Shown here: positions 1-64,000 of the stretch, one piece after another | Layout of the letters: each line of letters begins with the position of its first letter | Numbering within the stretch: position 1 is the first letter of the stretch | Assembly (NCBI GenBank): GCA_938041555.1 | Contig: CALIAC010000011.1 | Coordinates: forward strand, 18,466-82,465 | Reading direction: 5' to 3' | Source of the DNA: an uncultured Candidatus Saccharibacteria bacterium | Lineage (GTDB): Bacteria > Patescibacteriota > Saccharimonadia > Saccharimonadales > Saccharimonadaceae | Length of the DNA stretch: 64,000 bases | The notes under the pieces: generated by a model | What the model was told of the DNA's origin: nothing | What the model saw: only the letters and a program-made list of their open reading frames with translations | The model's database searches: none | Translations under genes and position numbers: made by a program

Positions 1-710
1 GCGCCAGCCTGCAATCGCCCCAGGCCTGCCGTTAGCGTCTGCTGCTTGCTCGCTAGTTGGCTAACGCCATTGGTATAGTGAGTAAGACCCGCTTGGAGCC
101 GTGCCGACCCCTGGTGTAAGCGCCCAGCACCATCACCAGCCTGCGCCATGCCATTACCCACTGCACCAATACCCGCTGCCACCTCTTTGAGGTAGGTTTG
201 GGTCACTTGCTCGGCCACTGTTTCCTTCACTTTTTGCGCGGCTTGGCGGCTAATGACTGCGCCAATGTAGTTTTTGGCTGGCGTCAGCTGATACGACACC
301 ACTGCTTGCTGCGGCTTGTCCTGCCGGAGTGAGGCCGCACGCTGCGAGAAATCCTCTGGCACTGTCACCACTGCGTAGTAGTAGCCACGGCGTACGCCAT
401 CATCGGCTTGCTGCTTGGAGACGAATTCCCACTTAAGCGCCTTGCTCTTATGCAGAGACTCGGTCATTGTCTGGCCGATCTGCAGCTCCTTACCATTGAT
501 CTGCGCCCCCTTGTCTTCATTCACAAAGGCAATTGGCAGTCGGTCGGTATGCCCATACGGATCCCACACCGAGCTGAGGAAAAACGCCGCATATATTACC
601 GGCACAAAGGCCAGCGCTATCACTGCCACCAGTAGTGTTTTGCTCTGCAGCAAGTGCCGCCATTCGGCCTGGACCATCACGCTGCGGCGACGCTGGATAG
701 CTTGCTTCAT
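1..710 (-). CDS. YhgE/Pip-domain membrane protein, N-terminal part (gene continues past the left edge of the window)
   Basis: My minus-strand translation from ATG 710-708 stays open to position 1: MKQAIQRRRSVMVQAEWRHLLQSKTLLVAVIALAFVPVIYAAFFLSSVWDPYGHTDRLPIAFVNEDKGAQING... The N-terminal TM helix plus 'WDPYG..PIAFVNED' is the pattern I associate with YhgE/Pip (phage infection protein) N-terminal domains. It starts 4 nt after the Rrf2 stop. Confidence 0.65.
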   Translation of the reverse strand, partial: MKQAIQRRRSVMVQAEWRHLLQSKTLLVAVIALAFVPVIYAAFFLSSVWDPYGHTDRLPIAFVNEDKGAQINGKELQIGQTMTESLHKSKALKWEFVSKQQADDGVRRGYYYAVVTVPEDFSQRAASLRQDKPQQAVVSYQLTPAKNYIGAVISRQAAQKVKETVAEQVTQTYLKEVAAGIGAVGNGMAQAGDGAGRLHQGSARLQAGLTHYTNGVSQLASKQQTLTAGLGRLQAG

Positions 711-714
711 CTTC

Positions 715-1158
715 TCACCCATTGTTCATTAACTCCCGAATAATATCTTGCAACGTCACGCTCTGCAGCGTCTCAGCCCAACGTGCCTGAGCCCGATCAA
801 AGGCACCAAGGATGCTCACCTCACCGCGTTTAATCTTGCTATCATCTGCCTGGCGGGCAAACATCCGCTCGGCTACTCCTTGGTAGTGGACAAAGCTCTC
901 CGTCCCCTCGACTGCCGCCACGATATCCCACAGCGTCAGCTCTGTACTAGCCCGCGCCAAGCGAAAGCCACCACCCGCACCCCTCACCGAGGTAATCAGC
1001 TGGGCTGTTACGAGCTTACGCGTTACTTTAGTAATATACGTTGGCGACACCCCCATCTGCTTTGCCAAGCTCTGGTTCGTCACTGGTGATCGCAGGTCTG
1101 GATGCGCCAGCAAAATCACAATGCAACAGGCCTGCTCGACTGCTCCTGATAATCTCAT
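715..1158 (-). CDS. Rrf2-family transcriptional regulator
   Basis: 147 aa with an ATG start. The winged helix 'NQSLAKQMGVSPTYITKVTRKLVTAQLITSVRGAGGGFRLA' is typical of Rrf2/IscR-like proteins. No three-Cys cluster-ligand set is visible. Confidence 0.85.
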   Translation of the reverse strand: MRLSGAVEQACCIVILLAHPDLRSPVTNQSLAKQMGVSPTYITKVTRKLVTAQLITSVRGAGGGFRLARASTELTLWDIVAAVEGTESFVHYQGVAERMFARQADDSKIKRGEVSILGAFDRAQARWAETLQSVTLQDIIRELMNNG

Positions 1159-1340
1159 GGTTTTATATGCGAGGTGCTATGCAGCCCACCATGCGCAGCA
1201 GCTCACTCCTCCTTTCTTTGATTGTTGATAATGGATATCTAATATCTAGATTATCATAGGCTACTCCCTATTGCAAGCCTATCGTCAGAATATATCCTCC
1301 TAAAAAATCAAGCTACCTCTGTGGTCTTGAGCATATATTT

Positions 1341-1368
1341 TGCTGGGCTGATAAATCACAGCCCAGCA
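1341..1368. terminator. 10-bp perfect hairpin downstream of the methyltransferase gene
   Basis: TGCTGGGCTG-ATAAATCA-CAGCCCAGCA. The T-rich tract is on the plus-strand side only, so its function as the minus-strand terminator is uncertain. Confidence 0.35.
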
Positions 1369-1388
1369 TTGTCTTCTTTGCTTTTGTG

Positions 1389-2243
1389 CTACTTTGCGCG
1401 GTGAGCGAGCGGCTTCGTGCCTTTGTAGAGTAGGTAGCGAAACAGCCCCGCCTCATACAGCGTGCTATAGCCATGCGATGCCATCACGGCATTAACGAAG
1501 AATGGCGCAAGCTTTGCATCTGGCTGAATCCAAGCAAATGGCCGGGCGAGCGAGCGCAAGCGGTGGTATGTTGGCATAACGGCCTCTGTCCAATCAGTCT
1601 CGCTTATATCCGCAAAGCCAGCCTGCTGCAGGGCCTGCGATATCTCACCAGGGTTTTGCTGCCGTACACCAAAGCCACCAGCATGCTGCTCCAAAAAATC
1701 CATCATGCGCTGCTGACGAACCGACATATGGCGAGCATCGACCTCATAATCGGCAAACACTACACGCCCACCTTGCTTGAGGATGCGATAAAATTCCTGC
1801 ATCGTGGCCCGCATATCCTTGGCGTGCGACAGTGTCTCATTCACATACACCACATCGAAATACTCGTCTGGGAAGTCGGTGTGCGAATAATCGCCGAGCA
1901 CAAAGCGCGGCGCAGGGCTCATATGCCGCGACAGCTTCTCAGATATCTTGACCTCTCGTGGTGTGATGGTAATGCCTATTACCTCACCCCCCCCATTGGC
2001 CCGAACGAGGTGCCGCGCCATCACGCCCTGGCCCGAGCCCGCATCGAGCACGCGGTCGGTCTGCTTGAGCTGCAGCTCTTTGGCAAACATCCGCAAGAAG
2101 TTCGCCTGGGCTTGCCGCTCGTTCTTCGTCTCGCTCGTCCAGTAGCCAGCGTGCTGCGAGCGGCCCAGCATCATGTTGTAGCCCGCCCACGAGCCAAACC
2201 GCGAATAGTATGTAGCCACACCGTTGTTCTTTGTGTTCATCAT
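1389..2243 (-). CDS. class I SAM-dependent methyltransferase
   Basis: 284 aa. SAM-binding motif I is 'VLDAGSGQGVMARHL', followed by 'GGRVVFADY'. SD is GGAGAAA directly upstream of ATGATG. Confidence 0.8.
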   Translation of the reverse strand: MMNTKNNGVATYYSRFGSWAGYNMMLGRSQHAGYWTSETKNERQAQANFLRMFAKELQLKQTDRVLDAGSGQGVMARHLVRANGGGEVIGITITPREVKISEKLSRHMSPAPRFVLGDYSHTDFPDEYFDVVYVNETLSHAKDMRATMQEFYRILKQGGRVVFADYEVDARHMSVRQQRMMDFLEQHAGGFGVRQQNPGEISQALQQAGFADISETDWTEAVMPTYHRLRSLARPFAWIQPDAKLAPFFVNAVMASHGYSTLYEAGLFRYLLYKGTKPLAHRAK

Positions 2244-2508
2244 TTTCTCCTTGTTACTATACTTATTCTATAGTATAGCGTAGAACTGCTCAATGGAGTG
2301 GGTTTGCGAGAGCCTTTCTCCACCCTCCTCTCTCAGCCTCTACTCCTCTTTGCTGCTGCCAAGATTCTCTCTCCGTATGTCATTTTTCCTACCTCAGATA
2401 GGTCTATTTTATTAAAGCATGAGCGATATCATAATTATGACAATGGGGCGATTTGTAGTATCATGTATAAGTATAAGTGTTATACCAATGAGGTGAGGAG
2501 GAAACACA

Positions 2509-3159
2509 ATGCCAAAACAAGAAGCAGCTGGCCTGCCATGGCCAGCCCAAGCAGCCCGCAGACAAGCCACACGCCAGTCTGACCCTGCCATCCGCGATAG
2601 CAGCGCCTACCGGCAAAAGCCTGCTGAGGATGCCGAGCGCACCACATCGGCAACCGCGCAGAGCGAGCTCGATGCTGCCAAGACCAAGCTTGCCACCCTG
2701 CAAAAGGCACTGCAGCATGTGACCGCCGTCGAGATTGGTGAGGCACAGCTTGGCACCAGTGCACGCGATTACATTAGCCATGCGCTGGAGGTGTCGCGTA
2801 TTTTTTCTGAGCTCGAGCACCGCCGCGTGCCTGTTAATGGCTCATACAATGGCCAGCCCTTCCAGGTGTTGCCCAGCTCCAACCTCGAGCTGATCGAGCG
2901 CGACCTGGGCCGTGCAAGCTTTGGCCCCTATGGCCCAGCTGGCCTCACCCGCGTTGGTCCTCAGCCCAAAGAAGAGCTTACACTCGACGACTACGTCGCC
3001 GATGCCACTGCTCAAGCCACGGCCGACTACAACACCAAGAAAAAGCAAGCCGACGAGCAAGCCAAAGTTGCCACCGAGCTCCAAACCGCTCAAGAGCTCC
3101 TCGAGCGCAAAGGCTACGGCGTGACCGCACCGGAGGCCAGCAAGACGAAGGCCGCCTAA
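2509..3159 (+). CDS. hypothetical protein (charged, helical)
   Basis: 216-aa ORF with a strong SD (GAGGAGG about 7 nt upstream of the ATG) and a hairpin terminator at 3183-3216. No domain recognised. Confidence 0.55.
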   Translation: MPKQEAAGLPWPAQAARRQATRQSDPAIRDSSAYRQKPAEDAERTTSATAQSELDAAKTKLATLQKALQHVTAVEIGEAQLGTSARDYISHALEVSRIFSELEHRRVPVNGSYNGQPFQVLPSSNLELIERDLGRASFGPYGPAGLTRVGPQPKEELTLDDYVADATAQATADYNTKKKQADEQAKVATELQTAQELLERKGYGVTAPEASKTKAA

Positions 3160-3182
3160 CTAGCTCCATAAATATGCACACC

Positions 3183-3216
3183 AAGGTAAGTGTCGTGATG
3201 GTGCTTACCTTTTTTC
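3183..3216 (+). terminator. rho-independent terminator after 2509..3159
   Basis: Stem AAGGTAAG/CTTACCTT with a 13-nt loop, then TTTTCGTTT. Confidence 0.6.
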
Positions 3217-3310
3217 GTTTGCACAGTAAAGCTCTTGCCGCATCTCTTACCCCTTCCTCTACCACTGACTATGAGGCACTATGCATCTGAATATATCTCT
3301 AGAGTATTCA

Positions 3311-3928
3311 TTATTTGTTCTGCGTCGCCTGTCGCACATACGCCACTGCCCGCACGAAGTCGTCGATGAGCGTTTGGCGCATGGCACCGTTGTATAGCGC
3401 AGCGGCTGGGTGGTAAAGCGGAATGACGACGAACTCTCGCTCGTGCAAACGCACTTTGCGCGGCTGGCCATGGTCACGGCTAATGCGTAGATCGGGGATG
3501 AATCCGCCACCACTGTGCCGGCCAAGAGTAAGCACTGCCTTTGGCTGGATAATATCGAGCTGCTGCATGAGGTACGGCCAAAAGGCGCGCTTCTCCTCCG
3601 GCAGTGGGTCGCGATTATTGGGCGGACGATATTTGACGATATTGGTAATGTACACATCACTGCGCACGAGGCCAGCTGTAGCGAGCATTTCGTCGAGGAA
3701 CTTCCCCGCCGCCCCCACAAATGGCTTGCCCTGCAGGTCTTCATTCTTACCGGGTGCTTCTCCCACAAAGACGATGTCGGCATTGGGGTTGCCATCACCC
3801 AGCACCAGCTGCGTGGCCTGGGCAGCCAGCTCGGGGCAGAGCTTGGCGGCGATAATCTCCTCAGCGAGGTGCGCCAGCTGAGCGGCTTGGGTTTGGTCTG
3901 GCGTGGATGGGTCAAGTGGATGGGTCAT
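3311..3928 (-). CDS. uracil-DNA glycosylase, family 4
   Basis: The listed ORF (to 4258) overlaps the upstream permease gene. The internal ATG at 3928 gives 205 aa with 'GEAPGKNED', 'GKPFVGAAG' and 'LYHPAA' family-4 UDG motifs. Confidence 0.85.
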   Translation of the reverse strand: MTHPLDPSTPDQTQAAQLAHLAEEIIAAKLCPELAAQATQLVLGDGNPNADIVFVGEAPGKNEDLQGKPFVGAAGKFLDEMLATAGLVRSDVYITNIVKYRPPNNRDPLPEEKRAFWPYLMQQLDIIQPKAVLTLGRHSGGGFIPDLRISRDHGQPRKVRLHEREFVVIPLYHPAAALYNGAMRQTLIDDFVRAVAYVRQATQNK

Positions 3929-4071
3929 ATATTCAGTATAACAATCGATGGGCGGATGGAGCAAAAAATCGATACTATAGCGATGTACTACGTATGATAA
4001 TGTATCAAAAACACCCCCACAAAGGAGGTGTTTTGCTATGCGAGGAAGCGATGTGCTGAGTGTACTACTCC

Positions 4072-6321
4072 CTACTCCGTTTGGTTTGCCTCTGGGTCGG
4101 TAAGCTTGCGCACCATGGGCAATACTAGGTAGATGCCGATGATGGCGGCGATGAGCCCTCCACCAACGATGCCAAAGTATAGCGGCGAGAGCGTTGGCTT
4201 GAGCGAGGCGGAGAAGGTTGTGATGAAGACGGTACCAACCCACACCCCAATGGCGCACGAGAGGAGCGAAACACTCAGCAGCGGCACTAGCGACTCCGTC
4301 ATGATGAGGCGCTTGAGCTGGCCAAGACGCATACCACCGAGGCGCAGCGTGTAGAGCGAGCGACGGCGCTCAAACAATCCACCAATCGTCGAGACGATCA
4401 AGCTTGCCACTGCGACGAAGAGTGTCACACCCATGCCAGCGTAGGCCATCTCGGCGAAGTTTTTGATGATGGGGTTGATCTGCGGGTGCTTCTCGAAGTC
4501 CCCACTGCGGATGTAGAGAAAATCGTGCGGGGTCTGGCGGGCATACATGAGGGCACGCACCTTCTCCACGTCATCATTATGGGCAACGGTGAGGAGATAA
4601 TCCTTAGGGCCATTGGTGTTGACTGGCTGCTCGGCGAGCGAGACGGTCTTGACGACGGCACCGTTGAAGTCGAGCAAAGCATAGTGATCACCCTGTGCAC
4701 CGCTGGGGCAGCTGTGCTCGGTGTAGATGGCCAGGTCGCTACAACGGATGGCACGAGCTTGGATGCGGCCATTGTCACCAGCAATAGGGTACATTGGGGC
4801 AACATTGGTGATGTATGGCTGCTCGCTCAGGATTTTTTGTGTATCGGGCTGCAAGACATGATCTTGCGAGGTGATCGCTACAGCGTTGCTGCGCAGCTGC
4901 GAGTAACCGTTGTTGGCCACCGATGAAGCGTTGAGGGCATCAATACCACTCACCGCCGAGAGGTAGAAGCTCCCCGCAAAGAGGGCCAACACTACCCCAC
5001 TCACACTGCGGAAGACGGTCTGTGAATGGACGGCAATCCGCTTGCCCGCGATCAAGGCCGAGCCACTGCGTGCATAGCGTGCCACGATGCGAGCAATTTT
5101 ATTCGTCAGCCAGCCACCAGCCAGCACCAGGCCAAACATCACACTGAGGAAGGCTGCGAAGAGAATGAGGGTCGGTATAGAGCTCTCACTTGCTCGCTCA
5201 GCCATCCAGTCGTGCCCAGGCTTCGACGCCATCCAGCCAAAGATACTAAGGCCAAATGCTAAGGGGATGACACGCCACACCCGCAGCTTCTTTGTCTTTT
5301 CGGCTGAGCGCGAGACACCCAGTGGTGAGAGCTGCGCCTTGCGCATCCGGCGCCAGTTGACGTATGTCGTTAGACCAAGGGTCACGCCAACGATGATAAT
5401 ATACTGGTGCCACTGCAGCGCAAGATCAGCTGGCCAGAAACGCATGTCGCCATAGAAGAAGCCATGAAGCGAGCTCTGCGTGAGTGTAAAGATAACGAGA
5501 CCCAGCACCACACCAGCCAGCGAGGCCAGTAGCGACTCGAGCAGCAGTACACGGGCCACTTGCCCCTTGGTCGCACCCACGAGGCGCAGGGCGGCGTAAC
5601 GCTTCTCGCGCTGTGCCCCACCCAGCTGCGTAGCGACAGCAACAAAGGTGACGATTGGGAAGAGTAAGATCGATCCGCCCACGACCAACATCATCAGCGA
5701 GAATGGGTCGAAGGCAACACTCTGCGCCTTACCATTGACATCGGTAATGTAGACATCGGCGTAGGAGTTGGGCTGCCCATTTTTCTTAGCATATTGGCTG
5801 CTCTTCTCAACCTCCTCCGCACTCACACCCTTGACCAAGGAGAAGTCATCGGGGCTAGCAGAGTACTCGTCTGGCAGTGTGCCGAGGTTGGTGGTGAGGT
5901 TGCCGAAGCGCTCGAGAATCTTATCCTCCGGGTGCTGGGCGATCGCCGCTGCTAAGCCCTTGGAGAGGTAGTATTCACCTGCCTTTGGCGTGTCTATCTT
6001 GGCAAATTTGGCAGACTTCTCAGTGCCCTGCAGCGAGATGACGCTAATCGTCTTGCCTCGCCACTCATCTTTGTTGCCCCGCTCGATGCCACCAGCTTTG
6101 AGCGGCGCTTGGCCAGTCGCTTGTGGCTTTTGGGGTGTATGCTGGGCCGCAGAGATAGTACTTGAGATAATCGCTCGGTTTTGGCGGCCCACCAAGCCAT
6201 TAAGCCCGGCAGCCATATAGCACAGCATGACGATGCCAAGCGAGATAGCTGCTGCCGTCAGGCCCAGGCGCATCATTGATTGCCGGCCCGATTTTTTTAG
6301 TAATAACCAACTAACGCTCAT
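4072..6321 (-). CDS. ABC transporter permease, FtsX/MacB type (duplicated FtsX module)
   Basis: Start trimmed to ATG 6321 (MSVSWLLLKKSGRQSMMRLGL...), 1 nt after the ATPase stop. 749 aa with two 4-TM blocks separated by large soluble loops. Confidence 0.8.
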   Translation of the reverse strand: MSVSWLLLKKSGRQSMMRLGLTAAAISLGIVMLCYMAAGLNGLVGRQNRAIISSTISAAQHTPQKPQATGQAPLKAGGIERGNKDEWRGKTISVISLQGTEKSAKFAKIDTPKAGEYYLSKGLAAAIAQHPEDKILERFGNLTTNLGTLPDEYSASPDDFSLVKGVSAEEVEKSSQYAKKNGQPNSYADVYITDVNGKAQSVAFDPFSLMMLVVGGSILLFPIVTFVAVATQLGGAQREKRYAALRLVGATKGQVARVLLLESLLASLAGVVLGLVIFTLTQSSLHGFFYGDMRFWPADLALQWHQYIIIVGVTLGLTTYVNWRRMRKAQLSPLGVSRSAEKTKKLRVWRVIPLAFGLSIFGWMASKPGHDWMAERASESSIPTLILFAAFLSVMFGLVLAGGWLTNKIARIVARYARSGSALIAGKRIAVHSQTVFRSVSGVVLALFAGSFYLSAVSGIDALNASSVANNGYSQLRSNAVAITSQDHVLQPDTQKILSEQPYITNVAPMYPIAGDNGRIQARAIRCSDLAIYTEHSCPSGAQGDHYALLDFNGAVVKTVSLAEQPVNTNGPKDYLLTVAHNDDVEKVRALMYARQTPHDFLYIRSGDFEKHPQINPIIKNFAEMAYAGMGVTLFVAVASLIVSTIGGLFERRRSLYTLRLGGMRLGQLKRLIMTESLVPLLSVSLLSCAIGVWVGTVFITTFSASLKPTLSPLYFGIVGGGLIAAIIGIYLVLPMVRKLTDPEANQTE

Positions 6322-6322
6322 G

Positions 6323-7003
6323 CTACATCCCTCCCGAGATCTGCCCATCGCGCACGATGATCTCGCGGTCGGCATAGGCAGCAATGGTTGGTTCGTGGGT
6401 GACCATAATCACGGTGGTACCATATTGCTTAGCAGTGGCGATAAATAGCTCCATCACACGCTGCGAGTTGAGGCTGTCGAGCGAGCCCGTTGGCTCATCG
6501 GCAAAGAGCACCTTGGGCTTGATGACCATCGCTCGGGCAATTGCTACCCGCTGCATCTGCCCGCCAGAGAGCTCACCGAGCATGTTGCCCGCCTTGTTGC
6601 CCAGCTCTACATTGTCCAGCCAGCGCTGGGCGGCTTCGTACGCTACGGCACGTTTCTCGCCATTGAGCAGTAGCGGCAGCGCGACATTATCCAGCGCCGT
6701 GAGTTCTGGCACAAGTTGCCCAAACTGGAAGACGAAGCCAAAGGCTGTGCGCCTGAGGATGCTCCGCTGGTCGTCATTGAGCTGGTCGATCCGCTTACCC
6801 GCGCAGTGGATCTCGCCACTATCGACAGGGGTAATCGCCGCTAAACTATGGAGCAATGTACTCTTACCCGAGCCGCTCGGCCCCATAATGGCCAGCACTT
6901 CGCCCGGCATTACATCTAGCGACACGCCGCGCAATGCTTCTGTCTGGCCGAAGGATTTCTTCAGGTTGCGGGCGCTAATGATTGGTTGATTGGTTGGTCT
7001 CAT
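6323..7003 (-). CDS. ABC transporter ATP-binding protein (MacB/LolD-like)
   Basis: Walker A 'GPSGSGKST', ABC signature 'LSGGQMQRVAIARA', Walker B 'VLFADEPT'. Confidence 0.9.
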   Translation of the reverse strand: MRPTNQPIISARNLKKSFGQTEALRGVSLDVMPGEVLAIMGPSGSGKSTLLHSLAAITPVDSGEIHCAGKRIDQLNDDQRSILRRTAFGFVFQFGQLVPELTALDNVALPLLLNGEKRAVAYEAAQRWLDNVELGNKAGNMLGELSGGQMQRVAIARAMVIKPKVLFADEPTGSLDSLNSQRVMELFIATAKQYGTTVIMVTHEPTIAAYADREIIVRDGQISGGM

Positions 7004-7526
7004 TGGTCAGTTCCTCCTTGAGTTTGGTTAAGCGCGACGTCGTTAGTTCAATCCAGCGCAGGTCTGCCTCCAGATGGTACAGTGCGTGGTCGATGAGCAA
7101 CGTGTCGGCTAGGTTGCTTTCGCGGCGGCGGCTTGTGAGGTCGCGCATCCGCTGAATATGGGCTTGCCGCTGGTTGTCTAGGTAGGGCGCGGCATCACCT
7201 TCGCGCAGGATTGCCAGCACGGTTTTGACGTACATATTGGCCTGCGACTGATGCGACGGCAACTCGGGCGCCTCCAGCCAGGCCTGCAGGTCTTGCTTGC
7301 CCTGCTCGGTAATGGCATAGCGCACCCGGTCTGGCCCACCAGACTCACTGGTGTCGGCAATCTCCTCCACCTTGTTGTCACGCTTGAGGCGCCCCAACGT
7401 CGAGTAGACTTGCCCTGGCAAAATTGGCTTATCTTTGCCAAAGAAGCCATCGTACTGCTTCTTTAGCTCGTAGCCATAGTTTGGCGCATTCGCCAACAAT
7501 CCGAGTAATGTATATTGAACGTTCAT
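6975..7526 (-). CDS. PadR-family transcriptional regulator
   Basis: 'YTLLGLLANAPNYGYELKKQYD...LPGQVYSTLGRLKRDNKV' is a PadR winged helix. ATG 7526 is preferred over the listed GTG 7541. The 3' end overlaps the ATPase start by 29 nt. Confidence 0.8.
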   Translation of the reverse strand: MNVQYTLLGLLANAPNYGYELKKQYDGFFGKDKPILPGQVYSTLGRLKRDNKVEEIADTSESGGPDRVRYAITEQGKQDLQAWLEAPELPSHQSQANMYVKTVLAILREGDAAPYLDNQRQAHIQRMRDLTSRRRESNLADTLLIDHALYHLEADLRWIELTTSRLTKLKEELTNETNQSTNH

Positions 7527-7568
7527 ATCTCTACTATACACCGAGTGACTAGCGAGTGCAAGCCTTAT

Positions 7569-7585
7569 TATACACTTAGTGTATA
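7569..7585. promoter_or_regulatory. perfect inverted repeat TATACAC-TTA-GTGTATA, candidate PadR operator
   Basis: Seen directly about 45 nt upstream of the PadR start, in the promoter region of the PadR-ABC operon. PadR proteins are commonly autoregulatory dimers that bind palindromes. Confidence 0.4.
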
Positions 7586-7960
7586 GTTTGGGTCAGAGGA
7601 GCATATTTCAAGAGAATCTACCTCTGTTATCTCGTTCACTCTATATCTTTTTTAGTAGCCCGATTTGATGTATTACCCTGTCACTACCCTACTCCATTGC
7701 CACCAACAAGTCTCGCTTAGTGTCAGCAAACACTATGCCAGTACGCAGCTAGACTCGTTTGCTCATGAGTAGCATACGTAGGCTATTTGCGCATGATGAT
7801 ATGACGGTTACACATATCGCCCTCTCGGGTACGAGCACTTTGTTTAGTGTTGCTATTTGCCGCCCATAAACCCAGCAAAAGTAAAAAGGCCAGTCATACC
7901 ACCAGCGCAGCCACGCAAGGATAGCCAAACTATATAGAGCCTCAGCTTCTCCAAGCACAA

Positions 7961-7990
7961 CAAAAAACACCCCAGCAGTATCTGGGGTGT
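7961..7990 (-). terminator. rho-independent terminator after 8035..9099
   Basis: 9-bp stem ACACCCCAG/CTGGGGTGT with a 6-nt loop, followed on the minus strand by TTTTTT. Confidence 0.7.
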
Positions 7991-8034
7991 TTGCACACGG
8001 TACGTCGAGAGACGATCTATCTCATGGCCAATAA

Positions 8035-9099
8035 TTAGTCGCCAAGGGTATCCATCTTACCCTTGGTGCGCAAGATATCGCGCAGTTCGCGGACAGATTC
8101 TTTGCTCGATGACTGTGCATCTTTGAGCTTGTCGTAGAGCGACTTTGTCAAAGATGTGCTTGGGATCTCGGGGCGCTTTGGTGAGCTACTGCTGCTATCA
8201 CGGTTCTTGTAGTAATTGACGAGGGCTACATAGTAAGCACGCATCTCTTTGCGATACTTGATCTGCTCGTTGGCATAGTCGCGCACGCTGGCGTACTGTG
8301 AGTCCTTCATTTTATTCAGTGCCTTGAGGCAGGAGCTCTGTTGCTCATCATACTTCTGGCCAGCTTCATCACCAGATGCGCTGCTGAGTGGCGAGCTGTA
8401 GCTCGTGCGGCACGAATTGCTGTATTCTTTGTAGGCAGTAGCGACCGCACCCGATTCTTTGAGTAGCGGCTTGACTTTTTCGTAATCACTCTTGTACTCT
8501 TCGAAGGCTTTCTTGACCTCACCATCGCGCATAGCAGCAGCTTTGCCGAGCTTGTCGAAGTGGTCATCCGCCTTGCGCACCACCTCGTTGATTGACGTTT
8601 CTGGGTCTGACCTGTCTATATTAAGGCTGGTTGAGTCGAAGCTATTCATCATAGCGTATGCCTTGCGGTAATCTTCGGTGCTTGGCCCTGAGAATAGTAC
8701 GATACACACGATTATAATGATGATCAGCACAAATATACCAATCCCGCCGCCAATCAAACTCCATAGCAAGCCCTTGCTCATGCCCTGCTTGGGTGGCATT
8801 GGGCCCATTGGCCGGCCTGGCTGTGGCTGCATTGGCTGAGGTTGGCCTGATGCTGGCTGAGCTGGTTGCTGTGAAATGGGTTGAGGTTGAGGTTGAGGCT
8901 GGGGCTGAGCAGCAGGGGCTGGCCCAGCAGCTGGCTGTGGAGCAGCAGGAGTAGGCTGCTCAGTTGGTGCTGGCTCAGCGGTAGCACGCTTGCTGGCCAG
9001 AGCGGCCTTCTCTTCCTCAGTATAAGGTGGGTTATTCATATCAAAGGTTGGGACAGCCTCTGGGGGTTGCTCCTGGGGGGTTGCTGGTTGATTACTCAT
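8035..9099 (-). CDS. single-pass membrane protein with a P/Q-rich N-terminus
   Basis: 354 aa. SD is AAGGAG upstream of the ATG. The N-terminal ~110 aa are Pro/Gln/Ala low complexity (PQPQPQPQP), followed by one TM helix (LLWSLIGGGIGIFVLIIIIIVCIVLF) and a helical Lys/Glu/Ser-rich C-terminal domain. Confidence 0.6.
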   Translation of the reverse strand: MSNQPATPQEQPPEAVPTFDMNNPPYTEEEKAALASKRATAEPAPTEQPTPAAPQPAAGPAPAAQPQPQPQPQPISQQPAQPASGQPQPMQPQPGRPMGPMPPKQGMSKGLLWSLIGGGIGIFVLIIIIIVCIVLFSGPSTEDYRKAYAMMNSFDSTSLNIDRSDPETSINEVVRKADDHFDKLGKAAAMRDGEVKKAFEEYKSDYEKVKPLLKESGAVATAYKEYSNSCRTSYSSPLSSASGDEAGQKYDEQQSSCLKALNKMKDSQYASVRDYANEQIKYRKEMRAYYVALVNYYKNRDSSSSSPKRPEIPSTSLTKSLYDKLKDAQSSSKESVRELRDILRTKGKMDTLGD

Positions 9100-9248
9100 G
9101 CATCTCCTTGTTAACTTGGCTATTATTCACCATAACTATTATACCGGAATAGCAGCAATTGGCCAATATATATCTTGCTGTGGCTGCGCGCCCTCCTCTC
9201 CTTCACGTCCACTCATACAGCACCAAAGAAAGCGGAGGTTGTTACCAG

Positions 9249-9280
9249 CAAAACACCCCACGCATCCTTGCTGGGGTGTT
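9249..9280 (-). terminator. rho-independent terminator after pnp
   Basis: Stem ACACCCCA/TGGGGTGT with an 11-nt loop, then TTTT on the minus strand. Confidence 0.6.
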
Positions 9281-9313
9281 TGTCTTCTGTTGCGAGGCTA
9301 GCGCTCAGATCTG

Positions 9314-11431
9314 CTACAATCCAATCATCGTCAGATTAATCTTGCCGCGCTCATCGATGCCGGTGATCTTCACCTGAACCGTCTGGCCTTCTTGCACGAC
9401 ATCTGTCACCTTGCCAACACGACCCTTGGCAAGCTTCGAGATATGCACCATCCCATCCACGCCAGGCAGAATGTTCACAAAGGCGCCAAAGTCCTTAATC
9501 GTCACCACGGTGCCGGTGTAGGTGCGGCCAACTTCGGGCTCTTCCACCAGGCTTTTGATCCAGGCCAGCGCCTTCTCGATCGCCTCGCCATTGGGGCTGG
9601 CAATGGTAATCAGACCGTCTTCTTTAATATCCACCTCGGCACCAGTTTCGCTAGTGATTTTATTGATGGTTTCGCCACCCTTGCCAATGACGGCGCCAAT
9701 TTTATCCGGGTTAATCTTGAGCTTTTCGATACGCGGCGCATAGGGGCTGAGTTCTTTACGTGGCGCTGGCAGCACACTCAGCATGTGCTCCAGGATATGG
9801 GCACGACCAGCCTTACTCTGCTCGAGCGCCTGGCGCAGCACCTGCACGGGCAAGCCATGCACCTTCATATCCATCTGCAGGGCGGTAATACCCTTGCTGG
9901 TACCCGTCACCTTAAAGTCCATGTCGCCAGCAAAGTCCTCGGCGTCGGCAATATCACTCAGCACGTAGGGCGTGTCGCCGTCCATCATCAGGCCCATGGC
10001 AATGCCGCTAACCGGGGCTTTGATGGGCACGCCAGCATCCATCAGGGCCAAGCAGCTGCTACACGTGGCCGCCATACTGGTAGAGCCGTTCTGGCTCATG
10101 ATTTCTGTGACGCTGCGGATGGCATAGGGGAACTCTTCTTCGCTCGGTAGCACTGCCGTAAGGGCACGCTCCGCCAGATACCCGTGGCCAATCTCACGCC
10201 GACCAGGGCTACCAAGGCGCTTCACCTCACCCACCGTATAGCCCGGGGCGTTGTAGTGGTGCATATAGCGGCGCTCGCCTTCTGTCACCTCCATGGTATC
10301 GACTAACTGTGCGTAACTCAGCGGTGCCAGCGTCACAATATTCATACCCTGCGTCACCCCGCGAGTAAACAGGCTGCTACCGTGGGTGCGTGGCAAAATA
10401 CCAACTTCGCTCGAGAGCGGACGGATTTCCGTGAGGGCGCGGCCATCGGGGCGAGTGCGCTCCTCCACAATGCCGCGGCGCACATCGTTGTGTAGTGCCA
10501 GCGTAAAGGCTTCGTCGTACTCATCACGTACCGCGGCGTATTCCTCGGCGTCAAGGCCGAGCTGCTCGGCCATGGCCTCGTGGAAGGCCCAGCGGATTTC
10601 ATTGACAACTTCATTGCGCTCGGGGTATGGGCGGCGGATTTTCTCGCCCAGTTTGCCATCAACCCACTGGTTAGCGACAGCTTGGATGTCTTCATTTGGC
10701 AAGACCAGCTCGTACTCCTGCGGCGCCGGTGCTACCTTGCTGGCAAGCTCCCGCTGCAGTGCGATCGCTGGCTGCATGGCTTGGTGCGCCCAGGCTATGG
10801 CATCGACGATCACCTCCTCGGGCACTTCTTTAGCGCCAGCTTCTACCATGGTAATGCCGCGCTCGATGCCGGCCACCACCAGGTCGAGGTCGGACTGCTC
10901 ACGCTCCTCTGGTGTCAGGAAGGCTTTAAACTCACCATTCACCCGGCCCACGCGCAGGCCCGCCACCGGCCCATCAAACGGCGTGCCCGTCAGCATCAGG
11001 GCGCTGCTGGCGGCAACCATCGCCACCATATCGGGGCGGAAGCTCGGGTCCATGCTGAGCACTGTAGCCACCACCTGCACTTCCTGGCGGTAGCCTTTCG
11101 GGAAGAGTGGGCGGATCGGCCGGTCGATCAGGCGGCCAATCAGCACCGCTTCGTCGCTGGGCCGGCCCTCGCGTTTAATAAAGCGGCTGCCGCTAATCTT
11201 GCCTGAGGCATAGAATTTCTCTTCGTAGTCGATGCTAAGCGGGAAGTAATCCAGCGTCACCGGGCGGGTGCCCACCTGGGCCGTCCCCAGCACCACCGTG
11301 TCGCCATAGCGCACCAGCACACTGGCCGTCGAGCGAAAGCCAACGCGGTTGACCTCCAGGGTGAGGGGGCGACCGCATAGCTCGGTCGTCACAGCAAAGA
11401 CATCTTTGCCGCTTGGGTTAATAATACTCAT
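9314..11431 (-). CDS. pnp: polyribonucleotide nucleotidyltransferase (PNPase)
   Basis: Start trimmed to ATG 11431 (MSIINPSGKDVFAV...). It has two RNase PH-like domains, a KH domain (GKGGETINKI) and an S1 domain (GTVVTIKDFGAFVNILPGVDGMVHISKL). Confidence 0.95.
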   Translation of the reverse strand: MSIINPSGKDVFAVTTELCGRPLTLEVNRVGFRSTASVLVRYGDTVVLGTAQVGTRPVTLDYFPLSIDYEEKFYASGKISGSRFIKREGRPSDEAVLIGRLIDRPIRPLFPKGYRQEVQVVATVLSMDPSFRPDMVAMVAASSALMLTGTPFDGPVAGLRVGRVNGEFKAFLTPEEREQSDLDLVVAGIERGITMVEAGAKEVPEEVIVDAIAWAHQAMQPAIALQRELASKVAPAPQEYELVLPNEDIQAVANQWVDGKLGEKIRRPYPERNEVVNEIRWAFHEAMAEQLGLDAEEYAAVRDEYDEAFTLALHNDVRRGIVEERTRPDGRALTEIRPLSSEVGILPRTHGSSLFTRGVTQGMNIVTLAPLSYAQLVDTMEVTEGERRYMHHYNAPGYTVGEVKRLGSPGRREIGHGYLAERALTAVLPSEEEFPYAIRSVTEIMSQNGSTSMAATCSSCLALMDAGVPIKAPVSGIAMGLMMDGDTPYVLSDIADAEDFAGDMDFKVTGTSKGITALQMDMKVHGLPVQVLRQALEQSKAGRAHILEHMLSVLPAPRKELSPYAPRIEKLKINPDKIGAVIGKGGETINKITSETGAEVDIKEDGLITIASPNGEAIEKALAWIKSLVEEPEVGRTYTGTVVTIKDFGAFVNILPGVDGMVHISKLAKGRVGKVTDVVQEGQTVQVKITGIDERGKINLTMIGL

Positions 11432-11591
11432 ATAGAGCTCCTTTCTTGCGGCAAGTAACAGGGGTGAATGCTCGCATCCGTCACTTCCATGCAAGCCCTC
11501 AACGCTATCACTGCCGCGTTAATATACTCCCCTTAGTATACCGCATTTTGGGATATACTGGTAGTGCTTCGTGCATTCGCAGCCTGGGAGT

Positions 11592-11873
11592 TTATACCTC
11601 ACCTTGGCTATCACGGCCAATCACCAGGCGCATTGTATTATCACCTTCATATGTAGTCTGCGAACCCTTGATAGAGAGAATATCTTCACTGCCTTTGATC
11701 GCTGCGCTCCCCACAAACCGCACATACGTTGCGCTCAGCCATTCGACACTGCGTGGCATAACAATAATTTCCTCGCCTTGATCCCCTATGACGGCGAACG
11801 AGACGCCATCCTCCACCTCTTGTGGTTGGTCATAGATCATATACTCACTACGTTGAGAGAGTCCTTTCTCCAA
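11592..11873 (-). CDS. small hypothetical protein
   Basis: 93-aa ORF. The listed start is TTG, with an alternative ATG at 11840. No SD and no domain, so coding status is uncertain. Confidence 0.3.
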   Translation of the reverse strand: MEKGLSQRSEYMIYDQPQEVEDGVSFAVIGDQGEEIIVMPRSVEWLSATYVRFVGSAAIKGSEDILSIKGSQTTYEGDNTMRLVIGRDSQGEV

Positions 11874-12141
11874 AACAGCTTTATATTAGCAAGTTATCCC
11901 ATATTCGTCAATCAGCCCCTCGCCATAAGTATGCACAGCATAGTCCCGTCACCTCTGTCCGTCGCCCCTCTTCCCCATTACTCTATTCGGGTGGTGTGCA
12001 GCGACTAGTCGTAACAATAGTCGCCAGCCTTGATACAAGAGACCAGATAATCAGCTAAGGCCTGCTCTTACAACACCAAGAGAAATAGTGAGAGTATAAA
12101 ATATGTGAGAATTGGTGGCATGCGCGACACACTTTTGTCGC

Positions 12142-13431
12142 TTAAATCATTGTGTTGTCATATCGGCTGCGGTTCTTCGCGTGGCGGCGCTTGCGGCCGA
12201 CGAACCACCACCAGGCACCACCGCCACCCGCTGCAGCGAGAACTACTGCCACAGCGATAAGAATGATGATCGTCCAATTGGGCCCTGCCTCTTGCTTGCG
12301 CACAGTGGGCTGCTGGCGCTTTTTGCTTGGCTGTGGCTTTTTCTTGTCCTTCTTTTCATCCTTTTTCTTGTCTTTGTCGTCTTTTTTCTTCTCCTCAGGC
12401 TTGGGAGCGGGCTTTGGCGCTGGTGCAGGTGTTGGCGCGGGCTGAGCCGTTACTTTCAGGCTAAAGGTGTCGGCGCAATCAGCCGTGAGCGGCGTGGCTG
12501 CACCCACTGGCACATTACCGCGCTGGATACTCCCCAGGCCGGCCAAGCCACCCAGCAAGGTAGATGAATCATTATACGGGTTGATATTTGGGTCTGCCTC
12601 CTCGGCTGGTGTGGTCGGGCCACGATCGGAGGTCGTATACACCCAGCCAGCATTGCGCTCGCGGGCCTTGGCTACCACCTGAGCCTGCTGCTCGTTGCTG
12701 CCCACACTGTGGATGACGTGCCACATTTTGTAGGCGTTGGCTGGGTTTTTCTCGAAGTTGGTGGCCGTTGGGTGAGTTAGGTCGTAGTAGCTATCACTCA
12801 GGTAGCGCGCTGCCGAGGTCTCGGCATTCAAGAATACATCGCCATAAGGCATGACGGACTCACCGAGGAAGCGTGTACCCGCATTGTGAATGACGATGGA
12901 GCCAGGGTGCTTGACCTTGACGTAGTTGTAGAGGTTGGCCAGGTAGCAGGTCTTTTGGCCACTACTGTGGTTGTCGGCTTCGTCGAAGAAGATTCCCTTC
13001 ACATTGGGGTAGAGCGCATACCAGCGGTCGATCTCTGCTGCCACCTCAGCAATATTGCGCGTCTGGCGGCCATGCTTGACGTAGCCAATGTATTTGACAC
13101 CAAGCGAATCGAGCCGGGCCAGGGCCTTTACATAATCACTACTAACCGTTGTACCTGGCCCGCTCGAGGGGTTAACCACCGCAAAGGGCATCTTGCTCGA
13201 GACATTAGCCATATCATTCCAATACTGGTTGTTGCCACCCTGCATGGGGTAGCTATAGGCTGGCATCATGATGGACTGCTGCGGCGCCAGAGCACTCACC
13301 TGCGGCGCAAGCAACTGCCCCAGCACCACCACAGCGGCCACAAACACCAGCACAGCCCGCCGTACCTGCTGCATACTCCACCGCATCGCCACACCCGTGG
13401 ACGCCCGTGCTGCGTCTGTCACATCCTGCAT
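12142..13431 (-). CDS. spherulation-specific family 4 (Sph3/GH135-like) putative glycoside hydrolase, secreted, with C-terminal membrane anchor
   Basis: It carries 'MPAYSYP..YWNDM...MPFAVVNPSSGPG...YV..L...GVKYIGYV...EIDRWYALYPNVKGIFFDEA', the pattern I associate with spherulin-4 family proteins. An N-terminal signal-like helix is present (VLVFVAAVVVLGQLLAPQVSA). The C-terminus has a PT-rich linker, a K/D-rich block, a TM helix and a WWW-RKRR tail. Start is uncertain (ATG 13431, 13386 or 13374). Confidence 0.6.
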   Translation of the reverse strand: MQDVTDAARASTGVAMRWSMQQVRRAVLVFVAAVVVLGQLLAPQVSALAPQQSIMMPAYSYPMQGGNNQYWNDMANVSSKMPFAVVNPSSGPGTTVSSDYVKALARLDSLGVKYIGYVKHGRQTRNIAEVAAEIDRWYALYPNVKGIFFDEADNHSSGQKTCYLANLYNYVKVKHPGSIVIHNAGTRFLGESVMPYGDVFLNAETSAARYLSDSYYDLTHPTATNFEKNPANAYKMWHVIHSVGSNEQQAQVVAKARERNAGWVYTTSDRGPTTPAEEADPNINPYNDSSTLLGGLAGLGSIQRGNVPVGAATPLTADCADTFSLKVTAQPAPTPAPAPKPAPKPEEKKKDDKDKKKDEKKDKKKPQPSKKRQQPTVRKQEAGPNWTIIILIAVAVVLAAAGGGGAWWWFVGRKRRHAKNRSRYDNTMI

Positions 13432-13603
13432 AGTCACTCTCTATGATAGCATCTTTGTGCACAAATGGGTATTATGTTGTGTATGTCACAATGTTTTTGC
13501 GTGAACTTCCCTGTTGTGGCACGTTAATTGCAAACTCAGTGGTATCAGTCTATTATCTCCATTACTTCATCCATATTAACTATAGAATGGAAGAATGAAG
13601 TGA

Positions 13604-14899
13604 TTACGCTTGCACAATACGGCGAAAGTAGTCGTGCACAGCGGGTTGGCTCGCTTCGGGCACGTTGGCCATATATTCAGCGCCAAAGACCGTTGCAGCT
13701 GTGTCTCGGTCGAAGCAAAAGCCCGTCAGCCTAAGCGGAGCATACCCATCGCCAAACTGCCCCCACACCGTACCGGGCGGGAATTCTACACCGCAGTACC
13801 GTACTGCGTCGGCGGCAAGGAACGTATGCGCCCCATGTGTTTTGCTGATAAAGCGCTTGTTAGCAATAGCCGTCTCGCCTATCGCTGGTTGAGTCCTCAT
13901 CCTATATGCCTGAGCAAAGTACGCCTCTACGTCTTTGCAGCCGCCCTCACGGAGGCGCACTGCTTCGGTCGGCATAGGCAGATCGCTGGTGCGGTCGGTG
14001 CCACGAGTGGCAATTTGGCTCAGTAAGGCAACCAAGACATCCGCCGCTGGCTCACCAGTTGGCTGGAGCACTGCATGATGTTCGTCTTCCGCCACAAGGT
14101 GGCCCGTTTGGTCAGCCGCCATCTTGATAATCTCGCGAGACATCCAGGCATAAGCATTGCCATAACGGCTATCCCGCTCGGTAACGAGCTCCCACTCAGC
14201 AGCATCCGCAAGCCGCACACCACCAGCATCACAGGCATCCAACAGCGCTCGCGCTGATGCGGTGTGGAGATACAGATGTTCGTCTGTATCATTTTGCTCT
14301 TCGTAGCGGGCAAGCAGTGCCGTCCCATAGCATTGTAATGCACTATTGCCACCATCTTGCTGAACTCTACGCATCAAGACGCGGTCAATGTAGATACTTG
14401 GGTCAAATACACCGATGGAGATCGTTGGGTTGCCAGCGTGCAGATGTTTAATACCACTTGTAATCTGGTACGCCACCTCTTGCATGCGCCGCATAGCTGG
14501 CGACTGCTGGTATGCATCTGCTACAGCCTGGCAAAATTCATCATTAGTCAGCCCATCATCCCGCCTTCGGCATAATGTGACGGTTCGCTGCTCGAGAATA
14601 CGCGCCTTATCTATCGTCTCATCCACTGCAACGACTGCGCCATTTAGCAGTGGCACTACCTCCTCAGGTATCATATCTGCCGGGCTGCCATCCATCAAAT
14701 CTTTTGCAGTATTCTTACCTGCTGCTATCGTCTCCAAATCTTGTGCAAACCTCTTTGTCTCGCGCGCTGCTTTATCAACAACAAACTGCCGACGTTTTTG
14801 CTCAAGCCGATCAGCCGTACATAGCGGCTCTCTCGCTCTTTCGTGTGAGAAAGACACTGGCGAAGTTGTTTCAGCTGGCGGTTGTTTTTCTTGACTCAT
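13604..14899 (-). CDS. hypothetical protein (431 aa, soluble, no recognised domain)
   Basis: Long ORF. Start trimmed to ATG 14899 so that it does not overlap the GNAT gene. Confidence 0.5.
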   Translation of the reverse strand: MSQEKQPPAETTSPVSFSHERAREPLCTADRLEQKRRQFVVDKAARETKRFAQDLETIAAGKNTAKDLMDGSPADMIPEEVVPLLNGAVVAVDETIDKARILEQRTVTLCRRRDDGLTNDEFCQAVADAYQQSPAMRRMQEVAYQITSGIKHLHAGNPTISIGVFDPSIYIDRVLMRRVQQDGGNSALQCYGTALLARYEEQNDTDEHLYLHTASARALLDACDAGGVRLADAAEWELVTERDSRYGNAYAWMSREIIKMAADQTGHLVAEDEHHAVLQPTGEPAADVLVALLSQIATRGTDRTSDLPMPTEAVRLREGGCKDVEAYFAQAYRMRTQPAIGETAIANKRFISKTHGAHTFLAADAVRYCGVEFPPGTVWGQFGDGYAPLRLTGFCFDRDTAATVFGAEYMANVPEASQPAVHDYFRRIVQA

Positions 14900-14946
14900 T
14901 GTTGCATGATAGCGTATAGTGGTTAGTTTTGTAAAGCGTTGCACTA

Positions 14947-15615
14947 CTACAGCAACACCACCCGCTCGCGCGCCCACTCTAATGCGGCGAGGCTGCGCTG
15001 GCGCGCTGCTATGTGCTCGGGCGAGGGTTGGTCGCTCCCCCACCACTGTTTCCAAGCCCAATCGATGGGATTAAGACATTCAAGGTGATCGGTATGGTGC
15101 AGCTTACCATTGATAAAGCTGTCGTTGCGCTGGGTGTAGAGATGAGTATAGCCACACCGCTGGAGGGCGCGCAGGCTCGCAATGTTGCCCTGCACCACGG
15201 CCGATTTGATGCAGTGCAGCCCCAGATTTTCAAAGGCGTACCACGTACGAGCATGGTGGCTAGCACTAGCAACACCCTTGCCCCAGTAATGTTTATCCAC
15301 AATAATAATGCCACTTGTGGCAGTGTGGACGTGCTTTCTCGTAATATTCACCAGTGATGTACCACCAATCAGCCGCCGCGTTTCGCTATCCTTGGCCCAG
15401 ATACCCCAGACGATACTTTCTTTGTCTGCGATTGTCTTGTCGTACCATGCTTGCTCGGTCTCGAGCGTCTGCGCCCGGTGCTCGGCAAAATACTGCGTGA
15501 CCGTCCCGTGCGCAAACCCGTCCACAAATGGCCTCAGCTCATCCCGCGCAAACGGCGCAAGCTCCAGCTCGAGCCCCCGCTTTGTCGTGACTGTCATCAT
15601 TGGGCCAAATGCCAT
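14947..15615 (-). CDS. GNAT-family N-acetyltransferase (RimJ/RimL-like)
   Basis: Start at ATG 15615 with SD AAGGAG 7 nt upstream. The core 'IIIVDKHYWGKGVASASHHARTWYAFENLGLHCIKSAVVQGNIASLRALQRCGY' is an acetyl-CoA-binding GNAT fold. Confidence 0.75.
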   Translation of the reverse strand: MAFGPMMTVTTKRGLELELAPFARDELRPFVDGFAHGTVTQYFAEHRAQTLETEQAWYDKTIADKESIVWGIWAKDSETRRLIGGTSLVNITRKHVHTATSGIIIVDKHYWGKGVASASHHARTWYAFENLGLHCIKSAVVQGNIASLRALQRCGYTHLYTQRNDSFINGKLHHTDHLECLNPIDWAWKQWWGSDQPSPEHIAARQRSLAALEWARERVVLL

Positions 15616-15701
15616 AGTGTGCTCCTTTCGTGGTGTTTTTTCTAGTATAACATTGGTGGGAGAATAATACACAAGGCGAAGAGCCGCCCTCATCAGATAC
15701 C

Positions 15702-16406
15702 CTAAGGGCGAGAGAATAATGTGCTCATCACGCGCTTAACTCCACCACGGATAACGTCAAGCATCGTAGGTGCGGTATTCTTCTTGGAGCGCTCGACAAG
15801 TCTCTTGACGACGTCTATATCCTCTACCTGGGCATGCTTACCAAGGTCATTGCTTGGCTTTGTTTGCGTCTGCTGTGTATATCGCACAGCAAGTCCATCT
15901 GGGTCAATCACATACTGCGCCCCGCCAAGATCTACCTGATGAACAAATCCTTCACCACCATAGCCACGAATACTGATGCCATTCATAATACATTGAATGA
16001 TCGCACCTTTTTCCTTTTGTTGTACTTGCCCATTCTGTGTTGTCATATGCTCATACAGCTCTACAAGCACATGTGTCGAGCCATCAAAGGTCTCGAGGGG
16101 CTGGAGTGTACCCTCATGCTGCTCGCGATATTGCGCTTGCACTGCATCCGCCGCCTTGAGCAGCTCGCGCGTCTGTGGCGAATCTGCTACGTCGGCAATC
16201 TTTTCGATATCGTCAAGCGTCAGATCACTATACTTTATGTATCGTTGCTGTAGGCCCGGATCTTCACTGAACAGTGGCACACCCTCAAGGTGCTGATCAA
16301 TAAAAGCGTCAAAATCAGCCACCGCCTTCTCATACTCGGTCCGACCTAGCATAGCTTCGAGAGTAGAAATGCCATGGCTGCTTGCCCCATGCCCTGCTTC
16401 ATACAT
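15702..16406 (-). CDS. hypothetical protein (234 aa, acidic, soluble)
   Basis: ATG with SD AAGGAG 8 nt upstream. It lies directly after the rpsO terminator. No domain recognised. Confidence 0.55.
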   Translation of the reverse strand: MYEAGHGASSHGISTLEAMLGRTEYEKAVADFDAFIDQHLEGVPLFSEDPGLQQRYIKYSDLTLDDIEKIADVADSPQTRELLKAADAVQAQYREQHEGTLQPLETFDGSTHVLVELYEHMTTQNGQVQQKEKGAIIQCIMNGISIRGYGGEGFVHQVDLGGAQYVIDPDGLAVRYTQQTQTKPSNDLGKHAQVEDIDVVKRLVERSKKNTAPTMLDVIRGGVKRVMSTLFSRP

Positions 16407-16494
16407 ACTACAACTCCTTTTTTATTTATGGTGTGGTATATTATGTTACGATACATTCTGGGTTAATATTTGTCAATCACGGCACTATGAATCT

Positions 16495-16521
16495 TAAAAA
16501 CCTCCCCAGTAAGTGGGGAGG
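16495..16521 (-). terminator. rho-independent terminator after rpsO
   Basis: Stem CCTCCCCA/TGGGGAGG with a 5-nt loop, then TTTTT on the minus strand. Confidence 0.7.
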
Positions 16522-16542
16522 TCTATTTCTCGTGGCGGGCGC

Positions 16543-16809
16543 TTATTTGCGCAGGCCGAGGGTTTCGAGCGTTGCTTTGTAGGCATCAAAGTTGGTCCGC
16601 TCAAGGTAGCGGAGCAGCCGCTTGCGCCGGCCGACCATTTGCTTGAGGCCACGACGAGCCATGTTGTCGTGCTTGTTGGACTTAAGGTGTTCGGTCACCT
16701 CTTTGATACGAGCCGTCAAGATAGACACCTGCGCCTGTGGGCTGCCGACGTCATTCTTGCTGACCTGAGTCAAAGCAATCGCTTTCGCTTTGTTATCCTT
16801 AGTAATCAT
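16543..16809 (-). CDS. rpsO: 30S ribosomal protein S15
   Basis: 88 aa. 'GSPQAQVSILTARIKEVTEHLKSNKHDNMARRGLKQMVGRRKRLLRYL' is canonical S15. Confidence 0.95.
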   Translation of the reverse strand: MITKDNKAKAIALTQVSKNDVGSPQAQVSILTARIKEVTEHLKSNKHDNMARRGLKQMVGRRKRLLRYLERTNFDAYKATLETLGLRK

Positions 16810-16862
16810 ACTGGTGTATTGTAGCAGGAGGGCGGCGCGGTGTCAATGTAGACATGTAGACG

Positions 16863-17627
16863 CTAGCGACAAAGCGCCTGGTGTGCCTGATCAATCGAAG
16901 CAACCTGCGCGGCAGCATCTTCTCCTATATAACCAAGCTGCGAAAGTTTCTGCATAAACTGCTTCTCGTCATCCTCTTTCACCAAGCGCCGTGCATGATT
17001 ATACGTTTCAAAGAAAGCCATCTTCACCGCTGGATGCTCTTGAGCAAGTGACCTCAGTTCTTTTCGTGCATCATCTGTCATCGTTAGATGCTTCTTAAAT
17101 AACGTGCTATACAATCCTCGGACGAGCTCAACCTCGGGAAACACTGCTCCAGCACGAAGCAATGCTGGCGTCGTTCCATGGTACACATCTACAAAGCCGA
17201 TGCTCTCTATATCTTCTTCCGACTTCAGTGTTGCTACATCAACCGTTGAAGCACGCAAACGAGCACGAAAGTTGTTTGGGTCTTCTGTATTACGCAACCC
17301 ATGCTGGCGAAGAAATGCCTCCCAAAATTCGTCCTCGTCCTTATATGGTGAAGTGCGATCCACTGTACTATCCGCTGCTGGCCACCCCCAGTGTGCATTC
17401 ACTTCGTCTATTGCCACTTCGTCTGCACCTGGGCGCTGCTTAGCCTCCGCGAGCGTAAGTGGTTGCATACTACTTACCAGAGGCTCGTGACCCTGTAGCT
17501 GCTCGTCGATTGCTACAGCAATAGCTCGCAGCTCTTTACCGAGTCGTTCTTGCTCGGCTGCTAGTTGCTCAGGCGTCATACCGCCAATTATTCCTACCTT
17601 GTCTGGATTTATCTCGTTATTTGCCAT
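16863..17627 (-). CDS. hypothetical protein (254 aa, soluble)
   Basis: ATG start and a long ORF. No confident domain (see finding on the weak H-G-T / G-L-Y / E motif). Confidence 0.5.
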   Translation of the reverse strand: MANNEINPDKVGIIGGMTPEQLAAEQERLGKELRAIAVAIDEQLQGHEPLVSSMQPLTLAEAKQRPGADEVAIDEVNAHWGWPAADSTVDRTSPYKDEDEFWEAFLRQHGLRNTEDPNNFRARLRASTVDVATLKSEEDIESIGFVDVYHGTTPALLRAGAVFPEVELVRGLYSTLFKKHLTMTDDARKELRSLAQEHPAVKMAFFETYNHARRLVKEDDEKQFMQKLSQLGYIGEDAAAQVASIDQAHQALCR

Positions 17628-17675
17628 ATATCAAGTATGACAGTAGTAGGACTATGAGTCAAATCGAGGGGTTCG

Positions 17676-18374
17676 TTACCACCCCACCCGCACGCCATAC
17701 TGTGCCGTCTGCCCCGGTACCAGCACTGTGGCATGAGCTGGGTCATCAGCGAAGGAGTTGCCGCTGTGTGTTGGCTCAATGCAGAGGTACGGGCCCAACT
17801 CATCCGTCCAAACCGCCCAGCGAGGTAGCCCCTCACTCTGCAGCGTGATGGTGCGCAGGCCCGTCGCGAGCTGGCGCGTAGGCCCATCAACAAAGATCGT
17901 CTCCGCGAGCGGCGTAAGGTCAGCTAATGGCTGGCCATCCAGTACTGGCACACCATCATACGCAAAATACGGGTGGAAGGCTGGTGCCATAAGGAGTTCA
18001 TCCTCGCCAACATTCACCAGGGTGAGCTGCATTGCAAGCTGGTGCTCCGCCACTGTATATACCAAGCGAGACTCCAGCCAAGCATAAGCATCACTCCCCT
18101 GCAGCATAAGCTCCACTCGGTCGCTGGTGTGCTCCACCACCTGCCACTGGCTGGTGCGGCCAAAGCCATGCTGCGCCAAGCCACTCGCTCCGCCCGGACC
18201 AAAGTTGGGTAAGCAGACATGGCAGCCACCGCGCGTCTTACACTCGCCATCAGGAGCGGTGAGCTGCTGCAGTGGGTAGAATACATCCCCATACTCATCA
18301 GTCAGGCTGGTGATATACGCACCATCTGTCGTAATAGTTGCGGTGGTCGTGCCAGTGTGTAGCGTGATGTTCAT
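17676..18374 (-). CDS. aldose 1-epimerase family protein (hexose-6-phosphate mutarotase-like)
   Basis: 232 aa. 'RGGCHVCLPNFGP...HGFGR...FHPYF' resembles the 'RGGIPxCFPxFG...HGFxR' motifs of the YeaD/galactose-mutarotase-like fold. SD is GAGGAA. Confidence 0.65.
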   Translation of the reverse strand: MNITLHTGTTTATITTDGAYITSLTDEYGDVFYPLQQLTAPDGECKTRGGCHVCLPNFGPGGASGLAQHGFGRTSQWQVVEHTSDRVELMLQGSDAYAWLESRLVYTVAEHQLAMQLTLVNVGEDELLMAPAFHPYFAYDGVPVLDGQPLADLTPLAETIFVDGPTRQLATGLRTITLQSEGLPRWAVWTDELGPYLCIEPTHSGNSFADDPAHATVLVPGQTAQYGVRVGW

Positions 18375-18409
18375 CGGTATTCCTCGCTTCTTTATTTTAT
18401 TGTGTATGG

Positions 18410-19114
18410 CTAATCAACAATCCCAAAATCCTGCAGCTGCTGCGCCTCTGCTACCGACCAATCGGCAATCGCCGTACGCCGCAGCGCCGCGCAGTACGCC
18501 CCCGTCCCAAGCTGCGTGCCAATATCTACCGCCAGGCTGCGAATGTACGTACCACTACTCACCCGCGTGCGAATGACGAGCCGCGGATACTGATACTCCA
18601 GCACCTCCAGCGAGTGAATCGTAATGGTGCGCTCTGGCAGCTCTACTTCCTTGCCATCGCGCGCGAGTTTGTAGGCCCGCTGGCCGTTGATCTTGATGGC
18701 ACTAAAGATCGGTGGCCGCTGGCGAATCTGGCCAATGAAATGCTGGAGCACTTTATCGAGCTGCTGACGTGATGGCGGTGCGATGGGCACCTTGGCATCT
18801 TCTGGCACATACGGCGTTATCTCCCCTTCTGGGTCGCCCGTGGTGCTGGTTTGGCCCAGGATAATCGTCGCTTCGTACGTCTTGTCGAGCTTGGTGTAGC
18901 GCATGGCATTGCGGCACTCCGTGCCCATCACTAGCAGTAAAAGGCCCGTTGCAAAGGGGTCAAGTGTGCCACAGTGCCCCACCTTCACCTTTTTGCCAGC
19001 CTGCTGGCTCAGCACCCGCCGCACCCGCGCCACCACTCCAAAGCTCGTCATACCAGCCGGCTTGTCGATATGGAGAATGCGGTTATATGATGAATCAGAT
19101 GTTTGGTGCGTCAT
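18410..19114 (-). CDS. truB: tRNA pseudouridine(55) synthase
   Basis: 'ILHIDKPAGMTSFGVV' and the catalytic-Asp motif 'GHCGTLDPFATGLLLL'. Confidence 0.9.
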   Translation of the reverse strand: MTHQTSDSSYNRILHIDKPAGMTSFGVVARVRRVLSQQAGKKVKVGHCGTLDPFATGLLLLVMGTECRNAMRYTKLDKTYEATIILGQTSTTGDPEGEITPYVPEDAKVPIAPPSRQQLDKVLQHFIGQIRQRPPIFSAIKINGQRAYKLARDGKEVELPERTITIHSLEVLEYQYPRLVIRTRVSSGTYIRSLAVDIGTQLGTGAYCAALRRTAIADWSVAEAQQLQDFGIVD

Positions 19115-19139
19115 GTGGTTAGTATAGCATGACGGAGCA

Positions 19140-19163
19140 AAAAACCAGCCGCGAGGGGCTGGT
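19140..19163 (-). terminator. rho-independent terminator after 19176..19841
   Basis: Stem CCAGCC/GGCTGG with a 6-nt loop, followed by TTTTTT on the minus strand. Confidence 0.6.
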
Positions 19164-19175
19164 CTTTTGGGCTAC

Positions 19176-19841
19176 CTAGGCTTCGATACTTCCTGCTGGT
19201 GTGAAAGATTGTCCTTTGTGGTGATTATGCTCACCCTGTCTCACCTGCATAAACGTATTAAGCTCTTCGGTCAACTCAAGAATTTCATCGTAGTGCGATG
19301 GATCGTCATAGGATAGTTGATTAACTCTTAGCATAAATTTGTCTCCCTTAAACTTAAGCCAAGTTATGCCATCCTTGGTTGCAAGACCACCATACGAGCA
19401 ATTATAGCCAAACTTCAGGTCGCGTGCTGTTGATGCTGCTTGCGCCTCTCCTGCCATCGCACCAGAGAGCTTGAATAGTATAAGTACGCCATCGCAGCCC
19501 TCGCCCGCAGTGCCCTCCGACTCAAATGCAACAACAGATGTCGCAAGGTCGATATTTTCTTCTCCCATTTCTGTCGTATATATTTGGTGTGGTTCAAATA
19601 AACGAGCTTGTGTGTGAGCACTGCGATTAATATAAATACCCAATCTGTTAAGACTCGCACTGACGGTAGTAATATTAGCAGTACCCCGAGCATGTACATC
19701 AACCTCTTCTGTTGCATCAGGCTTATCAAGAACATCCAAGAGAGCAATGAGTCGTTGCCGCTCTGCGTCCCTCTTGTATGCTTCTTGCTGGACGCCTGTA
19801 ACGTTATAGTTTTTAAGTAGATTGGGTTTGCTGCTGTCCAT
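19176..19841 (-). CDS. hypothetical protein (221 aa), AT-rich orphan
   Basis: ATG start and its own terminator. My hand count of one 100-nt sample gave about 43% G+C, against about 53% in a pnp sample. No domain recognised. Confidence 0.5.
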   Translation of the reverse strand: MDSSKPNLLKNYNVTGVQQEAYKRDAERQRLIALLDVLDKPDATEEVDVHARGTANITTVSASLNRLGIYINRSAHTQARLFEPHQIYTTEMGEENIDLATSVVAFESEGTAGEGCDGVLILFKLSGAMAGEAQAASTARDLKFGYNCSYGGLATKDGITWLKFKGDKFMLRVNQLSYDDPSHYDEILELTEELNTFMQVRQGEHNHHKGQSFTPAGSIEA

Positions 19842-20000
19842 AATGGACTATATAATAACTCTCTCTCTCTGGCCTGTCAAGAAATCTACATATACAAATC
19901 TTATAATCTTACAGTTTTTACCCTTTCTCTACCATAAACCGGCTAAATCATGGCCGGTTTATCGTGTCATCTCTCATTTAACAGCAGAAGCCAGCAACCC

Positions 20001-21545
20001 CTACTTCTCCGGTACGTGGAATTGCGATGGGTTGGCTTGGTCTTTCTTGGCCTTAGCCTCAGATTGGAGCGCAGCATCGAGCTGGGCCATGGGGTTATCG
20101 GCATCGGGCCCAGGCAGCGGTGGCACACCTGGTGGCAATGGTGGCAAGCTAGAGAAATCTGGCATTGGTGGCAGTGGTGGCAGAGCCGGCCCTTCGGCAT
20201 CATCAGCTGACACGGCACGGTGCTTGGCGTCGAGGTCGGCCAGGGTTTCTTTGCCCGTTGGTGGCGGGAGGATGTCGTCGTTGTGAGCCATCGGCACGCG
20301 CGGCATGTCATTCACATTGGGGACGGTTGGCTCGTGATCAAGTGCTGCCGTGGCGGCATTGAGCGGCGCTTGGCTACCTGGTGTGTCGTCGCTGTCGAGG
20401 TAACGCCCACCCTTGTGCGAGAGGATGGTCTTGTTGCGGCCATTCTCGCGCTCGCGGCGCTTATCATCAGCTGCTTGCTTGGTGGTAGCATTAAGCGTGC
20501 CACCCAGGCTCGGCTCATTAAGTGGCGTCTCAATGGGCTGGCGCCATGGCTCGGCGCTGCTGTTGCGCCCTGATGAGCGGCGCGGGGCTGGCGCGGGCTC
20601 GGGCTGTGGATTATTCTTGGCTAACTGCTGGGCTAGCTCAGCTTCGTCGGCGTCGGTCTGGCTTAACTTTTTTTTTCCAGCCTCAGCGTTGTGCGAGATG
20701 ACGAGTGACTTGTCTTTGTTATTTGCCTGAGCAGGCTTCTTGCTAGCAGGCTTAGCAGGCATTGGGCCTGCAGCGAGCTGCTTGGCCTCGGCGAGCTTGG
20801 CCGCAATCAGCTGCTGGTCACCGCCAGCACTCATCAATTGCGCGGCGAGGGTCATAACACGCGAGGTGGTCTTCTCGTTGCTAAAGCGCTCGGTGGCCGC
20901 TACAATACCAGTCAAAAAGGCCGTGGCAATATGCTTGTCCAAGAGCGGCTGCTCATCATCGGTACTATCAAAGCCCTGAGCGAGGCTTGCCGCGAGCTCA
21001 CTATAGCTGCTGGCCTGAGGATCCGTCCAGACAATATTACCCAACGTACCTGGCGCATCGATGTGCAGCGCCGCCACTGGCGACTCGCGCAGGATGCGGC
21101 CATGCCCTTTGAGCGCTGGGTCGAGGTCATCCTCGCTGCGCACACCGATCGTCACGACGAACTGCACATTGTAATCACCCTGGCTAAATTCCAAATCACT
21201 CTGGCTAATCGTTGCGCGGTACGGCGTGATGAAAATCTTAACGAGGTCGCCATCGAGCTTGTAGCGCAAATGGTCGGCCTTTTCCTTATCAAGGGCAATG
21301 ATGAAATCTCGCAGACTATCCACCGTGCTCTCAAAGGTACGCTCTGGCTCCAAAAAACCCACTGCCGTTGGTACATCCCCACTAAAGACGGCTGTGGCGT
21401 GCTTGTCGAGCTTGTTGAGCAAAAGCGTCAACCCTAGTGCTGCACTCAGCTCATCTACCGTAGGGTGGGCGTTGACCGCCACCAAAATATTATTACTCTC
21501 ACCTAGTTTGTCGATGATTTGTTGCCGCACCTTTATCTCGTCCAT
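20001..21545 (-). CDS. DHH-family (NrnA-like) fold protein with degenerate catalytic motifs and a long Pro/Ala-rich C-terminal tail
   Basis: Start trimmed to ATG 21545 (SD AGGAG). The N-terminal ~300 aa align by eye with NrnA-type DHH/DHHA1 architecture ('NILVAVNAHPTVDELSAALGL'), but the DxD and DHH residues are not conserved. The C-terminal ~200 aa are low complexity (PPLPPMPDFSSLPPLPPGVPPLPGP). Confidence 0.45.
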   Translation of the reverse strand: MDEIKVRQQIIDKLGESNNILVAVNAHPTVDELSAALGLTLLLNKLDKHATAVFSGDVPTAVGFLEPERTFESTVDSLRDFIIALDKEKADHLRYKLDGDLVKIFITPYRATISQSDLEFSQGDYNVQFVVTIGVRSEDDLDPALKGHGRILRESPVAALHIDAPGTLGNIVWTDPQASSYSELAASLAQGFDSTDDEQPLLDKHIATAFLTGIVAATERFSNEKTTSRVMTLAAQLMSAGGDQQLIAAKLAEAKQLAAGPMPAKPASKKPAQANNKDKSLVISHNAEAGKKKLSQTDADEAELAQQLAKNNPQPEPAPAPRRSSGRNSSAEPWRQPIETPLNEPSLGGTLNATTKQAADDKRRERENGRNKTILSHKGGRYLDSDDTPGSQAPLNAATAALDHEPTVPNVNDMPRVPMAHNDDILPPPTGKETLADLDAKHRAVSADDAEGPALPPLPPMPDFSSLPPLPPGVPPLPGPDADNPMAQLDAALQSEAKAKKDQANPSQFHVPEK

Positions 21546-21733
21546 AGCTCCTACTTTTGCCTTACCCAAAACTCCATCTATCCTACCATAAGTAATTTCG
21601 TTTCGTCAATGGCGAGTCGCGATTAACAGAGGTAGGTATGCGAAGTATAGCACCTTTCTTTGTGCAAAAAACCCCCAAAATGTGTGATCCTTATATCTCA
21701 CACTATTTCATAATAGTTACTCTAGCCTACATA

Positions 21734-21758
21734 CAAAAAACACCTCTCCCTCGAGGTG
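21734..21758 (-). terminator. rho-independent terminator after rpsT
   Basis: Stem CACCTC/GAGGTG with a 6-nt loop, then TTTTTT on the minus strand. Confidence 0.6.
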
Positions 21759-21785
21759 TTTTGGTATATGCTCGCGCTTATTGCT

Positions 21786-22040
21786 TTACGCAAGTTTGAC
21801 GCCAGCAGCCTTGGCAGCCTTGGCGAGCGATGCCTTGCGGCGGCTCGCGGTGTTTTTCTTGAGCAAACCCTTCTTGACGGCTTTGTCAAGCTCGCTCTGG
21901 GCCTGGCTCAGGGCGGCAGCGCTTGGCTCAGCAGCGAAGGCCTTGGTGCTAGCCTTGATGGCGCGCTTGGTAGCAATGTTGCGCTGGCGGCGAGTAGCCG
22001 TTTGCTTCATGCGTTTGACAGCTGATTTGATGATGGGCAT
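21786..22040 (-). CDS. rpsT: 30S ribosomal protein S20
   Basis: 84 aa. 'MPIIKSAVKRMKQTATRRQRNIATKRAIK' is canonical S20. SD is GAGGAA. Confidence 0.95.
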   Translation of the reverse strand: MPIIKSAVKRMKQTATRRQRNIATKRAIKASTKAFAAEPSAAALSQAQSELDKAVKKGLLKKNTASRRKASLAKAAKAAGVKLA

Positions 22041-22141
22041 TAATTTCCTCTATCGCTTGTTATTATGGGTTAGTACTACAATCAAGCGCTCATTATAAGG
22101 CATGGCGCAGGATTTGTAAAGAGCCGGGCCACCACGGGGGG

Positions 22142-22678
22142 CTACTGGCGCTCGCTCTTTTGCGGCCACAGCAGCACATACCAAAGGTAGAGCGAACCAG
22201 CGATGGTGAGCACGAGCCCAGACGTCCACGGTACAGGCCCATCAAGGAATGTGTTGTATGGCACACCGGTATGGAGAATGTGGTGGAAGAGTGTATACTT
22301 CACCATGTCGGCAACAGGATAAGCAAGGATAGCGACGATGGCAATCCCCTGCTTGATCATACTCTGCTTGGAGTGGCGACGAAGCGTGGTATAGGCAAGA
22401 TACATGGCCTGAGCAGCAAGATTAACACCAAAGACAAACGAGGCGGCCAGCGCCATCATATTAGACGTTGTATTAGAGTTAATGCCAGGCAGTGGCCCAC
22501 TGCTTGAAGATATAACTGTATAGACGCGCCACGCCATGAAAATATCGATAAATGCCAAGTACGCAAGCGCTAGACTCGCCACCATCATCATCAAGCGCAT
22601 ACCATGCCATCGTCGCTGATGCTGATGGTTCTTTGTCTGAACCGTCTGGGTAGTAACTGTTGTCTGTACTGTAGCCAT
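22142..22678 (-). CDS. polytopic membrane protein, unknown function
   Basis: Start trimmed to ATG 22678 (SD AAGGAGG 5 nt upstream). About 5 hydrophobic helices. Confidence 0.55.
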   Translation of the reverse strand: MATVQTTVTTQTVQTKNHQHQRRWHGMRLMMMVASLALAYLAFIDIFMAWRVYTVISSSSGPLPGINSNTTSNMMALAASFVFGVNLAAQAMYLAYTTLRRHSKQSMIKQGIAIVAILAYPVADMVKYTLFHHILHTGVPYNTFLDGPVPWTSGLVLTIAGSLYLWYVLLWPQKSERQ

Positions 22679-22790
22679 ATACACCTCCTTGGTGTTGCAG
22701 TGGTGTTTGTTATGATGATATTATACCACGTTCTTATACGCTAAGCACTTTATCTGTCCAACGCTCACGCGTCTATCTAGGCCGCCCACA

Positions 22791-23735
22791 CTACCGCCCC
22801 GCTACTGCAAATAAAAAGCTCTCTACCGCATCCCACGGTGGTATGCCCGTTGTCTTCATGTCGGCATCAAGCTGAGCAGCCCGCTGAGTAAGAGTACGGA
22901 TATCAGCTGGCGCGACCTGCGTGGTGAGCGGCTTGGTTTTTTTGACAACGTAGGGGTGGAGCGAGAGCTCGCGCGCAATCTCTGCCTCCCCTGCCTCGCC
23001 ATAGCATGCAATCGCCGCCAGCTGAGTCCACTGCGCCCAAATAAGCGCTGCGGTTTGGTATGGGTCGTGGCTCAGGCGTAGCTCATCAAGGGCAGCGCGC
23101 AAAGCTGGGCCTCGGCGCTCCACCGCGAGGGTTACAACATCAAAGACCGAGAACTCACGGGCCGGTGGCAACACGGTGGCAATTGCATCATCGGTAATAG
23201 TGTCGAGCTGAGCCAACGCGTCGATGGCGTGTGCCAACTGCAGCTGGTCGATCGACCCACCATAGCCCTTTTCGTCCGGCACCAGAGCTCGCTCCACCAT
23301 GCTGCGCACATGCGCTGAGCTCAGCGACACGCCGCGTCTATTAGCTAGCTGGCGCAGCCACCGCTCGGCGGCAGGGCGCTGGCGGTCGGTCAGTGGATCA
23401 GCAGCGATAATAGTCGCGGCTTTATGCAGTGCTTTGTACGTTTTGGTGCGTTTATCGACCCCTGGCTCTACCAGCACAAGCGTCGTCTCGTCAGGAATAT
23501 CATGGGCCCACTGGCCAAGCTGCTCCCAAAGGTCTGGGCGCTCAGACAGGCGTCGCAGCACAATGAGCCGCTGCGCCGCAAAGAGCGACACACCACGCAC
23601 CAACTCAGCCAAACCCGCGGCATCAAGCTGCTGCTGAGTATCGACATGTTCTGCTGGCACTGGCGCGTGCTGAGTGATCTTCGCCAGCTCTTGCTCTGCT
23701 ACGTAGCTATTCTTCCCCACGATGAGATAGAGCAT
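22791..23735 (-). CDS. holA: DNA polymerase III subunit delta
   Basis: 314 aa. The N-terminus 'MLYLIVGKNSYVAEQEL' and the overall helical C-terminal domains are typical of HolA. It sits next to rpsT, as in many Gram-positive genomes. Confidence 0.7.
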   Translation of the reverse strand: MLYLIVGKNSYVAEQELAKITQHAPVPAEHVDTQQQLDAAGLAELVRGVSLFAAQRLIVLRRLSERPDLWEQLGQWAHDIPDETTLVLVEPGVDKRTKTYKALHKAATIIAADPLTDRQRPAAERWLRQLANRRGVSLSSAHVRSMVERALVPDEKGYGGSIDQLQLAHAIDALAQLDTITDDAIATVLPPAREFSVFDVVTLAVERRGPALRAALDELRLSHDPYQTAALIWAQWTQLAAIACYGEAGEAEIARELSLHPYVVKKTKPLTTQVAPADIRTLTQRAAQLDADMKTTGIPPWDAVESFLFAVAGR

Positions 23736-23739
23736 GAGC

Positions 23740-24621
23740 TTACTCCCCCACTTTCACCTGGCACACCGGGCAAATGTGCGTCCCGCGGCCAGCCACGCGA
23801 ATCTTCATAATTTCTACGTCGGGGTGGCGCGGGCAGGGCTGCCCCTCACGCCGAAACACCTGCGCAAAGGCTAGGTAGCTCCCCTTGTTGCCTTCAGCAT
23901 CGACGTAGTTGCGGTCGGTGCTGCCACCCTTGTCAATACTCAGCTGCAGCACTTGTCGAATATGGGCAAAGAGCGCGGCAAGCTGCTCATCATCCACCAT
24001 GCGCACTCGTGTGGCGGGGTGGAGTTGCGTCATCCATAGCGATTCATCGGCATAGATATTCCCCACGCCAGCGATGGTCGTTTGGTCAAGGATAGCCGCC
24101 TTCATAGTTGTGCCGTTGCGCCGGCGGATGCGCGCGACGAATTGCGCCGCTGTGGTATGCGGGTCGAGCGGCTCGGGCCCGACTTTTTGCATAAAGGGCA
24201 GCTGCGCCACCTCTGGTGTGGGGTAGAGCTTTATCCAGCCAAATTTGCGCAGGTCATTAAAGTACAAATGCGCGCCATCCGCAAAGGTCAGCGCCACCCG
24301 CGTCAAGCGGTCGGGCAGCTCATGAAGAAAGCTATCATTTGGGTGGCCGCCGCCCCAGCGCTCCTCACCAACAAAGAGTAGTTGGCCCGTCATCTTGAGG
24401 TGCACCACCAGTGTGTAGTTGGTGTTCAGGCGAATCAGCAGCACCTTAGCGCGGCGCTCTACCGCCGTGATGGTCGCACCGTGCAGGAAGTGCGCCACCG
24501 CTGTGGGGTCGTTGGGAAAGCTCTTGGGTGAGTCATACACCGTACTTGCCACAACCTGCTTCCCCACCACCAAGCGAGCTAAGCTCGTACGAATCGTCTC
24601 AACTTCAGGGAGTTCAGGCAT
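23740..24621 (-). CDS. mutM: formamidopyrimidine-DNA glycosylase
   Basis: ATG 24621 gives the N-terminus MPELPEVE (catalytic Pro2). H2TH region is present. The C-terminal zinc finger reads CPRH...CPVC, so one canonical Cys is replaced by His. Confidence 0.9.
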   Translation of the reverse strand: MPELPEVETIRTSLARLVVGKQVVASTVYDSPKSFPNDPTAVAHFLHGATITAVERRAKVLLIRLNTNYTLVVHLKMTGQLLFVGEERWGGGHPNDSFLHELPDRLTRVALTFADGAHLYFNDLRKFGWIKLYPTPEVAQLPFMQKVGPEPLDPHTTAAQFVARIRRRNGTTMKAAILDQTTIAGVGNIYADESLWMTQLHPATRVRMVDDEQLAALFAHIRQVLQLSIDKGGSTDRNYVDAEGNKGSYLAFAQVFRREGQPCPRHPDVEIMKIRVAGRGTHICPVCQVKVGE

Positions 24622-25150
24622 GAGCACACTCCATCGCCCAGATCATCGCCACAAAAAGCAAAAAATACACCGCCTGCCCCACCAGCATAATATAGCGATG
24701 CCACGGCTTGGCAAAGAAGTAGCAGCCAAGAACAATAGCCTGGCACACCAGAGCACCACTCGTTACCACCCGTACCACTGAGTGAGCATCGCTCAGCAGG
24801 ACAAGAATCTCAATGATCGTTATAACCGGTATACAGCCCCAGGCTGCAATATTATGGACCAAGGTGCGCCGCTGGCTCACGCCAAAGGGCACTAACCCCA
24901 TCACACAAAAATTAAGACTCACGACAAGAAGGAGTAGCTGCACCGCTCGTGGCGACGGCGACTGCACAGCCCACAGCGCAAGGCTCAGGCCAGTCAGTGG
25001 CAAGAGGATCTTACCCGCAATTACCGTCCTTGTCCGCTGCTCAATATGCATACTGAGCGTTTTACCAAGCTGCGGCGGCACCATCCATAGTGTGTAGACA
25101 AGCAGCACAAGCAAACAACCGGCCATCAGCCCAAGCCACACGGGTGTCAT
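24614..25150 (-). CDS. polytopic membrane protein, unknown function
   Basis: ATG 25150 overlaps the HAD stop (ATGA). About 6 hydrophobic helices. Confidence 0.55.
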   Translation of the reverse strand: MTPVWLGLMAGCLLVLLVYTLWMVPPQLGKTLSMHIEQRTRTVIAGKILLPLTGLSLALWAVQSPSPRAVQLLLLVVSLNFCVMGLVPFGVSQRRTLVHNIAAWGCIPVITIIEILVLLSDAHSVVRVVTSGALVCQAIVLGCYFFAKPWHRYIMLVGQAVYFLLFVAMIWAMECAHA

Positions 25151-25725
25151 CACTCCCCCACCAGCTCCTCAAGCTCGGCCATTGTGCGGCGATTGGCTGT
25201 GTGGAGGATGGCGCGCATGCCAGCGGCTTCAGCCCCAGAGCAGTTATCCAATCGGTCGTCAATCATCACGCATTGGCCAGGCAACACGCCGAGCCGATCT
25301 GCTGCTAGCTCGAAGGCTTCGCGGCTTGGCTTGGCAACGTGCTCGGCATACGAGAGCACCACGGCATCGAAAAGCTGGCGCAGCTCATCAGGAGTAAACA
25401 GTCGCTCGATCGTATCGCTCCCCACATTGCTCAGCAACCCCACCTTGATAGCCGGGTAACGCTGGTGCAGCGCGTGAATCATGGCGATCAGCTCGCTATT
25501 GCGCACATGTGCCTGCTCGAGCAATGCCGCTATCTGGGCTGGCGTTTGCTCCGAGAGCCGTGCCACCTCTGTAATAAATTCCTGCCGCGAGATATAGCCA
25601 TAGTCCGACTGCTTATTAATATCCTCTAGCTCGGCCCGGCGATCCGGCGGGCACTGTGCCATCAGCACCTCGATGCTCCCACCATAGAGCACACCAAAAC
25701 AATCAAAAATTACTGCACGAATCAT
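25150..25725 (-). CDS. HAD-superfamily hydrolase
   Basis: 191 aa. Motif I-like 'VIFDCFGVLY' and C-terminal 'CVMIDDRLDNCSGAEAAGM' (motif IV DD). Confidence 0.75.
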   Translation of the reverse strand: MIRAVIFDCFGVLYGGSIEVLMAQCPPDRRAELEDINKQSDYGYISRQEFITEVARLSEQTPAQIAALLEQAHVRNSELIAMIHALHQRYPAIKVGLLSNVGSDTIERLFTPDELRQLFDAVVLSYAEHVAKPSREAFELAADRLGVLPGQCVMIDDRLDNCSGAEAAGMRAILHTANRRTMAELEELVGE

Positions 25726-26007
25726 ACGCTCGATTATACCATTGGCAGTGGGGTGTGGCTAGCATGAGCATCAGACAATCCGCGCAGAGTCATCGCACAA
25801 TCGATATCTCAAAGCCATCTTTATCCGCGTATAAGCTCCTCCCCCGCTTCTTCATTGGATGGAGTGTGAGGAGTTGTAATAATTTTTTTGATCTTACGCA
25901 AGAGAACCGTGCTCTGGAGAGAACTAACTGTCACGGTATTTCATAAGAGGGTGCGCAAAACCACAGTAGGTTATGTAAGCTTCGAGAGCGAGCCGCACAG
26001 CGCCTTT

Positions 26008-26613
26008 TTATTGCGTCTTATCAAACATCGGTGCAAAGCCAGGGATCTGGTTGGCAAAGAGTGCATGAATCTTAGGTACATCAGCCTTCATCGAGCCAGG
26101 CGAGCCTTGACAGCTCGATGTCCAGATGCGCGTCTTTGTCGTGCCGCTGTCCATCGTCTCGAAGGTGTAGAGCCGCCCAGCAGTGGCACACACCCCACGC
26201 ACGTCATCGTCGTCCACGCTGCGCGTGTCTTGGATCTGCGCCTTGCTCAGGGCATACACGAGTTGCTCGTAGGCCTGCTGGTTGTTCTCAAACTCTTTGC
26301 GGTCGAGCTGCTTGTCTAAGTAGCCTTGATACACCGTATATGTCCGCTTATTGGGCGAAATCTCGATCTGGTACGAGCGGAAGGTCTCATCTGCCACAAT
26401 CGGCCCGCGCACCGTCCAGCGTACACTGTTGGTTGCATTATGCGCCACCACTTGGTCGTAGAAGCTCTCGGTCGATTGCTGCGTGTTGGTGTTGTTCGTC
26501 TCCTGGCGAGTCGCCACCATGCGGATGACCGACGCAACTGCTGCCACCACCAACGAAATCACCAAGATAGTGACAATAATCGGAAAAACTTTTGGCCGCT
26601 CGCCTTTATACAT
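26008..26613 (-). CDS. N-terminally membrane-anchored hypothetical protein
   Basis: The listed start is TTG. ATG 26613 gives MYKGERPKVFPIIVTILVISLVVAAVASVIRMV (signal anchor) followed by a ~165-aa soluble domain with 2 Cys. Confidence 0.5.
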   Translation of the reverse strand: MYKGERPKVFPIIVTILVISLVVAAVASVIRMVATRQETNNTNTQQSTESFYDQVVAHNATNSVRWTVRGPIVADETFRSYQIEISPNKRTYTVYQGYLDKQLDRKEFENNQQAYEQLVYALSKAQIQDTRSVDDDDVRGVCATAGRLYTFETMDSGTTKTRIWTSSCQGSPGSMKADVPKIHALFANQIPGFAPMFDKTQ

Positions 26614-26684
26614 GAGAGTACAATACCACAAAGCCTACAAAAACTCAATAGATCCGAGAGTATAATGCGGAAAAATCCCTGTGA

Positions 26685-27821
26685 TTACGCCGCGAGATCG
26701 AAGCCAAAGTGCTCGGCAATAGATTGCTGTTGTTTGGTGTTTTGCGTGTTCTCGGGAGATGGCACTGCAGCGAGCTTTTGCTCTTGCATCTGCTGCATGA
26801 GCTGCATAGCAGGCTCCGACTGCTCAAGACGGCGACCCAGCTCGGCGAGGTTCTTATTCGTCTCGCTCTCAATATTGCGATCAGAGAAAAAGTTCCCATA
26901 GCCACTGACAAAACGTGCGAGTGATGGGTCAGCTGCCGCAAGCGCATCATATGCAATATCACCATTTTTGATGCACAGCAAGAACTCTTCTGCTGCAACA
27001 GCTCGCACTGCTTCACGCGCTTTGTCGGTATTGAGAATATCACCATGTGTCTCGGTATACACCTGGTCTTTGCCCATCACGTACTCACCGGTGTCACCCA
27101 CGCCAGCTTCCAGCACTTCTGTAGTGACGCGGGTTTTTATGCGCTGTTGGACATCACCATCATGCATATCAAGATGCTCGTCAATGCCAAGCTTTTCAAA
27201 CTGCTGCTGCACCTTGGTCTCGGTCTTGTGCGTTTGCTTGTCAAACTTCCCCTTCTGGTTGGCATGGATTGAGTCGCCCAAGCCATCAATCACATCAAGC
27301 GCCACAAGCCGCGAGTCACCCTCCCCAGCCAAACGATCGGCTGTCGATGCATCAAGCTGATTATACACTTTGCGTGCACTCGTCCGGCGGCCATTTAGCA
27401 AGTGATCGCCCTCGTCCTTAGGAGTAAGTGGCTCATATTGCTCATCCGGCAAAACACTATCCTCCTCTGCCTTGTCAGGTTCGTCAGTCTTGCTCACGTC
27501 CCAGTAGAAGCGATTTGTCGCCATCTCATCAGGGTTCTCTTGTCTGTTTTGGGGAGAACCATAGAGCGCACCCACCTGCGCGGCAAGGTCATTTATCCGC
27601 GGGTCACTACTCTCTGGCGTGGTGGCGTTATCTGTTTTGTCGAAGGTACTGCTGGGCGCGCTGTTGCCACTAAGGCCGGCGTAGAGACTGTTAACGGCAG
27701 CTTCATTTTCGGCTTGTTGCTGCATGGCTGTTTTGTTATATCCTTTGTGGCGCCGCTCCCTCTTGAGCGCCCCTAGCTGATCTGGGCTTAAATCTCTGCC
27801 ATTTGGCGGTACTAAGGTCAT
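26685..27821 (-). CDS. hypothetical protein (378 aa, acidic, soluble)
   Basis: ATG with SD GGAG about 10 nt upstream. No domain recognised. Confidence 0.5.
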   Translation of the reverse strand: MTLVPPNGRDLSPDQLGALKRERRHKGYNKTAMQQQAENEAAVNSLYAGLSGNSAPSSTFDKTDNATTPESSDPRINDLAAQVGALYGSPQNRQENPDEMATNRFYWDVSKTDEPDKAEEDSVLPDEQYEPLTPKDEGDHLLNGRRTSARKVYNQLDASTADRLAGEGDSRLVALDVIDGLGDSIHANQKGKFDKQTHKTETKVQQQFEKLGIDEHLDMHDGDVQQRIKTRVTTEVLEAGVGDTGEYVMGKDQVYTETHGDILNTDKAREAVRAVAAEEFLLCIKNGDIAYDALAAADPSLARFVSGYGNFFSDRNIESETNKNLAELGRRLEQSEPAMQLMQQMQEQKLAAVPSPENTQNTKQQQSIAEHFGFDLAA

Positions 27822-28000
27822 AAGGGGTATCTCCGTGAGTGTATTGTTATTAGTTTGTTACACAATAGAACCTCCCGCAAGAAAAGTCAAGCTAGCTGCC
27901 TGTGTATAGATATATGTTTTCTCTTCTTTATATTTTATACAGTCGATGAAAAAGAAATGTACGGATGTAGAAGATTAGTGACTTTGCTCGCGCGCCGCAC

Positions 28001-28798
28001 CTATGCTGCGCGAACAAGCGTATTATCACCTTGTGGCAGGTCACTACTACCCACGCCTGCTTCGTCTGGTGCAGCACTAATCTGGTTCCAGTCTTCTAAA
28101 TATGGCGTCACCGTGCGATCACCACCCTTACTCGGTGTTTCAACCGCCACAACCAAAGGCGACTTCCCTTCATAACAGTCAATAACGTATTGTGTTGTTC
28201 CCTGCTCACTCGTTGTTGTCACAACTATCCGAGCTGTTGCATCATCTGGCACAAGACCAGTTGCGCCAAATGTACCACGAGTCAATTGCCATGCATCAGT
28301 CACTCGCGCCTCATACGGTTCTCCACCCACATCACAGCAGACCACTCGCCAATCGGCCAGATCCATCGAGCCAAATTCATAATGCTTTAGAGCGCCCATA
28401 TTACCCGCCGGATCGTACAAAAAGCCATACGTTGGCCCCTTCTTTTCTATCGCGCGCAACTTGTCGAGCCGAGCGTCAAGCTTCTCTCGCTCTTTTTTAT
28501 CCAGGGATTGATTTGCCAATCGACCCTCAATTTCTCTCTCTTCTCTCTGCACCTCTGCTTCAAATAGCTGACGCGCCACTCCTTCGTTCGCTGCCCGCCG
28601 CTCCATCTCCGCCTCAGTCAGGGGCTGCAGCTCACCACTCGCCTGGGCTGCTTCGACGATGGCATCGTGCGTCGCCTGGTAGGTAGAGCGATCGAGGCTA
28701 TCGGCAGACGCCTCTGGATCATACGGACTGGGCAGGCCAGCGCCAGCACGCTCTCCACCATTAGAAAATGATGTATCTACTGCTTCGCTTTGTGCCAT
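28001..28798 (-). CDS. hypothetical protein (265 aa; N-terminal coiled-coil-like region, C-terminal beta-rich region)
   Basis: Start trimmed to ATG 28798 (SD AGAGGT upstream). No domain recognised. Confidence 0.5.
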   Translation of the reverse strand: MAQSEAVDTSFSNGGERAGAGLPSPYDPEASADSLDRSTYQATHDAIVEAAQASGELQPLTEAEMERRAANEGVARQLFEAEVQREEREIEGRLANQSLDKKEREKLDARLDKLRAIEKKGPTYGFLYDPAGNMGALKHYEFGSMDLADWRVVCCDVGGEPYEARVTDAWQLTRGTFGATGLVPDDATARIVVTTTSEQGTTQYVIDCYEGKSPLVVAVETPSKGGDRTVTPYLEDWNQISAAPDEAGVGSSDLPQGDNTLVRAA

Positions 28799-28892
28799 GC
28801 CCAACCTCTATTCTGTTTTGCTTGTGATGGCCCAGATTATACACCACTCTCGATACTTTGTCTATAGTCTGACCTCTGTTCGGTTGGTGTTC

Positions 28893-31460
28893 TTAGACCT
28901 GTCCCCAATTATCACCAATCGAGACGTCGACTTTGAGCTTAACGCCAAGCTGTGGATAAATATGCTCCATTGTCTCGCGCAGGATATGGCTCACCTGCTC
29001 GGCATGGGCGCGCGGGCACTCAACCATAATGCTATCGTGAATCTGCACCACCTGCCAACCAATCGGCTGGCCATCGCCATCAGCCAGCTGCTCTCCAGCC
29101 TGGGCCAGCTTGTCTTCCACCGCCAGCATGGCAAGCTTCATCAGGTCGGCCTCGGTACCTTGGATCGGCATATTGGCAGCCGCTCGCTCGGCAGCGCTGC
29201 GCACCGCAAAGTTACGCGACGCAACATCCGGCGTCCAGCGGCGGCGACCAAACAGCGTCTGAACAAAGCCCGCATCATGCGCCTGCTGGATAGTCTGCGC
29301 CATATAGGCTTTGAGCTTCGGCCGAAGGCGATAATATTCATCAATAAAGTGCTGCGCCTCGGCATAGCTCATCTGCGCGGCGGCGGCCAGGCCATGCTGG
29401 CTCATCCCATACAACACCCCAAAGTTCACCACCTTGGCCCGGCGGCGCTGCTCCTTTGTGACGACATCGAGTGGCACTCCATACACCTGGGCGGCCGTAT
29501 TCGCGTGGATGTCGATATCGGTATTAAAATCGCGAATCATTGCCTCCTCCCCCGACAGCACGGCCGCTAGGCGCAGCTCAAACTGCGAATAGTCAGCATT
29601 GACAAACACATTGCCCGGCGCTGGCACAAAGGCATCGCGAACGTGCCGCCCTAGCTCACTGCGAATCGGGATGTTTTGCAAATTTGGGTCGGTACTACTG
29701 AGTCGGCCCGTCGCTACCACATCTTGGTTGAAAGTAGTATGGATATAGCCCGCGTCATCGGTCAGCTGCGGCAGCGCCTCAACATACGTGTTTTGTAGCT
29801 TCGTCAGCTCGCGGTAGCGCTCCACGAGCCCAATAATCGGGTGATGCGGCCGAAGCTTATCCAGCTCCTTCTGGCTCGTCGAGTAACCCGTCTTACCCTT
29901 CTTAATCCCCGCCGTTGGCAACTGGAGTTTCACAAAGAGTGCCTCGGCTAGCTGGGCCGGGCTGCCAATATTAAGCTCATACCCCACCATGCCATAAATC
30001 TGCTGCTGCAACTCGGCGATCTCGCTACTCAAGGTGCGCTGCATCGCCGCAAGTGTGCGGCTATCGAGCCGGATACCGCGCCACTCCATCCGCGCCAGCA
30101 CAGGGATGAGCGGAAAGTCCATCGTCCGTGCCACCCGGGCAAGCTCGGGCAGCGCATCAAGCGCCTGAGTTTGCTCATCGTACACCGCCCAGAGCGCACT
30201 AATAGCGAGACGTGGGTCATCAAGCGACTCCAGCCCCGCGAGATCAGCCAGCGCCCGCGACGTACGCAGGGGATTAAGCAAGAACGACCCCTGGGCGGTA
30301 TCATGCCTCACTACTGGCAACTGCTGCACCCCACGAGCCAGCAATTGGCGCAATAATTCCTTGGTGCGGTGCCCAACGATCGGCACATGCGGAATAACAT
30401 CAATCGCATCACGCCAGCTCAGGCGGGCTGCCTTGCCCCGCTCGTGGCTCACCCACACACCGCCCTCGACCGGCCAGACCAGCAGCTCTTTGGCCATCAG
30501 GAAGAGCGCCTTAGCCTGGTGAGCAGGCAGCTCAGTCGCATGCTGCACCACTGGTACATCGGGCGGCTGAGTACTCTCTGCCGCCTGCATCTGCGGCGGC
30601 AATTGGCGCAGCAAACTACGAAACTCCAGCCGCTGCAACATCGCCCGCACCGCCGCTGGGTCGCAGTTGTCCATTGCCATCGCTGCTCGGTCAAGCGTCA
30701 CCGGTGCATCGGTATATAGCCGGGCCAGCTCGCGGCTCATGTAGGCCGAATCTTTGCCCTGCTCCAGCTTGCGCCGCAGCGTATCCTTGACCTGCCAGAG
30801 GTTATCATAGAGGTTGTCAAGCGTGTCGAATTGCTGCAGCAGCTTCACTGCCGTCTTCTCCCCCACGCCTGGCACACCGGGGATATTATCCGACGCATCG
30901 CCCTTGAGGCTCTTGAAGTCGAGGAACTGGCCAATCCGAATGCCATAGCGCTGCTCGAAGGCGGGGATGTCGAATTTGTCGATGTTGGTCAAGCCTTTCT
31001 TGAGGGCATAGAGATAAGTATTTTGGTCGAGTATTTGCAGAGCGTCGAGGTCACTCGTGATGAGATACGTCTCGATATCCCCTTCCTGCTCGGCCTGGGC
31101 ATCGAGCGTCGCCATAATGTCGTCTGCCTCATAGTCATCAAACTCATACAGCGGCCAGCCAAACGCCTGCAAAAGCTCGTGGAGCAGTGGTATCTGGGCG
31201 TAAAAATCTGGCGGAGCGGGCTTGCGACCAGCCTTGTATTGGTCGTAGATGGCAAGACGCCGGCGGATGTTTGTCTTCGGCTTATCCCACGCCACGCACA
31301 CGTAGTCTGGCTGGAGGCGCTTGATCAGCTCCAGGCTCAGCGCCGCAAAGCCATACACCCCACCAGTTGGCGTGCCATCAGCCGTCGAGAGGTTGGGCAT
31401 GGCATAGTACCCACGGTAGAACACACTTTTGCCATCAATAATCACGAGGCGCTTCATCAT
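28893..31460 (-). CDS. polA: DNA polymerase I
   Basis: 855 aa with an N-terminal 5'-3' exonuclease/FEN domain. Polymerase motif A is 'DYSQFELRLAA', motif B 'RRRAKVVNFGVLYGMS' and motif C 'QIHDSIMVE'. Confidence 0.95.
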   Translation of the reverse strand: MMKRLVIIDGKSVFYRGYYAMPNLSTADGTPTGGVYGFAALSLELIKRLQPDYVCVAWDKPKTNIRRRLAIYDQYKAGRKPAPPDFYAQIPLLHELLQAFGWPLYEFDDYEADDIMATLDAQAEQEGDIETYLITSDLDALQILDQNTYLYALKKGLTNIDKFDIPAFEQRYGIRIGQFLDFKSLKGDASDNIPGVPGVGEKTAVKLLQQFDTLDNLYDNLWQVKDTLRRKLEQGKDSAYMSRELARLYTDAPVTLDRAAMAMDNCDPAAVRAMLQRLEFRSLLRQLPPQMQAAESTQPPDVPVVQHATELPAHQAKALFLMAKELLVWPVEGGVWVSHERGKAARLSWRDAIDVIPHVPIVGHRTKELLRQLLARGVQQLPVVRHDTAQGSFLLNPLRTSRALADLAGLESLDDPRLAISALWAVYDEQTQALDALPELARVARTMDFPLIPVLARMEWRGIRLDSRTLAAMQRTLSSEIAELQQQIYGMVGYELNIGSPAQLAEALFVKLQLPTAGIKKGKTGYSTSQKELDKLRPHHPIIGLVERYRELTKLQNTYVEALPQLTDDAGYIHTTFNQDVVATGRLSSTDPNLQNIPIRSELGRHVRDAFVPAPGNVFVNADYSQFELRLAAVLSGEEAMIRDFNTDIDIHANTAAQVYGVPLDVVTKEQRRRAKVVNFGVLYGMSQHGLAAAAQMSYAEAQHFIDEYYRLRPKLKAYMAQTIQQAHDAGFVQTLFGRRRWTPDVASRNFAVRSAAERAAANMPIQGTEADLMKLAMLAVEDKLAQAGEQLADGDGQPIGWQVVQIHDSIMVECPRAHAEQVSHILRETMEHIYPQLGVKLKVDVSIGDNWGQV

Positions 31461-31533
31461 AGTTCTAGTATAGCATTGGTGCCGTGCAGAAACATCCTCG
31501 CGCAGCGCCTCTACTCTGCTCCCTGCCCTCCAG

Positions 31534-32748
31534 CTACAGCGTAGGCGGAGCGCGATGCCGACGCCGTCGCCACCACCACACCAGCCAGCCAGCCAGTGCG
31601 ATGAGTAGCAAGCACAGGCTAATCAGCAGTGCTGGCACAAAGTTGCTGATAAGTTCGGCCAGCGGGCCCTGCGCAGCAAACGCACCCTTTTTCTTCTTCA
31701 CCGTCATCCGTTTAGTGCCCGGCTTTTTATCTTTCTTGTCGTCCTTTTTCTCTGGTGGAGTAGCCGGTGGTTTTTCGCTAGTGGTTGGAGTGCCGCTTTG
31801 GTATATCTTGACATAGTCGATGAGGAAGGTCTGGTTGGCAAACTTCTTCGATGAGTCGGGCGGGTGCTCCTCACTCTTCCACTCCACGTAATCGTTAAGA
31901 ATAACATACCACGTATCGTCAAAGACCTGCTTGAATTGATTCGCATCCATGCCCATTTTTGCTGGTTTTTCTGCTGGAACCCGAGTGGTTGGATGACTCT
32001 TCTCATCGCCCGCTCGATAGTTATACACCAGCACCGGCTGGTTATCCACGAAGAATCTGACCGTCTCACCATCGTATTCTGTCGCCCAGACATGCCAGTT
32101 GTTCGCCAACGTCACTGGGGATGGTATGAGGTTCTCTCGGCTATGCCCTAGCCCCTTTGTCTTCCATATCTGCGATGACGGGCTGTGGTAGCAGCGAATA
32201 TGCGTCGTCGACCATGTGTAGGTCGGCGTCCATGAATACCACTCTAGCATATCGAGCTCACCATAGGGGTCATTCGCTTGCTTGTTGTTGTTGCAATTGG
32301 CAAGCGTCACACTATTGCGCAGCCAAATAGCTGGGCGCGTCCCATTCTCGCCATTCCAATTAATCTTCGCCCGTACCTCGACGCGGAATGGTTTATGCCC
32401 ATCGAGCACCCGACCCGACTCCACTCGCCCACTCTGGTAGCGTGTCATCTTGCCAGATGGGCACGGCTCTTGGCTCGCATTACTATCGCCCAGTGGCTCA
32501 GCCACACTCGACACACAGTGACGCCGGGTCGTAATCTGCAAAGCGCCGTTAGTCACCGCAACATTGTTGGCGCTATATGCCAAATGTTCCTTGCCATAAT
32601 TATCCTTATTTTGCTGAAGAACCTTCCAATTCGACAGTGACGTCGTAAACTCCTCGTTGTACACCATCTGCCACTGCTGCGCCTGGGCGACCCCACCAAA
32701 GATCACCGACACAGCACCCGCAACAAGGACACTCACTACTCCATACAT
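31534..32748 (-). CDS. glycoside hydrolase family 16 (beta-glucanase-like), secreted, with C-terminal membrane anchor
   Basis: Start trimmed to ATG 32748 (SD AAGGTGG 5 nt upstream). Signal peptide is MYGVVSVLVAGAVSVIFGGVAQA. The GH16 catalytic motif E-x-D-x-x-E appears as 'GELDMLEW'. The C-terminus has a PT-rich linker, a K/D-rich block, a TM helix and a WWW-RRRRHR tail. Confidence 0.7.
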   Translation of the reverse strand: MYGVVSVLVAGAVSVIFGGVAQAQQWQMVYNEEFTTSLSNWKVLQQNKDNYGKEHLAYSANNVAVTNGALQITTRRHCVSSVAEPLGDSNASQEPCPSGKMTRYQSGRVESGRVLDGHKPFRVEVRAKINWNGENGTRPAIWLRNSVTLANCNNNKQANDPYGELDMLEWYSWTPTYTWSTTHIRCYHSPSSQIWKTKGLGHSRENLIPSPVTLANNWHVWATEYDGETVRFFVDNQPVLVYNYRAGDEKSHPTTRVPAEKPAKMGMDANQFKQVFDDTWYVILNDYVEWKSEEHPPDSSKKFANQTFLIDYVKIYQSGTPTTSEKPPATPPEKKDDKKDKKPGTKRMTVKKKKGAFAAQGPLAELISNFVPALLISLCLLLIALAGWLVWWWRRRRHRAPPTL

Positions 32749-32812
32749 CAGCCCACCTTGTCGCTGCACTCCTATCTCCTCAGTCTGCACTATCCGCGCT
32801 TATATACGTTAT

Positions 32813-32869
32813 TATATAAGTGTACACGTTTTATATAAGTGTACACGTTTTATATAAGTGTACACGTTT
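32813..32869. repeat. three perfect head-to-tail copies of the 19-bp unit TATATAAGTGTACACGTTT
   Basis: Read directly from the sequence. Units are 32813-32831, 32832-32850 and 32851-32869. Each contains the palindrome GTGTACAC, and a degenerate partial copy (TATATACGTT) lies just upstream at about 32801-32810. The array lies 65-120 nt upstream of the GH16 start. Confidence 0.95.
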
Positions 32870-32917
32870 TGTCGGATTTTTCAATTGTTATAGCATAAGT
32901 ATTACTACACTGAAACG

Positions 32918-33391
32918 CTACGCTAACACCTCTCCACCGCCTTGGCTGCTCTGTGCCCTTCGTGCTAACTCTTGCGCAACCTGCCGCCGAGCACGCGCTC
33001 GCTCAACATTGTCTGTTCCACCAACAACATCATCTGTATCTGGCTGATGTTTTGTGATGTCCGCCATATGCGCCGCAAGGCATTCAGCCTGCACTGGGCA
33101 ACTGCCGCATATCGTTTTCCCTTTTTCAATATTTCCCCAATGCTCCCGCTTTCTCCCATCGAGGCCAATAAAGTACTGTTCATCCTCGAGGCTACAAGCA
33201 GCTTGTCCAATCCATACTGATCGAGGGGCTGGCTTATATCCGCCGCGAATCAGCCGCTCAGTATATACCGCAGGGCTTACGCCATTCTTTATCTGTTCTC
33301 GCATTGCCAGCGTGGCAGGGGTTGGCTTTCTTGGTTGTTCACGCATCATAAGTTTTTTCTCTTTTGCTATACAAAACGTTGGCTTCTGCAT
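32918..33391 (-). CDS. WhiB-like (Wbl) Fe-S transcription factor, single domain
   Basis: 'W..QAAC-x31-C-GS-C-PVQAE-C-LAAHM...DVVGGT..VER' is the four-Cys Wbl pattern (C-xn-C-x2-C-x5-C) plus a G[VI]WGG-like turn. Start is uncertain (GTG 33403, ATG 33391 or 33349). Confidence 0.7.
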   Translation of the reverse strand: MQKPTFCIAKEKKLMMREQPRKPTPATLAMREQIKNGVSPAVYTERLIRGGYKPAPRSVWIGQAACSLEDEQYFIGLDGRKREHWGNIEKGKTICGSCPVQAECLAAHMADITKHQPDTDDVVGGTDNVERARARRQVAQELARRAQSSQGGGEVLA

Positions 33392-33509
33392 TATTCCACA
33401 CACCTGTTATTTTGCCAAGCATAAGCAGTGTGTTCCGCCGCTTGTCGCTCTACCACTGCATCACCTAGCGGCGCCGAGCCCGCCGCTGCTTGGGTTTGGG
33501 CATACCCCA

Positions 33510-34184
33510 CTACCGGCGGTCGGCTTGGGTTGTGCCACCACGGACATCACCAGCAGCGATAATACGTTGGTACCCCTGCAGCGCAAAGAACAAGCACTCG
33601 GCTGCTACTGGGCACTCAGCACAGTCCTCACGCCGCTCGGGCTCTATCCGCTGCTTCGTCTCGGCATCAATGCACAGCGCCAAGCGAGCAAAAGCCTGCG
33701 GCGCAGGGATATGCCCAATATGTCGCCGCTCGGCCATACACTGCTCCGCCCAGGCAATCCGTGCCTCGGGCGTATCATTAGTATGAACAGTATGATGCAT
33801 AGCGCTCGTGAGCGTGGTGGACTGGCTCGGAAGGTCCGCCAGTGCAGACTCGTCCGTTAGTTGCTCGCGCTGCTTCGCCGTGAGGCCAGCACAGATCCCA
33901 ACCGACACACCTTCTCTCACCGCATATGCCGCGCAGACGTCAATCACCGCACAACCAATGCAGCGCCGCAACGCCAGTGCCGTGTCTTCTGGTTTGCCGC
34001 TAAAATATTCTTCGCTCGTGGCCGGGCTACAGGCAGCATCGCGCATCCAGTCCTTTGGCAGTGGTGCGTCTCCCCGTTGCCGCGTCAATATACCAAGCCA
34101 AAACAACCGCGATGCAGGATCGCTTGGCACATAGCGTCGTAGTTGCTCTGGTCGTGATGGCTGTGCAGCTGGCTGCTCTTCCAT
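33510..34184 (-). CDS. tandem two-domain WhiB-like protein
   Basis: Domain 1: 'WMRDAAC..EEYF..-C-IG-C-AVIDV-C-AAYAV...GICAGLTAKQR'. Domain 2: 'C..-C-AE-C-PVAAE-C-LFFAL...GDVRGGTTQADRR'. Start is uncertain. ATG 34184 avoids overlapping the divergent gene; alternatives are 34259 and 34268. Confidence 0.65.
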   Translation of the reverse strand: MEEQPAAQPSRPEQLRRYVPSDPASRLFWLGILTRQRGDAPLPKDWMRDAACSPATSEEYFSGKPEDTALALRRCIGCAVIDVCAAYAVREGVSVGICAGLTAKQREQLTDESALADLPSQSTTLTSAMHHTVHTNDTPEARIAWAEQCMAERRHIGHIPAPQAFARLALCIDAETKQRIEPERREDCAECPVAAECLFFALQGYQRIIAAGDVRGGTTQADRR

Positions 34185-34250
34185 ACTATCTTTATTGTAC
34201 CATTCCCCACGCTGCCAACCATAAACGTCATCATCTGCTATACTAGAGAT

Positions 34251-34826
34251 ATGAATCATCCATCTCATCCGACGACAGTCCTTGCCTTCGTTGGCCTCTC
34301 GGGCGCAGGCAAGAGCGAGGCGGTCAACCATGTGGCGCGCCTTGGTATCCCCAAGGTCTACGCTGGTGGCATCCTCTACGACGAAATGCGCCGCCGCGGA
34401 ATCGCTATCACCCCGCAATCACAAGCCGAATTTCGCAAAGCCTGGCGCGAAGAGGCTGGCAAAGACATCATCATTCGCACTGCTGCCGAGCAAATGCAGC
34501 GCCTTGCCGCCGCTGGGCAGCGCCACATTCTCTTTGACGGGCTCTACTCCTGGACGGAGTACAAGTACCTTACCCACCACTTCCCGGGTGAGCTCGTTGT
34601 GGCGGCCATCGTGGCACCCAAGCAGCTCCGTCACCGCCGCCTTGCTCAGCGGCCCGAGCGGCCCTTTACCGCACAGGAAGCGATCGCCCGCGACTGGTCG
34701 GAGATTGAGGATATTGAGAAGGGTGGCCCTATCGCCATTGCCGACCACTTCATCTCCAACAGCCACAATCTCACCGAGCTCCACCAGCAGGTCGACACCC
34801 TTTGCCGCGAGATTGGTTGGATGTAA
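34251..34826 (+). CDS. P-loop nucleotide kinase, CoaE/UPF0200-like
   Basis: 191 aa. Walker A 'GLSGAGKS', then 'LFDGLYSWTEYKYL' and 'R...RP....E...RD..E......G..IAIADHFISN', resembling dephospho-CoA-kinase-like / UPF0200 small kinases. Confidence 0.55.
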   Translation: MNHPSHPTTVLAFVGLSGAGKSEAVNHVARLGIPKVYAGGILYDEMRRRGIAITPQSQAEFRKAWREEAGKDIIIRTAAEQMQRLAAAGQRHILFDGLYSWTEYKYLTHHFPGELVVAAIVAPKQLRHRRLAQRPERPFTAQEAIARDWSEIEDIEKGGPIAIADHFISNSHNLTELHQQVDTLCREIGWM

Positions 34827-34827
34827 A

Positions 34828-34844
34828 ATACCCCAGTGGGGTAT
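34828..34844 (+). terminator. weak hairpin after the kinase gene
   Basis: ATACCCC-AGT-GGGGTAT has a 7-bp stem but only a 3-nt loop and no clean T-tract. Confidence 0.3.
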
Positions 34845-34955
34845 ATAAATCATCAGATAATTGACACAACACCCTTCCTCTGCTATAATTCCCCCACAGA
34901 TTACGTGTGCATAAGGCAAATGCACACTACGGTAATAGCCTAATACGAGGAGTTT

Positions 34956-35408
34956 ATGAACAACCAGCCAACACCCCAGCAACCTGCTGCACCGCAGCCG
35001 CAGCCAGCACCGCAACCACAACCGGTGGCCCAGCCGCAGCCGCAGCCGCAACAGACATATCAATATCAACAACCCTACCAGCAGCCAGTTGCGCCAGTGC
35101 CACAGCCAGCTATTCAGCCACAGCCAACACCATATGCCTATCCCGTTCGTTATGATAACCCTGGTGAAACACTGGGTGTCATTGGATGCGTCTTGAGCTT
35201 CTTTGGTATCTCTATCGGTGGTATTCTCCTTGGCATTATTTCGCGCAATAAGTCTAAGGAAGCCGGTATGTCTACAACGTGGGGTAACGTTAGTCTGGGC
35301 TGGGGCATCTTTGGGTCAGTCTGCTGGTGTCTTATCTGGCTTTTCTGGATACTTGTGTTTGTTGGTGTATTGTCCAAGCCATCTTGGTGGTACTATTATT
35401 ACTACTAA
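34956..35408 (+). CDS. DUF4190-like small membrane protein with a P/Q-rich N-terminus
   Basis: SD is GAGGAG. The N-terminal PQPQPAPQPQPVAQPQPQPQQ low-complexity region is followed by two hydrophobic helices 'LGVIGCVLSFFGISIGGILLGIISRNKSKE...' typical of DUF4190. Confidence 0.65.
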   Translation: MNNQPTPQQPAAPQPQPAPQPQPVAQPQPQPQQTYQYQQPYQQPVAPVPQPAIQPQPTPYAYPVRYDNPGETLGVIGCVLSFFGISIGGILLGIISRNKSKEAGMSTTWGNVSLGWGIFGSVCWCLIWLFWILVFVGVLSKPSWWYYYYY

Positions 35409-35429
35409 GCCACTTTCTTCGATATAAAA

Positions 35430-35457
35430 ATACCCAGCATACTACTGGGTATTTTTA
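35430..35457 (+). terminator. rho-independent terminator after 34956..35408
   Basis: Stem ATACCCAG/CTGGGTAT with a 7-nt loop, then TTTT. Confidence 0.7.
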
Positions 35458-35708
35458 TGTAAAGTATTTTGGGAGTACCTTCTGCATTTTTAGGGCTTTC
35501 GTATTCACCCCTCTACAATCATGATCTCTATTTCTCGGTAGCGATAGTAGGAGTGGGTATTCGAGAGGTTTGTGCCCTCACAGCAAAGTAAATAGCCATT
35601 ATTATACAGAAGCTTCACCAAAAAACCATACAGTAACGACTTTTGCAAGCAATTTATCCAAAAAATCGACATACATACTGTATGCCGATTATTCTCGTGC
35701 ACTACGCC

Positions 35709-36734
35709 CTACTGCTGCAAATACTCGTACAGCTTCTTGGCGTCCTTGTGCTTGCGCAGCTTTGCCAGAGCCTTGGCCTCAATCTGACGGATGCGCTCGC
35801 GCGTCACGGCAAACTCCTGCCCAACTTCCTCCAGCGTGTGGCTCTTGCCATTCTCTAGACCAAAGCGCATTTTGATAATCTTCTGCTCGCGGTCGCTCAA
35901 GGTCGAGAGAATATCTTGCACCTGCTCCTTGAGAAGCTGGTTGGAGGCCGACTCTTCAGGGCTGACCGTATCTTCATCCTCAATAAAGTCCCCCAGCACC
36001 GACTCCTCCGAGTCGTCGCCATCGCGCCCCACACCAGCGTCCAGGCTGCTGATGTCTTGCTTAATCTTCATCACATATTCGACCTTATCCGGCTCCATAT
36101 CGAGCTCTTTGGCAAGCTCGGTAATAGTTGGCTCGCGGTTGAGGTCTTGGGTCAGGCGGCGCTGAGTGCGCAGCAGCTTGTTAATCGTCTCCACCATGTG
36201 GACAGGAATACGAATAGTGCGCGCTTGGTCGGCAATCGCCCGGGTAATCGCCTGGCGAATCCACCAAGTGGCATAGGTGCTAAACTTAAAGCCCTTATCT
36301 GGGTCAAACTTCTCTACCGCCCGTAGTAGCCCGGTGTGCCCTTCCTGGATAAGATCGAGAAAATCAAGGCCACGACCACTATACCGCTTGGCAATGCTTA
36401 CCACCAGGCGCATATTAGCCTCGGCCATTTTGTCTTTGGCGCGCTTATCGCCCTGCTTAATCCGGTAGGCTAGGTCTACCTCTTCGTCAGCACTCAGCAG
36501 CGGGATCTTACCAATCTCGCGCAGGTGCAGCCGCACCGAGTCGTCGCTAATATCATCAAAGTATTGGTTGCTGTTGAGAATCTCCTCCGGCGTATCTTCT
36601 TCCTCAAGTGCCGCGAGGTCGGGCTCCATATCGTCGACGGCTGGATCCATCATCGGTGGCTGGGCATCGGGTGGCGCTGCCTGAGCTGTGGTTGCTGGTT
36701 TTTTTTGCTTGGTATCCTTATCGTCGGTTGCCAC
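35709..36734 (-). CDS. rpoD: RNA polymerase sigma-70 factor (primary-type)
   Basis: 341 aa. Region 2 is '[29 protein letters not shown]' and region 4 '[24 protein letters not shown]'. The GTG start has SD AAGGAG 7 nt upstream and overlaps the dnaG 3' end by 17 nt. Confidence 0.95.
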
Positions 36735-38466
36735 GCGCTATCTCCTTGATTAATTGGTTCAGTTGCTCGCGCAAAGCGGCGGCGGCAGTCGTATCGCCGC
36801 TCTCTTCTGCTTGGCGCAGTTGGGTGATGAGATGATGTTTGTGTTGCTGCTTGTGTTCGGTTTCGATTTGCCGCAAAAGCCGGGCGGTCTCGTAGTAGCG
36901 ATCGGTCTCGCTCCACGCACTATACTGATCGTCAGCATACGCTCGTGTCATTGTAATATACTCATCAAAATTTTGCAATGGCGGCGGCGTACTCTTCAGA
37001 GGCTGCCCATGGTGCGCCGCATAGTACTGAGCCAAAGCCTGGCGTGCTTCCCCTGCGAAGAGCTGTGGGTCAACTCGCCTAAACAACTCCTGGCTCGGCC
37101 CATCGAGCATCGCCAGCGCAAGCGCATTATTTTGCAAGAGGTAAGGATTCTTTCGAGCAGTTTTTTTGACCTTGACGGCCTTGCGGATGGGTGCGGACGG
37201 TGCGGTTTGCTGCGCCTTGGCCTGCACAGCCTGGACACTTGAGCCCACCGTTTGAGCAATCTGCCGCTGGTAGTGCTCGCGCTCCACCGGGTCGCCCAAG
37301 CGATTAACAAGCGCCAGCCCAACCGTCGTAAACTGCCGCTTACCCGCTGCCGTGGTAAGATCGAGCTGCTGCCGATACTGCGCCAGGAGCCAATCCACTG
37401 CTGGCTGGGCCGCTGCAATCGCCTGCTGCCAGGCCGCTACCCCCTGCTGCTGGATGAGTTCATCGGGGTCTTTTGCCTCCGCCGGCAGCGACACCACCTT
37501 CAGCTCCACCCCCGCTTGGGCAGCCAGGCCAATCGCTCGCTCTGTGGCAGCCTGCCCGGCTTTATCACCATCAAAACTCAACCGGATATCGCCCGCCAGC
37601 CGCTTGAGCGCCCGAATATGCTGCTCCGTCATAGCAGTGCCCGCCGTCGCTACCACCGCTGCTTCGCCCGCCTGATGGCTACTTATCACATCCATATTAC
37701 CCTCGACAATCACCGCGTAGCCCTGGGCCCGAATCGCCTGCTTGGCCTGCATCAAGCCAAAGACATGCCGACCTTTATCATAGAGCAGCGTCTGGGGCGT
37801 ATTGAGGTATTTTGGTGCATTGGGCACATCAGCAATCAAGCGCGCTGTAAAACCAATCACCTGCCCACTCGCATCCATTAATGGCACCATCATCCGCCCA
37901 CGAAAGAGATCGCCATCGTAGCGGTTCACCAAGCCCACCTCGCGCAGCTCTGCCAGCGAAAAGCCTTTTTTCTTAAGATACGTTACCAGAGCCTGACCAT
38001 CACGCGGCGCATAGCCAATCTGAAACTGCTGGACAATCGCCTTGCTCAGCCGCCGCGTCCGAAACACATACGCCAGTGCATCCTGGCTCCGCACCAAGCA
38101 ATGCTGATAAAAATTCGCCGCTAGCCGATGCGCCTCAAGGAGCCGCTGCTTGCGCCGCGCCAGGTCGCGATTACCCTTTTGCTCATACAGCGAAAGATCC
38201 ACCCCCGCCTTGCGCGCCAGCAATTCCAGCGCCTGGCGAAAGTCCAGCCCCTCTACCTCCATAATAAAGCTAAAGACATCGCCGCCTCGCCCGCTACTAA
38301 AGTCGTGCCAAATATTCTTCTCCGGGCTCACAAAAAAGCTCGGCGTCCGCTCACTGGTAAAAGGGCTCAAGCCTTTGTAGCTCCTCCCCGCCCGCTTGAG
38401 CTGCACATATTCGCCCACCACATCCTCTATATTCAAGCGTGCCCGCACCTCTTCTTTGGCATCCAT
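36718..38466 (-). CDS. dnaG: DNA primase (zinc-ribbon ligands substituted)
   Basis: The N-terminus '[17 protein letters not shown]', '[13 protein letters not shown]' and a TOPRIM region ('[11 protein letters not shown]', '[11 protein letters not shown]') are present. Start is ATG 38466 or 38484. Confidence 0.9.
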
Positions 38467-38805
38467 AGGTATAGTATAGCGCATATGGCATAGGCCAATC
38501 GAACTGTGTTTGCCCTCCTTTACTATTCATCCCCTCACCGGGCTTGCTGCATCCACACCACACTAGGCCTTGTCAGCACGCTAGTTGCATCACGTATCTT
38601 TAATGAGCTAAAAAACTTTGTGTGGTATAGAAAATACACCCGTCTCTTACTACAAAACATGAGATATTTTTATATAGTCTATAGGGGTATAGAGTATATA
38701 GTATAGAGGGGTATATACTATGCATACTTCATCAATCTGACCTCTGTTAGAGATTATGCTCTTTACCTCTGTTAGTGGTTGTGTTTAAATGGTATTATAG
38801 TAACT

Positions 38806-39960
38806 ATGAATCCACAGCAACCATACACTCCCCAACCGAATGGTTCGGCACCGCAGCCCGAGCAACAGCCCCCGCAGCCCAATGCGCCGGCAGCTGCTCC
38901 GTATGTCCCCTATTATGCTACCCAAGCGGCGTCACACGGTGCGCAGGATTATGGCTATGGTGCATATAATCCGGCAACGCAGAGCCAGCCAACGCAGCCA
39001 CCGTATCAAGAGCAGCCCACTCCTTCATCGCCGCAGCCTCAGGCTACGCCCTACCAGCCGTATCAGCAGCAGCCACACGACCAACCAGCCAGCCAACCAG
39101 CCGCGAGCTATGGCGCAGGCCAGTCATATCACTACGCGCCGCAGCCCGAGCAACAGCCAGCCGCAGCGCCCCACCCAACCAATCCACAAACCAGCACAGA
39201 CACGCCACATGGCTACGCCAATGCTGATGCCTACCCAGGCCCCGGCCAACCCTACCAGCCACAATCGGGCGGCTACAATGGCCAGGCCTATGCCAACCCG
39301 CAGCAGCCGCTTGGCGCTACTGCCATGGCTGCTACCGGAGCAGACCTTGGCGCAGCAAGCGAGCCAGACACCTCCTTCCCGGTGGATTACCTCAATGAGA
39401 TTGCACCCAAGCAGCAGCCAGTGCAGATTAACCGCTTTGCGGTGTTTGGGCTGATCGGCGGCGTACTCTTGCTCGCCTTTGCCATTATCATGATGATGGT
39501 CAACAGCCAGCCCAACTACACCAAGCAAGCCCAGAGTACCCTAGCCCGCATCGAGACCTTGCAGGCAGCCACCAAGGAGCAGCAATCACGCCTAACAGAA
39601 AATGAACTCTCGAGTATGAACACCACACTCACCACCTCGCTTGGTAGCATGGGGACAGAGCTCAAGTCGTCGCTCAAGGATGCGAAGATCAAGACCGAGC
39701 TCCTAGGCGACGCCAAAAAGACCGAAAAAGCCTACTCCGACAAACTCTCCAAAACGCTCGAAGACGCTTATCTCACTGGCTCGCTCGACCGCGTCTACGC
39801 ACGCGAAATGAGCTACCAGCTGTCCATCCTCAAGAGCTACCTCCAGAAGCTCAAAACCGCCAGTGGCAACCGCAAAGCCATTGCCGACTACGTCGCCACC
39901 AACAGCAAAACACTCGACGCCGCTACCAAGTCATTCAGCAACTTTACCTCAACGAAGTAG
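38806..39960 (+). CDS. single-pass membrane protein with a long P/Q/Y-rich N-terminus
   Basis: ATG 38806 (the listed start is TTG 38779). About 200 aa of Pro/Gln/Tyr low complexity, one TM helix (FAVFGLIGGVLLLAFAIIMMMV), then a helical C-terminal domain. Terminator at 39989-40013. Confidence 0.6.
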   Translation: MNPQQPYTPQPNGSAPQPEQQPPQPNAPAAAPYVPYYATQAASHGAQDYGYGAYNPATQSQPTQPPYQEQPTPSSPQPQATPYQPYQQQPHDQPASQPAASYGAGQSYHYAPQPEQQPAAAPHPTNPQTSTDTPHGYANADAYPGPGQPYQPQSGGYNGQAYANPQQPLGATAMAATGADLGAASEPDTSFPVDYLNEIAPKQQPVQINRFAVFGLIGGVLLLAFAIIMMMVNSQPNYTKQAQSTLARIETLQAATKEQQSRLTENELSSMNTTLTTSLGSMGTELKSSLKDAKIKTELLGDAKKTEKAYSDKLSKTLEDAYLTGSLDRVYAREMSYQLSILKSYLQKLKTASGNRKAIADYVATNSKTLDAATKSFSNFTSTK

Positions 39961-39988
39961 CGACGCGTACTTTCACCCTATCGACAAA

Positions 39989-40013
39989 GCTCGCCTCTCT
40001 GGCGGGCTTTTTG
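39989..40013 (+). terminator. rho-independent terminator after 38806..39960
   Basis: Stem GCTCGCC/GGCGGGC (one G-U pair) with a 5-nt loop, then TTTTT. Confidence 0.65.
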
Positions 40014-40280
40014 CTGTATTAGGTATTCTGTTTGTATATAACTTTACGGAGCGGTTTTTTCTCCGCAGGACACTGGATGATGCTGGTGTTTTATATGTGC
40101 CGATTGTCACGTTTCTCTAGCCGCTCTTCTTTGGGCTATTAAAATTTAAATACGAGAAGCCCCGCAGCGCTAATTCTCTTCTGTTATTCCATTTAGTAGG
40201 GTGTATTTTAGGTATCAGAAGGTCGAAGTTTGGGAGTAGCCAGTAGCCGCATTTTACAGTGTTTTATCGAAACGTACGTC

Positions 40281-40622
40281 CTACTCCGTCACCAGCCGGT
40301 AGCTGAGCCGCGCCAGGTCGATCACTTCATCATCACTCAGCTGGCCGCTACAAATAACGGTAATCCAATGCTTTTTATTGAGGTGATAGCCTGGCTGGAC
40401 CGACTCATACCGTTCGCGCAAAGTACGGGCAAGCTGCGGGTCGCATTTGAGGCTGACGCGCAGTGGCTGCGACCCTTCGGCAACCAGCGCAAACATCTTC
40501 TCCTGTTGGCCAGGCACGTCCTTGTGCCCTACCTTGTACACCGCGATGCCTTCCCCAAAGGGATAGTCGAGCCACGCCCCGGGCAGGCTGAGCAAAAATT
40601 CTTCGAGCTGCTTGTGTGTCAT
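40281..40622 (-). CDS. MmcQ/YjbR-family protein
   Basis: 113 aa. 'LLSLPGAWLDYPFGEGIAVYKV...KMFALV......VSLKCDP.....LRERYESVQPGYHLNKKHWITV' is the YjbR-family pattern. Confidence 0.75.
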   Translation of the reverse strand: MTHKQLEEFLLSLPGAWLDYPFGEGIAVYKVGHKDVPGQQEKMFALVAEGSQPLRVSLKCDPQLARTLRERYESVQPGYHLNKKHWITVICSGQLSDDEVIDLARLSYRLVTE

Positions 40623-40634
40623 AGCACTATAATA

Positions 40635-41498
40635 CTACAACCACTTATGCCGCACAAAATACCCCACCATCGCCAGCGGTATGAGAACAATCAGGCCGAT
40701 CATCAGCCAGAAGGCGACATCACTGCGAAACGGCAACTGCACGAAATTCATCCCGCCTAGGCCCGTCAAGAACGAGACCGGCATAAAGACGGTGGCAACC
40801 AAGGTGAGGCGCTTCATCACATCGTTCATGCGGTTAGATACCACCGAGAGGTACATATCGAGCGCGCTGGTGAGAAGGTCGCGCATCGTATCGATAAGCT
40901 CGTGGACGCGCCAGGCGTAGTCGTAGCTATCGCGCACATACACCGCGCATTTTTTATCAAACAAGGCATAGCGGCCGTTACTGAGACCATTGAGCACATT
41001 CATCAAAGGGAGCACCACCTTACGCAGATCAGCCAGCTGACGCTTGTACACAAAGAGTTGCTGGAGCTGCCGATTATCTGGAGTGCGAATCATCGTATCC
41101 TCCAGCTGGTCGGTCACATCGTCGATATGATTAAGCAAGGGCATAAATTGCTCAATAGAAAACTGGGCAATAGTAGCCAGAATAAGCGATGGCGTCTTGC
41201 TACTAGGCCGCAGCGCGGTAATGCGCTGAACGAGCTCATCGTCTAGCTCACCCTGGTGCAGCGTAATAATCTCGGTTTTACTGAGTAAAATGGTAATGGT
41301 GTGGTACTTCACATTGTGCCGACTGACGTATGGTATATCCAGCGTCAGCAGCAGCCACGCCTCCCCTTCTATCGCCTGCGGCAGCCAGCGATGCTCGCGC
41401 ACCATGCGGGCCTGCAGCTCAGGCAGGTGCAGTTCGCTTAGCAGCGCCCGTCGCTGCTCAATTGTGTCAATCGTAATATCGCGCCACAGCTCGGACAT
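40635..41498 (-). CDS. corA: CorA-family magnesium/cobalt transporter
   Basis: The C-terminal two TM helices carry the 'GMN' signature (FLTGLGGMNF). ATG 41498 overlaps the orn stop (ATGA). Confidence 0.85.
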   Translation of the reverse strand: MSELWRDITIDTIEQRRALLSELHLPELQARMVREHRWLPQAIEGEAWLLLTLDIPYVSRHNVKYHTITILLSKTEIITLHQGELDDELVQRITALRPSSKTPSLILATIAQFSIEQFMPLLNHIDDVTDQLEDTMIRTPDNRQLQQLFVYKRQLADLRKVVLPLMNVLNGLSNGRYALFDKKCAVYVRDSYDYAWRVHELIDTMRDLLTSALDMYLSVVSNRMNDVMKRLTLVATVFMPVSFLTGLGGMNFVQLPFRSDVAFWLMIGLIVLIPLAMVGYFVRHKWL

Positions 41499-42049
41499 CA
41501 CAGAGCGACCTTTTGGAGATAATAGCGCAGCTCCATAATACTACCACGAATATCCTCCAGCGCGCGGTGATCTTCTGGCTTGGCAAATTTCTTGCCGTAT
41601 TTGCCCTCCATCACCACCTTCCAGGCGCTTACATCGAGCATGCGGTAGTGCAAACGCTGCGCCAGCTGCGGCCACCAGTGGTCGATAAAGCGGCGATCTT
41701 GGTGGATGGAGTTTCCCGCGAGCAATATCCGCCCCTCGCCAGCACACTGCTTATCACAAAACGCCAGCAGCTCCTGCTCGACCTCTGCTAGTGGCTTGCC
41801 CTGAGCATTCTGCTCCTCGAGCCCACGCCGCGCTACCGGGTGCTGATCCCAAAAGCTGGCGTTGCCATCGAGGAGGCGTTTGAGCTTGGCTTCGTCGTGA
41901 CGCACTACCCCTTCGTACGTTGCAATCTCAGCGAAGTCCCAATCCGTCACAATCGCTGCCACCTCTAGTATCTCATCTGTAGTAGGGTCCAGCCCCGTCA
42001 TCTCAAGGTCTACCCACAAAATCCGTTTTGGTTTGAAGCTTGGTTTCAT
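41498..42049 (-). CDS. orn: oligoribonuclease
   Basis: 183 aa. DEDDh motifs: 'ILWVDLEMTGLDP', 'NSIHQDRRFI', 'HRALEDI'. Confidence 0.9.
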   Translation of the reverse strand: MKPSFKPKRILWVDLEMTGLDPTTDEILEVAAIVTDWDFAEIATYEGVVRHDEAKLKRLLDGNASFWDQHPVARRGLEEQNAQGKPLAEVEQELLAFCDKQCAGEGRILLAGNSIHQDRRFIDHWWPQLAQRLHYRMLDVSAWKVVMEGKYGKKFAKPEDHRALEDIRGSIMELRYYLQKVAL

Positions 42050-42304
42050 GCTTCTAGTATACTACATGTCCACCACATAGCGCTCATCCTTGGTTATTAC
42101 TGTTATAAGCATAAGCTTTACTGATGTGCAAGTTAGTGTACTACTTTTTTGTTCAGAGGTCTTTACCTGCCTTCCCACCTCCTTATTCCAGGACGTAATT
42201 ATGAAGTAAATTCTCTCTCCTACCCCTGTTATTTCCGAATGGTTCACTATTGTGTTCAGGCTACGTAGATGTTTGAGTAGTGCGCAAATTTATTATTCAC
42301 CATA

Positions 42305-42331
42305 GAAAAACCACACCCTGAGTGGGTGTGG
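42305..42331 (-). terminator. rho-independent terminator after mscL
   Basis: Stem CCACACCC/GGGTGTGG with a 5-nt loop, then TTTTT on the minus strand. Confidence 0.7.
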
Positions 42332-42363
42332 TTGATCGCTACGCAGGCTCTTGCCTAGCCTAC

Positions 42364-42813
42364 TTAGTCTTTTTTCTTGTCCAAGCGGTCGAGCTTGAGA
42401 AAGTGGATGATCAGGTAGATGACGAATGCTGTGGCGACCAAGGTGATCAGCGAGCTCACGAAGGCTCCCCACGCGAAGTCGGCGCTGCGCCCAGCAATCT
42501 CAATATGCGTGCTGGCAGCCTCGAGGCCCTTCTGCGACCCCACAATGAACTGCACCACTGGGCTAATGAACCCCTGAACTAATTTTTTGACTGTGTCGCC
42601 GGCAGCGGTACCAATCGCCAAACCAACAGCCAGGCCAACCACGCCCTGCTCGCGAATAAACTCAGCAAAGCCGCCAATGTGGCTGTTCTTCATTTTCTGC
42701 TCTAGAGCTTGGGCAGCAGCTGCAGCCTCTTGGGCAGCCTTGCGTGGGGTGCGGCGTGCAGCAGGCTTCTTTGTAGTAGCTGCTTTGGTTTTGGTTGTTG
42801 TTCGTTCTGCCAT
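42364..42813 (-). CDS. mscL: large-conductance mechanosensitive channel
   Basis: The core 'FAEFIREQGVVGLAVGLAIGTAAGDTVKKLV..FISP' is canonical MscL. ATG 42813 has a strong SD (TAAGGAG) and adds a ~40-aa Lys/Ala/Thr-rich N-terminal extension. Confidence 0.85.
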   Translation of the reverse strand: MAERTTTKTKAATTKKPAARRTPRKAAQEAAAAAQALEQKMKNSHIGGFAEFIREQGVVGLAVGLAIGTAAGDTVKKLVQGFISPVVQFIVGSQKGLEAASTHIEIAGRSADFAWGAFVSSLITLVATAFVIYLIIHFLKLDRLDKKKD

Positions 42814-42911
42814 AGGTTCTCCTTATTAACCATTGTTTATTCAAATTATAGCATATTCTGCATTAATTGCTAGCGGTCTTGTGTTGGTGGTGTTCTATGG
42901 TCGTTATTTCA

Positions 42912-44081
42912 TTATTGCTTCATTCGCTTAGCTTGTTCGCGTGCTTTGTTGACCTTATTGCGCTGTAGATTTTTAAAGCCGCGCGATAAGTGTTGCGATG
43001 AAGTCGCAATATTATCTGCATTATCATCAAAGATAACAAATGGGTGTTCGTACGTCTGTATCGCTTGCTCGACAAGCTCGACACTACCCGTGGCAGTCGC
43101 TACTTTACGTAGTATATCACCAAGGAAGAAGCGATTAACTGTCGTGTCACCCGGCGAAAGGCTCGCATGGACAGTCTGCGCTAACTCAATCGCTTGTTGG
43201 CCCATACCCTGGGTGATAAGCTTTTTGCACAGCTGGTTGGCCTCTTTCAGGTCGTTACGTCGATCAACATCTGGGTAGATGCCTGGTAGCTGGCTCAAAC
43301 TTTCGTATGCAGCACCAAATTCGTCATGACGATTATGGATGATTGCATCATAATGAACGCGCAATAGCTCACGCCCAGGGATAGATGGCAGTGTAATAAG
43401 CTGTAGCAGACTATTTCGTCTGTCACCATCACGATACTGCTGACTAGTAACATCAGCAAAGTTTAACCATGGGCGAGATGAAACAAAGGCATCACGGTTG
43501 ATTGACGGCGGGAGATTCTTCACTAGTTCGCTGGTCTGCAGCCAATTCACTGCGCGAAGCTCACCACTCATCAACTGATCTTGCGGGTTTTTTCCACTTA
43601 TCGCTTCTGTTGTCTCTTTGCATAGCTCATTCGTAGGTACATCAAGCAAAAACGAGCGCTGACTTGGCCGGTCAAACAACATAATTACGGCATGTTGGTT
43701 AACATACCCAATATAGTGCTCTAACCCCTTAATCTGATCGAGGCACTCCGATGCCACAATAGTATAACCATAGCAATTAGCTGTCTCACGCTCGGCAATA
43801 CTTTCAGCGGTAAGAAGCGGTGTACCATCTGTGGTCGGTGCAAATTCAAGCGTCTGGCGCACCAAGTGCCCCACCAAAACTGCTGCATTAGTGGCGTCTT
43901 CAAAGGCCAGCGGCGACTGCTCGTAGGCTGTGCCGATGATCTTGAGCTGCTTTGAGTCAAGTAAGCGCTCGCGGCCAATCTCGATATTACCCGCCGCTAT
44001 ACTCTTTCTTGGCGTCATAAGCTCTGCTGCCAGTGGCTCATGCAAAGCAGATGAGTCGGTACGTGGCGTACGCTCACCCAC
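42912..44081 (-). CDS. hypothetical protein, possible transglutaminase-fold cysteine peptidase
   Basis: 389-aa ORF. Its GTG start overlaps the argS stop by 1 nt, with an alternative ATG at 44018. Candidate Cys-His-Asp arrangement: 'ETANCYGYTIVASECL...HYIGYVNQHAVIMLFD...FLLD'. One hand-counted 100-nt sample gave about 45% G+C. Confidence 0.5.
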   Translation of the reverse strand: MGERTPRTDSSALHEPLAAELMTPRKSIAAGNIEIGRERLLDSKQLKIIGTAYEQSPLAFEDATNAAVLVGHLVRQTLEFAPTTDGTPLLTAESIAERETANCYGYTIVASECLDQIKGLEHYIGYVNQHAVIMLFDRPSQRSFLLDVPTNELCKETTEAISGKNPQDQLMSGELRAVNWLQTSELVKNLPPSINRDAFVSSRPWLNFADVTSQQYRDGDRRNSLLQLITLPSIPGRELLRVHYDAIIHNRHDEFGAAYESLSQLPGIYPDVDRRNDLKEANQLCKKLITQGMGQQAIELAQTVHASLSPGDTTVNRFFLGDILRKVATATGSVELVEQAIQTYEHPFVIFDDNADNIATSSQHLSRGFKNLQRNKVNKAREQAKRMKQ

Positions 44082-45745
44082 TACAGCCGCTCCGGTGCTT
44101 CGATACCGAGCAGAGCAAGGCCAGCAGCCAGGGTGTCGCGGTAGCGCTGCACCAGGCTGAGGCGCTCAGCCTGGCGCGGGCTGCCAACGACGCGGTTCTT
44201 CTCGTAGAAGCGGTTAAATTCTTGGGCAAGCTCATAGAGGTAGTGGCAGATGCCATGCACAAGATACTCGCGAGCGGCCTTCTCGACGACCTCTGGGTAT
44301 TCGCTCAGCTTGCGCAGGAGCAGGCGTTCGTCATCAGTGCAATCGATCGGCTCGGCAGGCTCGGCACTCGCCTTGGCCAGGATACTACAGGCCCGAGCGT
44401 GAGCATATTGAATATAGGGGCCAGAATTGCCCTGCAAGCTCACCGTCTCATCCATATCAAAGGCTATATCGTTGCCCATACGATACTTCGCAAAGGCATA
44501 TTTGATCGCCCCAAGTGCCACCTGGCGCTGCACCACTGGGTCTGTGGTGAGGTTCGCCACGCGCTCTTGGACGATGGCAAGCACATCGGCCGCTCGCGCC
44601 ACATTACCCAGGCGCGAACTCATCTTGCTACCATCACCAAAGCGCACTGTGCCATTGGTCAGGTGGGTCATCCGCCCAGCTAGCTCAGGCCGGAAGAGCT
44701 CAGCCGCAGCATACACCACGCGCATATACTCCTTTTGGTCGTTGCCAGTGATGAGAATCCGGTGGTCGAAGTGGTAGTCTGCTACCTCCTTCCAGATAAC
44801 GCCAATATCCTTCGTCTCATACGTTGGCAAGCCGTTGGACGTGACGAAGACGCGGGTGTGCAGATGCTTAGCAGGGTCACCGACGAAGACCACTGCCCCC
44901 TCAGAACGCTGCAAATTCCCCCGCTCCAGCTGCTCGTGCACCACGGCGAGGCCAATCGGTGCGGTGCTACTCTCAGGAATATAATCGAGATGATCGACCT
45001 GAATCATCGCATAGAAGGCATCGAAGTAATCCAAGCTCCACTGGCGCGTCGTCCAATAGATCTGAGCCAGTGGCGTATTATGCTCATCATGCTCGTGGTA
45101 GCTGTAGACGAGCTTGTTAAGCTCAATAATCTCTTGCTTAGCCGTCTCGTTCTCTTCGTACGCTTTAGCACCGATCACATAGGCCTGGCTAATCCACCGC
45201 GCCCGAGCAAAGACATCGCTCTCTACCTCTGTTAACTTCTCTGGTAGCTCGCCGCCTAGCGTGTGGCGCATCCCCCACAAGCACTTAGCAACGTGCAGGC
45301 CAACATCACCACCAAAGCTGGCTCGATCTACCGCCGCGCCAACCGACTCGATGATCCGCGCTAATATATCACCATACACCGTCTGATACAAGTGGCCAGT
45401 GTGCAATTCTTTAAAGGCGTTGGGGCAGCTATATTCCAGCGTGTAGCGCATGCCGCCATAGATCTGCTGCGGTGCGGTATTGGCCGCCTGCCACAGTGCT
45501 TCATCACTTAGGCGGAGATTAATAAAACCCGGGCCAGCCACGCTCACATTAGAAAACTGGCCAGTCTGGCGCAGCACCGCCGCCACCTCCTCGGCAATCT
45601 CGCGCGGCTTCTTGCCCAGTGGCTTAGCAAGCTTGAGTGCAACGTTGGTCGCAAAGTCGCCAAACGTCGGTTCCGGCCGCGTCAATTCCACCGGCGGGGT
45701 TTGTTGATAAAGAGTATATACTGCATCACGAATCGTCTGTTCCAT
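44081..45745 (-). CDS. argS: arginine--tRNA ligase
   Basis: Start trimmed to ATG 45745. HIGH-like 'HTGHL' and KMSKS-like 'GSKMSSR' motifs, plus a C-terminal DALR anticodon-binding region ending '...GIEAPERL'. Confidence 0.9.
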   Translation of the reverse strand: MEQTIRDAVYTLYQQTPPVELTRPEPTFGDFATNVALKLAKPLGKKPREIAEEVAAVLRQTGQFSNVSVAGPGFINLRLSDEALWQAANTAPQQIYGGMRYTLEYSCPNAFKELHTGHLYQTVYGDILARIIESVGAAVDRASFGGDVGLHVAKCLWGMRHTLGGELPEKLTEVESDVFARARWISQAYVIGAKAYEENETAKQEIIELNKLVYSYHEHDEHNTPLAQIYWTTRQWSLDYFDAFYAMIQVDHLDYIPESSTAPIGLAVVHEQLERGNLQRSEGAVVFVGDPAKHLHTRVFVTSNGLPTYETKDIGVIWKEVADYHFDHRILITGNDQKEYMRVVYAAAELFRPELAGRMTHLTNGTVRFGDGSKMSSRLGNVARAADVLAIVQERVANLTTDPVVQRQVALGAIKYAFAKYRMGNDIAFDMDETVSLQGNSGPYIQYAHARACSILAKASAEPAEPIDCTDDERLLLRKLSEYPEVVEKAAREYLVHGICHYLYELAQEFNRFYEKNRVVGSPRQAERLSLVQRYRDTLAAGLALLGIEAPERL

Positions 45746-45800
45746 AATTATAGTATACAACAGATGCGGCGCAAGAATAGTGTAAGCGCAGCGAGAAGGT

Positions 45801-47417
45801 TTACGCCTTACCCTTCTGCATCCGTTTCTGCCGCTTGAGCGCCGCCTGCACTAAACCAGCAAAGAGCGGGTGGGCCCGGAATGGCCGCGAGGTAAACTCT
45901 GGGTGAGCCTGAGTCGCAACGAAGTAGTCGCAGGTCGGTGCCTCGACGAACTCGACCAGCCTGCCATCGGGTGACGTACCCGACACCACTACCCCACCCG
46001 CGTTAATAGCAGCAAGATGCGCTTGATTCACCTCATAGCGGTGGCGGTGACGCTCCACAACCTCTGTTGTCCCATATACCTTAGCGGTACGTGAGCCAGC
46101 CTGCAGCACCGCTGGGTAATTGCCCAGGCGCATCGTCCCGCCGGTCGATTGCTTGCCCTGCTGGTCAGGCATAAGGTAGATGACGGCATTATCTGGCGCA
46201 GCGCCACACTCCGCACTGCCAGCCTGGGCCAGACCACCGCGGCGGGCAGCGGCAATCACTGCGACCTGCATCCCCAGGCATATACCAAGATACGGTATGT
46301 TGTGCTGTAAGCAGTAACTCGCCGCCGCAATCTTCCCTTCTACCCCGCGCTTGCCAAAGCCGCCAGGCACCACCACAGCATCCACAGCGCTGAGCGCTGC
46401 GTCGGTCACTGTCTCGGCATTGATCCATTGGATCGTCACCTCACTGCGGTGCGCCCAGGCAGCTGCTTTGAGCGCCTCGGTGATGGAAAGATAGGTATCG
46501 GCATTATCAACATATTTCGCCACGAGGCCAATCGTCAGTCGCTGGCGGTAGGTCTGGCTATCGTGCCGGACGAGCTGCTGCCAGCGCGTCATATCTGGTA
46601 CCGTCATATTGCCAGTAAAGCTCGCCAGCACCGGACCCAATTCGCGCGCTACCATCAGGGGTACCTTGTAGACCGTATCGACATTCGGCATCATAATGAT
46701 CCCCTCTGGCCACACCCCACTGGCAATGGCAATCTTATCCGCCACGCCACGCGGTGGCGCAATACTGCCCTCGGTGCGAACTGCCACCACATCGGGCATA
46801 ATACCAAAGCCACGCAGGTCGGCCATAGCATTCTGGGCTGGCTTCGTCTTGTACTCCTGGCTCGTTGCAAGAAACGGCACATACACCACATGAACGAAGA
46901 GACAGTGCTCGCGCCCCACCTCTAATGAGAACTCGCGGATTGCCTCGACAAAACTTAGCCCCTCATAATCTCCCACCGTGCCGCCAATCTCCACAATATG
47001 CACCTGCCCTGCCGCCGCCTGGTGGATGGCTCGCTTGATCGCTTGGGTAAGGTGCGGCACCAGCTGCACCGTCTGGCCGCCAAATTTCCCAGCCCTCTCA
47101 TCGGCGATCAAATCACGCAGCAGCCGCCCCGCCAGTGTAGCATTGCGCTGGGTCAGCTCAAGATCTAAAAAACGCTCGTAGTGGCCAAGGTCAAGGTCGG
47201 TCTCCGCCCCATCTTTGGTCACGAAGCACTCGCCATGCTCCTTGGGGTTAAGCAGCCCAGCATCGACGTTGAGGTACGGGTCGCACTTTTGCACCGAGAC
47301 AGATAAGCCCTTAGCCTGCAGCACCGCGCCAATGCTGGCCGCCGTGATGCCCTTACCCACCCCAGAGAGTACCCCACCGGTGACAAAAATATACTTTGGT
47401 TGGTGTGTCTGTGTCAT
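45801..47417 (-). CDS. pyrG: CTP synthase
   Basis: Start at ATG 47417 (SD GGGAGA). 'KYIFVTGGVLSGVGKGI' and the glutaminase Cys motif 'GICLGMQ'. Confidence 0.95.
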   Translation of the reverse strand: MTQTHQPKYIFVTGGVLSGVGKGITAASIGAVLQAKGLSVSVQKCDPYLNVDAGLLNPKEHGECFVTKDGAETDLDLGHYERFLDLELTQRNATLAGRLLRDLIADERAGKFGGQTVQLVPHLTQAIKRAIHQAAAGQVHIVEIGGTVGDYEGLSFVEAIREFSLEVGREHCLFVHVVYVPFLATSQEYKTKPAQNAMADLRGFGIMPDVVAVRTEGSIAPPRGVADKIAIASGVWPEGIIMMPNVDTVYKVPLMVARELGPVLASFTGNMTVPDMTRWQQLVRHDSQTYRQRLTIGLVAKYVDNADTYLSITEALKAAAWAHRSEVTIQWINAETVTDAALSAVDAVVVPGGFGKRGVEGKIAAASYCLQHNIPYLGICLGMQVAVIAAARRGGLAQAGSAECGAAPDNAVIYLMPDQQGKQSTGGTMRLGNYPAVLQAGSRTAKVYGTTEVVERHRHRYEVNQAHLAAINAGGVVVSGTSPDGRLVEFVEAPTCDYFVATQAHPEFTSRPFRAHPLFAGLVQAALKRQKRMQKGKA

Positions 47418-47471
47418 ACAATCTCCCTCTCGCGTTCTATTGTAGCATGTATCCATAAGCAGTATACTAGC

Positions 47472-47494
47472 AAAAAACCAGCCCTATCGCTGGT
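47472..47494 (-). terminator. rho-independent terminator after 47522..47752
   Basis: Stem ACCAGC/GCTGGT with a 6-nt loop, then TTTTT on the minus strand. Confidence 0.6.
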
Positions 47495-47521
47495 CTTTTG
47501 CCGGTTATTGATACGCGCCAC

Positions 47522-47752
47522 CTATTGGCAGCCCTCGCACATGGTTAGCTCCGCTGGATCTGGCATAATAACAGGAGTGCCACTCGCCGCTGCTTGGTCG
47601 ACGGCAACCTGCTGAGCAGCCAGCAGTGCCTGCTCGATAGCGTCGAGCTTTTCCTCGAGCGTCATGTCGTCCGTCAGCTGAGGCTTGCTAGTCTGCGCCT
47701 GCGTGGTTGCTGGATCGGTTGTTGGTGATGTCGTTTGTGTCGTCTGCGTCAT
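47522..47752 (-). CDS. small hypothetical protein ending in C-x-x-C
   Basis: 76 aa with an ATG start and its own terminator. It has a T/Q-rich N-terminus, a central amphipathic helix and the C-terminus ...AELTMCEGCQ. Confidence 0.45.
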   Translation of the reverse strand: MTQTTQTTSPTTDPATTQAQTSKPQLTDDMTLEEKLDAIEQALLAAQQVAVDQAAASGTPVIMPDPAELTMCEGCQ

Positions 47753-47810
47753 ATATTATTCGCTACCCGTTTTTTAGTTATAGTGTCTATTGTACGCTAT
47801 ATATAGCGTT

Positions 47811-48206
47811 TTATGCAAGGTAATGCACCCAATTTTCTGTTGTGGAATTATCATCCAGCTGGCCAATCGGTGCGACATACCACTGCGGCTGAGCACACTG
47901 CGGGCGAAAATTTCCCAGCTTAGCCGTATATGCCTCGGTAATAGCCGCGACCTCACCCTCGCGGGCTTCGCGCACCGTAGTGTGGAGGTAAACGGCCTGC
48001 TTCGCGTCATTCCACACCACAAACTCTGCCCGTCCAGTGCGAAAAGCGTTGTGCGAGTGGCGCGCCTCACGATCAGACAGCCAGGCAATCATATCCCCCA
48101 CCCGCACAAAGTGCAGTGGCGTCACCAGCGGCGTGCGGTCGCGATTCACCGTAGCCAGCGCACCAACTGGGATTGTATCGAGGATGTTTTGCGTCAGGGT
48201 ATTCAT
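47811..48206 (-). CDS. pyridoxamine 5'-phosphate oxidase-family (FMN-binding split-barrel) protein
   Basis: 131 aa. 'IPVGALATVNRDRTPLVTPLHF' is typical of the PNPOx-like fold. SD is AAGGAA. Confidence 0.7.
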   Translation of the reverse strand: MNTLTQNILDTIPVGALATVNRDRTPLVTPLHFVRVGDMIAWLSDREARHSHNAFRTGRAEFVVWNDAKQAVYLHTTVREAREGEVAAITEAYTAKLGNFRPQCAQPQWYVAPIGQLDDNSTTENWVHYLA

Positions 48207-48430
48207 GATGGCTATATTCCTTTCGTATCTAATGTGCGAATATTATTTATTGCATCAGCGAGCCGCTCTCACTCCATTGCCAGACAAGAAAATATCTGGA
48301 GGCCAGCGACCAAGCAGGCGGAAAAGCTCTGTTGCATATTCTGGCCGGAACATTTTCGGTCTGGTGATGGAGCGAGAGCTCCCATAAGACTGGTAGACTA
48401 GTAAGATTGTTCTGTTCTTGCCAATATCTA

Positions 48431-49408
48431 CTACTTCGTCGTATTCACCTCATAACTCGTATTGGTGCTCTCGAAGAAGTTCACTAGCTCCAGCGTGTCG
48501 TTGGCAGCGGCCATCCACTTGGCCGGGTTGGTCACGTTATACTCTGGCTCAAAGCCCAGCTCTTCCAGCCGCCGGTCGGTCATATACATCACGTATTGGT
48601 TGACGTAGTCGGCGTTTAGGCCTAGAATGCCGCGCGGTAGCATGTCTTTGTTATACGCCTTTTCGAGCTCAACGGCTTCCAGGATCAGGCTGCGAATTTC
48701 ATCGGCAAATTCCTCGGTCTGCAAATCCGGGTTTTCATGCAGAATCGTTAGCAGTAGGTTAATGCCAAACTCCAGGTGCAGGTTTTCATCCTTCGTCACC
48801 CAGTCCAGCAGCGTGCCAACATTGCGCAGCAGGTTGCGGCGGCGGAAGCTCATCCCCACCATAAAGCCGCTATAGAACCAAATCCCTTCCAGCACGATGT
48901 TATACGCCACCAGATTACGTACAAAGTCCTTCTTGCCCTCCAGCGTCGTCACATCCGGGCGCTCTTCCATCATGCGCGTGACGTATTTGGTCTGGAAGGC
49001 AGCTTTATCTGCCAGGGATTTTTTGCCCCAGCCAGCGGCATAAATTTCCTCGCGGTCAAACGGGAAAGTCTCGATAATATATTCGAAGGTCATAAAGTGG
49101 TTGGCCTCTTCCCACATCTGCTTCGAAAGATACAGGTGGCACTCGGCGGCGTTGACGCAGGGGTAAATGCCAAAAGCCAGCGATTTATTAATCAGCAGCT
49201 CGTTAGGATTAAGGTAGCTAATCACCGTCTTGAGGGCGTGCTTTTCGTCCTCGCTCAATTTCTCAAAATCCGCCAAATCCTGGCTTAGCTGCACCTCATT
49301 CGGGAACCACGTGTTGGCCACCGCTTGGTTGTATAGGCGGTACGCCCAGTCATAGCGCACCGGCTTGAGCTGCAAGCCATCGCGTACGCCTGATCCTAGA
49401 ATGCCCAT
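48431..49408 (-). CDS. nrdB: ribonucleotide reductase class Ia beta subunit
   Basis: 325 aa. Di-iron/tyrosyl motifs are visible ('MWEEANHFMTFEYI', 'VLEGIWFYSGF', 'KDENLHLEFG'). SD is AAGGAGG. Confidence 0.9.
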   Translation of the reverse strand: MGILGSGVRDGLQLKPVRYDWAYRLYNQAVANTWFPNEVQLSQDLADFEKLSEDEKHALKTVISYLNPNELLINKSLAFGIYPCVNAAECHLYLSKQMWEEANHFMTFEYIIETFPFDREEIYAAGWGKKSLADKAAFQTKYVTRMMEERPDVTTLEGKKDFVRNLVAYNIVLEGIWFYSGFMVGMSFRRRNLLRNVGTLLDWVTKDENLHLEFGINLLLTILHENPDLQTEEFADEIRSLILEAVELEKAYNKDMLPRGILGLNADYVNQYVMYMTDRRLEELGFEPEYNVTNPAKWMAAANDTLELVNFFESTNTSYEVNTTK

Positions 49409-49460
49409 TATTACCTCCTTGTTTTTGTAAAAAACGAATTAATTATTATATTGTCTAGGC

Positions 49461-49769
49461 TTATATTTCTGGTTCCATATCTGCTGGGTGACGCCGTTTA
49501 ACCGCAGAGTTGCTATTTTGCTGGCGCGAGCTCTCGGACGCCTCTGGCACTGGGAAGAGTGGTGGGTCCACACCAGCATCAAGTACATCTTGTATATAAT
49601 GTATTGACGCTGCGCTATCTCCTTCTGCAACTGCTACAATGCCGATAGTGTGCTGGATACTATCTGGTGCAGGCTCCAGTCGCTGCTTTTCATCAACTGA
49701 CAGTTCTGCATTTCGATGACCCGTTGAGTCCACCCTTATCTTTGGCGTGTCGCTATACTCGTGGCTCAC
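49461..49769 (-). CDS. small hypothetical ORF between nrdA and nrdB
   Basis: 102 aa. The GTG start overlaps the nrdA stop (GTGA). No Cys and no domain, so coding status is uncertain. Confidence 0.3.
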   Translation of the reverse strand: MSHEYSDTPKIRVDSTGHRNAELSVDEKQRLEPAPDSIQHTIGIVAVAEGDSAASIHYIQDVLDAGVDPPLFPVPEASESSRQQNSNSAVKRRHPADMEPEI

Positions 49770-52204
49770 GATTCCTTCTCCTTCCCCTCCTCCTGCTTCT
49801 TGCGTGCGCGGTAGAAGCCACCAAAGCCCACGCGCTTGGCGTCTTGGTGGAGTTTTTGCTCGGTTTTGTTAGCGCGAATGGAGACCTGCTCGGACTGATG
49901 GCGAGGCTTCACGTGCAAATAATACGTCGTTTTCAGGCCGCGGCGCCAGGCTTCGCTGTAGATCGTAATATACTCCTCGATATTGCGCGACTCTAAGTAC
50001 ATATTGCGGCTAATCGCTTGGTCGACCCACTTCTGAGCGCGGGCTGCCACCTCAATGAAGGCATACGGGCTCAGCTGAAAGCTCGTCTTATACACATCGC
50101 GCACCGCCTGAGGAATCTGCTCCATGTGCTGGATGTCGCCTTGGTTAGTAAGCAGCTCATCCTTAAGCTCCTCCCACAGGTCGAGTGCTTTGAGCTTGTG
50201 CACAAGGTTGGCATTAACCTCAAGGAATTTGCCATTGAGCGTGCTCCGGCTAAAGATTTGGCTAAATTGCGGGTCGATCCCTGGAGTGGTGCCCGTCACG
50301 TGCGAGATATTAGCGGTGGGCGCAATAGCCATAAGCGTGGCATTGCGCATGCCGCGCCTTACCTTGGGGCGCAGTGCCTCCCAGTCGAGGCGGCGAGTCG
50401 TATTGATTGCCACTGCCTCACCCCGCTGCGCGCCAAGCCGGTCGATCGTGTCGATAGGCAATTCCCCCTTGCTCCAGCCACTGCCCGCAAAGTTGGGGTA
50501 GCTACCGCGCGTCACTGCCAACTTGGCCGACTCATCAATAGCATAGTAGCTAATAAACTCCGCCAGCTGATCGATCAGCTCATACGCCGCCTCAGATTCA
50601 TAGCTCAGCTCGAGCTTCTCCAGCACATCGGCCAGGCCCATAAAGCCCAGGCCAATCGCCCGGTTTTGCAGATTGCTATTCATCGCTTCAGGGATGGGTG
50701 TTGTGGTAATGTCTACAAGGTTATCAAGCTGGCGCGTGGCCGAGCGCGTCGCCTGCTCGAGCCGTGGCCAATCCCACTCCCCAGTTGCGTCATCGAGGAA
50801 GGCGCTGAGGTTAATACTCACCAGATTGCACACCGCGATATTGTGCTCATCTTGCGGCAAAGTAATCTCTGTACAGAGGTTGCTGAGGTGAATAGTACCA
50901 GTGTTATTGTTAAGCGCCCGGAGGTTAATAGCATCCTTCCAGGTGAGCCACGGGTGGCCGGTCGCCTGCAAACTACTCAGAATTCTGTGGAATTGCTGGC
51001 GCGCAGGCAGCTTATCATAAGCGCGCAGCTTACCCGCTTCGGCCTGGGTAATGTAATACGCATACCGCTTAGCAAAAGCCGCGCCATACAGCTCGCTCAA
51101 GTCACTCACCTCAGCTGGGTCAAAGAGATACCAGTCTTCATCCGCCTGCACTCGGCGCATAAATTCATCACTAATAAACACCGCTGTGTCGAGGTAGCGT
51201 GTCCGCAAATACGGGTCGCCGGAGTTCGATCGCAGGTCGATGAATTCTCTAAAATCGATGTGCCAGTTCTCCATATACACCGCTGCTGCGCCCATCTTTT
51301 TGCCTTTGCGCGACACCGCAAACAGTGCCGTGTCGACCATCTTCATAAAGGGGATTGGCCCGGTACTTGTTGTGTTGGTTGTCTTGACGGGGCTACCCGC
51401 CGCCCGCAGCTTCGTAAAACTGACACCGATACCGCCTGTCCCTTTAGCAATCCACATCGTATCGCGCACACTCTTGGCAATCGACTCCATATCGTCCTGC
51501 ACTTCCATAACGAAGCAATTGCTCAGCTGCGGGAACAGCCCGCCAGCATTAACGCGAGTGCTACCGCCCGGGCTGTATTCGAGATTGGCCATGTGCTGAT
51601 AAAACTCGATAGCTGCCTCAGTCGGGTGCTCCTCGTTGTAACTCAGGCCCATGGCGATGCGCATAGTAGTAAACTGCGGCACTTCGAGCGGTTCGCCGTT
51701 TTGCTTGCGCAGGGCGTAGCGATTGCGGTTGGTCACCACACCAAGGTATTTGCTGAGTTTATCTTTGCTGGGGTCGAGTGCGGCAGCCAGGCGCTCGAGG
51801 TCAAAGATCGTCTCATCTTGCATGCGCGGGTCAAGCAAGCCATCGGCCACTGCCTGGCGAATATAGCGCGGAAAGGCCTCAGCGTGACGCTGGCGCAATT
51901 CTTCATCAGTGGTATATGCGCCCAGCAGATCGCGGTAGATCGTGCCCAGCAGCAGGCGCGCCGCAATCGTATCGTAGTCTGGGTCATCCTTAATATTCTG
52001 CACCACCGTCTGGATGAGCGTCTCCTCCAGCTGCTTGGTCGTCATCCCATCAAAGAGCGTTAGCTGCAGCTCACGAGCAATCTGCACGATCTTCTGCAAC
52101 GGATCGGCCAGCCCCTGGCTTGCTGCTAGCAACGTGGCATTTATCTTGGTTGTGTCAAATGGCTCGGTCGTGCCATCACGCTTGGTAATATGAATTGTCA
52201 TCAT
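49766..52204 (-). CDS. nrdA: ribonucleotide reductase class Ia alpha subunit with N-terminal ATP-cone
   Basis: Start at ATG 52204 or 52201. ATP-cone 'ITKRDGTTEPFDTTKI', active-site 'SNLCTEITLP', and C-terminal Tyr-Tyr 'KTTYYLHV'. Confidence 0.95.
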   Translation of the reverse strand: MMTIHITKRDGTTEPFDTTKINATLLAASQGLADPLQKIVQIARELQLTLFDGMTTKQLEETLIQTVVQNIKDDPDYDTIAARLLLGTIYRDLLGAYTTDEELRQRHAEAFPRYIRQAVADGLLDPRMQDETIFDLERLAAALDPSKDKLSKYLGVVTNRNRYALRKQNGEPLEVPQFTTMRIAMGLSYNEEHPTEAAIEFYQHMANLEYSPGGSTRVNAGGLFPQLSNCFVMEVQDDMESIAKSVRDTMWIAKGTGGIGVSFTKLRAAGSPVKTTNTTSTGPIPFMKMVDTALFAVSRKGKKMGAAAVYMENWHIDFREFIDLRSNSGDPYLRTRYLDTAVFISDEFMRRVQADEDWYLFDPAEVSDLSELYGAAFAKRYAYYITQAEAGKLRAYDKLPARQQFHRILSSLQATGHPWLTWKDAINLRALNNNTGTIHLSNLCTEITLPQDEHNIAVCNLVSINLSAFLDDATGEWDWPRLEQATRSATRQLDNLVDITTTPIPEAMNSNLQNRAIGLGFMGLADVLEKLELSYESEAAYELIDQLAEFISYYAIDESAKLAVTRGSYPNFAGSGWSKGELPIDTIDRLGAQRGEAVAINTTRRLDWEALRPKVRRGMRNATLMAIAPTANISHVTGTTPGIDPQFSQIFSRSTLNGKFLEVNANLVHKLKALDLWEELKDELLTNQGDIQHMEQIPQAVRDVYKTSFQLSPYAFIEVAARAQKWVDQAISRNMYLESRNIEEYITIYSEAWRRGLKTTYYLHVKPRHQSEQVSIRANKTEQKLHQDAKRVGFGGFYRARKKQEEGKEKES

Positions 52205-52571
52205 CCCTCCCCTTGGGCTCCTTACTATACGGTGCACAAAACCAGCCACCAGGGCACGCCTGGAGCCAAGCTGTATTGTTGTCTCTCCCGTGTTTATGTG
52301 TGCTCGCTATATATTTAGCGTCTGTATCCTACTATAGACGCCAGATGTGGTGCTTGGCAAGGGGTTTTGTGAAAACTACAACCGATTTTGCGATCGACCC
52401 CTGTCGGTGCTGACAGCACACTATAACAAGCACGCTCATGCTTTCGTATCCTCTCTAGGCTCACCCTCCCATTCCATTGGATAACGTAATAGGAAATGCG
52501 AGCGAACGCAGAAGTAGTAATCAACGTAGATAGTCAACGTTGGATAACACAATGTATCAGCTCTCACCCTA

Positions 52572-54035
52572 TCACCCCTGACGCTCAGACACCTCTCGGC
52601 ACTCCTGCCGGAGCCGCTCGAGAGGGGCATAATCATCATGGTACGGCGGCTGGCTGGCGAAGGGGGCTGGCTGATGAGAAGCGTCACCACCATACGTCGC
52701 CACGACATTAGTGTAATCCCAGCCATCTGCCCGCTCGTAGCGGAAGCTCCCCTGCCCCAATAGAGCAGCATACGGCGCATCCTGAGCAGCAAACAGTGGC
52801 TGGCAGGCTGGCTGGCGACTGGCAATCATATTAACCACCACGCGAGTATGTGGGTGGAGATGCCGCTTGAGTGCGGTAGCATACTCTTGTGTTGCCAGTG
52901 AGGCGGGTACATCACCGTCGTTATACACATCAACAAGGACGATATCGTACTGCTCGGTGCTGCGTTCAAGGAAGACACGCGCATCTTGGAAGATCGGCCG
53001 CACATTGGCTGGATCGCGATAATAAAAATACTGACGAGCAATCGGCACGAGCCCTGGATCAATCTCTACCACATCAATCTGGCTCTGCGGATAGCGCTGG
53101 GCAAGGAGGCGCGGCACCGTGAAGGTCCCACCACCCAGCACCAAAATGCGCTGGCGCTGCGGCGCGCGCTCCACCGCGTGCATCATCTGACGCGTATACC
53201 AAAATGGCAGCTGCTGCGGCTGCCCGACTACCACACCAGATTGCACACCAGCTGGGCCGCTGGCAATCCCGCGGATAATCGCGCCATCCTGCCGACGCCA
53301 TTGCTGGAGTGTGTAGTGCGCCGCGGCGGTATCGATCGTCTGCGCGGCCTGAGCCCGCACCACTGGTGCCACGCGATAGCCCAGCGCCAAGCCCACACAC
53401 AGCACGCTCACCACCACGCGCCACTGCCAGCGCTGGCCGGGCACCACCAGCCAGCTGGCCAGCACGAGCAGACTAATGAGTACCACCAGCACGTCGTGAA
53501 TCCCCAGCCAGCCAAACAGGAAAAACCCCGCCGCAAAGGTGCCAACGATCCCACCAATCGAATTCACCGCACTGAGTGACGCCACCGACCGCCCCGTTCG
53601 CGCTAGCGTCTCTGTCTGCCGCTCCACCAGGTAGGGACTCACTGCTCCCAGCACCAGGCTAGTCGGCGCAAAGAGCAAGCTTGCCGCCACCGTAGCTTGC
53701 AGGCGAATATCGATCGGTAGCTGGGCCACCCACCGCAGTATATCGTGGTATTGGCACAGCATTGTCAGCATCAGCAGCGCCGCACCAAGCAGCAGCCAGG
53801 CCACATCGCCATCACGCGAGCGTGCATCGGCTAGCACACCGCCCAGCCAGTATCCCAGGCTCATTGCCGCAATAATGACACCAATAATACTCGCCCACAC
53901 ATACGTCGACGCACCTACCACTGGCGACATCACTCGTGCTGCCACCAGCTCAAACACCATCACACAAAACCCCGCCACAAATGCAATCACCAAGCGTCGA
54001 TACGGCAGCGGCATTATCAGTCGTTTCAGTTTCAT
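52572..54035 (-). CDS. fused polytopic membrane domain / spermidine synthase-like methyltransferase-fold protein
   Basis: 487 aa. About 7 N-terminal TM helices are followed by 'ILVLGGGTFTVPRLLAQRYPQSQIDVVEIDPGLV', a spermidine-synthase-like SAM/dcSAM fold. Confidence 0.7.
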   Translation of the reverse strand: MKLKRLIMPLPYRRLVIAFVAGFCVMVFELVAARVMSPVVGASTYVWASIIGVIIAAMSLGYWLGGVLADARSRDGDVAWLLLGAALLMLTMLCQYHDILRWVAQLPIDIRLQATVAASLLFAPTSLVLGAVSPYLVERQTETLARTGRSVASLSAVNSIGGIVGTFAAGFFLFGWLGIHDVLVVLISLLVLASWLVVPGQRWQWRVVVSVLCVGLALGYRVAPVVRAQAAQTIDTAAAHYTLQQWRRQDGAIIRGIASGPAGVQSGVVVGQPQQLPFWYTRQMMHAVERAPQRQRILVLGGGTFTVPRLLAQRYPQSQIDVVEIDPGLVPIARQYFYYRDPANVRPIFQDARVFLERSTEQYDIVLVDVYNDGDVPASLATQEYATALKRHLHPHTRVVVNMIASRQPACQPLFAAQDAPYAALLGQGSFRYERADGWDYTNVVATYGGDASHQPAPFASQPPYHDDYAPLERLRQECREVSERQG

Positions 54036-54124
54036 AGGAGTATTGTAGCATGGTTGATGAGCTATGTTTTTTAATGTTATATCGCTTCTCTTTACATCGC
54101 ACCTCGATATGATATGATATTGTT

Positions 54125-54868
54125 ATGGAAGCAACAGATTCTATCATCACCGTCAGCCATTTTTCGATGAAATTTGGCAAGACCAGCGTCATCGACGACC
54201 TCAGTTTTGAGGTGAAACGCGGCGAGACGTTTGGTTTTTTGGGGAGCAACGGCTCGGGCAAGACCACCACGATCCGCTCACTCCTCGGTATTTATCAACC
54301 AACTGGTGGCGAGCTGCTCATCGATGGCACGCCATACTCCGTCTCGGGCGACGTCAAGCTTGGCTACCTACCAGAGGAGCGCGGCCTCTACAAGAAGGAG
54401 AGCGTCATCGACACGATGGTCTACTTTGGCCAGCTTAAGGGCCTGAGCCGCAGCGAAGCACGCAGCAAGTCGCTCGCCTTCCTCGAGCGAGTTGGCCTGG
54501 CCGACAAAGCCAAGACCCGCCTAGATAAGCTCAGTGGTGGCCAGCAGCAAAAGGTTCAGCTCGGCATCACCATCATCAACGACCCAGAGCTCATCATTCT
54601 CGACGAACCCACCAAGGGCTTCGACCCCGTCAACCGACGCTTACTGATGGAGATCATTGAGGAGCACCAAGCCAAGGGTGCCACAGTGGTAATGATCACC
54701 CACCAGATGGACGAAGTTGAGCGCTTGTGCGACCGCATCTTGCTGCTCAAAGACGGCGTGGCTCATGCCTATGGTACAGTAGACGAGGTACGCGCGCAGT
54801 TTGGCGGCAAATCGCTCGACGATATCTTCATCCAGGTCTATAGCCAGCCCAGCAAGGAGGACAACTAA
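54125..54868 (+). CDS. ABC transporter ATP-binding protein (ABC-2/NatA-like)
   Basis: Walker A 'GSNGSGKTT', signature 'LSGGQQQKVQLG', Walker B 'LIILDEPT'. Confidence 0.9.
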   Translation: MEATDSIITVSHFSMKFGKTSVIDDLSFEVKRGETFGFLGSNGSGKTTTIRSLLGIYQPTGGELLIDGTPYSVSGDVKLGYLPEERGLYKKESVIDTMVYFGQLKGLSRSEARSKSLAFLERVGLADKAKTRLDKLSGGQQQKVQLGITIINDPELIILDEPTKGFDPVNRRLLMEIIEEHQAKGATVVMITHQMDEVERLCDRILLLKDGVAHAYGTVDEVRAQFGGKSLDDIFIQVYSQPSKEDN

Positions 54869-54869
54869 T

Positions 54870-56084
54870 ATGCATAATTTATCTACCGTCATCCGCTTCG
54901 AGATCACCCGTTCGCTCAAGAAGAAGTCGTTTTGGCTTGCGGCAATCAGCTTCCCGTTGGTGTTTGCCGTGCTCTTTGGCGTCATCTTCCTCTCCAATAA
55001 AGCCTCGGCCGATGCTGCCAAGAACCTCGAGAAGCAATCCTTTAGCTTTGCTGTGACGGATGAGTCGAAGCTCGTCAAGCCAGAGCTGCTCGCCGCCACC
55101 AAAGCCCAGCCCGTCGCTGCTGCGGACAAAGACGCCACCATCAAGCGGGTCCAAGAGGGCAAGCTCGATGCCTACATCTACTACCCCAAAGACATCGCCA
55201 AAGAACGAGTGGAAGTCTATGGCAAAGACGTGGGGCTCTTCGACAACGGCCGCTACAGTGGCATTGCCACCAGCCTGCTCTCGAACTCCGTCCAATCAGA
55301 GGTCAGCCCAGCGGTACGCATGGTCATCCAAGACAAAATTAACACCAAAAACACCGTCTACAAAAATGGCAAAGAATACAATGCCATCAACGAGATGATC
55401 CTACCGGGGGTTTTCTTGGTGCTGTTCTACTTCCTTATTAGCTTCTTTGGCAACCAAATGCTCACCAGCACAACGGAGGAGAAGGAAAACCGCGTCATCG
55501 AGATGATCCTCACCACAGTGCACGCTCGCACGCTCATCATCGGCAAGATTATTTCGCTCATCGTCCTGGCGTTTATTCAGGGGTTGCTCGTTATTTTGCC
55601 GGTGCTTGTTGCCTATCTCTTCTTCAAAGATCAGCTGCAGCTGCCCGATGTCGACCTCTCACACATTGCAGTCGACCCCGTGCGGATTGGGATAGGCTTC
55701 CTCGCCTTTGCCGCGAGCTTCCTCTTCTTCACCGGTATGCTGGTGGCAATCGGTGCTGCTGTGCCAACCGCTAAGGAAGCGGGTAGCTTCTTTGCTACCA
55801 TCATGATCCTGCTCTTTGCGCCGCTCTATGCCGCTGCCATGCTCGTCTCCACACCAGACGCGCTGCCAAGCAAGATCATCACCTACTTCCCCCTCACCTC
55901 GCCCATCCCACTCATGCTGCGCAATGCGATTGGCAACCTCAGTGCGACGGACGCTGCCATTAGCATTAGCATCCTGACTGTCTGTGCCGTCATCGCCATC
56001 ATGATGGGCGTGCGCCTCTTCCGCTTTGGTGCGCTCGAGTACAGCCGCAAACTCAGCCTGCGCGAGATCTTTACCCGCCGGTAA
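54870..56084 (+). CDS. ABC-2 type transporter permease (NatB-like)
   Basis: ATG 54870 lies 2 nt after the ATPase stop. It has an N-terminal TM helix, a large extracytoplasmic loop and 5 C-terminal TM helices. Confidence 0.75.
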   Translation: MHNLSTVIRFEITRSLKKKSFWLAAISFPLVFAVLFGVIFLSNKASADAAKNLEKQSFSFAVTDESKLVKPELLAATKAQPVAAADKDATIKRVQEGKLDAYIYYPKDIAKERVEVYGKDVGLFDNGRYSGIATSLLSNSVQSEVSPAVRMVIQDKINTKNTVYKNGKEYNAINEMILPGVFLVLFYFLISFFGNQMLTSTTEEKENRVIEMILTTVHARTLIIGKIISLIVLAFIQGLLVILPVLVAYLFFKDQLQLPDVDLSHIAVDPVRIGIGFLAFAASFLFFTGMLVAIGAAVPTAKEAGSFFATIMILLFAPLYAAAMLVSTPDALPSKIITYFPLTSPIPLMLRNAIGNLSATDAAISISILTVCAVIAIMMGVRLFRFGALEYSRKLSLREIFTRR

Positions 56085-56146
56085 CAGCGCAGCGCGCTAG
56101 TCTATTACAGCAAAAACTGGCACATTACCTCTGTTTCGTGCCTCAT

Positions 56147-56172
56147 AACCCACCGCTTGGCCGGTGGGTTTT
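56147..56172 (+). terminator. rho-independent terminator after the ABC-2 operon
   Basis: Stem CCCACCG/CGGTGGG (extendable) with a 6-nt loop, then TTTT. Confidence 0.7.
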
Positions 56173-56191
56173 GGGTTCAAATTTTACCCCC

Positions 56192-56220
56192 TTGACAAAA
56201 TCCCACATTCTTTCTACTAT
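56192..56220 (+). promoter_or_regulatory. sigma-70-type promoter for the lipoprotein gene
   Basis: TTGACA (56192-56197), 17-nt spacer, TACTAT (56215-56220), about 38 nt upstream of ATG 56258. Confidence 0.5.
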
Positions 56221-56257
56221 TAACAGTATCGATACACTATACAAGAAAGGTCAAACC

Positions 56258-56638
56258 ATGACGCGAGAACACTTCTCCACTCACGAGGATAAAACCGTAT
56301 CTAGCGCGGTATTGCGAGCTGCCAAAAAAGGAGCGGCTGTAGTAGCATTGGTACCGGTCGCCGTATTGGGCGTAGCAGGCTGCTCCAGTAACGAGAGCTC
56401 GGCACCTACCACTGCTAATAGCGAAGAGTGGACACAGGTATGGGATGATGGATTTGGTGTTGAGCTCGATAGTACTGGTAAGCGATGTGATGGCCCAAAT
56501 CTCCTCTACAGGAGTGGAGGCCGTGGTGGGAATATTGCAGTCTCTCCCAACGACCCCCAGTGCACCGGTAAGACACCAGAGGCCACTGCCACCGACCTAG
56601 CCACGGCAATCCCAACACCACTGCCAACGCACGAGTAG
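56258..56638 (+). CDS. small lipoprotein
   Basis: ATG 56258. The signal peptide ends in the lipobox 'LGVAGC'. The 126-aa protein has two more Cys in the mature part. Terminator at 56662-56692. Confidence 0.6.
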   Translation: MTREHFSTHEDKTVSSAVLRAAKKGAAVVALVPVAVLGVAGCSSNESSAPTTANSEEWTQVWDDGFGVELDSTGKRCDGPNLLYRSGGRGGNIAVSPNDPQCTGKTPEATATDLATAIPTPLPTHE

Positions 56639-56661
56639 CCTCGTTAGGTTACCACAAGCCA

Positions 56662-56692
56662 AGCACTCCGTATACTCTGCGGAGTGTTTTGT
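56662..56692 (+). terminator. rho-independent terminator after the lipoprotein gene
   Basis: Stem CACTCCG/CGGAGTG with a 9-nt loop, then TTTTGTGTG. Confidence 0.6.
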
Positions 56693-56697
56693 GTGCT

Positions 56698-59667
56698 CTA
56701 CCCCCCTGGCCGCTCTGCATATCGCTCATACACAGCGCGGTTGGCGGCGTTGGTGTTGCGGCGGAGCTCTGGAGTGTTGAGAATGCGGTAAGCATCATGA
56801 CGAAGGGCTTGGTGACGCTCAGCATAGGCTTGGTCGAAGGTCGGCTCAATGGCAGCCCGCTTCTCGGGCGAGAGGGTGCGGAGGTACGAGTCTTTGATCT
56901 GCTGGTAGTCGGGCAAATCAGGGATACTATAGATCAGCTCTAGTGCGCCATCATTTGCCCCTGCGAAGTTCTCTGCCTTGAGCCGCCCCTCAAAGACCTG
57001 GCGCAGCGAGTGCATCTTCTCAGCAGCTGCGCCGTTGTATTCGCCGCGCAAGATCGCATCGTACGTCACGTCATTCACGAATGGCACCGCACCCGCCACC
57101 CCAGAGGCCACCGCCTCGGCCGAGACAGTCGCGCGAGCATCGTAGTTATACCCCTGGCGCACCTGCACTGTACCATCGTCTGCCACGTATTCGATCTCGC
57201 GGCCAGTCTCGCGGATAATCTCGCGCTTTTGGCCAGCCGAGCCAGCTCGGAACTGGTGCTCGATAGCCGCCTCCTTGACGTACTCATTATCCGCCCGGAA
57301 GGTGTGCTGGTTGCCACTAGCATCGGTGAGGGTGATGGCAGTATCGCCCGTGGCGGCCATGGCTTGCCATTGGTTGCTGTTGAGCTTGAAGTGGCGCATC
57401 AGCTGGTCTTCGGCCGCAACATGCTCACCAAACTCCTTGCGCAGCCGCGCCGTCTGGCCTGCCACCATCAAGTTCTTATGCCCTACCCCTGTAGCGTAGT
57501 CTTGCAGCGTCTGGCCATCGACCATCCGGCGGCGCAAGGCAATGCCATCGCCATTGCGCAGCACCACACCATCAGCATTGGCCACTGCTCCATCGGCGAG
57601 GAGCTCACGGTCGATCTTCGCCCGCACTTCACGCTGCGCCATCGCACTGCGGATCTCCGTTAGCGCACCCACCTCGGCCGCTGCATAAGCGCGCCGCCCC
57701 AAGCCATGGCTCAAGCCAGCTGGTACCTCACCGCCAAGCTTCAGCTCATCGTAGAGTGCATCCAGCTTATGGGCAGCATTCTTGGCTTCATCAGAGGTGA
57801 GCTGGGTGTTGAGTGCTCGCTGCTTGAGCTCATCATCGTGCAAGAGGCGTGCGTTCCAGGCTCGGTCGCGCCGCGCTGCTCCCTCCTTGCCACGCAGGTC
57901 GGTGTAGCGGTTATATTCATCATTGCTCCGCCCCACCGCCGATAGGTCGGCCATTGTTTCAAAGCGCTTCGTATAAGCATCGGTTCGCTGCTGAAGAGCG
58001 CGTTTCTTCAGGGCTCGGCGCCGCGCTGCATTGCCCAGCCAGTTGCGCTGCGCATCACCGGCGAGCACGCGCGATTTGCGCAGGTCTGCCCGCTGCTGCG
58101 CCCAAGTCCGCGTTCGGTCAACGATGCCACGCCGCGGATCATTCATAATCGCACCCAGCCGCCCCAGCAGCGAGCCGCTCATCCGCACCACAAAGGGCGT
58201 TAGCACCAGTGGCACTACCTGCACTGCCAGGCCAAGGATGATGAGGTTGAGATTATTCGCATCCTTACCATTCGTCAGGATAGCCACCCCCGCCAGGCGC
58301 GACCCACCAAACAATATCGACATCAGCGGAAACATCAACATCATCGTCATAAAGAGATCCTTCCACTTATCAAAATACTTCTCTGTACTAGGCAATACAT
58401 GTAACAAGAAAGCAAAGGGCGAGATGATAACAAGAATAGTGATGAGTGCCTGGCGCGCCGCAATAATCACCGCAGCGATGATAACCGCCAACAGAACACC
58501 CACCAGCAGCGGGATGGCCATCGCCAGCGCCCCATCCGTCGCACCCACCAGTGCACCCACTCCCACCACCGCACCCACCGCGCTAGCGCTACCCGTCAGC
58601 AGAGCACTCATGACATTAGGCCAGGTGATTTTATTAAGCGTGTTATAATCCGCCCCATTGACCGTCGAGGCAATATTGACAAACAGCTGCTGCAGCTGAA
58701 AGCCCAATATATTCGAAATATCGATCGCCGCCGCACACAGCCAAAACGACATATTAACGACGATAATCGACACGACGAGGCGCGGAAACATCTTCTTAAT
58801 GCCATAATTGCTAATACCAACACTGGTAACTTGCGAATAAATGACGATGAGCGAGACGATGATAAAGGCGATGTTGGCTAAGTCGCGCATGATCGCCCAA
58901 AAGCGAAAGAGTGTGCCATCGCTACCAGATTGGAGTGGCTGCACCGCCAAGTACTGCGCCACCTGCTGGTAGAGCTGGTCAGTGATCCACGCCATGAAGT
59001 TGCTCACCGGGCAGACAATCCAGCCAATACTTCCCAGCGCTGTGCCACTACAACTGGTCGTGGCACCATCATCTTTATCTGCTTGCTCGGCGGGTTTGTC
59101 TTGGGGTTGGTTGTTGTTATTATTTGCCGCTTGGCCGTTATTCCCGCCATTTTGGCCGTTGGCGTTGTTCTGATTATTACCAGCGTTTTGCCCAGCTTGA
59201 CCACCGTTATTTTGATTATTTTGGTTGTTCTGGCCACCGTTATTTTGCGGCGCGGCCTCCTGTTGCCCCGAGACAGAGATGGCAATGGCATCATCCATCT
59301 TGTTATACGTATCTGGCTCAACAAAGATATACTCTACGTACGTCGCTTCCTTGGCACGAAGCGGATCACTACCAGCTGGGAAGACGATGGTTTGGCGCCG
59401 ATTGGTCGTTGGCTCATACTCATAGAAGTGCACGCCAGCAGGTAAGCCGCGATCTGCCACCCCTTTGTCGCCCCCTCGGTATGGCTTGAAGGTATTATGA
59501 CGAAAGATAAGGTTCTCGCCCTGGCGCTGCGCCGTCTCAGCAGCATATACCGGCACAGAGGTAGCGAGCGTGAGCCCCAAGAGTGCCGCCACTAATAGTG
59601 CCAGCCACCCCGTATATTGCCGCAGACAACCCCTCGCCCGCGCAACCACTCGCCACGCTCTGTTCAT
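56698..59667 (-). CDS. VirB6/TrbL-like type IV secretion polytopic membrane protein with large N- and C-terminal extensions
   Basis: Start at ATG 59667 (the listed start is TTG). It has a signal peptide (LALLVAALLGLTLATSVPVYA), a ~140-aa ectodomain, an N/Q/G low-complexity tract, about 7 TM helices and a ~440-aa Arg-rich soluble C-terminal domain. The call rests on topology, size and the divergent pilin array, not on a computed alignment. Confidence 0.55.
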   Translation of the reverse strand: MNRAWRVVARARGCLRQYTGWLALLVAALLGLTLATSVPVYAAETAQRQGENLIFRHNTFKPYRGGDKGVADRGLPAGVHFYEYEPTTNRRQTIVFPAGSDPLRAKEATYVEYIFVEPDTYNKMDDAIAISVSGQQEAAPQNNGGQNNQNNQNNGGQAGQNAGNNQNNANGQNGGNNGQAANNNNNQPQDKPAEQADKDDGATTSCSGTALGSIGWIVCPVSNFMAWITDQLYQQVAQYLAVQPLQSGSDGTLFRFWAIMRDLANIAFIIVSLIVIYSQVTSVGISNYGIKKMFPRLVVSIIVVNMSFWLCAAAIDISNILGFQLQQLFVNIASTVNGADYNTLNKITWPNVMSALLTGSASAVGAVVGVGALVGATDGALAMAIPLLVGVLLAVIIAAVIIAARQALITILVIISPFAFLLHVLPSTEKYFDKWKDLFMTMMLMFPLMSILFGGSRLAGVAILTNGKDANNLNLIILGLAVQVVPLVLTPFVVRMSGSLLGRLGAIMNDPRRGIVDRTRTWAQQRADLRKSRVLAGDAQRNWLGNAARRRALKKRALQQRTDAYTKRFETMADLSAVGRSNDEYNRYTDLRGKEGAARRDRAWNARLLHDDELKQRALNTQLTSDEAKNAAHKLDALYDELKLGGEVPAGLSHGLGRRAYAAAEVGALTEIRSAMAQREVRAKIDRELLADGAVANADGVVLRNGDGIALRRRMVDGQTLQDYATGVGHKNLMVAGQTARLRKEFGEHVAAEDQLMRHFKLNSNQWQAMAATGDTAITLTDASGNQHTFRADNEYVKEAAIEHQFRAGSAGQKREIIRETGREIEYVADDGTVQVRQGYNYDARATVSAEAVASGVAGAVPFVNDVTYDAILRGEYNGAAAEKMHSLRQVFEGRLKAENFAGANDGALELIYSIPDLPDYQQIKDSYLRTLSPEKRAAIEPTFDQAYAERHQALRHDAYRILNTPELRRNTNAANRAVYERYAERPGG

Positions 59668-60009
59668 GTCTTGTTCGACATTAGCATAATATCGCACAGT
59701 GGTCAAGTTTTTGCTGCCTGCATATCAAATCGTATCTATTGCGCACTCCCTTCTAGCGTTACACAGGCTACTATTGGCGAATAATCCTACCCCTGTGCAG
59801 AGCTAAAAACTATCACTATTTATTTCATCTCTCATAAAGCAGCCCAGCAGCAAAAGCGAACCAGCCCAGAAAATATCGACCTTGCAGCCCAAGTTTTATG
59901 CACCACGATGCCAATACCACCACCCAGCCATTCGCTCCTACTCTGTTCGTGCCCCGCCCCAGTCTTTACAACACCGCTCGTATCGTATACACTACAGCGT
60001 AGGAATAGT

Positions 60010-60411
60010 ATGATGAAATATAAGCGATTGATCTTGGGCTTCGGTGCAATGCTGGCAATTTTTGCCGGCGGTGTTGCTATGCCAGCACAGGTGATGGCGG
60101 CAGGTGATGGCTGCGGGATTATTGACTTCACAGGCGTAAGTTGTTCCCAAGAGGCTGACCCAAAAGATAAGGGAGATGCCAATATCTCTGGTCTACTCAT
60201 TGGTTTTCTCAGAATCATGAATGTCGGTGTTGGCATCGCAGCAGTTGGCGCGCTTATTTACGCTGGTATTCTCTACTCAACCGCTAGCGGTGACGCTAAT
60301 AAAACAGCCCAAGCTAAGACAGTTATCACCAATGTTGTTATAGGTATTTTGGCATATGCAGTTATGGGTATTGCGCTTAACTTCCTTGTGCCAGGAGGAA
60401 TTATCCGATGA
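60010..60411 (+). CDS. VirB2/TrbC-like T4SS pilin paralog 1
   Basis: 133 aa. Signal peptide (..PAQVMA|AG), 2 Cys in the head, then two hydrophobic helices flanking 'YSTASGDANKTAQAKTVITNVVIG'. Confidence 0.6.
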   Translation: MMKYKRLILGFGAMLAIFAGGVAMPAQVMAAGDGCGIIDFTGVSCSQEADPKDKGDANISGLLIGFLRIMNVGVGIAAVGALIYAGILYSTASGDANKTAQAKTVITNVVIGILAYAVMGIALNFLVPGGIIR

Positions 60412-60812
60412 TTCGCCGTCTTGCTGTTTTTGGGCTTGCTGTTGCCACCATACTCTCCTTTGCGTCTGCTACTCCAGCGCACGCTGCTGCACCCTGTTCA
60501 CCACCCAACTTCCTTGGTATGCCCGCTTGGTACCGTGGTCTCCAAGACTCGAACGATTGCAGTTCGATCCAAACGACCGACATCCAGACGATGATCCTCA
60601 CAATTGCCCTCAATATCCTCCAGGCTGCAATGGTTATCGTTGCCTATGTTGCCGTTGGGTTTATTATCAAAGGTGGCTATATGTATATGGTGAGCTCGGG
60701 CAGCCCTGATGCAATGGCCAAGGCAAAGAACACGATCCGCGATGCACTGATTGGTCTTGTTATTGCGATCTCTGCAGCAGCAATCGTTGACATGGTAGCG
60801 GGGGTTATCTAA
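60408..60812 (+). CDS. VirB2/TrbC-like T4SS pilin paralog 2
   Basis: 134 aa. ATGA overlap with paralog 1. Signal peptide (..TPAHA|AA), 2 Cys in the head, core 'YMVSSGSPDAMAKAKNTIRDALIGLVIAI'. Confidence 0.6.
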   Translation: MIRRLAVFGLAVATILSFASATPAHAAAPCSPPNFLGMPAWYRGLQDSNDCSSIQTTDIQTMILTIALNILQAAMVIVAYVAVGFIIKGGYMYMVSSGSPDAMAKAKNTIRDALIGLVIAISAAAIVDMVAGVI

Positions 60813-60813
60813 T

Positions 60814-61104
60814 ATGTGGCGTATATTCTCAACCCTCAAAGGTGTTAGTGCACAAGATATCAAGTACCAAAGCTCCGCAGATAACTCAAGTATTCTCCAA
60901 AATGTCCTTAACACTGCTTATATTTGGGCCGGGGTGGTTGCAGTTATCGTCATTATTGTAGCGGGTTTTATGTATACCGTATCACAAGACGACCCAAGCC
61001 AAGTAAGTCGCGCCAAGAACACCCTGCTTGGTGCTATTGTTGGTCTCGCTGTTGTTCTTCTCGCTTTTGTCATCACCAATACTGTTCTAAATGGAGTCTT
61101 TTGA
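60814..61104 (+). CDS. VirB2/TrbC-like T4SS pilin paralog 3 (no signal peptide)
   Basis: 96 aa. It starts 1 nt after the paralog 2 stop. Core 'YTVSQDDPSQVSRAKNTLLGAIVGLAVVL'. Confidence 0.55.
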   Translation: MWRIFSTLKGVSAQDIKYQSSADNSSILQNVLNTAYIWAGVVAVIVIIVAGFMYTVSQDDPSQVSRAKNTLLGAIVGLAVVLLAFVITNTVLNGVF

Positions 61105-61532
61105 TGAAGCTATCTCTACAGCGCACACTCTGTCTTATTGGTACAGCCCTGTTGCTCGGTCTTACCTACTCACCCTCCGCCTTTGCCCGTGTTGACGTCA
61201 CAGGAGAACTCAAGACCGATAATGCCTGTGATCTAGCTACCGACGGTGATGGTAACGATGGCTGCCATGCGGTAACTTCAAGTGCACAAGGCGGTGCGCT
61301 CACCCCAATGGTCATCGTCACACGTGGCATCAATATTGCTCTCGTTGTCCTTGGTGGCGTCTCTGCTCTTATGATTGTCTATGCGGGCTTTCGTTTTACA
61401 CTAGCCGGCGGCGACCCACAGGCGGTCAAGGCCGCTCGCAATACCATCCTCTATGCAGTTGCAGGTCTTGTTATTGCTATACTTGCCTATGGTATAGTAA
61501 GTTGGATTACTGATAGAATATCGATAACATAA
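61104..61532 (+). CDS. VirB2/TrbC-like T4SS pilin paralog 4
   Basis: 142 aa. The ATG overlaps the paralog 3 stop (TGATG). Signal peptide (..SPSAFA|RV), 2 Cys in the head, core 'FTLAGGDPQAVKAARNTILYAVAGLVIAILAY'. Confidence 0.6.
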   Translation: MKLSLQRTLCLIGTALLLGLTYSPSAFARVDVTGELKTDNACDLATDGDGNDGCHAVTSSAQGGALTPMVIVTRGINIALVVLGGVSALMIVYAGFRFTLAGGDPQAVKAARNTILYAVAGLVIAILAYGIVSWITDRISIT

Positions 61533-61547
61533 GGGAGGTATAATATA

Positions 61548-62000
61548 ATGAACACCTTTACAAAATTAGTTCTCAGCGCAAGCATCTGCTCTACTGTTGT
61601 AGCTGGTGCTATTGCCCCATCTATCGGCGCTGCAGCGCCGTCGCCCATCAACACCTTTGCAGCAAGCACCACAGCAAAGGAGAAGGTTAAGGAAGGTATT
61701 AGAGGCGCTGGTGGAGACAACAATCAAATAACCATCGGCTCAGCGATCAAAAGCATCATCGACATCATGCTCTTCGCCCTCGGTGCTATCTCCGTCATCA
61801 TGATTGTCATCGGTGGTATTCGCTACACGACATCCAATGGCGACTCAAACGGCATCCAGGGTGCCAAAAATACCATTCTCTACGCTATTGTCGGCCTTGT
61901 TGTGGCTATTCTCGCCTATGCCATGGTCAATTTCGTCGTCGATAACCTCGTGAGTGGCGGCAGCCAATCCACCCCAACCGCCAATTATACATACGTCTAG
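61548..62000 (+). CDS. VirB2/TrbC-like T4SS pilin paralog 5
   Basis: 150 aa. SD is AAGGGAGG. Signal-like N-terminus, core 'GGIRYTTSNGDSNGIQGAKNTILYAIVGLVVAILAYA'. Confidence 0.6.
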   Translation: MNTFTKLVLSASICSTVVAGAIAPSIGAAAPSPINTFAASTTAKEKVKEGIRGAGGDNNQITIGSAIKSIIDIMLFALGAISVIMIVIGGIRYTTSNGDSNGIQGAKNTILYAIVGLVVAILAYAMVNFVVDNLVSGGSQSTPTANYTYV

Positions 62001-62152
62001 TATAGCTCTCATGCCCACTCCGCTTGCATTCTGCAATAAAATAGGCTCTTTTTTGGGGATTTTCTCCGTTAACTCTTAACATTTTGGCAAATTTTTGGTA
62101 TATATAGATAGTACAGGTAGTACAGTAGAGTACTAACGCCAATAGAAAGGAC

Positions 62153-62599
62153 ATGACAATGAAAATCAATATCAAAAAAGCTATGCTTACACTCCTCGCC
62201 GTGCCAATGCTGGCTGCAGGTGTTGCTGGGCTGGTAGCTCCACACGTTGGCGCAGCAGCTGCATCCGACAACGGCCTTGGCCTCAGGAAGGGAGTTGGCT
62301 CTGCTAAGGGAAACGACCAAGTAAGTTGTCTCTTCGGTAGCGAAAAAGAAGGCTGTACTGATGGGACTGGTATTTTCCAGACAATCGTCAACGTGATTCT
62401 CTTCATCGTTGGTGCAGTTGCCGTTATCATGATTGTGATTGGTGGTGTGCGCTACACCGTGTCAAACGGTGACTCAAACGCCGTTACTGGTGCCAAGAAC
62501 ACCATCATGTACGCCATCGTTGGCCTTGTCGTCGCGATCATCGCCTACGCGCTCGTCAACTTCGTCGTCGTCAATATCGGTGCCAACCAAGGGCAATAA
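62153..62599 (+). CDS. VirB2/TrbC-like T4SS pilin paralog 6
   Basis: 148 aa (start ATG 62153 or 62159). Signal peptide, 2 Cys in the head, core 'GGVRYTVSNGDSNAVTGAKNTIMYAIVGLVVAIIAYA'. A 152-bp spacer lies upstream and a terminator lies downstream. Confidence 0.6.
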   Translation: MTMKINIKKAMLTLLAVPMLAAGVAGLVAPHVGAAAASDNGLGLRKGVGSAKGNDQVSCLFGSEKEGCTDGTGIFQTIVNVILFIVGAVAVIMIVIGGVRYTVSNGDSNAVTGAKNTIMYAIVGLVVAIIAYALVNFVVVNIGANQGQ

Positions 62600-62629
62600 C
62601 ACAACCACCTTTCTTCATTGGCTCTCTTA

Positions 62630-62660
62630 TACCACCCTCTCGCAGGGTGGTACTTTTTGT
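62630..62660 (+). terminator. rho-independent terminator after the pilin array
   Basis: 9-bp stem TACCACCCT/AGGGTGGTA with a 5-nt loop, then CTTTTTGTT. Confidence 0.75.
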
Positions 62661-63185
62661 TGAGGATATATTCGACGACACTTACGCAAGAAAGTCTGTC
62701 TATTGCTAATGGCGTCTGATACTGACTGTTTTTGCGTAGCACTAGCCATGCTATTCCATTTCACTCTGGCTGGAGAATCATCATCACACTGCGCTCATTA
62801 TACTTTACACTCTAGAAACCTCATAATAAGCCATCGCACCATTCAGGAGGTGCTTTGGGAAGTTTCTAGTATTCTTAGCTTCTTCAACTATATACTCTAA
62901 TAGAGCCGTTTTACAAAATCATTACACCCCACTACTTTCGCCACCTCTTGTATGAGCTACAACCCCCTGATTAAGATCGGTAATCTCAACAGCTCTCAAC
63001 CCTTCTCCTCACTACCATTTCTCCTACAGTTATTGCAAAAGCTTTCTCGAGAACACCAGTCTCTCAGTGCTAATACCAAATGACAACCTTCTGCTACCAA
63101 TATTCACGCTCTGCTAAATGAGATAGAGAACATATACCTAGATACCATAAGAGGCCTCAAGGCTCGCATTACCCACTTCCCACAA

Positions 63186-63212
63186 CACAAAACAACCCCG
63201 CACCAGCGGGGT
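63186..63212 (-). terminator. rho-independent terminator after hsp20
   Basis: Stem ACCCCGC/GCGGGGT with a 4-nt loop, then TTGTTTTGT on the minus strand. Confidence 0.65.
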
Positions 63213-63240
63213 CATCATCTCAAAGCTCGTTTTCCCTTCC

Positions 63241-63765
63241 CTACAGGATCGGGATTTTCTTGGCCTGCTCTTGCTTAACCTTCTCAAAGGTAATGGTCAG
63301 CACACCATCCTTCAGCACAGCAGTCGTCTCGTCTTCACGTACTGTCACGGGCAGTTCCAATGTGCGGCTAAATTCACCCCAGTAGCACTCTTGGTTGTGC
63401 CATTTGGTGGCCACAGTGTCGTCGCCACTGCTCAGCGTACCAACGATCGTCAAGAGTCCGTCATTGATCTTCACATCCAATTCCTCGCGGTTCACCCCAG
63501 CGGTGCGGGCCTTTACCACGAGCTGCGTCTCGGTCTCGTACACATCGACTGCCAGTTGGCCAGTGTAGTCTTCCTCACTCTGAGCAGGCTCTTCGCCCCA
63601 TGGCGAAGTTTGGCTCTGCTGGCTCTGGGCAGGCATTGGGTTTGCTTGGGCGTGATTCATCGGTTGGTGAGTTGGCGCAGCTGGTGCGAGCGAGTCATCG
63701 CCCTCCAAAAATGCTGCCGCAAGCTCATCACCGATCAAAAGATCATCATCTTGACTCCGGGCCAT
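63241..63765 (-). CDS. Hsp20/alpha-crystallin family small heat-shock protein
   Basis: Start at ATG 63765 (SD GGAGGAAACT). Alpha-crystallin domain 'LAVDVYETETQLVVKARTAGVNREELDVKINDGLLTIVG...FSRTLELPVTV..D...A.LKDGVLTITFEK'. Confidence 0.9.
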   Translation of the reverse strand: MARSQDDDLLIGDELAAAFLEGDDSLAPAAPTHQPMNHAQANPMPAQSQQSQTSPWGEEPAQSEEDYTGQLAVDVYETETQLVVKARTAGVNREELDVKINDGLLTIVGTLSSGDDTVATKWHNQECYWGEFSRTLELPVTVREDETTAVLKDGVLTITFEKVKQEQAKKIPIL

Positions 63766-63871
63766 AGTTTCCTCCACATACTTTCTTTTGCTAATGCACA
63801 AATTACCATTTCGACAACAGTCTGGATTTATTATAGCTAATCGATGGCGTATAATCAACCGGAGAGGCCTC

Positions 63872-64000
63872 ATGAGTGTAAAAATCACAATACCGACCTA
63901 TCTTGCTACCCTCCTCGCTCCGCATACCTGTTGTGGTTGCAACATCGTTGGGACACTGCTCTGTGATAATTGTAAAAACGACATCATCCGCAACCCGCTC
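63872..64000 (+). CDS. ComF-family protein (ComFC-like), N-terminal fragment, runs off the right edge
   Basis: MSVKITIPTYLATLLAPHTCCGCNIVGTLLCDNCKNDIIRNPL has the double C-x-x-C zinc-finger-like N-terminus typical of ComFC/amidophosphoribosyltransferase-like competence proteins. Only 43 codons are visible. Confidence 0.5.
   Translation, partial: MSVKITIPTYLATLLAPHTCCGCNIVGTLLCDNCKNDIIRNPL

What the first reader, a model, noticed from the sequence alone, without database searches (positions are those of the whole stretch)
32918..34184. Two adjacent WhiB-like genes, one encoding a tandem two-domain Wbl protein
Three Wbl-type domains are visible, each with the C-xn-C-x2-C-x5-C cluster-ligand pattern and the downstream G-[VI]-W-G-G-like turn (DVVGGT, GICAGLT, GDVRGGTT). 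One lies in 32918-33391 and two are fused in 33510-34184. Wbl proteins are generally regarded as restricted to Actinobacteria and their phages, and they are normally small single-domain proteins. A tandem fusion is unusual. If the genome is not actinobacterial, as the other content suggests, these genes point to transfer from an actinobacterial host or phage. All three turns deviate from the canonical GIWGG Trp that contacts sigma region 4, which hints at altered partner binding.
Basis: partly seen in the sequence, partly recalled or inferred. Interest (0 to 1): 0.7.

Follow-up and report, generated by a model that had tools for sequence, protein, structure and literature searches.

The report
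Tandem WhiB-like genes in Saccharibacteria
Two neighbouring genes for WhiB-like iron-sulfur regulators, one carrying two such domains fused in tandem, lie in the core chromosome of an oral Saccharibacterium; current papers say this protein family occurs only in Actinobacteria and their phages, and Saccharibacteria are known to live as epibionts on Actinobacteria.

Summary
Two minus-strand genes carry three Wbl (PF02467) domains, and each passes Pfam's cut-off when scored alone (37.8, 44.5 and 26.0 bits; cut-off 23.6). The genome is Candidatus Saccharibacteria, not an actinobacterium. The two-domain ORF is not an artefact: 37 species-representative Saccharibacteria genomes have it full length in the same gene order, with all eight Cys invariant and dN/dS 0.13 in each domain. 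Among 1.84 billion representative proteins, this tandem family forms a single 50%-identity cluster.

New findings:
- The window copy has a CAG-to-TAG nonsense codon. It removes a 15-residue basic tail that every relative has.
- The locus is a divergence hot spot. The downstream slot holds three allele classes that are 18-35% identical, and the tandem gene is a recombinant mosaic.
- Deeply diverged environmental relatives carry a canonical Wbl gene at the same position. No close actinobacterial or phage donor was found. Recent transfer is therefore not supported.
- The organism's own RpoD has Lys-His where M. tuberculosis SigA has His516-Pro517, the pair needed for Wbl binding. All 79 RpoD relatives examined share this change.

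Best reading: these are fast-evolving, lineage-specific Wbl regulators that use a modified sigma interface. This is a new variant of a known kind.

The parts
33510..34184 (-). wblB: the tandem two-domain Wbl gene. It encodes 224 aa here and 237-239 aa in relatives.
   Evidence: Pfam Whib 59.7 bits in two stretches. There are 37 full-length orthologues at 72-99% identity in conserved synteny. dN/dS is 0.18 overall.
33858..34049 (-). wblB domain 1 (aa 46-109): W46, C52, Y60-F61, C75, C78, C84, turn GICAG.
   Evidence: Scores 44.5 bits alone over the full Pfam profile. The best PDB sequence match is S. venezuelae WhiB 8dy7_H, E 6e-6. dN/dS is 0.13. Aromatic-patch positions AP1-3 are present and AP4 is Cys, mapped with the definitions in PMC13013590.
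33531..33692 (-). wblB domain 2 (aa 165-218): F165, C171, C188, C191, C197, turn DVRGG. This is a degenerate Wbl domain.
   Evidence: Scores 26.0 bits alone, matching profile positions 22-63 only. hhalign gives 89% probability, E 2e-6, over the Cys2-4/turn half. The four Cys are invariant in 37 orthologues, whereas C149 is not. dN/dS is 0.13.
33510..33512 (-). Premature TAG stop codon in wblB. Relatives have CAG (Gln) here.
   Evidence: Sequence read. The alignment of 37 orthologues shows all continue past this point.
33465..33509 (-). Orphaned in-frame coding remnant of the basic tail, WGMPKPKQRRARRR, followed by the ancestral stop codon.
   Evidence: Translation. The same tail, QWG.PKPK.R..RRR, is present in all 37 orthologues.
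32918..33391 (-). wblA: single-domain Wbl gene, allele class c2. It is 157 aa from ATG 33391 and 143 aa from the more likely start, ATG 33349.
   Evidence: Pfam Whib 37.8 bits. Orthologues of 143-157 aa exist. The same slot holds three allele classes across 38 genomes.
32996..33214 (-). wblA Wbl domain: W60, C66, Y73-F74, C95, C98, C104, turn DVVGG, then the basic helix RARARRQ (157-aa numbering).
   Evidence: Pfam stretch 60-132. Coordinates were checked by translation.
33390..33418 (-). Promoter-like site for wblA: TTGGCA, 17-nt spacer, AATAAT, with TG before the -10 element.
   Evidence: Consensus scan, 10 of 12 matches. The -10 element overlaps ATG 33391, which favours ATG 33349 as the start. 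This is a pattern match only.
34194..34202 (-). Extended -10-like TGGTACAAT, 9 nt upstream of the wblB ATG. It may give a leaderless or very short-leader mRNA.
   Evidence: Read from the sequence. Inference only.
34251..34826 (+). AAA-type nucleotide-kinase-like gene, divergent from wblB. It serves as the positional anchor of the locus.
   Evidence: Pfam AAA_17, AAA_18 and AAA_33. It sits next to a divergent Wbl gene in 9 of 48 testable RpoD-anchored loci, including six deep relatives.
35709..36734 (-). rpoD, the primary sigma factor and presumed Wbl partner.
   Evidence: Pfam sigma-70 regions 1.2, 2, 3 and 4. NCBIfam RpoD models.
35748..35753 (-). RpoD Lys328-His329, at the positions of M. 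tuberculosis SigA His516-Pro517 (the Wbl docking pair).
   Evidence: The alignment [11 protein letters not shown] against KLRHPSRSKKL is gap-free. Mtb SigA 466-527 aligns with query positions 2-63. Translation confirmed. The same motif occurs in 79 of 79 RpoD relatives.

Best explanation
wblA and wblB are genuine, chromosomally resident WhiB-like (Wbl) genes of an oral Candidatus Saccharibacteria lineage.

**Origin.** wblB sits at a position that holds a single-domain Wbl gene in several deeply diverged Saccharibacteria: divergent from an AAA-kinase gene, downstream of dnaG-rpoD. In this genus-level clade the gene became a tandem protein. Its parts are an N-terminal extension, a near-canonical Wbl domain, a conserved linker, a degenerate second Wbl domain and a basic tail. 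A second, highly polymorphic Wbl gene (wblA) lies next to it.

**Proposed mechanism (inferred by homology).**
- Each domain's four Cys hold a [4Fe-4S] cluster that reports O2/NO/redox state.
- Domain 1 of WblB, and WblA, dock on region 4 of the cell's own primary sigma factor.
- The basic C-terminal segment touches DNA near the -35 element and so tunes transcription.
- The docking surface must differ from the actinobacterial one, because this sigma has Lys-His where actinobacterial SigA has His516-Pro517.
- Domain 2 keeps the cluster ligands but not the sigma-binding aromatic patch. It is more likely a second sensor or structural module than a second sigma-binding site.

**This window's copy.** A nonsense mutation has removed the WblB basic tail. 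This allele may bind its partner without the DNA contact, or it may be on the way to loss.
For: **Shown**
- All three domains exceed the Pfam cut-off.
- All eight WblB Cys are invariant in 37 orthologues.
- Both domains are under purifying selection: dN/dS is 0.13 in each, against 0.47 in the N-terminal extension.
- Domain 1 and WblA carry AP1-3 of the aromatic patch, W-x5-C then Y-F (with definitions from PMC13013590).
- The basic tail is conserved in all orthologues.
- The genes are flanked by housekeeping genes (polA, dnaG, rpoD, argS, pyrG, nrdAB), not by phage genes.
- Synteny is conserved in 38 genomes and 3 metagenome loci.
- A Wbl gene is at the same position in L076, L079, L086, L089, L092 and L108, which share only about 56% DnaG identity with the window.
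- The sigma-4 KLRKHKD motif is universal in 79 RpoD relatives.

**From the literature**
- All seven Mtb Wbls and tested phage Wbls bind sigmaA region 4 (PMC13013590).

**Inferred**
- Cluster binding, sigma binding and DNA contact.
Against: - The own sigma factor lacks His516-Pro517. In M. tuberculosis, H516A, H516F and P517A each abolish Wbl binding, so binding to this RpoD is unproven.
- The AP4 Trp is absent from all three domains.
- Domain 2 matches only half of the Wbl profile.
- Both structure predictions were too poor to use: pLDDT 38 and 51.
- The genes look dispensable. WblB is deleted in L038. WblA is frameshifted in L015 and L027. The tail is lost here and in the P0006 cluster.
- Positional conservation could also reflect repeated insertion at one site. 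The nearest outgroups (DnaG 62%) have no Wbl there, and sequence similarity between domain 1 and the environmental Wbls is low at 21-29%.
Confidence: 0.55

Rival explanations
1. Recent horizontal acquisition. The genes were recently picked up from the actinobacterial host or from an actinophage and are foreign cargo.
For: Named relatives of the family are overwhelmingly actinobacterial. Phage hits are all actinophage WhiBs. Saccharibacteria live on Actinobacteria (PMC12369343 abstract). Environmental Saccharibacterial Wbls such as L092 are 76% identical to a WhiB2-like metagenomic protein.
Against: The window's domains are only 32-46% identical to the best of about 270 nearest sequences. Phage matches are 31-39% over one domain. 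IMG/VR has no relatives. GC content across the locus is unremarkable. The context is housekeeping and syntenic in 38 genomes. A Wbl gene sits at the same position in deep relatives.
Confidence: 0.1
2. Host-directed mimics. The proteins are delivered to, or act on, the actinobacterial host and bind the host's SigA region 4. This would resemble phage WhiBs that hijack host transcription. They would not regulate the Saccharibacterium's own RNA polymerase.
For: The own RpoD lacks the His-Pro pair that is essential for every tested Wbl-sigma interaction. The locus evolves much faster than its flanks: WblB dN is 0.092 against 0.002-0.019. It carries three allele classes and a recombinant mosaic. That pattern is typical of interaction genes.
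Against: No signal peptide or hydrophobic N-terminus can be seen in either sequence. Exporting a folded Fe-S protein is difficult (general knowledge). Canonical Wbls coexist with the same Lys-His sigma in environmental relatives. Loss of the AP4 Trp fits adaptation to an altered sigma rather than to the host's canonical one. There is no experimental hint.
Confidence: 0.07
3. Decaying genes. The Wbl genes in this clade are relaxed, non-functional relics, and the window's wblB is already a pseudogene.
For: The window has a nonsense codon. The P0006 cluster, with 79 member sequences, has a tail frameshift. WblB is deleted in L038 and wblA is frameshifted in L015 and L027. Amino-acid divergence is high.
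Against: dN/dS is 0.12-0.13 across both domains and the linker. Cys and many other residues are invariant in 37 genomes. The ORF is intact in 37 of 38 genomes. The window's truncation removes only the last 15 residues. Some of the lesions in MAGs may be assembly errors.
Confidence: 0.12
4. Domain 2 is not a cluster-binding Wbl domain. It would instead be a Cys-rich zinc or structural module that only resembles the Cys2-Cys4 half of Wbl, so WblB would be a one-cluster protein with a C-terminal DNA-binding module.
For: Only profile positions 22-63 match, at 26.0 bits. hhalign aligns 40 columns and leaves Cys1 unaligned. AP2 and AP3 are absent. No protein in 1.84e9 matched domain 2 on its own.
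Against: A fourth invariant Cys (C171) lies at a Wbl-like spacing (x16), preceded by F165 at the AP1 position. The GG turn and the following Thr and Arg are conserved. The score is above Pfam's cut-off.
Confidence: 0.2

Closest known systems
WhiB / WhiB2 subfamily of Wbl proteins (Streptomyces venezuelae WhiB, PDB 8DY7/8DY9; M. tuberculosis WhiB2)
   Same: It is the best solved-structure sequence match to WblB domain 1 (E 6e-6). The W-x5-C, aromatic pair, C-x2-C-x5-C and turn layout is the same. Environmental Saccharibacterial Wbls at the same locus (L079, L092) are clearly WhiB2-like.
   Different: Identity is only about 30%. The turn is GICAG, not GIWGG. WblB has a 45-aa N-terminal extension, a second domain is fused to it, and the organism is not an actinobacterium. 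The actinobacterial whiB2 neighbourhood (cofD/cofE, DUF3499) is absent.
M. tuberculosis WhiB1-sigmaA4 complex (PDB 6ONO) and the Wbl aromatic-patch model (PMC6954389, PMC13013590)
   Same: WblB domain 1 and WblA satisfy the published criterion: at least two aromatic-patch residues, including at least one of AP2/AP3.
   Different: The partner-side His516-Pro517 is Lys328-His329 in this RpoD. AP4 is Cys, Val or Arg. Domain 2 keeps only AP1.
Actinobacteriophage WhiB proteins (for example those of Mycobacterium phages Amgine, Yuna and Ekdilam, and Gordonia phage Malisha)
   Same: They belong to the same Pfam and PHROG families. They are Wbl genes carried by an entity that depends on an actinobacterial host.
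   Different: Identity is 31-39% over domain 1 only. No phage protein is tandem. The window's genes lie in a housekeeping chromosomal context.
Wbl proteins with a C-terminal basic or AT-hook DNA-binding tail (WhiB7/WblC type)
   Same: WblB orthologues end in a Lys/Arg-rich tail, PKPKQRRARRR, after the last helix.
   Different: No AT-hook RGRP core was seen. The tail follows a second Wbl domain and is missing from the window's copy. The comparison with WhiB7 rests on general knowledge and was not tested here.
Multi-domain Wbl proteins seen in metagenomes (HTH+Wbl, P0050; Wbl+T5orf172/MUG113, P0040)
   Same: They show that the Wbl domain can be fused to other modules.
   Different: None of the 150 best relatives is Wbl+Wbl, apart from this family.

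Membership tests
Wbl (WhiB-like) family, Pfam PF02467 | Significant match to the family HMM above the curated cut-off (23.6 bits), scored per domain | tested here: met
   WblA 37.8 bits, WblB domain 1 44.5 bits, WblB domain 2 26.0 bits. PHROG WhiB families also match. Domain 2 matches only profile positions 22-63.
Wbl (WhiB-like) family, Pfam PF02467 | Four conserved Cys in the pattern C-xn-C-x2-C-x5-C (the [4Fe-4S] ligands) | tested here: met
   All three domains have the pattern. All eight WblB Cys are invariant in 37 orthologues. Cys1 of domain 2 is assigned to C171 by invariance, not by alignment.
Wbl (WhiB-like) family, Pfam PF02467 | Gly-rich beta-turn G-[VI]-W-G-G | tested here: not met
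   The turns are GICAG (B1), DVRGG (B2) and DVVGG (A). The Trp is absent in all three and GG is kept in two. Allele class c1 of the wblA slot in other genomes does have GIWGG.
Wbl (WhiB-like) family, Pfam PF02467 | Aromatic patch: at least two of AP1-4 aromatic, including at least one of AP2/AP3 (PMC13013590) | tested here: inconclusive
   By sequence register, B1 (W46, Y60, F61) and A (W60, Y73, F74) meet the criterion. B2 has only F165 and fails it. The published test uses 3D alignment, and no usable model was obtained.
Wbl (WhiB-like) family, Pfam PF02467 | Binds a [4Fe-4S] cluster | not testable with these tools
   This needs anaerobic purification with UV-vis/EPR.
Wbl (WhiB-like) family, Pfam PF02467 | Binds region 4 of the primary sigma factor at the His516-Pro517 pair | tested here: not met
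   Binding itself cannot be tested here. The docking pair on the organism's own RpoD is Lys328-His329 instead of His-Pro.
Wbl (WhiB-like) family, Pfam PF02467 | Small, monomeric, single-domain protein (about 80-140 aa) | tested here: not met
   WblA (143-157 aa) fits. WblB has two Wbl domains in 224-239 aa.
Wbl (WhiB-like) family, Pfam PF02467 | Restricted to Actinobacteria and actinobacteriophages (as stated in the literature up to 2026) | tested here: not met
   All 38 genome loci are Candidatus Saccharibacteria. RpoD-anchored relatives carry Wbl genes too. The literature statement is in PMC13013590. No paper linking Wbl with Saccharibacteria or Patescibacteria was found.
WhiB2/WhiB orthologue group | High identity to WhiB2 (typically above 60%) and the actinobacterial whiB2 neighbourhood | tested here: not met
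   B1 is about 30% identical to S. venezuelae WhiB. The neighbourhood differs.

The most novel reading that the evidence does not exclude
The Saccharibacterial Wbl proteins are not housekeeping regulators of the epibiont. They are fast-evolving mimics aimed at the actinobacterial host's SigA region 4 and work as phage WhiBs do. The host keeps the His-Pro docking pair that the epibiont's own sigma lacks. The three allele classes and the mosaic tandem gene would then track host range. A milder version of this reading: they reveal a second, non-His-Pro way for Wbl proteins to dock on a sigma factor, in a phylum where the family was thought absent.
Probability: 0.07. Interest if true: 0.9.

Novelty: new variant of a known kind. 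Interest (0 to 1): 0.62.

Why it matters
- **Taxonomic range.** Papers as recent as February 2026 describe Wbl proteins as exclusive to Actinobacteria and their phages. Here they are stable chromosomal genes in Saccharibacteria, ultra-small bacteria that live on Actinobacteria. That breaks the taxonomic rule and links the two partners through a shared regulator family.
- **Architecture.** The tandem Wbl-Wbl arrangement appears to be undescribed. Among the proteins searched it is confined to one clade.
- **Sigma interface.** The organism's sigma factor lacks the His-Pro pair that every characterised Wbl needs. These proteins must therefore dock differently, bind something else, or act on the host's sigma. 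Each option can be tested with simple binding assays and would widen the known mechanism of the family.
- **Diversity at the locus.** Allele classes, mosaic recombination and recurrent truncations sit between nearly identical housekeeping genes. This marks the locus as a candidate for strain-level adaptation in oral Saccharibacteria.

Tried and rejected
1. AlphaFold2 on the whole tandem protein with 15 orthologues gave pLDDT 37.8. AlphaFold2 on domain 2 with a 65-sequence mixed alignment gave pLDDT 51.1. Both are unusable, so I ran no fold search.
2. MAFFT placed single-domain Wbls on domain 1 of the tandem proteins, so alignment A3 was useless for domain 2.
3. The listing of cluster members on the 10 nearest representative hits returned no organism names.
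4. A broad profile of Saccharibacterial Wbls retrieved 7,710 proteins with flat scores of about 107 bits. This shows only that named relatives are actinobacterial WhiBs and gives no nearest donor. One top hit, P0193, lies in a typical actinobacterial whiB2 neighbourhood.
5. Two IMG/VR scans found no relatives.
6. PADLOC gave no defence-system hits for either Wbl. NCBIfam has no model that matches them.
7. Five literature searches found no paper on Wbl in Saccharibacteria, Patescibacteria or CPR, and none on tandem Wbl.
8. My pairwise dN/dS for wblA is unreliable: a mean dN of 0.48 within a class that is about 95% identical points to mis-registered hits. I discard it.
9. Pairwise identities of 19-28% do not show whether domain 2 arose by internal duplication of domain 1 or by fusion with a wblA-like gene.
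10. The window has no tRNA genes and no Rfam matches.
Full report
**1. Observation**

On the minus strand, ORF A runs 32918..33391 (157 aa; the maximal ORF starts at GTG 33403). ORF B runs 33510..34184 (224 aa; the maximal ORF reaches back to TTG 34418). Both hit Pfam Whib PF02467, and ORF B does so in two stretches.

Scored separately against the 23.6-bit cut-off:
- WblA scores 37.8 bits.
- WblB domain 1 scores 44.5 bits over the whole profile.
- WblB domain 2 scores 26.0 bits, over profile positions 22-63 only.

A profile-profile comparison of domain 2 with other Saccharibacterial Wbls gives 89% probability (E 2e-6). It covers only Cys2-Cys4, the turn and the next helix.

The Cys patterns are:
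- A: C-x28-C-x2-C-x5-C.
- B1: C-x22-C-x2-C-x5-C.
- B2: C-x16-C-x2-C-x5-C.

An HMM built from 147 Wbl representatives finds no other Wbl ORF in the 64 kb window.

**2. Organism and context**

A scan of one genome per GTDB species with WblB returned 38 loci, all from Candidatus Saccharibacteria MAGs. Several carry human oral sample labels. The window holds housekeeping genes:
- polA, dnaG, rpoD, argS and pyrG;
- corA, pnp, truB, fpg and holA;
- class I ribonucleotide reductase and hsp20.

It has no tRNA or Rfam hits, and GC content across the locus is unremarkable. The genes are neither in a prophage nor in a recognisable defence island. Saccharibacteria such as TM7x are obligate epibionts of Actinobacteria (abstract of PMC12369343).

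**3. The tandem gene is real and rare**

In all 38 loci the gene order is dnaG, rpoD, a small membrane-protein gene, the AAA-kinase gene (reverse strand), wblB, wblA, then a GH16-like gene. Thirty-seven loci carry a full-length tandem ORF that is 72-99% identical to the window's. In these orthologues the eight ligand Cys, C98 in the first turn and many other residues are invariant.

Nei-Gojobori estimates over 33 genomes give dN/dS values of 0.13 for domain 1, 0.12 for the linker, 0.13 for domain 2 and 0.47 for the N-terminal 45 residues. Both domains are therefore under purifying selection.

I ran a profile of the tandem protein against 1.84 billion 50%-identity representatives. It found one full-length cluster (P0008) and two fragments. 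Every other listed hit (E 1e-9 or weaker) matched domain 1 only, and nothing matched domain 2 alone. Larger proteins among the hits turned out to be HTH+Wbl or Wbl+T5orf172, not Wbl+Wbl.

**4. A defect specific to this window**

Every orthologue continues for 15 residues past ...ADR[RQ], with the tail QWG.PKPK.R..RRR. The window has TAG at 33510-33512 where the others have CAG. The tail is still readable in frame, as WGMPKPKQRRARRR, up to the ancestral stop at 33465-33467. This is a recent nonsense mutation or a sequencing error.

Other lesions occur in relatives:
- a frameshift in the same tail in cluster P0006, which has 79 member sequences;
- deletion of wblB after residue 59 in L038;
- frameshifts in wblA in L015 and L027.

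The genes therefore look dispensable in some strains. MAG errors cannot be excluded.

**5. A hot spot of divergence**

| Gene | Mean dN | dS |
|---|---|---|
| wblB | 0.092 | 0.52 |
| rpoD | 0.002 | 0.21-0.30 |
| AAA-kinase gene | 0.008 | 0.21-0.30 |
| dnaG | 0.017 | 0.21-0.30 |
| GH16-like gene | 0.019 | 0.21-0.30 |

These values are; the dS range applies to the four flanking genes as a group.

Two N-terminal haplotypes and two C-terminal haplotypes of wblB occur in all four combinations (8, 4, 11 and 15 genomes). This indicates recombination.

The wblA slot holds three allele classes. They share an N-terminal region, but their Wbl domains are only 18-35% identical to one another:
- c2: the window's type, DVVGG turn, in 17 other loci.
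- c3: LIVGG turn with a long insertion, in 13 loci.
- c1: canonical GIWGG turn, in 8 loci.

L001 has a wblB 99% identical to the window's, yet it carries a c3 wblA.

**6. Origin**

The window's domains are at most 32-46% identical to the best of about 270 nearest Wbl sequences. Actinophage WhiBs match domain 1 at 31-39%. IMG/VR holds no close relatives.

A metagenome scan anchored on RpoD gave 80 loci at 71-99% RpoD identity. Forty-eight of them have enough sequence beyond the AAA-kinase gene to test. Nine of those carry a Wbl gene immediately divergent from it. Three belong to the window's clade. The other six are environmental loci (L076, L079, L086, L089, L092, L108) whose DnaG is only about 56% identical to the window's.

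The environmental genes are single-domain, canonical Wbls of WhiB2-like or WhiB1-like sequence, with GIWGG, GVWGG, GIFGG or GVLGG turns. The position is therefore old in Saccharibacteria. The closest sampled outgroups lack a Wbl there, so either repeated loss or repeated insertion occurred.

Recent transfer from a host or phage is not supported. An ancient actinobacterial origin of the family in Saccharibacteria is plausible, because named relatives are overwhelmingly actinobacterial, but I did not test it.

**7. Mechanism**

Published structures and mutagenesis establish the following (PMC6954389; PMC13013590):
- Wbl proteins insert His516-Pro517 of SigA region 4 into the cluster pocket.
- The pocket is lined by the aromatic patch: AP1 W3, AP2 F17, AP3 F18 and AP4 W60 of WhiB1.
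- H516A, H516F and P517A abolish binding.
- W60A has little effect.

By sequence register:
- WblB domain 1 has AP1-3 (W46, Y60, F61).
- WblA has AP1-3 (W60, Y73, F74).
- Domain 2 has only F165.

The sigma side gives stronger evidence. The window's RpoD ends ...[17 protein letters not shown], which aligns without gaps to ...KLRHPSRSKKL... of solved SigA proteins. Mtb SigA 466-527 aligns with query positions 2-63. That puts Lys328 at the position of His516 and His329 at the position of Pro517. All 79 RpoD relatives with a readable C-terminus share KLRK[HQN]KD, whether or not a Wbl gene is nearby. The change is thus an old clade-wide trait, and canonical Wbls coexist with it.

My best reading has confidence 0.55. 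It rests on homology for the cluster-binding and sigma-binding steps. The proteins are [4Fe-4S] redox/NO-responsive factors that dock on the cell's own sigma region 4 through a modified interface. The basic tail of WblB and the RARARRQ helix of WblA contact DNA. Domain 2 acts as an extra sensor or structural module.

Rival readings, with my confidence in each:
- recent transfer, 0.10;
- mimics aimed at the host's sigma, 0.07;
- decaying genes, 0.12;
- domain 2 does not bind a cluster, 0.20 (this concerns one component and is compatible with the main reading).

**8. Gene starts and promoters (pattern matches only)**

A TTGGCA-17-AATAAT site with TG before the -10 element lies at 33418..33390 and overlaps ATG 33391. 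Many orthologues begin at the later Met. Together these favour ATG 33349 as the wblA start, giving 143 aa.

An extended -10-like TGGTACAAT lies 9 nt upstream of the wblB ATG.

**9. Novelty**

NCBI already labels these proteins [quoted passage not shown]. Five full-text searches found no paper on Wbl proteins in Saccharibacteria, Patescibacteria or CPR, and none on tandem Wbls. A 2026 paper still calls the family exclusive to Actinobacteria and actinophages.

I rate this a new variant of a known kind, for four reasons: a non-actinobacterial lineage, a tandem architecture, a hypervariable paralogue slot, and a partner sigma that lacks the canonical docking pair. Interest is 0.62.

**10. What failed**

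Both structure predictions were of low confidence, so no fold comparison was made. Cluster look-ups gave no taxonomy for the nearest hits. The origin of domain 2 is unresolved. My wblA dN/dS value is unreliable and I discard it.

Noticed in passing
window 35748-35753 (RpoD K328-H329); L039-L118: The C-terminal loop of RpoD region 4 reads KLRKHKD[AS]KKL instead of the widely conserved KLRHPSRS. This holds in all 79 RpoD relatives (71-99% identity) whose C-terminus is readable. It looks like a clade-wide Saccharibacterial trait, independent of whether a Wbl gene is nearby.
   Followed up: yes
L092:4751-6247 (+): An environmental relative has a 499-codon stop-to-stop ORF directly divergent from the AAA-kinase gene. 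A canonical WhiB2-like domain sits at its extreme C-terminus (aa 430-493, 81 bits) and the 400 residues before it have no Pfam hit. It is either a large N-terminal fusion to Wbl or two genes in one frame.
   Followed up: partly
L001-L038, slot between wblB and the GH16-like gene (window 32918-33391): Three mutually divergent Wbl allele classes occupy the same slot. Their Wbl domains are 18-35% identical, but they share an N-terminal segment, and the flanking genes are 94-100% identical. The pattern looks like cassette-style allelic replacement.
   Followed up: partly
L038:6001-6260; L015:6720-7500; L027:6720-7320: Lesions occur in relatives. In L038, wblB is deleted after residue 59 and joined to intergenic sequence. 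In L015 and L027, wblA (class c3) is frameshifted. Assembly error cannot be excluded.
   Followed up: partly
window 31534-32790 (-): A 418-aa protein has a weak GH16 glycoside-hydrolase match (24 bits), a Pro/Lys-rich stretch and a C-terminal hydrophobic anchor. It lies immediately downstream of wblA and is conserved in all 38 loci. It may be a cell-surface glycanase.
   Followed up: no
window 34956-35408 (+): A 150-aa protein has a Pro/Gln-rich N-terminal half and two or three predicted membrane helices, with no family match. Its N-terminal half varies strongly between otherwise near-identical loci: tblastn identity is 47-100%.
   Followed up: no
window 34251-34826 (+): The AAA_17/AAA_18/AAA_33 nucleotide-kinase-like gene divergent from wblB also matches part of a PADLOC 'dCTPase' model weakly (E 7e-8). 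It stays linked to dnaG-rpoD across deeply diverged Saccharibacteria.
   Followed up: partly
L058:13747-14721; L060:12405-13310; L098:5193-6128: Some environmental relatives carry a second sigma-70-family gene, 37-46% identical to RpoD, a few kb downstream of rpoD. None was seen within 7 kb in the window's clade.
   Followed up: no
window 1-64000: GC skew is negative almost throughout (cumulative -2.49), and nearly all long ORFs are on the minus strand. This fits a single replichore with strong gene-strand bias.
   Followed up: no
window 12142-13437 (-): A 431-aa protein has a strong Spherulin4 (PF12138) match at 133 bits, an unusual family for a reduced-genome bacterium. Several neighbouring ORFs of 220-520 aa have no Pfam hit.
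   Followed up: no

Follow-up and report, generated by a model that had tools for sequence, protein, structure and literature searches.

Six plus-strand ORFs at 60010–62599 of the 64-kb window (the whole stretch of DNA analysed here, part of the chromosome of an uncultured Saccharibacteria lineage) have a hydrophobic core of two helices in common and, with a probability of roughly 0.6, form an array of six ancient pilin paralogues of the VirB2/TrbC-like family PF18895, divergent from a gene for a VirB6-like channel protein. Their membership in the Saccharibacterial T4SS pilin family and its array is close to certain. Saccharibacteria, like other CPR bacteria, spend their lives attached to a bacterial host, and their T4SS is essential for this lifestyle. 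The kind of array, VirB2-like T4SS pilins beside a VirB6-like gene, is already published, and the present one is no novelty in this respect. Two results sharpen testable hypotheses, the first being that the six paralogues are a fixed, ordered set across the class, and the second that five of them occur as deep, recombining haplotypes with head-centred divergence beside an invariant sixth.

The first gene, P1 (60010–60411, 133 aa), encodes a signal peptide of approximately residues 1–30, a head with Cys35/Cys45 and the two-helix core; its start is ambiguous, with gene calls in relatives ranging from 132 to 165 aa. P2 (60408–60812, 134 aa) carries a signal peptide and a head with Cys30/Cys51 and the conserved motif CSPPNFLGMPAWYRGLQ, and P3 (60814–61104, 96 aa) is short and contains neither a signal peptide nor Cys. 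P4 (61104–61532, 142 aa) combines a signal peptide with a Cys42/Cys54 head, P5 (61548–62000, 150 aa) a signal peptide with a Cys-less head and a C-terminal tail, and P6 (62153–62599, 148 aa), the most conserved member, a signal peptide with a Cys59/Cys68 head; the usual call for P6 begins at the second ATG, giving 146 aa. Kyte–Doolittle profiles yielded two strongly hydrophobic, TM-grade core segments in all six proteins and an N-terminal signal-like hydrophobic segment in all except P3. Exactly two Cys lie between signal peptide and helix 1 in P1, P2, P4 and P6, and an extra single Cys within the signal peptide is present in P4 and P5. P1 and P2 overlap by ATGA, P2 and P3 are separated by a 1-nt gap and P3 and P4 overlap by TGATG, a GGGAGG SD sequence is located 9 nt 5′ of P5, and a 152-bp spacer lies upstream of P6. 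The intrinsic terminator of the array (62630–62660, plus strand, with stem and T-tract at 62630–62652; 9-bp stem with 5 GC pairs, 5-nt loop, CTTTTTGTTG) folds with −18.9 kcal/mol (z = −3.1). Promoter-like sites, both on the plus strand and consensus matches only, were located 5′ of P1 (59965–59993, TTTACA-17-TACACT) and in the spacer before P6 (62084–62112, TTGGCA-17-GATAGT), such sites showing no significant enrichment over shuffles, and tRNA and Rfam scans of the 64-kb window gave no matches. The same-strand array with its shared core, the gene junctions, the P5 SD, the spacer, the terminator, the five signal peptides and the four Cys pairs had been described in an earlier note on this DNA, and all were recovered here. 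The core motif proposed there, G-[GF]-x-[RYM]-[YF]-T-x-[SA]-x-G-D-x(6)-A-[KR]-N-T-[IL]-x-x-A-[IV]-x-G-L-[VA]-[VI]-[AV], matches only P5 and P6 in its exact form, whereas a loosened, in-register form fits all six.

Family membership was assessed with profile searches. P2–P6 scored above the gathering score of Pfam PF18895 (T4SS_pilin; 26.6 bits), with 45.0, 42.4, 37.0, 32.6 and 43.2 bits, respectively, and PF18895 was also matched by all 48 family members tested. P1 reached 21.1 bits over the same profile region (E 3.3e-4) and, judged by its sequence, is clearly a paralogue of the other five despite this sub-threshold score, yielding 134 bits against the HMM of the paralogues. These results support the T4SS pilin assignment of the earlier note, and its statement that such pilins are annotated in Saccharibacteria/CPR genomes proved correct. 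For Pfam PF04956 (TrbC/VirB2; gathering score 27.9 bits) the outcome was borderline, as P3 scored just under the cut-off (27.5 bits, E 3.6e-6), P2 scored 16.2 bits, and P1 and P4–P6 gave no match; among the relatives, 15 of 48 matched at E below 0.01, the best at 5.2e-7. DUF6112 was matched as well, by 21 of 48 relatives. The best NCBIfam match for all six proteins was NF045849 (E 1e-9 to 1e-5), at scores of 24.6–37.5 bits that all lie under its cut-off of 40 bits.

The AlphaFold models comprise a poorly ordered head and a confident helix-loop-helix hairpin, formed by helices 74–103 and 108–145 in P6 and by helices 24–56 and 61–95 in P3 (AF2, pLDDT above 90 for both hairpins), which together with the two TM-grade segments corroborates the hairpin topology proposed from the sequence. 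TrbC/VirB2 pilins polymerise with phospholipid into an extracellular pilus and are processed by signal peptidase and, in some cases, a cyclase. With the VirB2/TrbC/TraA pilins of the T-pilus, RP4 and F (PF04956), the proteins of the window share the long signal peptide, the two-helix hydrophobic hairpin, a short polar loop with a conserved basic residue, the borderline PF04956 match and the neighbouring VirB6-type gene. They differ in that the predicted mature proteins possess an additional N-terminal head of 25–40 aa, often with a predicted disulfide, in that six paralogues are present here instead of one major pilin and in their monoderm host, as well as in lacking a significant profile-profile or fold match to Agrobacterium VirB2. 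In hhalign comparisons, the pilin profile (A4) matched pTiC58 VirB2 with a probability of 0.6% and a 22-sequence VirB2 alignment with 0.2%, both weak negatives as the profiles are shallow (Neff about 3). A Foldseek search of two AF2 models against the PDB returned nothing at E 0.001 or better (best E above 1), with the archaeal conjugation pilus 8dfu in seventh place (E = 4) among unrelated hairpins; since helical hairpins resemble many unrelated proteins, Foldseek cannot discriminate here. Searching PDB sequences with the pilin-family profile identified no relative, only a spurious MacB match (E 0.3). The proposed likeness to VirB2/TrbC is sustained for the hairpin topology and PF18895, but similarity to VirB2 proper is weak and, with hhalign probabilities below 1%, not significant. 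A tblastn search of P3 against 72,556 plasmids gave no match, indicating the lack of a close relative on these known plasmids.

Divergent from the array, the minus strand encodes a VirB6/TrbL-like polytopic membrane protein of 1002 aa with a Q/N/G-rich low-complexity stretch (56698–59706). Alone, this protein matched Pfam TrbL weakly (E 0.14), but a profile of its TM core with 17 homologues had TrwI, the VirB6 of R388 (7o3v), as its sole PDB match (E 5.7e-4), and 6 of 18 VirB6-like homologues matched TrbL, the best at 7e-7. A homologue lies upstream on the opposite strand in nearly every locus with enough upstream DNA, the pairing recurring across Saccharimonadia, in agreement with the suggested link between the array and this gene. 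A VirB4-type ATPase domain was absent from the scanned large ORFs of the 64-kb window, and no VirB4 was found within 10 kb downstream in relatives. In the survey of Quinonero-Coronel et al. 2025 (PMC12102498), just 1135 of the 1948 assemblies have pilins in the vicinity of virB4, and proximity to virB4 is therefore not obligatory.

The conserved pairing bears on an alternative in which the six proteins are membrane-embedded channel or assembly-platform subunits of the T4SS that act with the VirB6-like protein and never build an extended pilus, the heads decorating the surface face. We consider this unlikely, though it deserves serious weight: the tight conserved partner of the array is the VirB6-like gene and not VirB4, 21 of 48 relatives match DUF6112, and the nearest NCBIfam model, NF045849, derives from a wall-less monoderm, namely the pilin-like conjugal transfer protein of a Mycoplasma ICE. 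Monoderm T4SSs generally lack a pilus (PMC12102498). Speaking against the pilus reading favoured here, Gram-positive-type systems are normally devoid of pili, and no pilus of such kind has been seen in any Patescibacterium (PMC12102498, PMC12857230). The Mycoplasma protein (Mbov_0395) likewise belongs to a monoderm T4SS and is small with two helices, but it is single-copy on a mobile element, in contrast to a chromosomal six-gene set, and the NF045849 scores remain below the 40-bit cut-off. Moreover, six paralogues with exported, disulfide-bearing, variable heads seem excessive for lining a channel, and the strong polymorphism of the heads suggests an external partner.

To compare the array across the class, related loci were gathered by using P5, P6 and four homologues of P6, obtained in a protein search, as queries. 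A profile of the six paralogues recovered 5–8 tandem ORFs at the locus in most relatives with a complete locus, arguing that the array is not a chance arrangement. Across about 55 species loci gene position maps to paralogue, with P6 in the last position in 51 of 55 arrays. A Cys pair is present in the first-position orthologues in 24/27 arrays, and the same fraction was obtained for the Cys pair at position 4 and for the absence of Cys before helix 1 at position 3, whose gene is consistently short in relatives (roughly 95–100 aa). At position 2, the head motif PAWYRGL..C is kept across Saccharimonadia, and class-wide the paralogues each keep a head scaffold, a head motif and a Cys pattern of their own. 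As order and identity are maintained across the whole class, P1–P6, which are 22–45% identical in pairwise comparisons within the array, are on sequence grounds ancient, specialised, non-redundant and position-specific paralogues and not recent copies. The possibility that the cores of P5 and P6 had recently undergone gene conversion was considered separately and set aside in view of many synonymous differences noted by eye.

Among close relatives, P1–P5 exist as at least three deep haplotypes, delimiting a polymorphic cassette (60100–61950, plus strand) whose left edge lies just behind the P1 signal peptide and whose right breakpoint falls inside or just after P5. The P1–P5 proteins of the other two haplotypes are 56–75% identical to those of the window, whereas in the same relatives the flanking proteins are 91–100% identical over full-length alignments and P6 is 94–100% identical. 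Nucleotide identity to relatives was mostly about 85–100% in the flanks and 31–79% in the cassette, where the minima coincide with the heads (31–65%, compared to 66–79% for the cores). In all but one comparison pS was 0.54–0.95 in the cassette versus 0.16–0.36 in the flanks, the synonymous sites of the P1–P5 block being near saturation between haplotypes, and pN was 0.19–0.54 for heads versus 0.04–0.20 for cores. Between haplotypes the dN/dS of the heads does not exceed 1, and saturation of the synonymous sites makes this ratio unusable as a test, so that these data do not demonstrate positive selection. The haplotype is uncoupled from the trees of the flanks. P4 is the least conserved paralogue between haplotypes (56–60% amino acid identity), and variation between strains is greatest in the P1 head, haplotype B containing an inserted second Cys pair; Cys positions are kept in every haplotype. 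P6 is 94–100% identical in about 25 related species genomes, with pN of 0.03 or less, and fully identical in the Candidatus Saccharibacteria MAGs CAUSEJ01 and CAURIH01. The diversified heads anticipated by the earlier note were thus observed as strain variation with identity minima on the heads, but not as free-form heads, given the conserved scaffold of each paralogue and the well-conserved P2 and P6 heads. That divergence peaks at the heads is consistent with their exposure at the surface. In this oral lineage, the contrast between a deep, recombining polymorphism of P1–P5 and a near-invariant P6 is possibly a new point.

Whether such an array serves as a heteropolymer or as a recognition repertoire had been left open in the earlier note. 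The position-specific paralogues, their paralogue-specific heads and the conserved Cys scaffolds speak, at the level of sequence comparison, more for a fixed heteromeric set than for a repertoire of interchangeable subunits that would be deployed singly to vary antigens or host range, as has been suggested for the VirB2 arrays of Bartonella and Anaplasma. This repertoire, which we regard as quite improbable, would fit the low intra-array identity of 22–45% and heads that are diverse between paralogues and between strains, and the analogy is itself drawn in PMC12102498, which cites a presumed role in host-surface interaction or immune evasion for the divergent tandem VirB2 copies of the host-dependent Bartonella and Anaplasma phagocytophilum. 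Here, however, the copies are ancient, ordered and class-wide, a distinct conserved head motif marks each position, and the variation is allelic between strains rather than among recent duplicates. Translational coupling argues for co-expression of P1–P4 and against switching, neither repeats nor invertible elements were noticed when reading the sequence by eye, and the pilin series is reported to be essential in S. epibionticum (PMC10633639).

For the array of pilin paralogues favoured here, we propose a mechanism leading to a pilus or conduit, to which we assign about even odds. Five of the proteins would be exported by Sec with cleavage of their signal peptides, and P3 would insert without one; in the membrane, head and C-terminus would face outwards and the loop would lie in the cytoplasm. 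A chromosomal T4SS comprising VirB4 and the VirB6-like protein would then extract the pilins into a short pilus or conduit touching the host bacterium. P6, which has a spacer, a promoter-like site and a terminator to itself and is highly conserved, is on these grounds probably the major subunit, whereas P1–P5, with translational coupling and disulfide-stapled, strain-variable heads, would probably be minor, tip or adaptor subunits providing host-surface specificity or evasion of recognition; the basis for this assignment is operon layout and conservation. The fixed, ordered set and the haplotypes together lead to the proposal of P6 as major subunit with the P1–P5 heads as specificity determinants. 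More tentatively, and on balance doubtful, the P1–P5 cassette may be a balanced, recombining polymorphism that sets to which hosts or host surface variants an oral Saccharibacterium can attach, with at least three ancient types shuffled among otherwise near-identical genomes and co-occurring in one mouth, against a constant background of the structural subunit P6 and the VirB6-like channel. If true, cassette type would predict host range; specificity in CPR episymbiosis would become genetically accessible for the first time, and the pilus of this monoderm T4SS would be heteromeric, its adaptor subunits exchangeable.

That the ORFs encode Sec-exported soluble effector or toxin subunits released via the T4SS, like pertussis toxin S1–S5 beside ptl, is how the TM7x array was first interpreted in 2020 and would accord with signal peptides on five of six proteins and a small-gene array beside T4SS genes (PMC7427843), but its chance is negligible, because every member has two TM-grade helices forming a hairpin, unfit for a soluble subunit, Pfam assigns a pilin family, neither Pfam nor NCBIfam reveals a toxin domain in the six proteins, the 2020 paper itself gives only 11% identity to S1, and no lipobox was seen by eye in any of the six sequences. 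The lipoprotein (SPII) signals stated in that paper were accordingly rejected for the proteins of the window.

Among published systems, the TM7x "secreted array" (Nanosynbacter lyticus; McLean et al. 2020, PMC7427843) resembles the present locus as an array of small proteins, comprising 4–6 small signal-peptide proteins beside VirB4/VirB6, and is conserved across environmental and oral Saccharibacteria; PMC12102498 later reclassified it as a VirB2 array. The same survey describes 441 arrays of 2–11 pilin genes in 383 patescibacterial assemblies with a mean identity of 25%, and the window falls under its array definition with tandem PF18895/PF04956 genes, 22–45% identity and an origin in Saccharimonadia. 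Position-specific orthology and P1–P5 haplotypes set against a conserved P6 are not reported in the searched part of the survey's text. In S. epibionticum, the predicted pilin genes are essential by Tn-seq (Wang et al. 2023, PMC10633639), and a 2025 review describes the array of strain ML1 as six VirB2-like pilins (PMC12857230). Compared to the T4SS cluster of Southlakia epibionticum ML1 (SEML1_0006–0019, PMC10633639), the array of the window adjoins only the VirB6-like gene, with no VirB4 in the 64-kb window, and the likeness between the two is one at class level, given by position-specific orthologues found class-wide.

The six pilin paralogues are encoded by consecutive ORFs on the forward strand, P1 (60010–60411), P2 (60408–60812), P3 (60814–61104), P4 (61104–61532), P5 (61548–62000) and P6 (62153–62599), and the array is closed by a terminator with a 9-bp stem and a T-tract (62630–62652). 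The gene junctions described in the earlier note, namely an ATGA overlap, a 1-nt gap and a TGATG overlap, were borne out, as were the strong SD of P5 (GGGAGG, 9 nt upstream) and the 152-bp spacer ahead of P6 together with the array terminator. Sequence alignment yielded the proposed common core of two hydrophobic helices joined by a short polar loop, at a pairwise identity of 22–45%. The core motif in its literal form matched only P5 and P6, but a loosened, in-register form matched all six. Hydropathy analysis indicated two TM-grade segments in each protein and the claimed signal-like amino-terminal segment in five of the six, P3 being the one without. Likewise, P1, P2, P4 and P6 contain exactly two Cys in the head, the segment between signal peptide and helix 1, and P4 and P5 each carry one additional Cys within the signal peptide. 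Overall, the initial observation is confirmed and its interpretation supported.

We analyzed the family assignment using Pfam, where P2–P6 scored above the gathering score of PF18895 (T4SS_pilin) and P1 below it. PF18895 was matched by all 48 family members tested and PF04956 (TrbC/VirB2) by 15 of the 48, P3 lying 0.4 bits under the cut-off of the latter. The best NCBIfam match was NF045849, a Mycoplasma ICE pilin-like protein, with a score under its threshold. AlphaFold models of P6 and P3 showed a confident helical hairpin (pLDDT > 90) with a poorly ordered head, and the core loop contains a near-invariant Lys/Arg (K115 in P6). The family profile found no relative among PDB sequences, hhalign gave no significant match to Agrobacterium VirB2, and Foldseek searches with the models, which cannot discriminate between helical hairpins, returned nothing better than E ~1. 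The proposed VirB2/TrbC resemblance therefore holds at the level of Pfam profiles and topology, on which the label "VirB2-like" is based, but does not extend to a demonstrated structural match to VirB2 proper.

To relate this array to the class, we compared 80 species loci, where most of the complete loci contain 5–8 tandem pilin ORFs (profile search), usually with a lone seventh pilin (P7) a few kb downstream of the array, outside the window. Paralogue identity followed position, the first ORF corresponding to P1, the second to P2, the penultimate to P5, the last to P6 and the lone one to P7. The heads exhibited position-specific signatures: a Cys pair at positions 1 and 4 (24 of 27 arrays each), a PAWYRGL..C motif at position 2 and a Cys pair at positions 5 and 6 in ~60% of arrays; position 3, the short gene of the array, was devoid of Cys in 24/27. 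This mapping and these signatures indicate that the six are ancient, specialised paralogues rather than recent copies. Of the two options raised in the earlier note, a heteropolymer or a recognition repertoire, the sequence comparison on this ground favours the first, as a fixed heteromeric set, over a switchable repertoire. P7 itself, a PF18895 pilin of 142 aa located ~8 kb downstream of P6 in a related locus of the window's lineage (L007, 18786–19214), is conserved class-wide and, in environmental lineages, is usually encoded on the opposite strand; the functional set may thus be seven pilins rather than six.

Comparison of about 30 close relatives supported the anticipated variability of the heads between strains. 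The flanking proteins (spermidine-synthase-like, ABC ATPase and permease, VirB6-like, Hsp20) were 91–100% identical over full-length alignments, except for one value of 86% for the spermidine-synthase-like protein, and P6 was 94–100% identical. P1–P5, in contrast, occur as at least three distinct haplotypes, with types B and C 56–75% identical to type A of the window. Sliding nucleotide identity placed the divergent block from ~60100, just past the P1 signal peptide, to ~61800–62000, within or at the end of P5, with minima of 31–65% on the heads and 66–79% in the cores. A type-A variant (L017) showed sharp drops where the mature part of P1 begins, at the P1/P2 junction and across the start of P4. 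Between haplotypes, pS was near saturation (0.54–0.95) and pN amounted to 0.19–0.54 in the heads and 0.04–0.20 in the cores; P6 and the flanking genes, with the exception of the L017 spermidine-synthase-like gene, exhibited a pS of 0.16–0.36 and a pN of at most 0.04. The Cys positions were kept in every haplotype, and in type B, P1 has an insertion that brings a second Cys pair. Cassette type was uncoupled from the trees of both flanks, the nearest neighbour agreeing in type 11 times out of 26 compared with ~10 expected by chance, a rough estimate, and one sample holds types A and B on separate contigs. Such a pattern suggests that the alleles are old and have been reshuffled by recombination or maintained by balancing selection; it is no proof of positive selection.

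An array of this kind is already published. McLean et al. (2020, PMC7427843) reported that TM7x and other Saccharibacteria share a conserved array of 4–6 proteins with Sec signals, encoded next to VirB4/VirB6. On structural grounds, Wang et al. (2023, PMC10633639) reannotated these proteins as pilin subunits, and their Tn-seq data showed them to be essential in S. epibionticum. Quinonero-Coronel et al. (2025, PMC12102498) report 441 VirB2 arrays of 2–11 genes in 383 assemblies at a mean identity of 25% and suggest a role in adaptation to host strains. Furthermore, a 2025 review (PMC12857230) lists six VirB2-like pilins that are conserved in structure but divergent in sequence, and raises, as speculation, a pilus conduit. 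In these four papers we found neither the position-specific orthology nor a three-haplotype cassette beside an invariant P6 and VirB6-like gene. The haplotype result adds to the published picture incrementally, but in a testable way.

The window is ordinary chromosomal DNA, encoding ribonucleotide reductase, CTP synthase, ArgRS, PolA, DnaG, RpoD and PNPase; VirB4 was not found in it, and tRNA and Rfam scans of the 64 kb gave zero matches. Contigs of ~1 Mb from Candidatus Saccharibacteria MAGs encode a P6 with 100% identity, and a partial protein identical to it is named Candidatus Saccharimonas sp. Upstream of the array, a 1002-aa polytopic protein is encoded divergently (56698–59706, reverse strand). 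As a single sequence it barely matches Pfam TrbL, which is matched by 6 of its 18 homologues, and its TM-core profile, including 17 homologues, retrieved TrwI, the VirB6 of plasmid R388, as the sole match in the whole PDB (E 5.7e-4). Consistent with the suggested VirB6-like link, almost all related loci with sufficient upstream DNA carry such a gene upstream of the array on the opposite strand, often two.

Family, hairpin, VirB6-like linkage, fixed paralogue set, conserved Cys scaffolds and head-centred polymorphism can be regarded as established. By analogy with VirB2/TraA pilins, the proteins would be exported by Sec, processed by signal-peptide cleavage and held in a membrane pool with head and carboxy-terminus outside. 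The T4SS would then extract them into a filament or conduit displaying the amino-terminal heads on its outer surface, with the loop Lys/Arg, K115 in P6, turned to the lumen. P6 would likely be the major subunit, and P1–P5 minor or adaptor subunits in contact with the host. The main rival is that the pilins serve in a membrane-embedded channel without a pilus.

Several further features were observed around the array. The VirB6-like protein contains a Q/N/G-rich low-complexity stretch (QNNGGQNNQNNQNNGG..., 59100–59300, reverse strand), where nucleotide identity dips, and strains differ in the length of the protein (967–1004 aa). The window's lineage has a single VirB6-like gene adjoining the array, whereas environmental Saccharimonadia have two, as the tandem paralogues upstream of the array in L050 (1013–7776). 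A small predicted lipoprotein (56138–56638, forward strand; lipobox VAGC in ...LGVAGCSSNE...), whose gene is flanked by those of the ABC-2 permease and the VirB6-like protein, is absent or only 61–100% identical in close relatives whose other flanking genes reach at least 91% identity. The intergenic segment that separates the P6 terminator from the Hsp20 gene (62700–63100) is replaced or indel-rich in the relatives L012, L016 and L017 (13–56% identity) and largely conserved in L013 and L030 (72–98% per 100-nt bin). In one strain (L009, 13282–20441), genes for a serine recombinase, a Replic_Relax protein and a TrwB-like NTPase follow the array at a distance of a few kb and look like an integrated mobile element. 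A ComF-like gene with a phosphoribosyltransferase domain is found downstream of the array not only in the window's lineage (L007, 11712–12392) but also in an environmental one (L050, 11157–11825, with a double zinc ribbon); McLean et al. (PMC7427843) likewise remarked on a competence-related gene within the T4SS region. Outside the window, L012 (15158–18025) encodes a 955-aa beta-helix/NosD/LRR protein, a possible surface adhesin, between the array and the seventh pilin.
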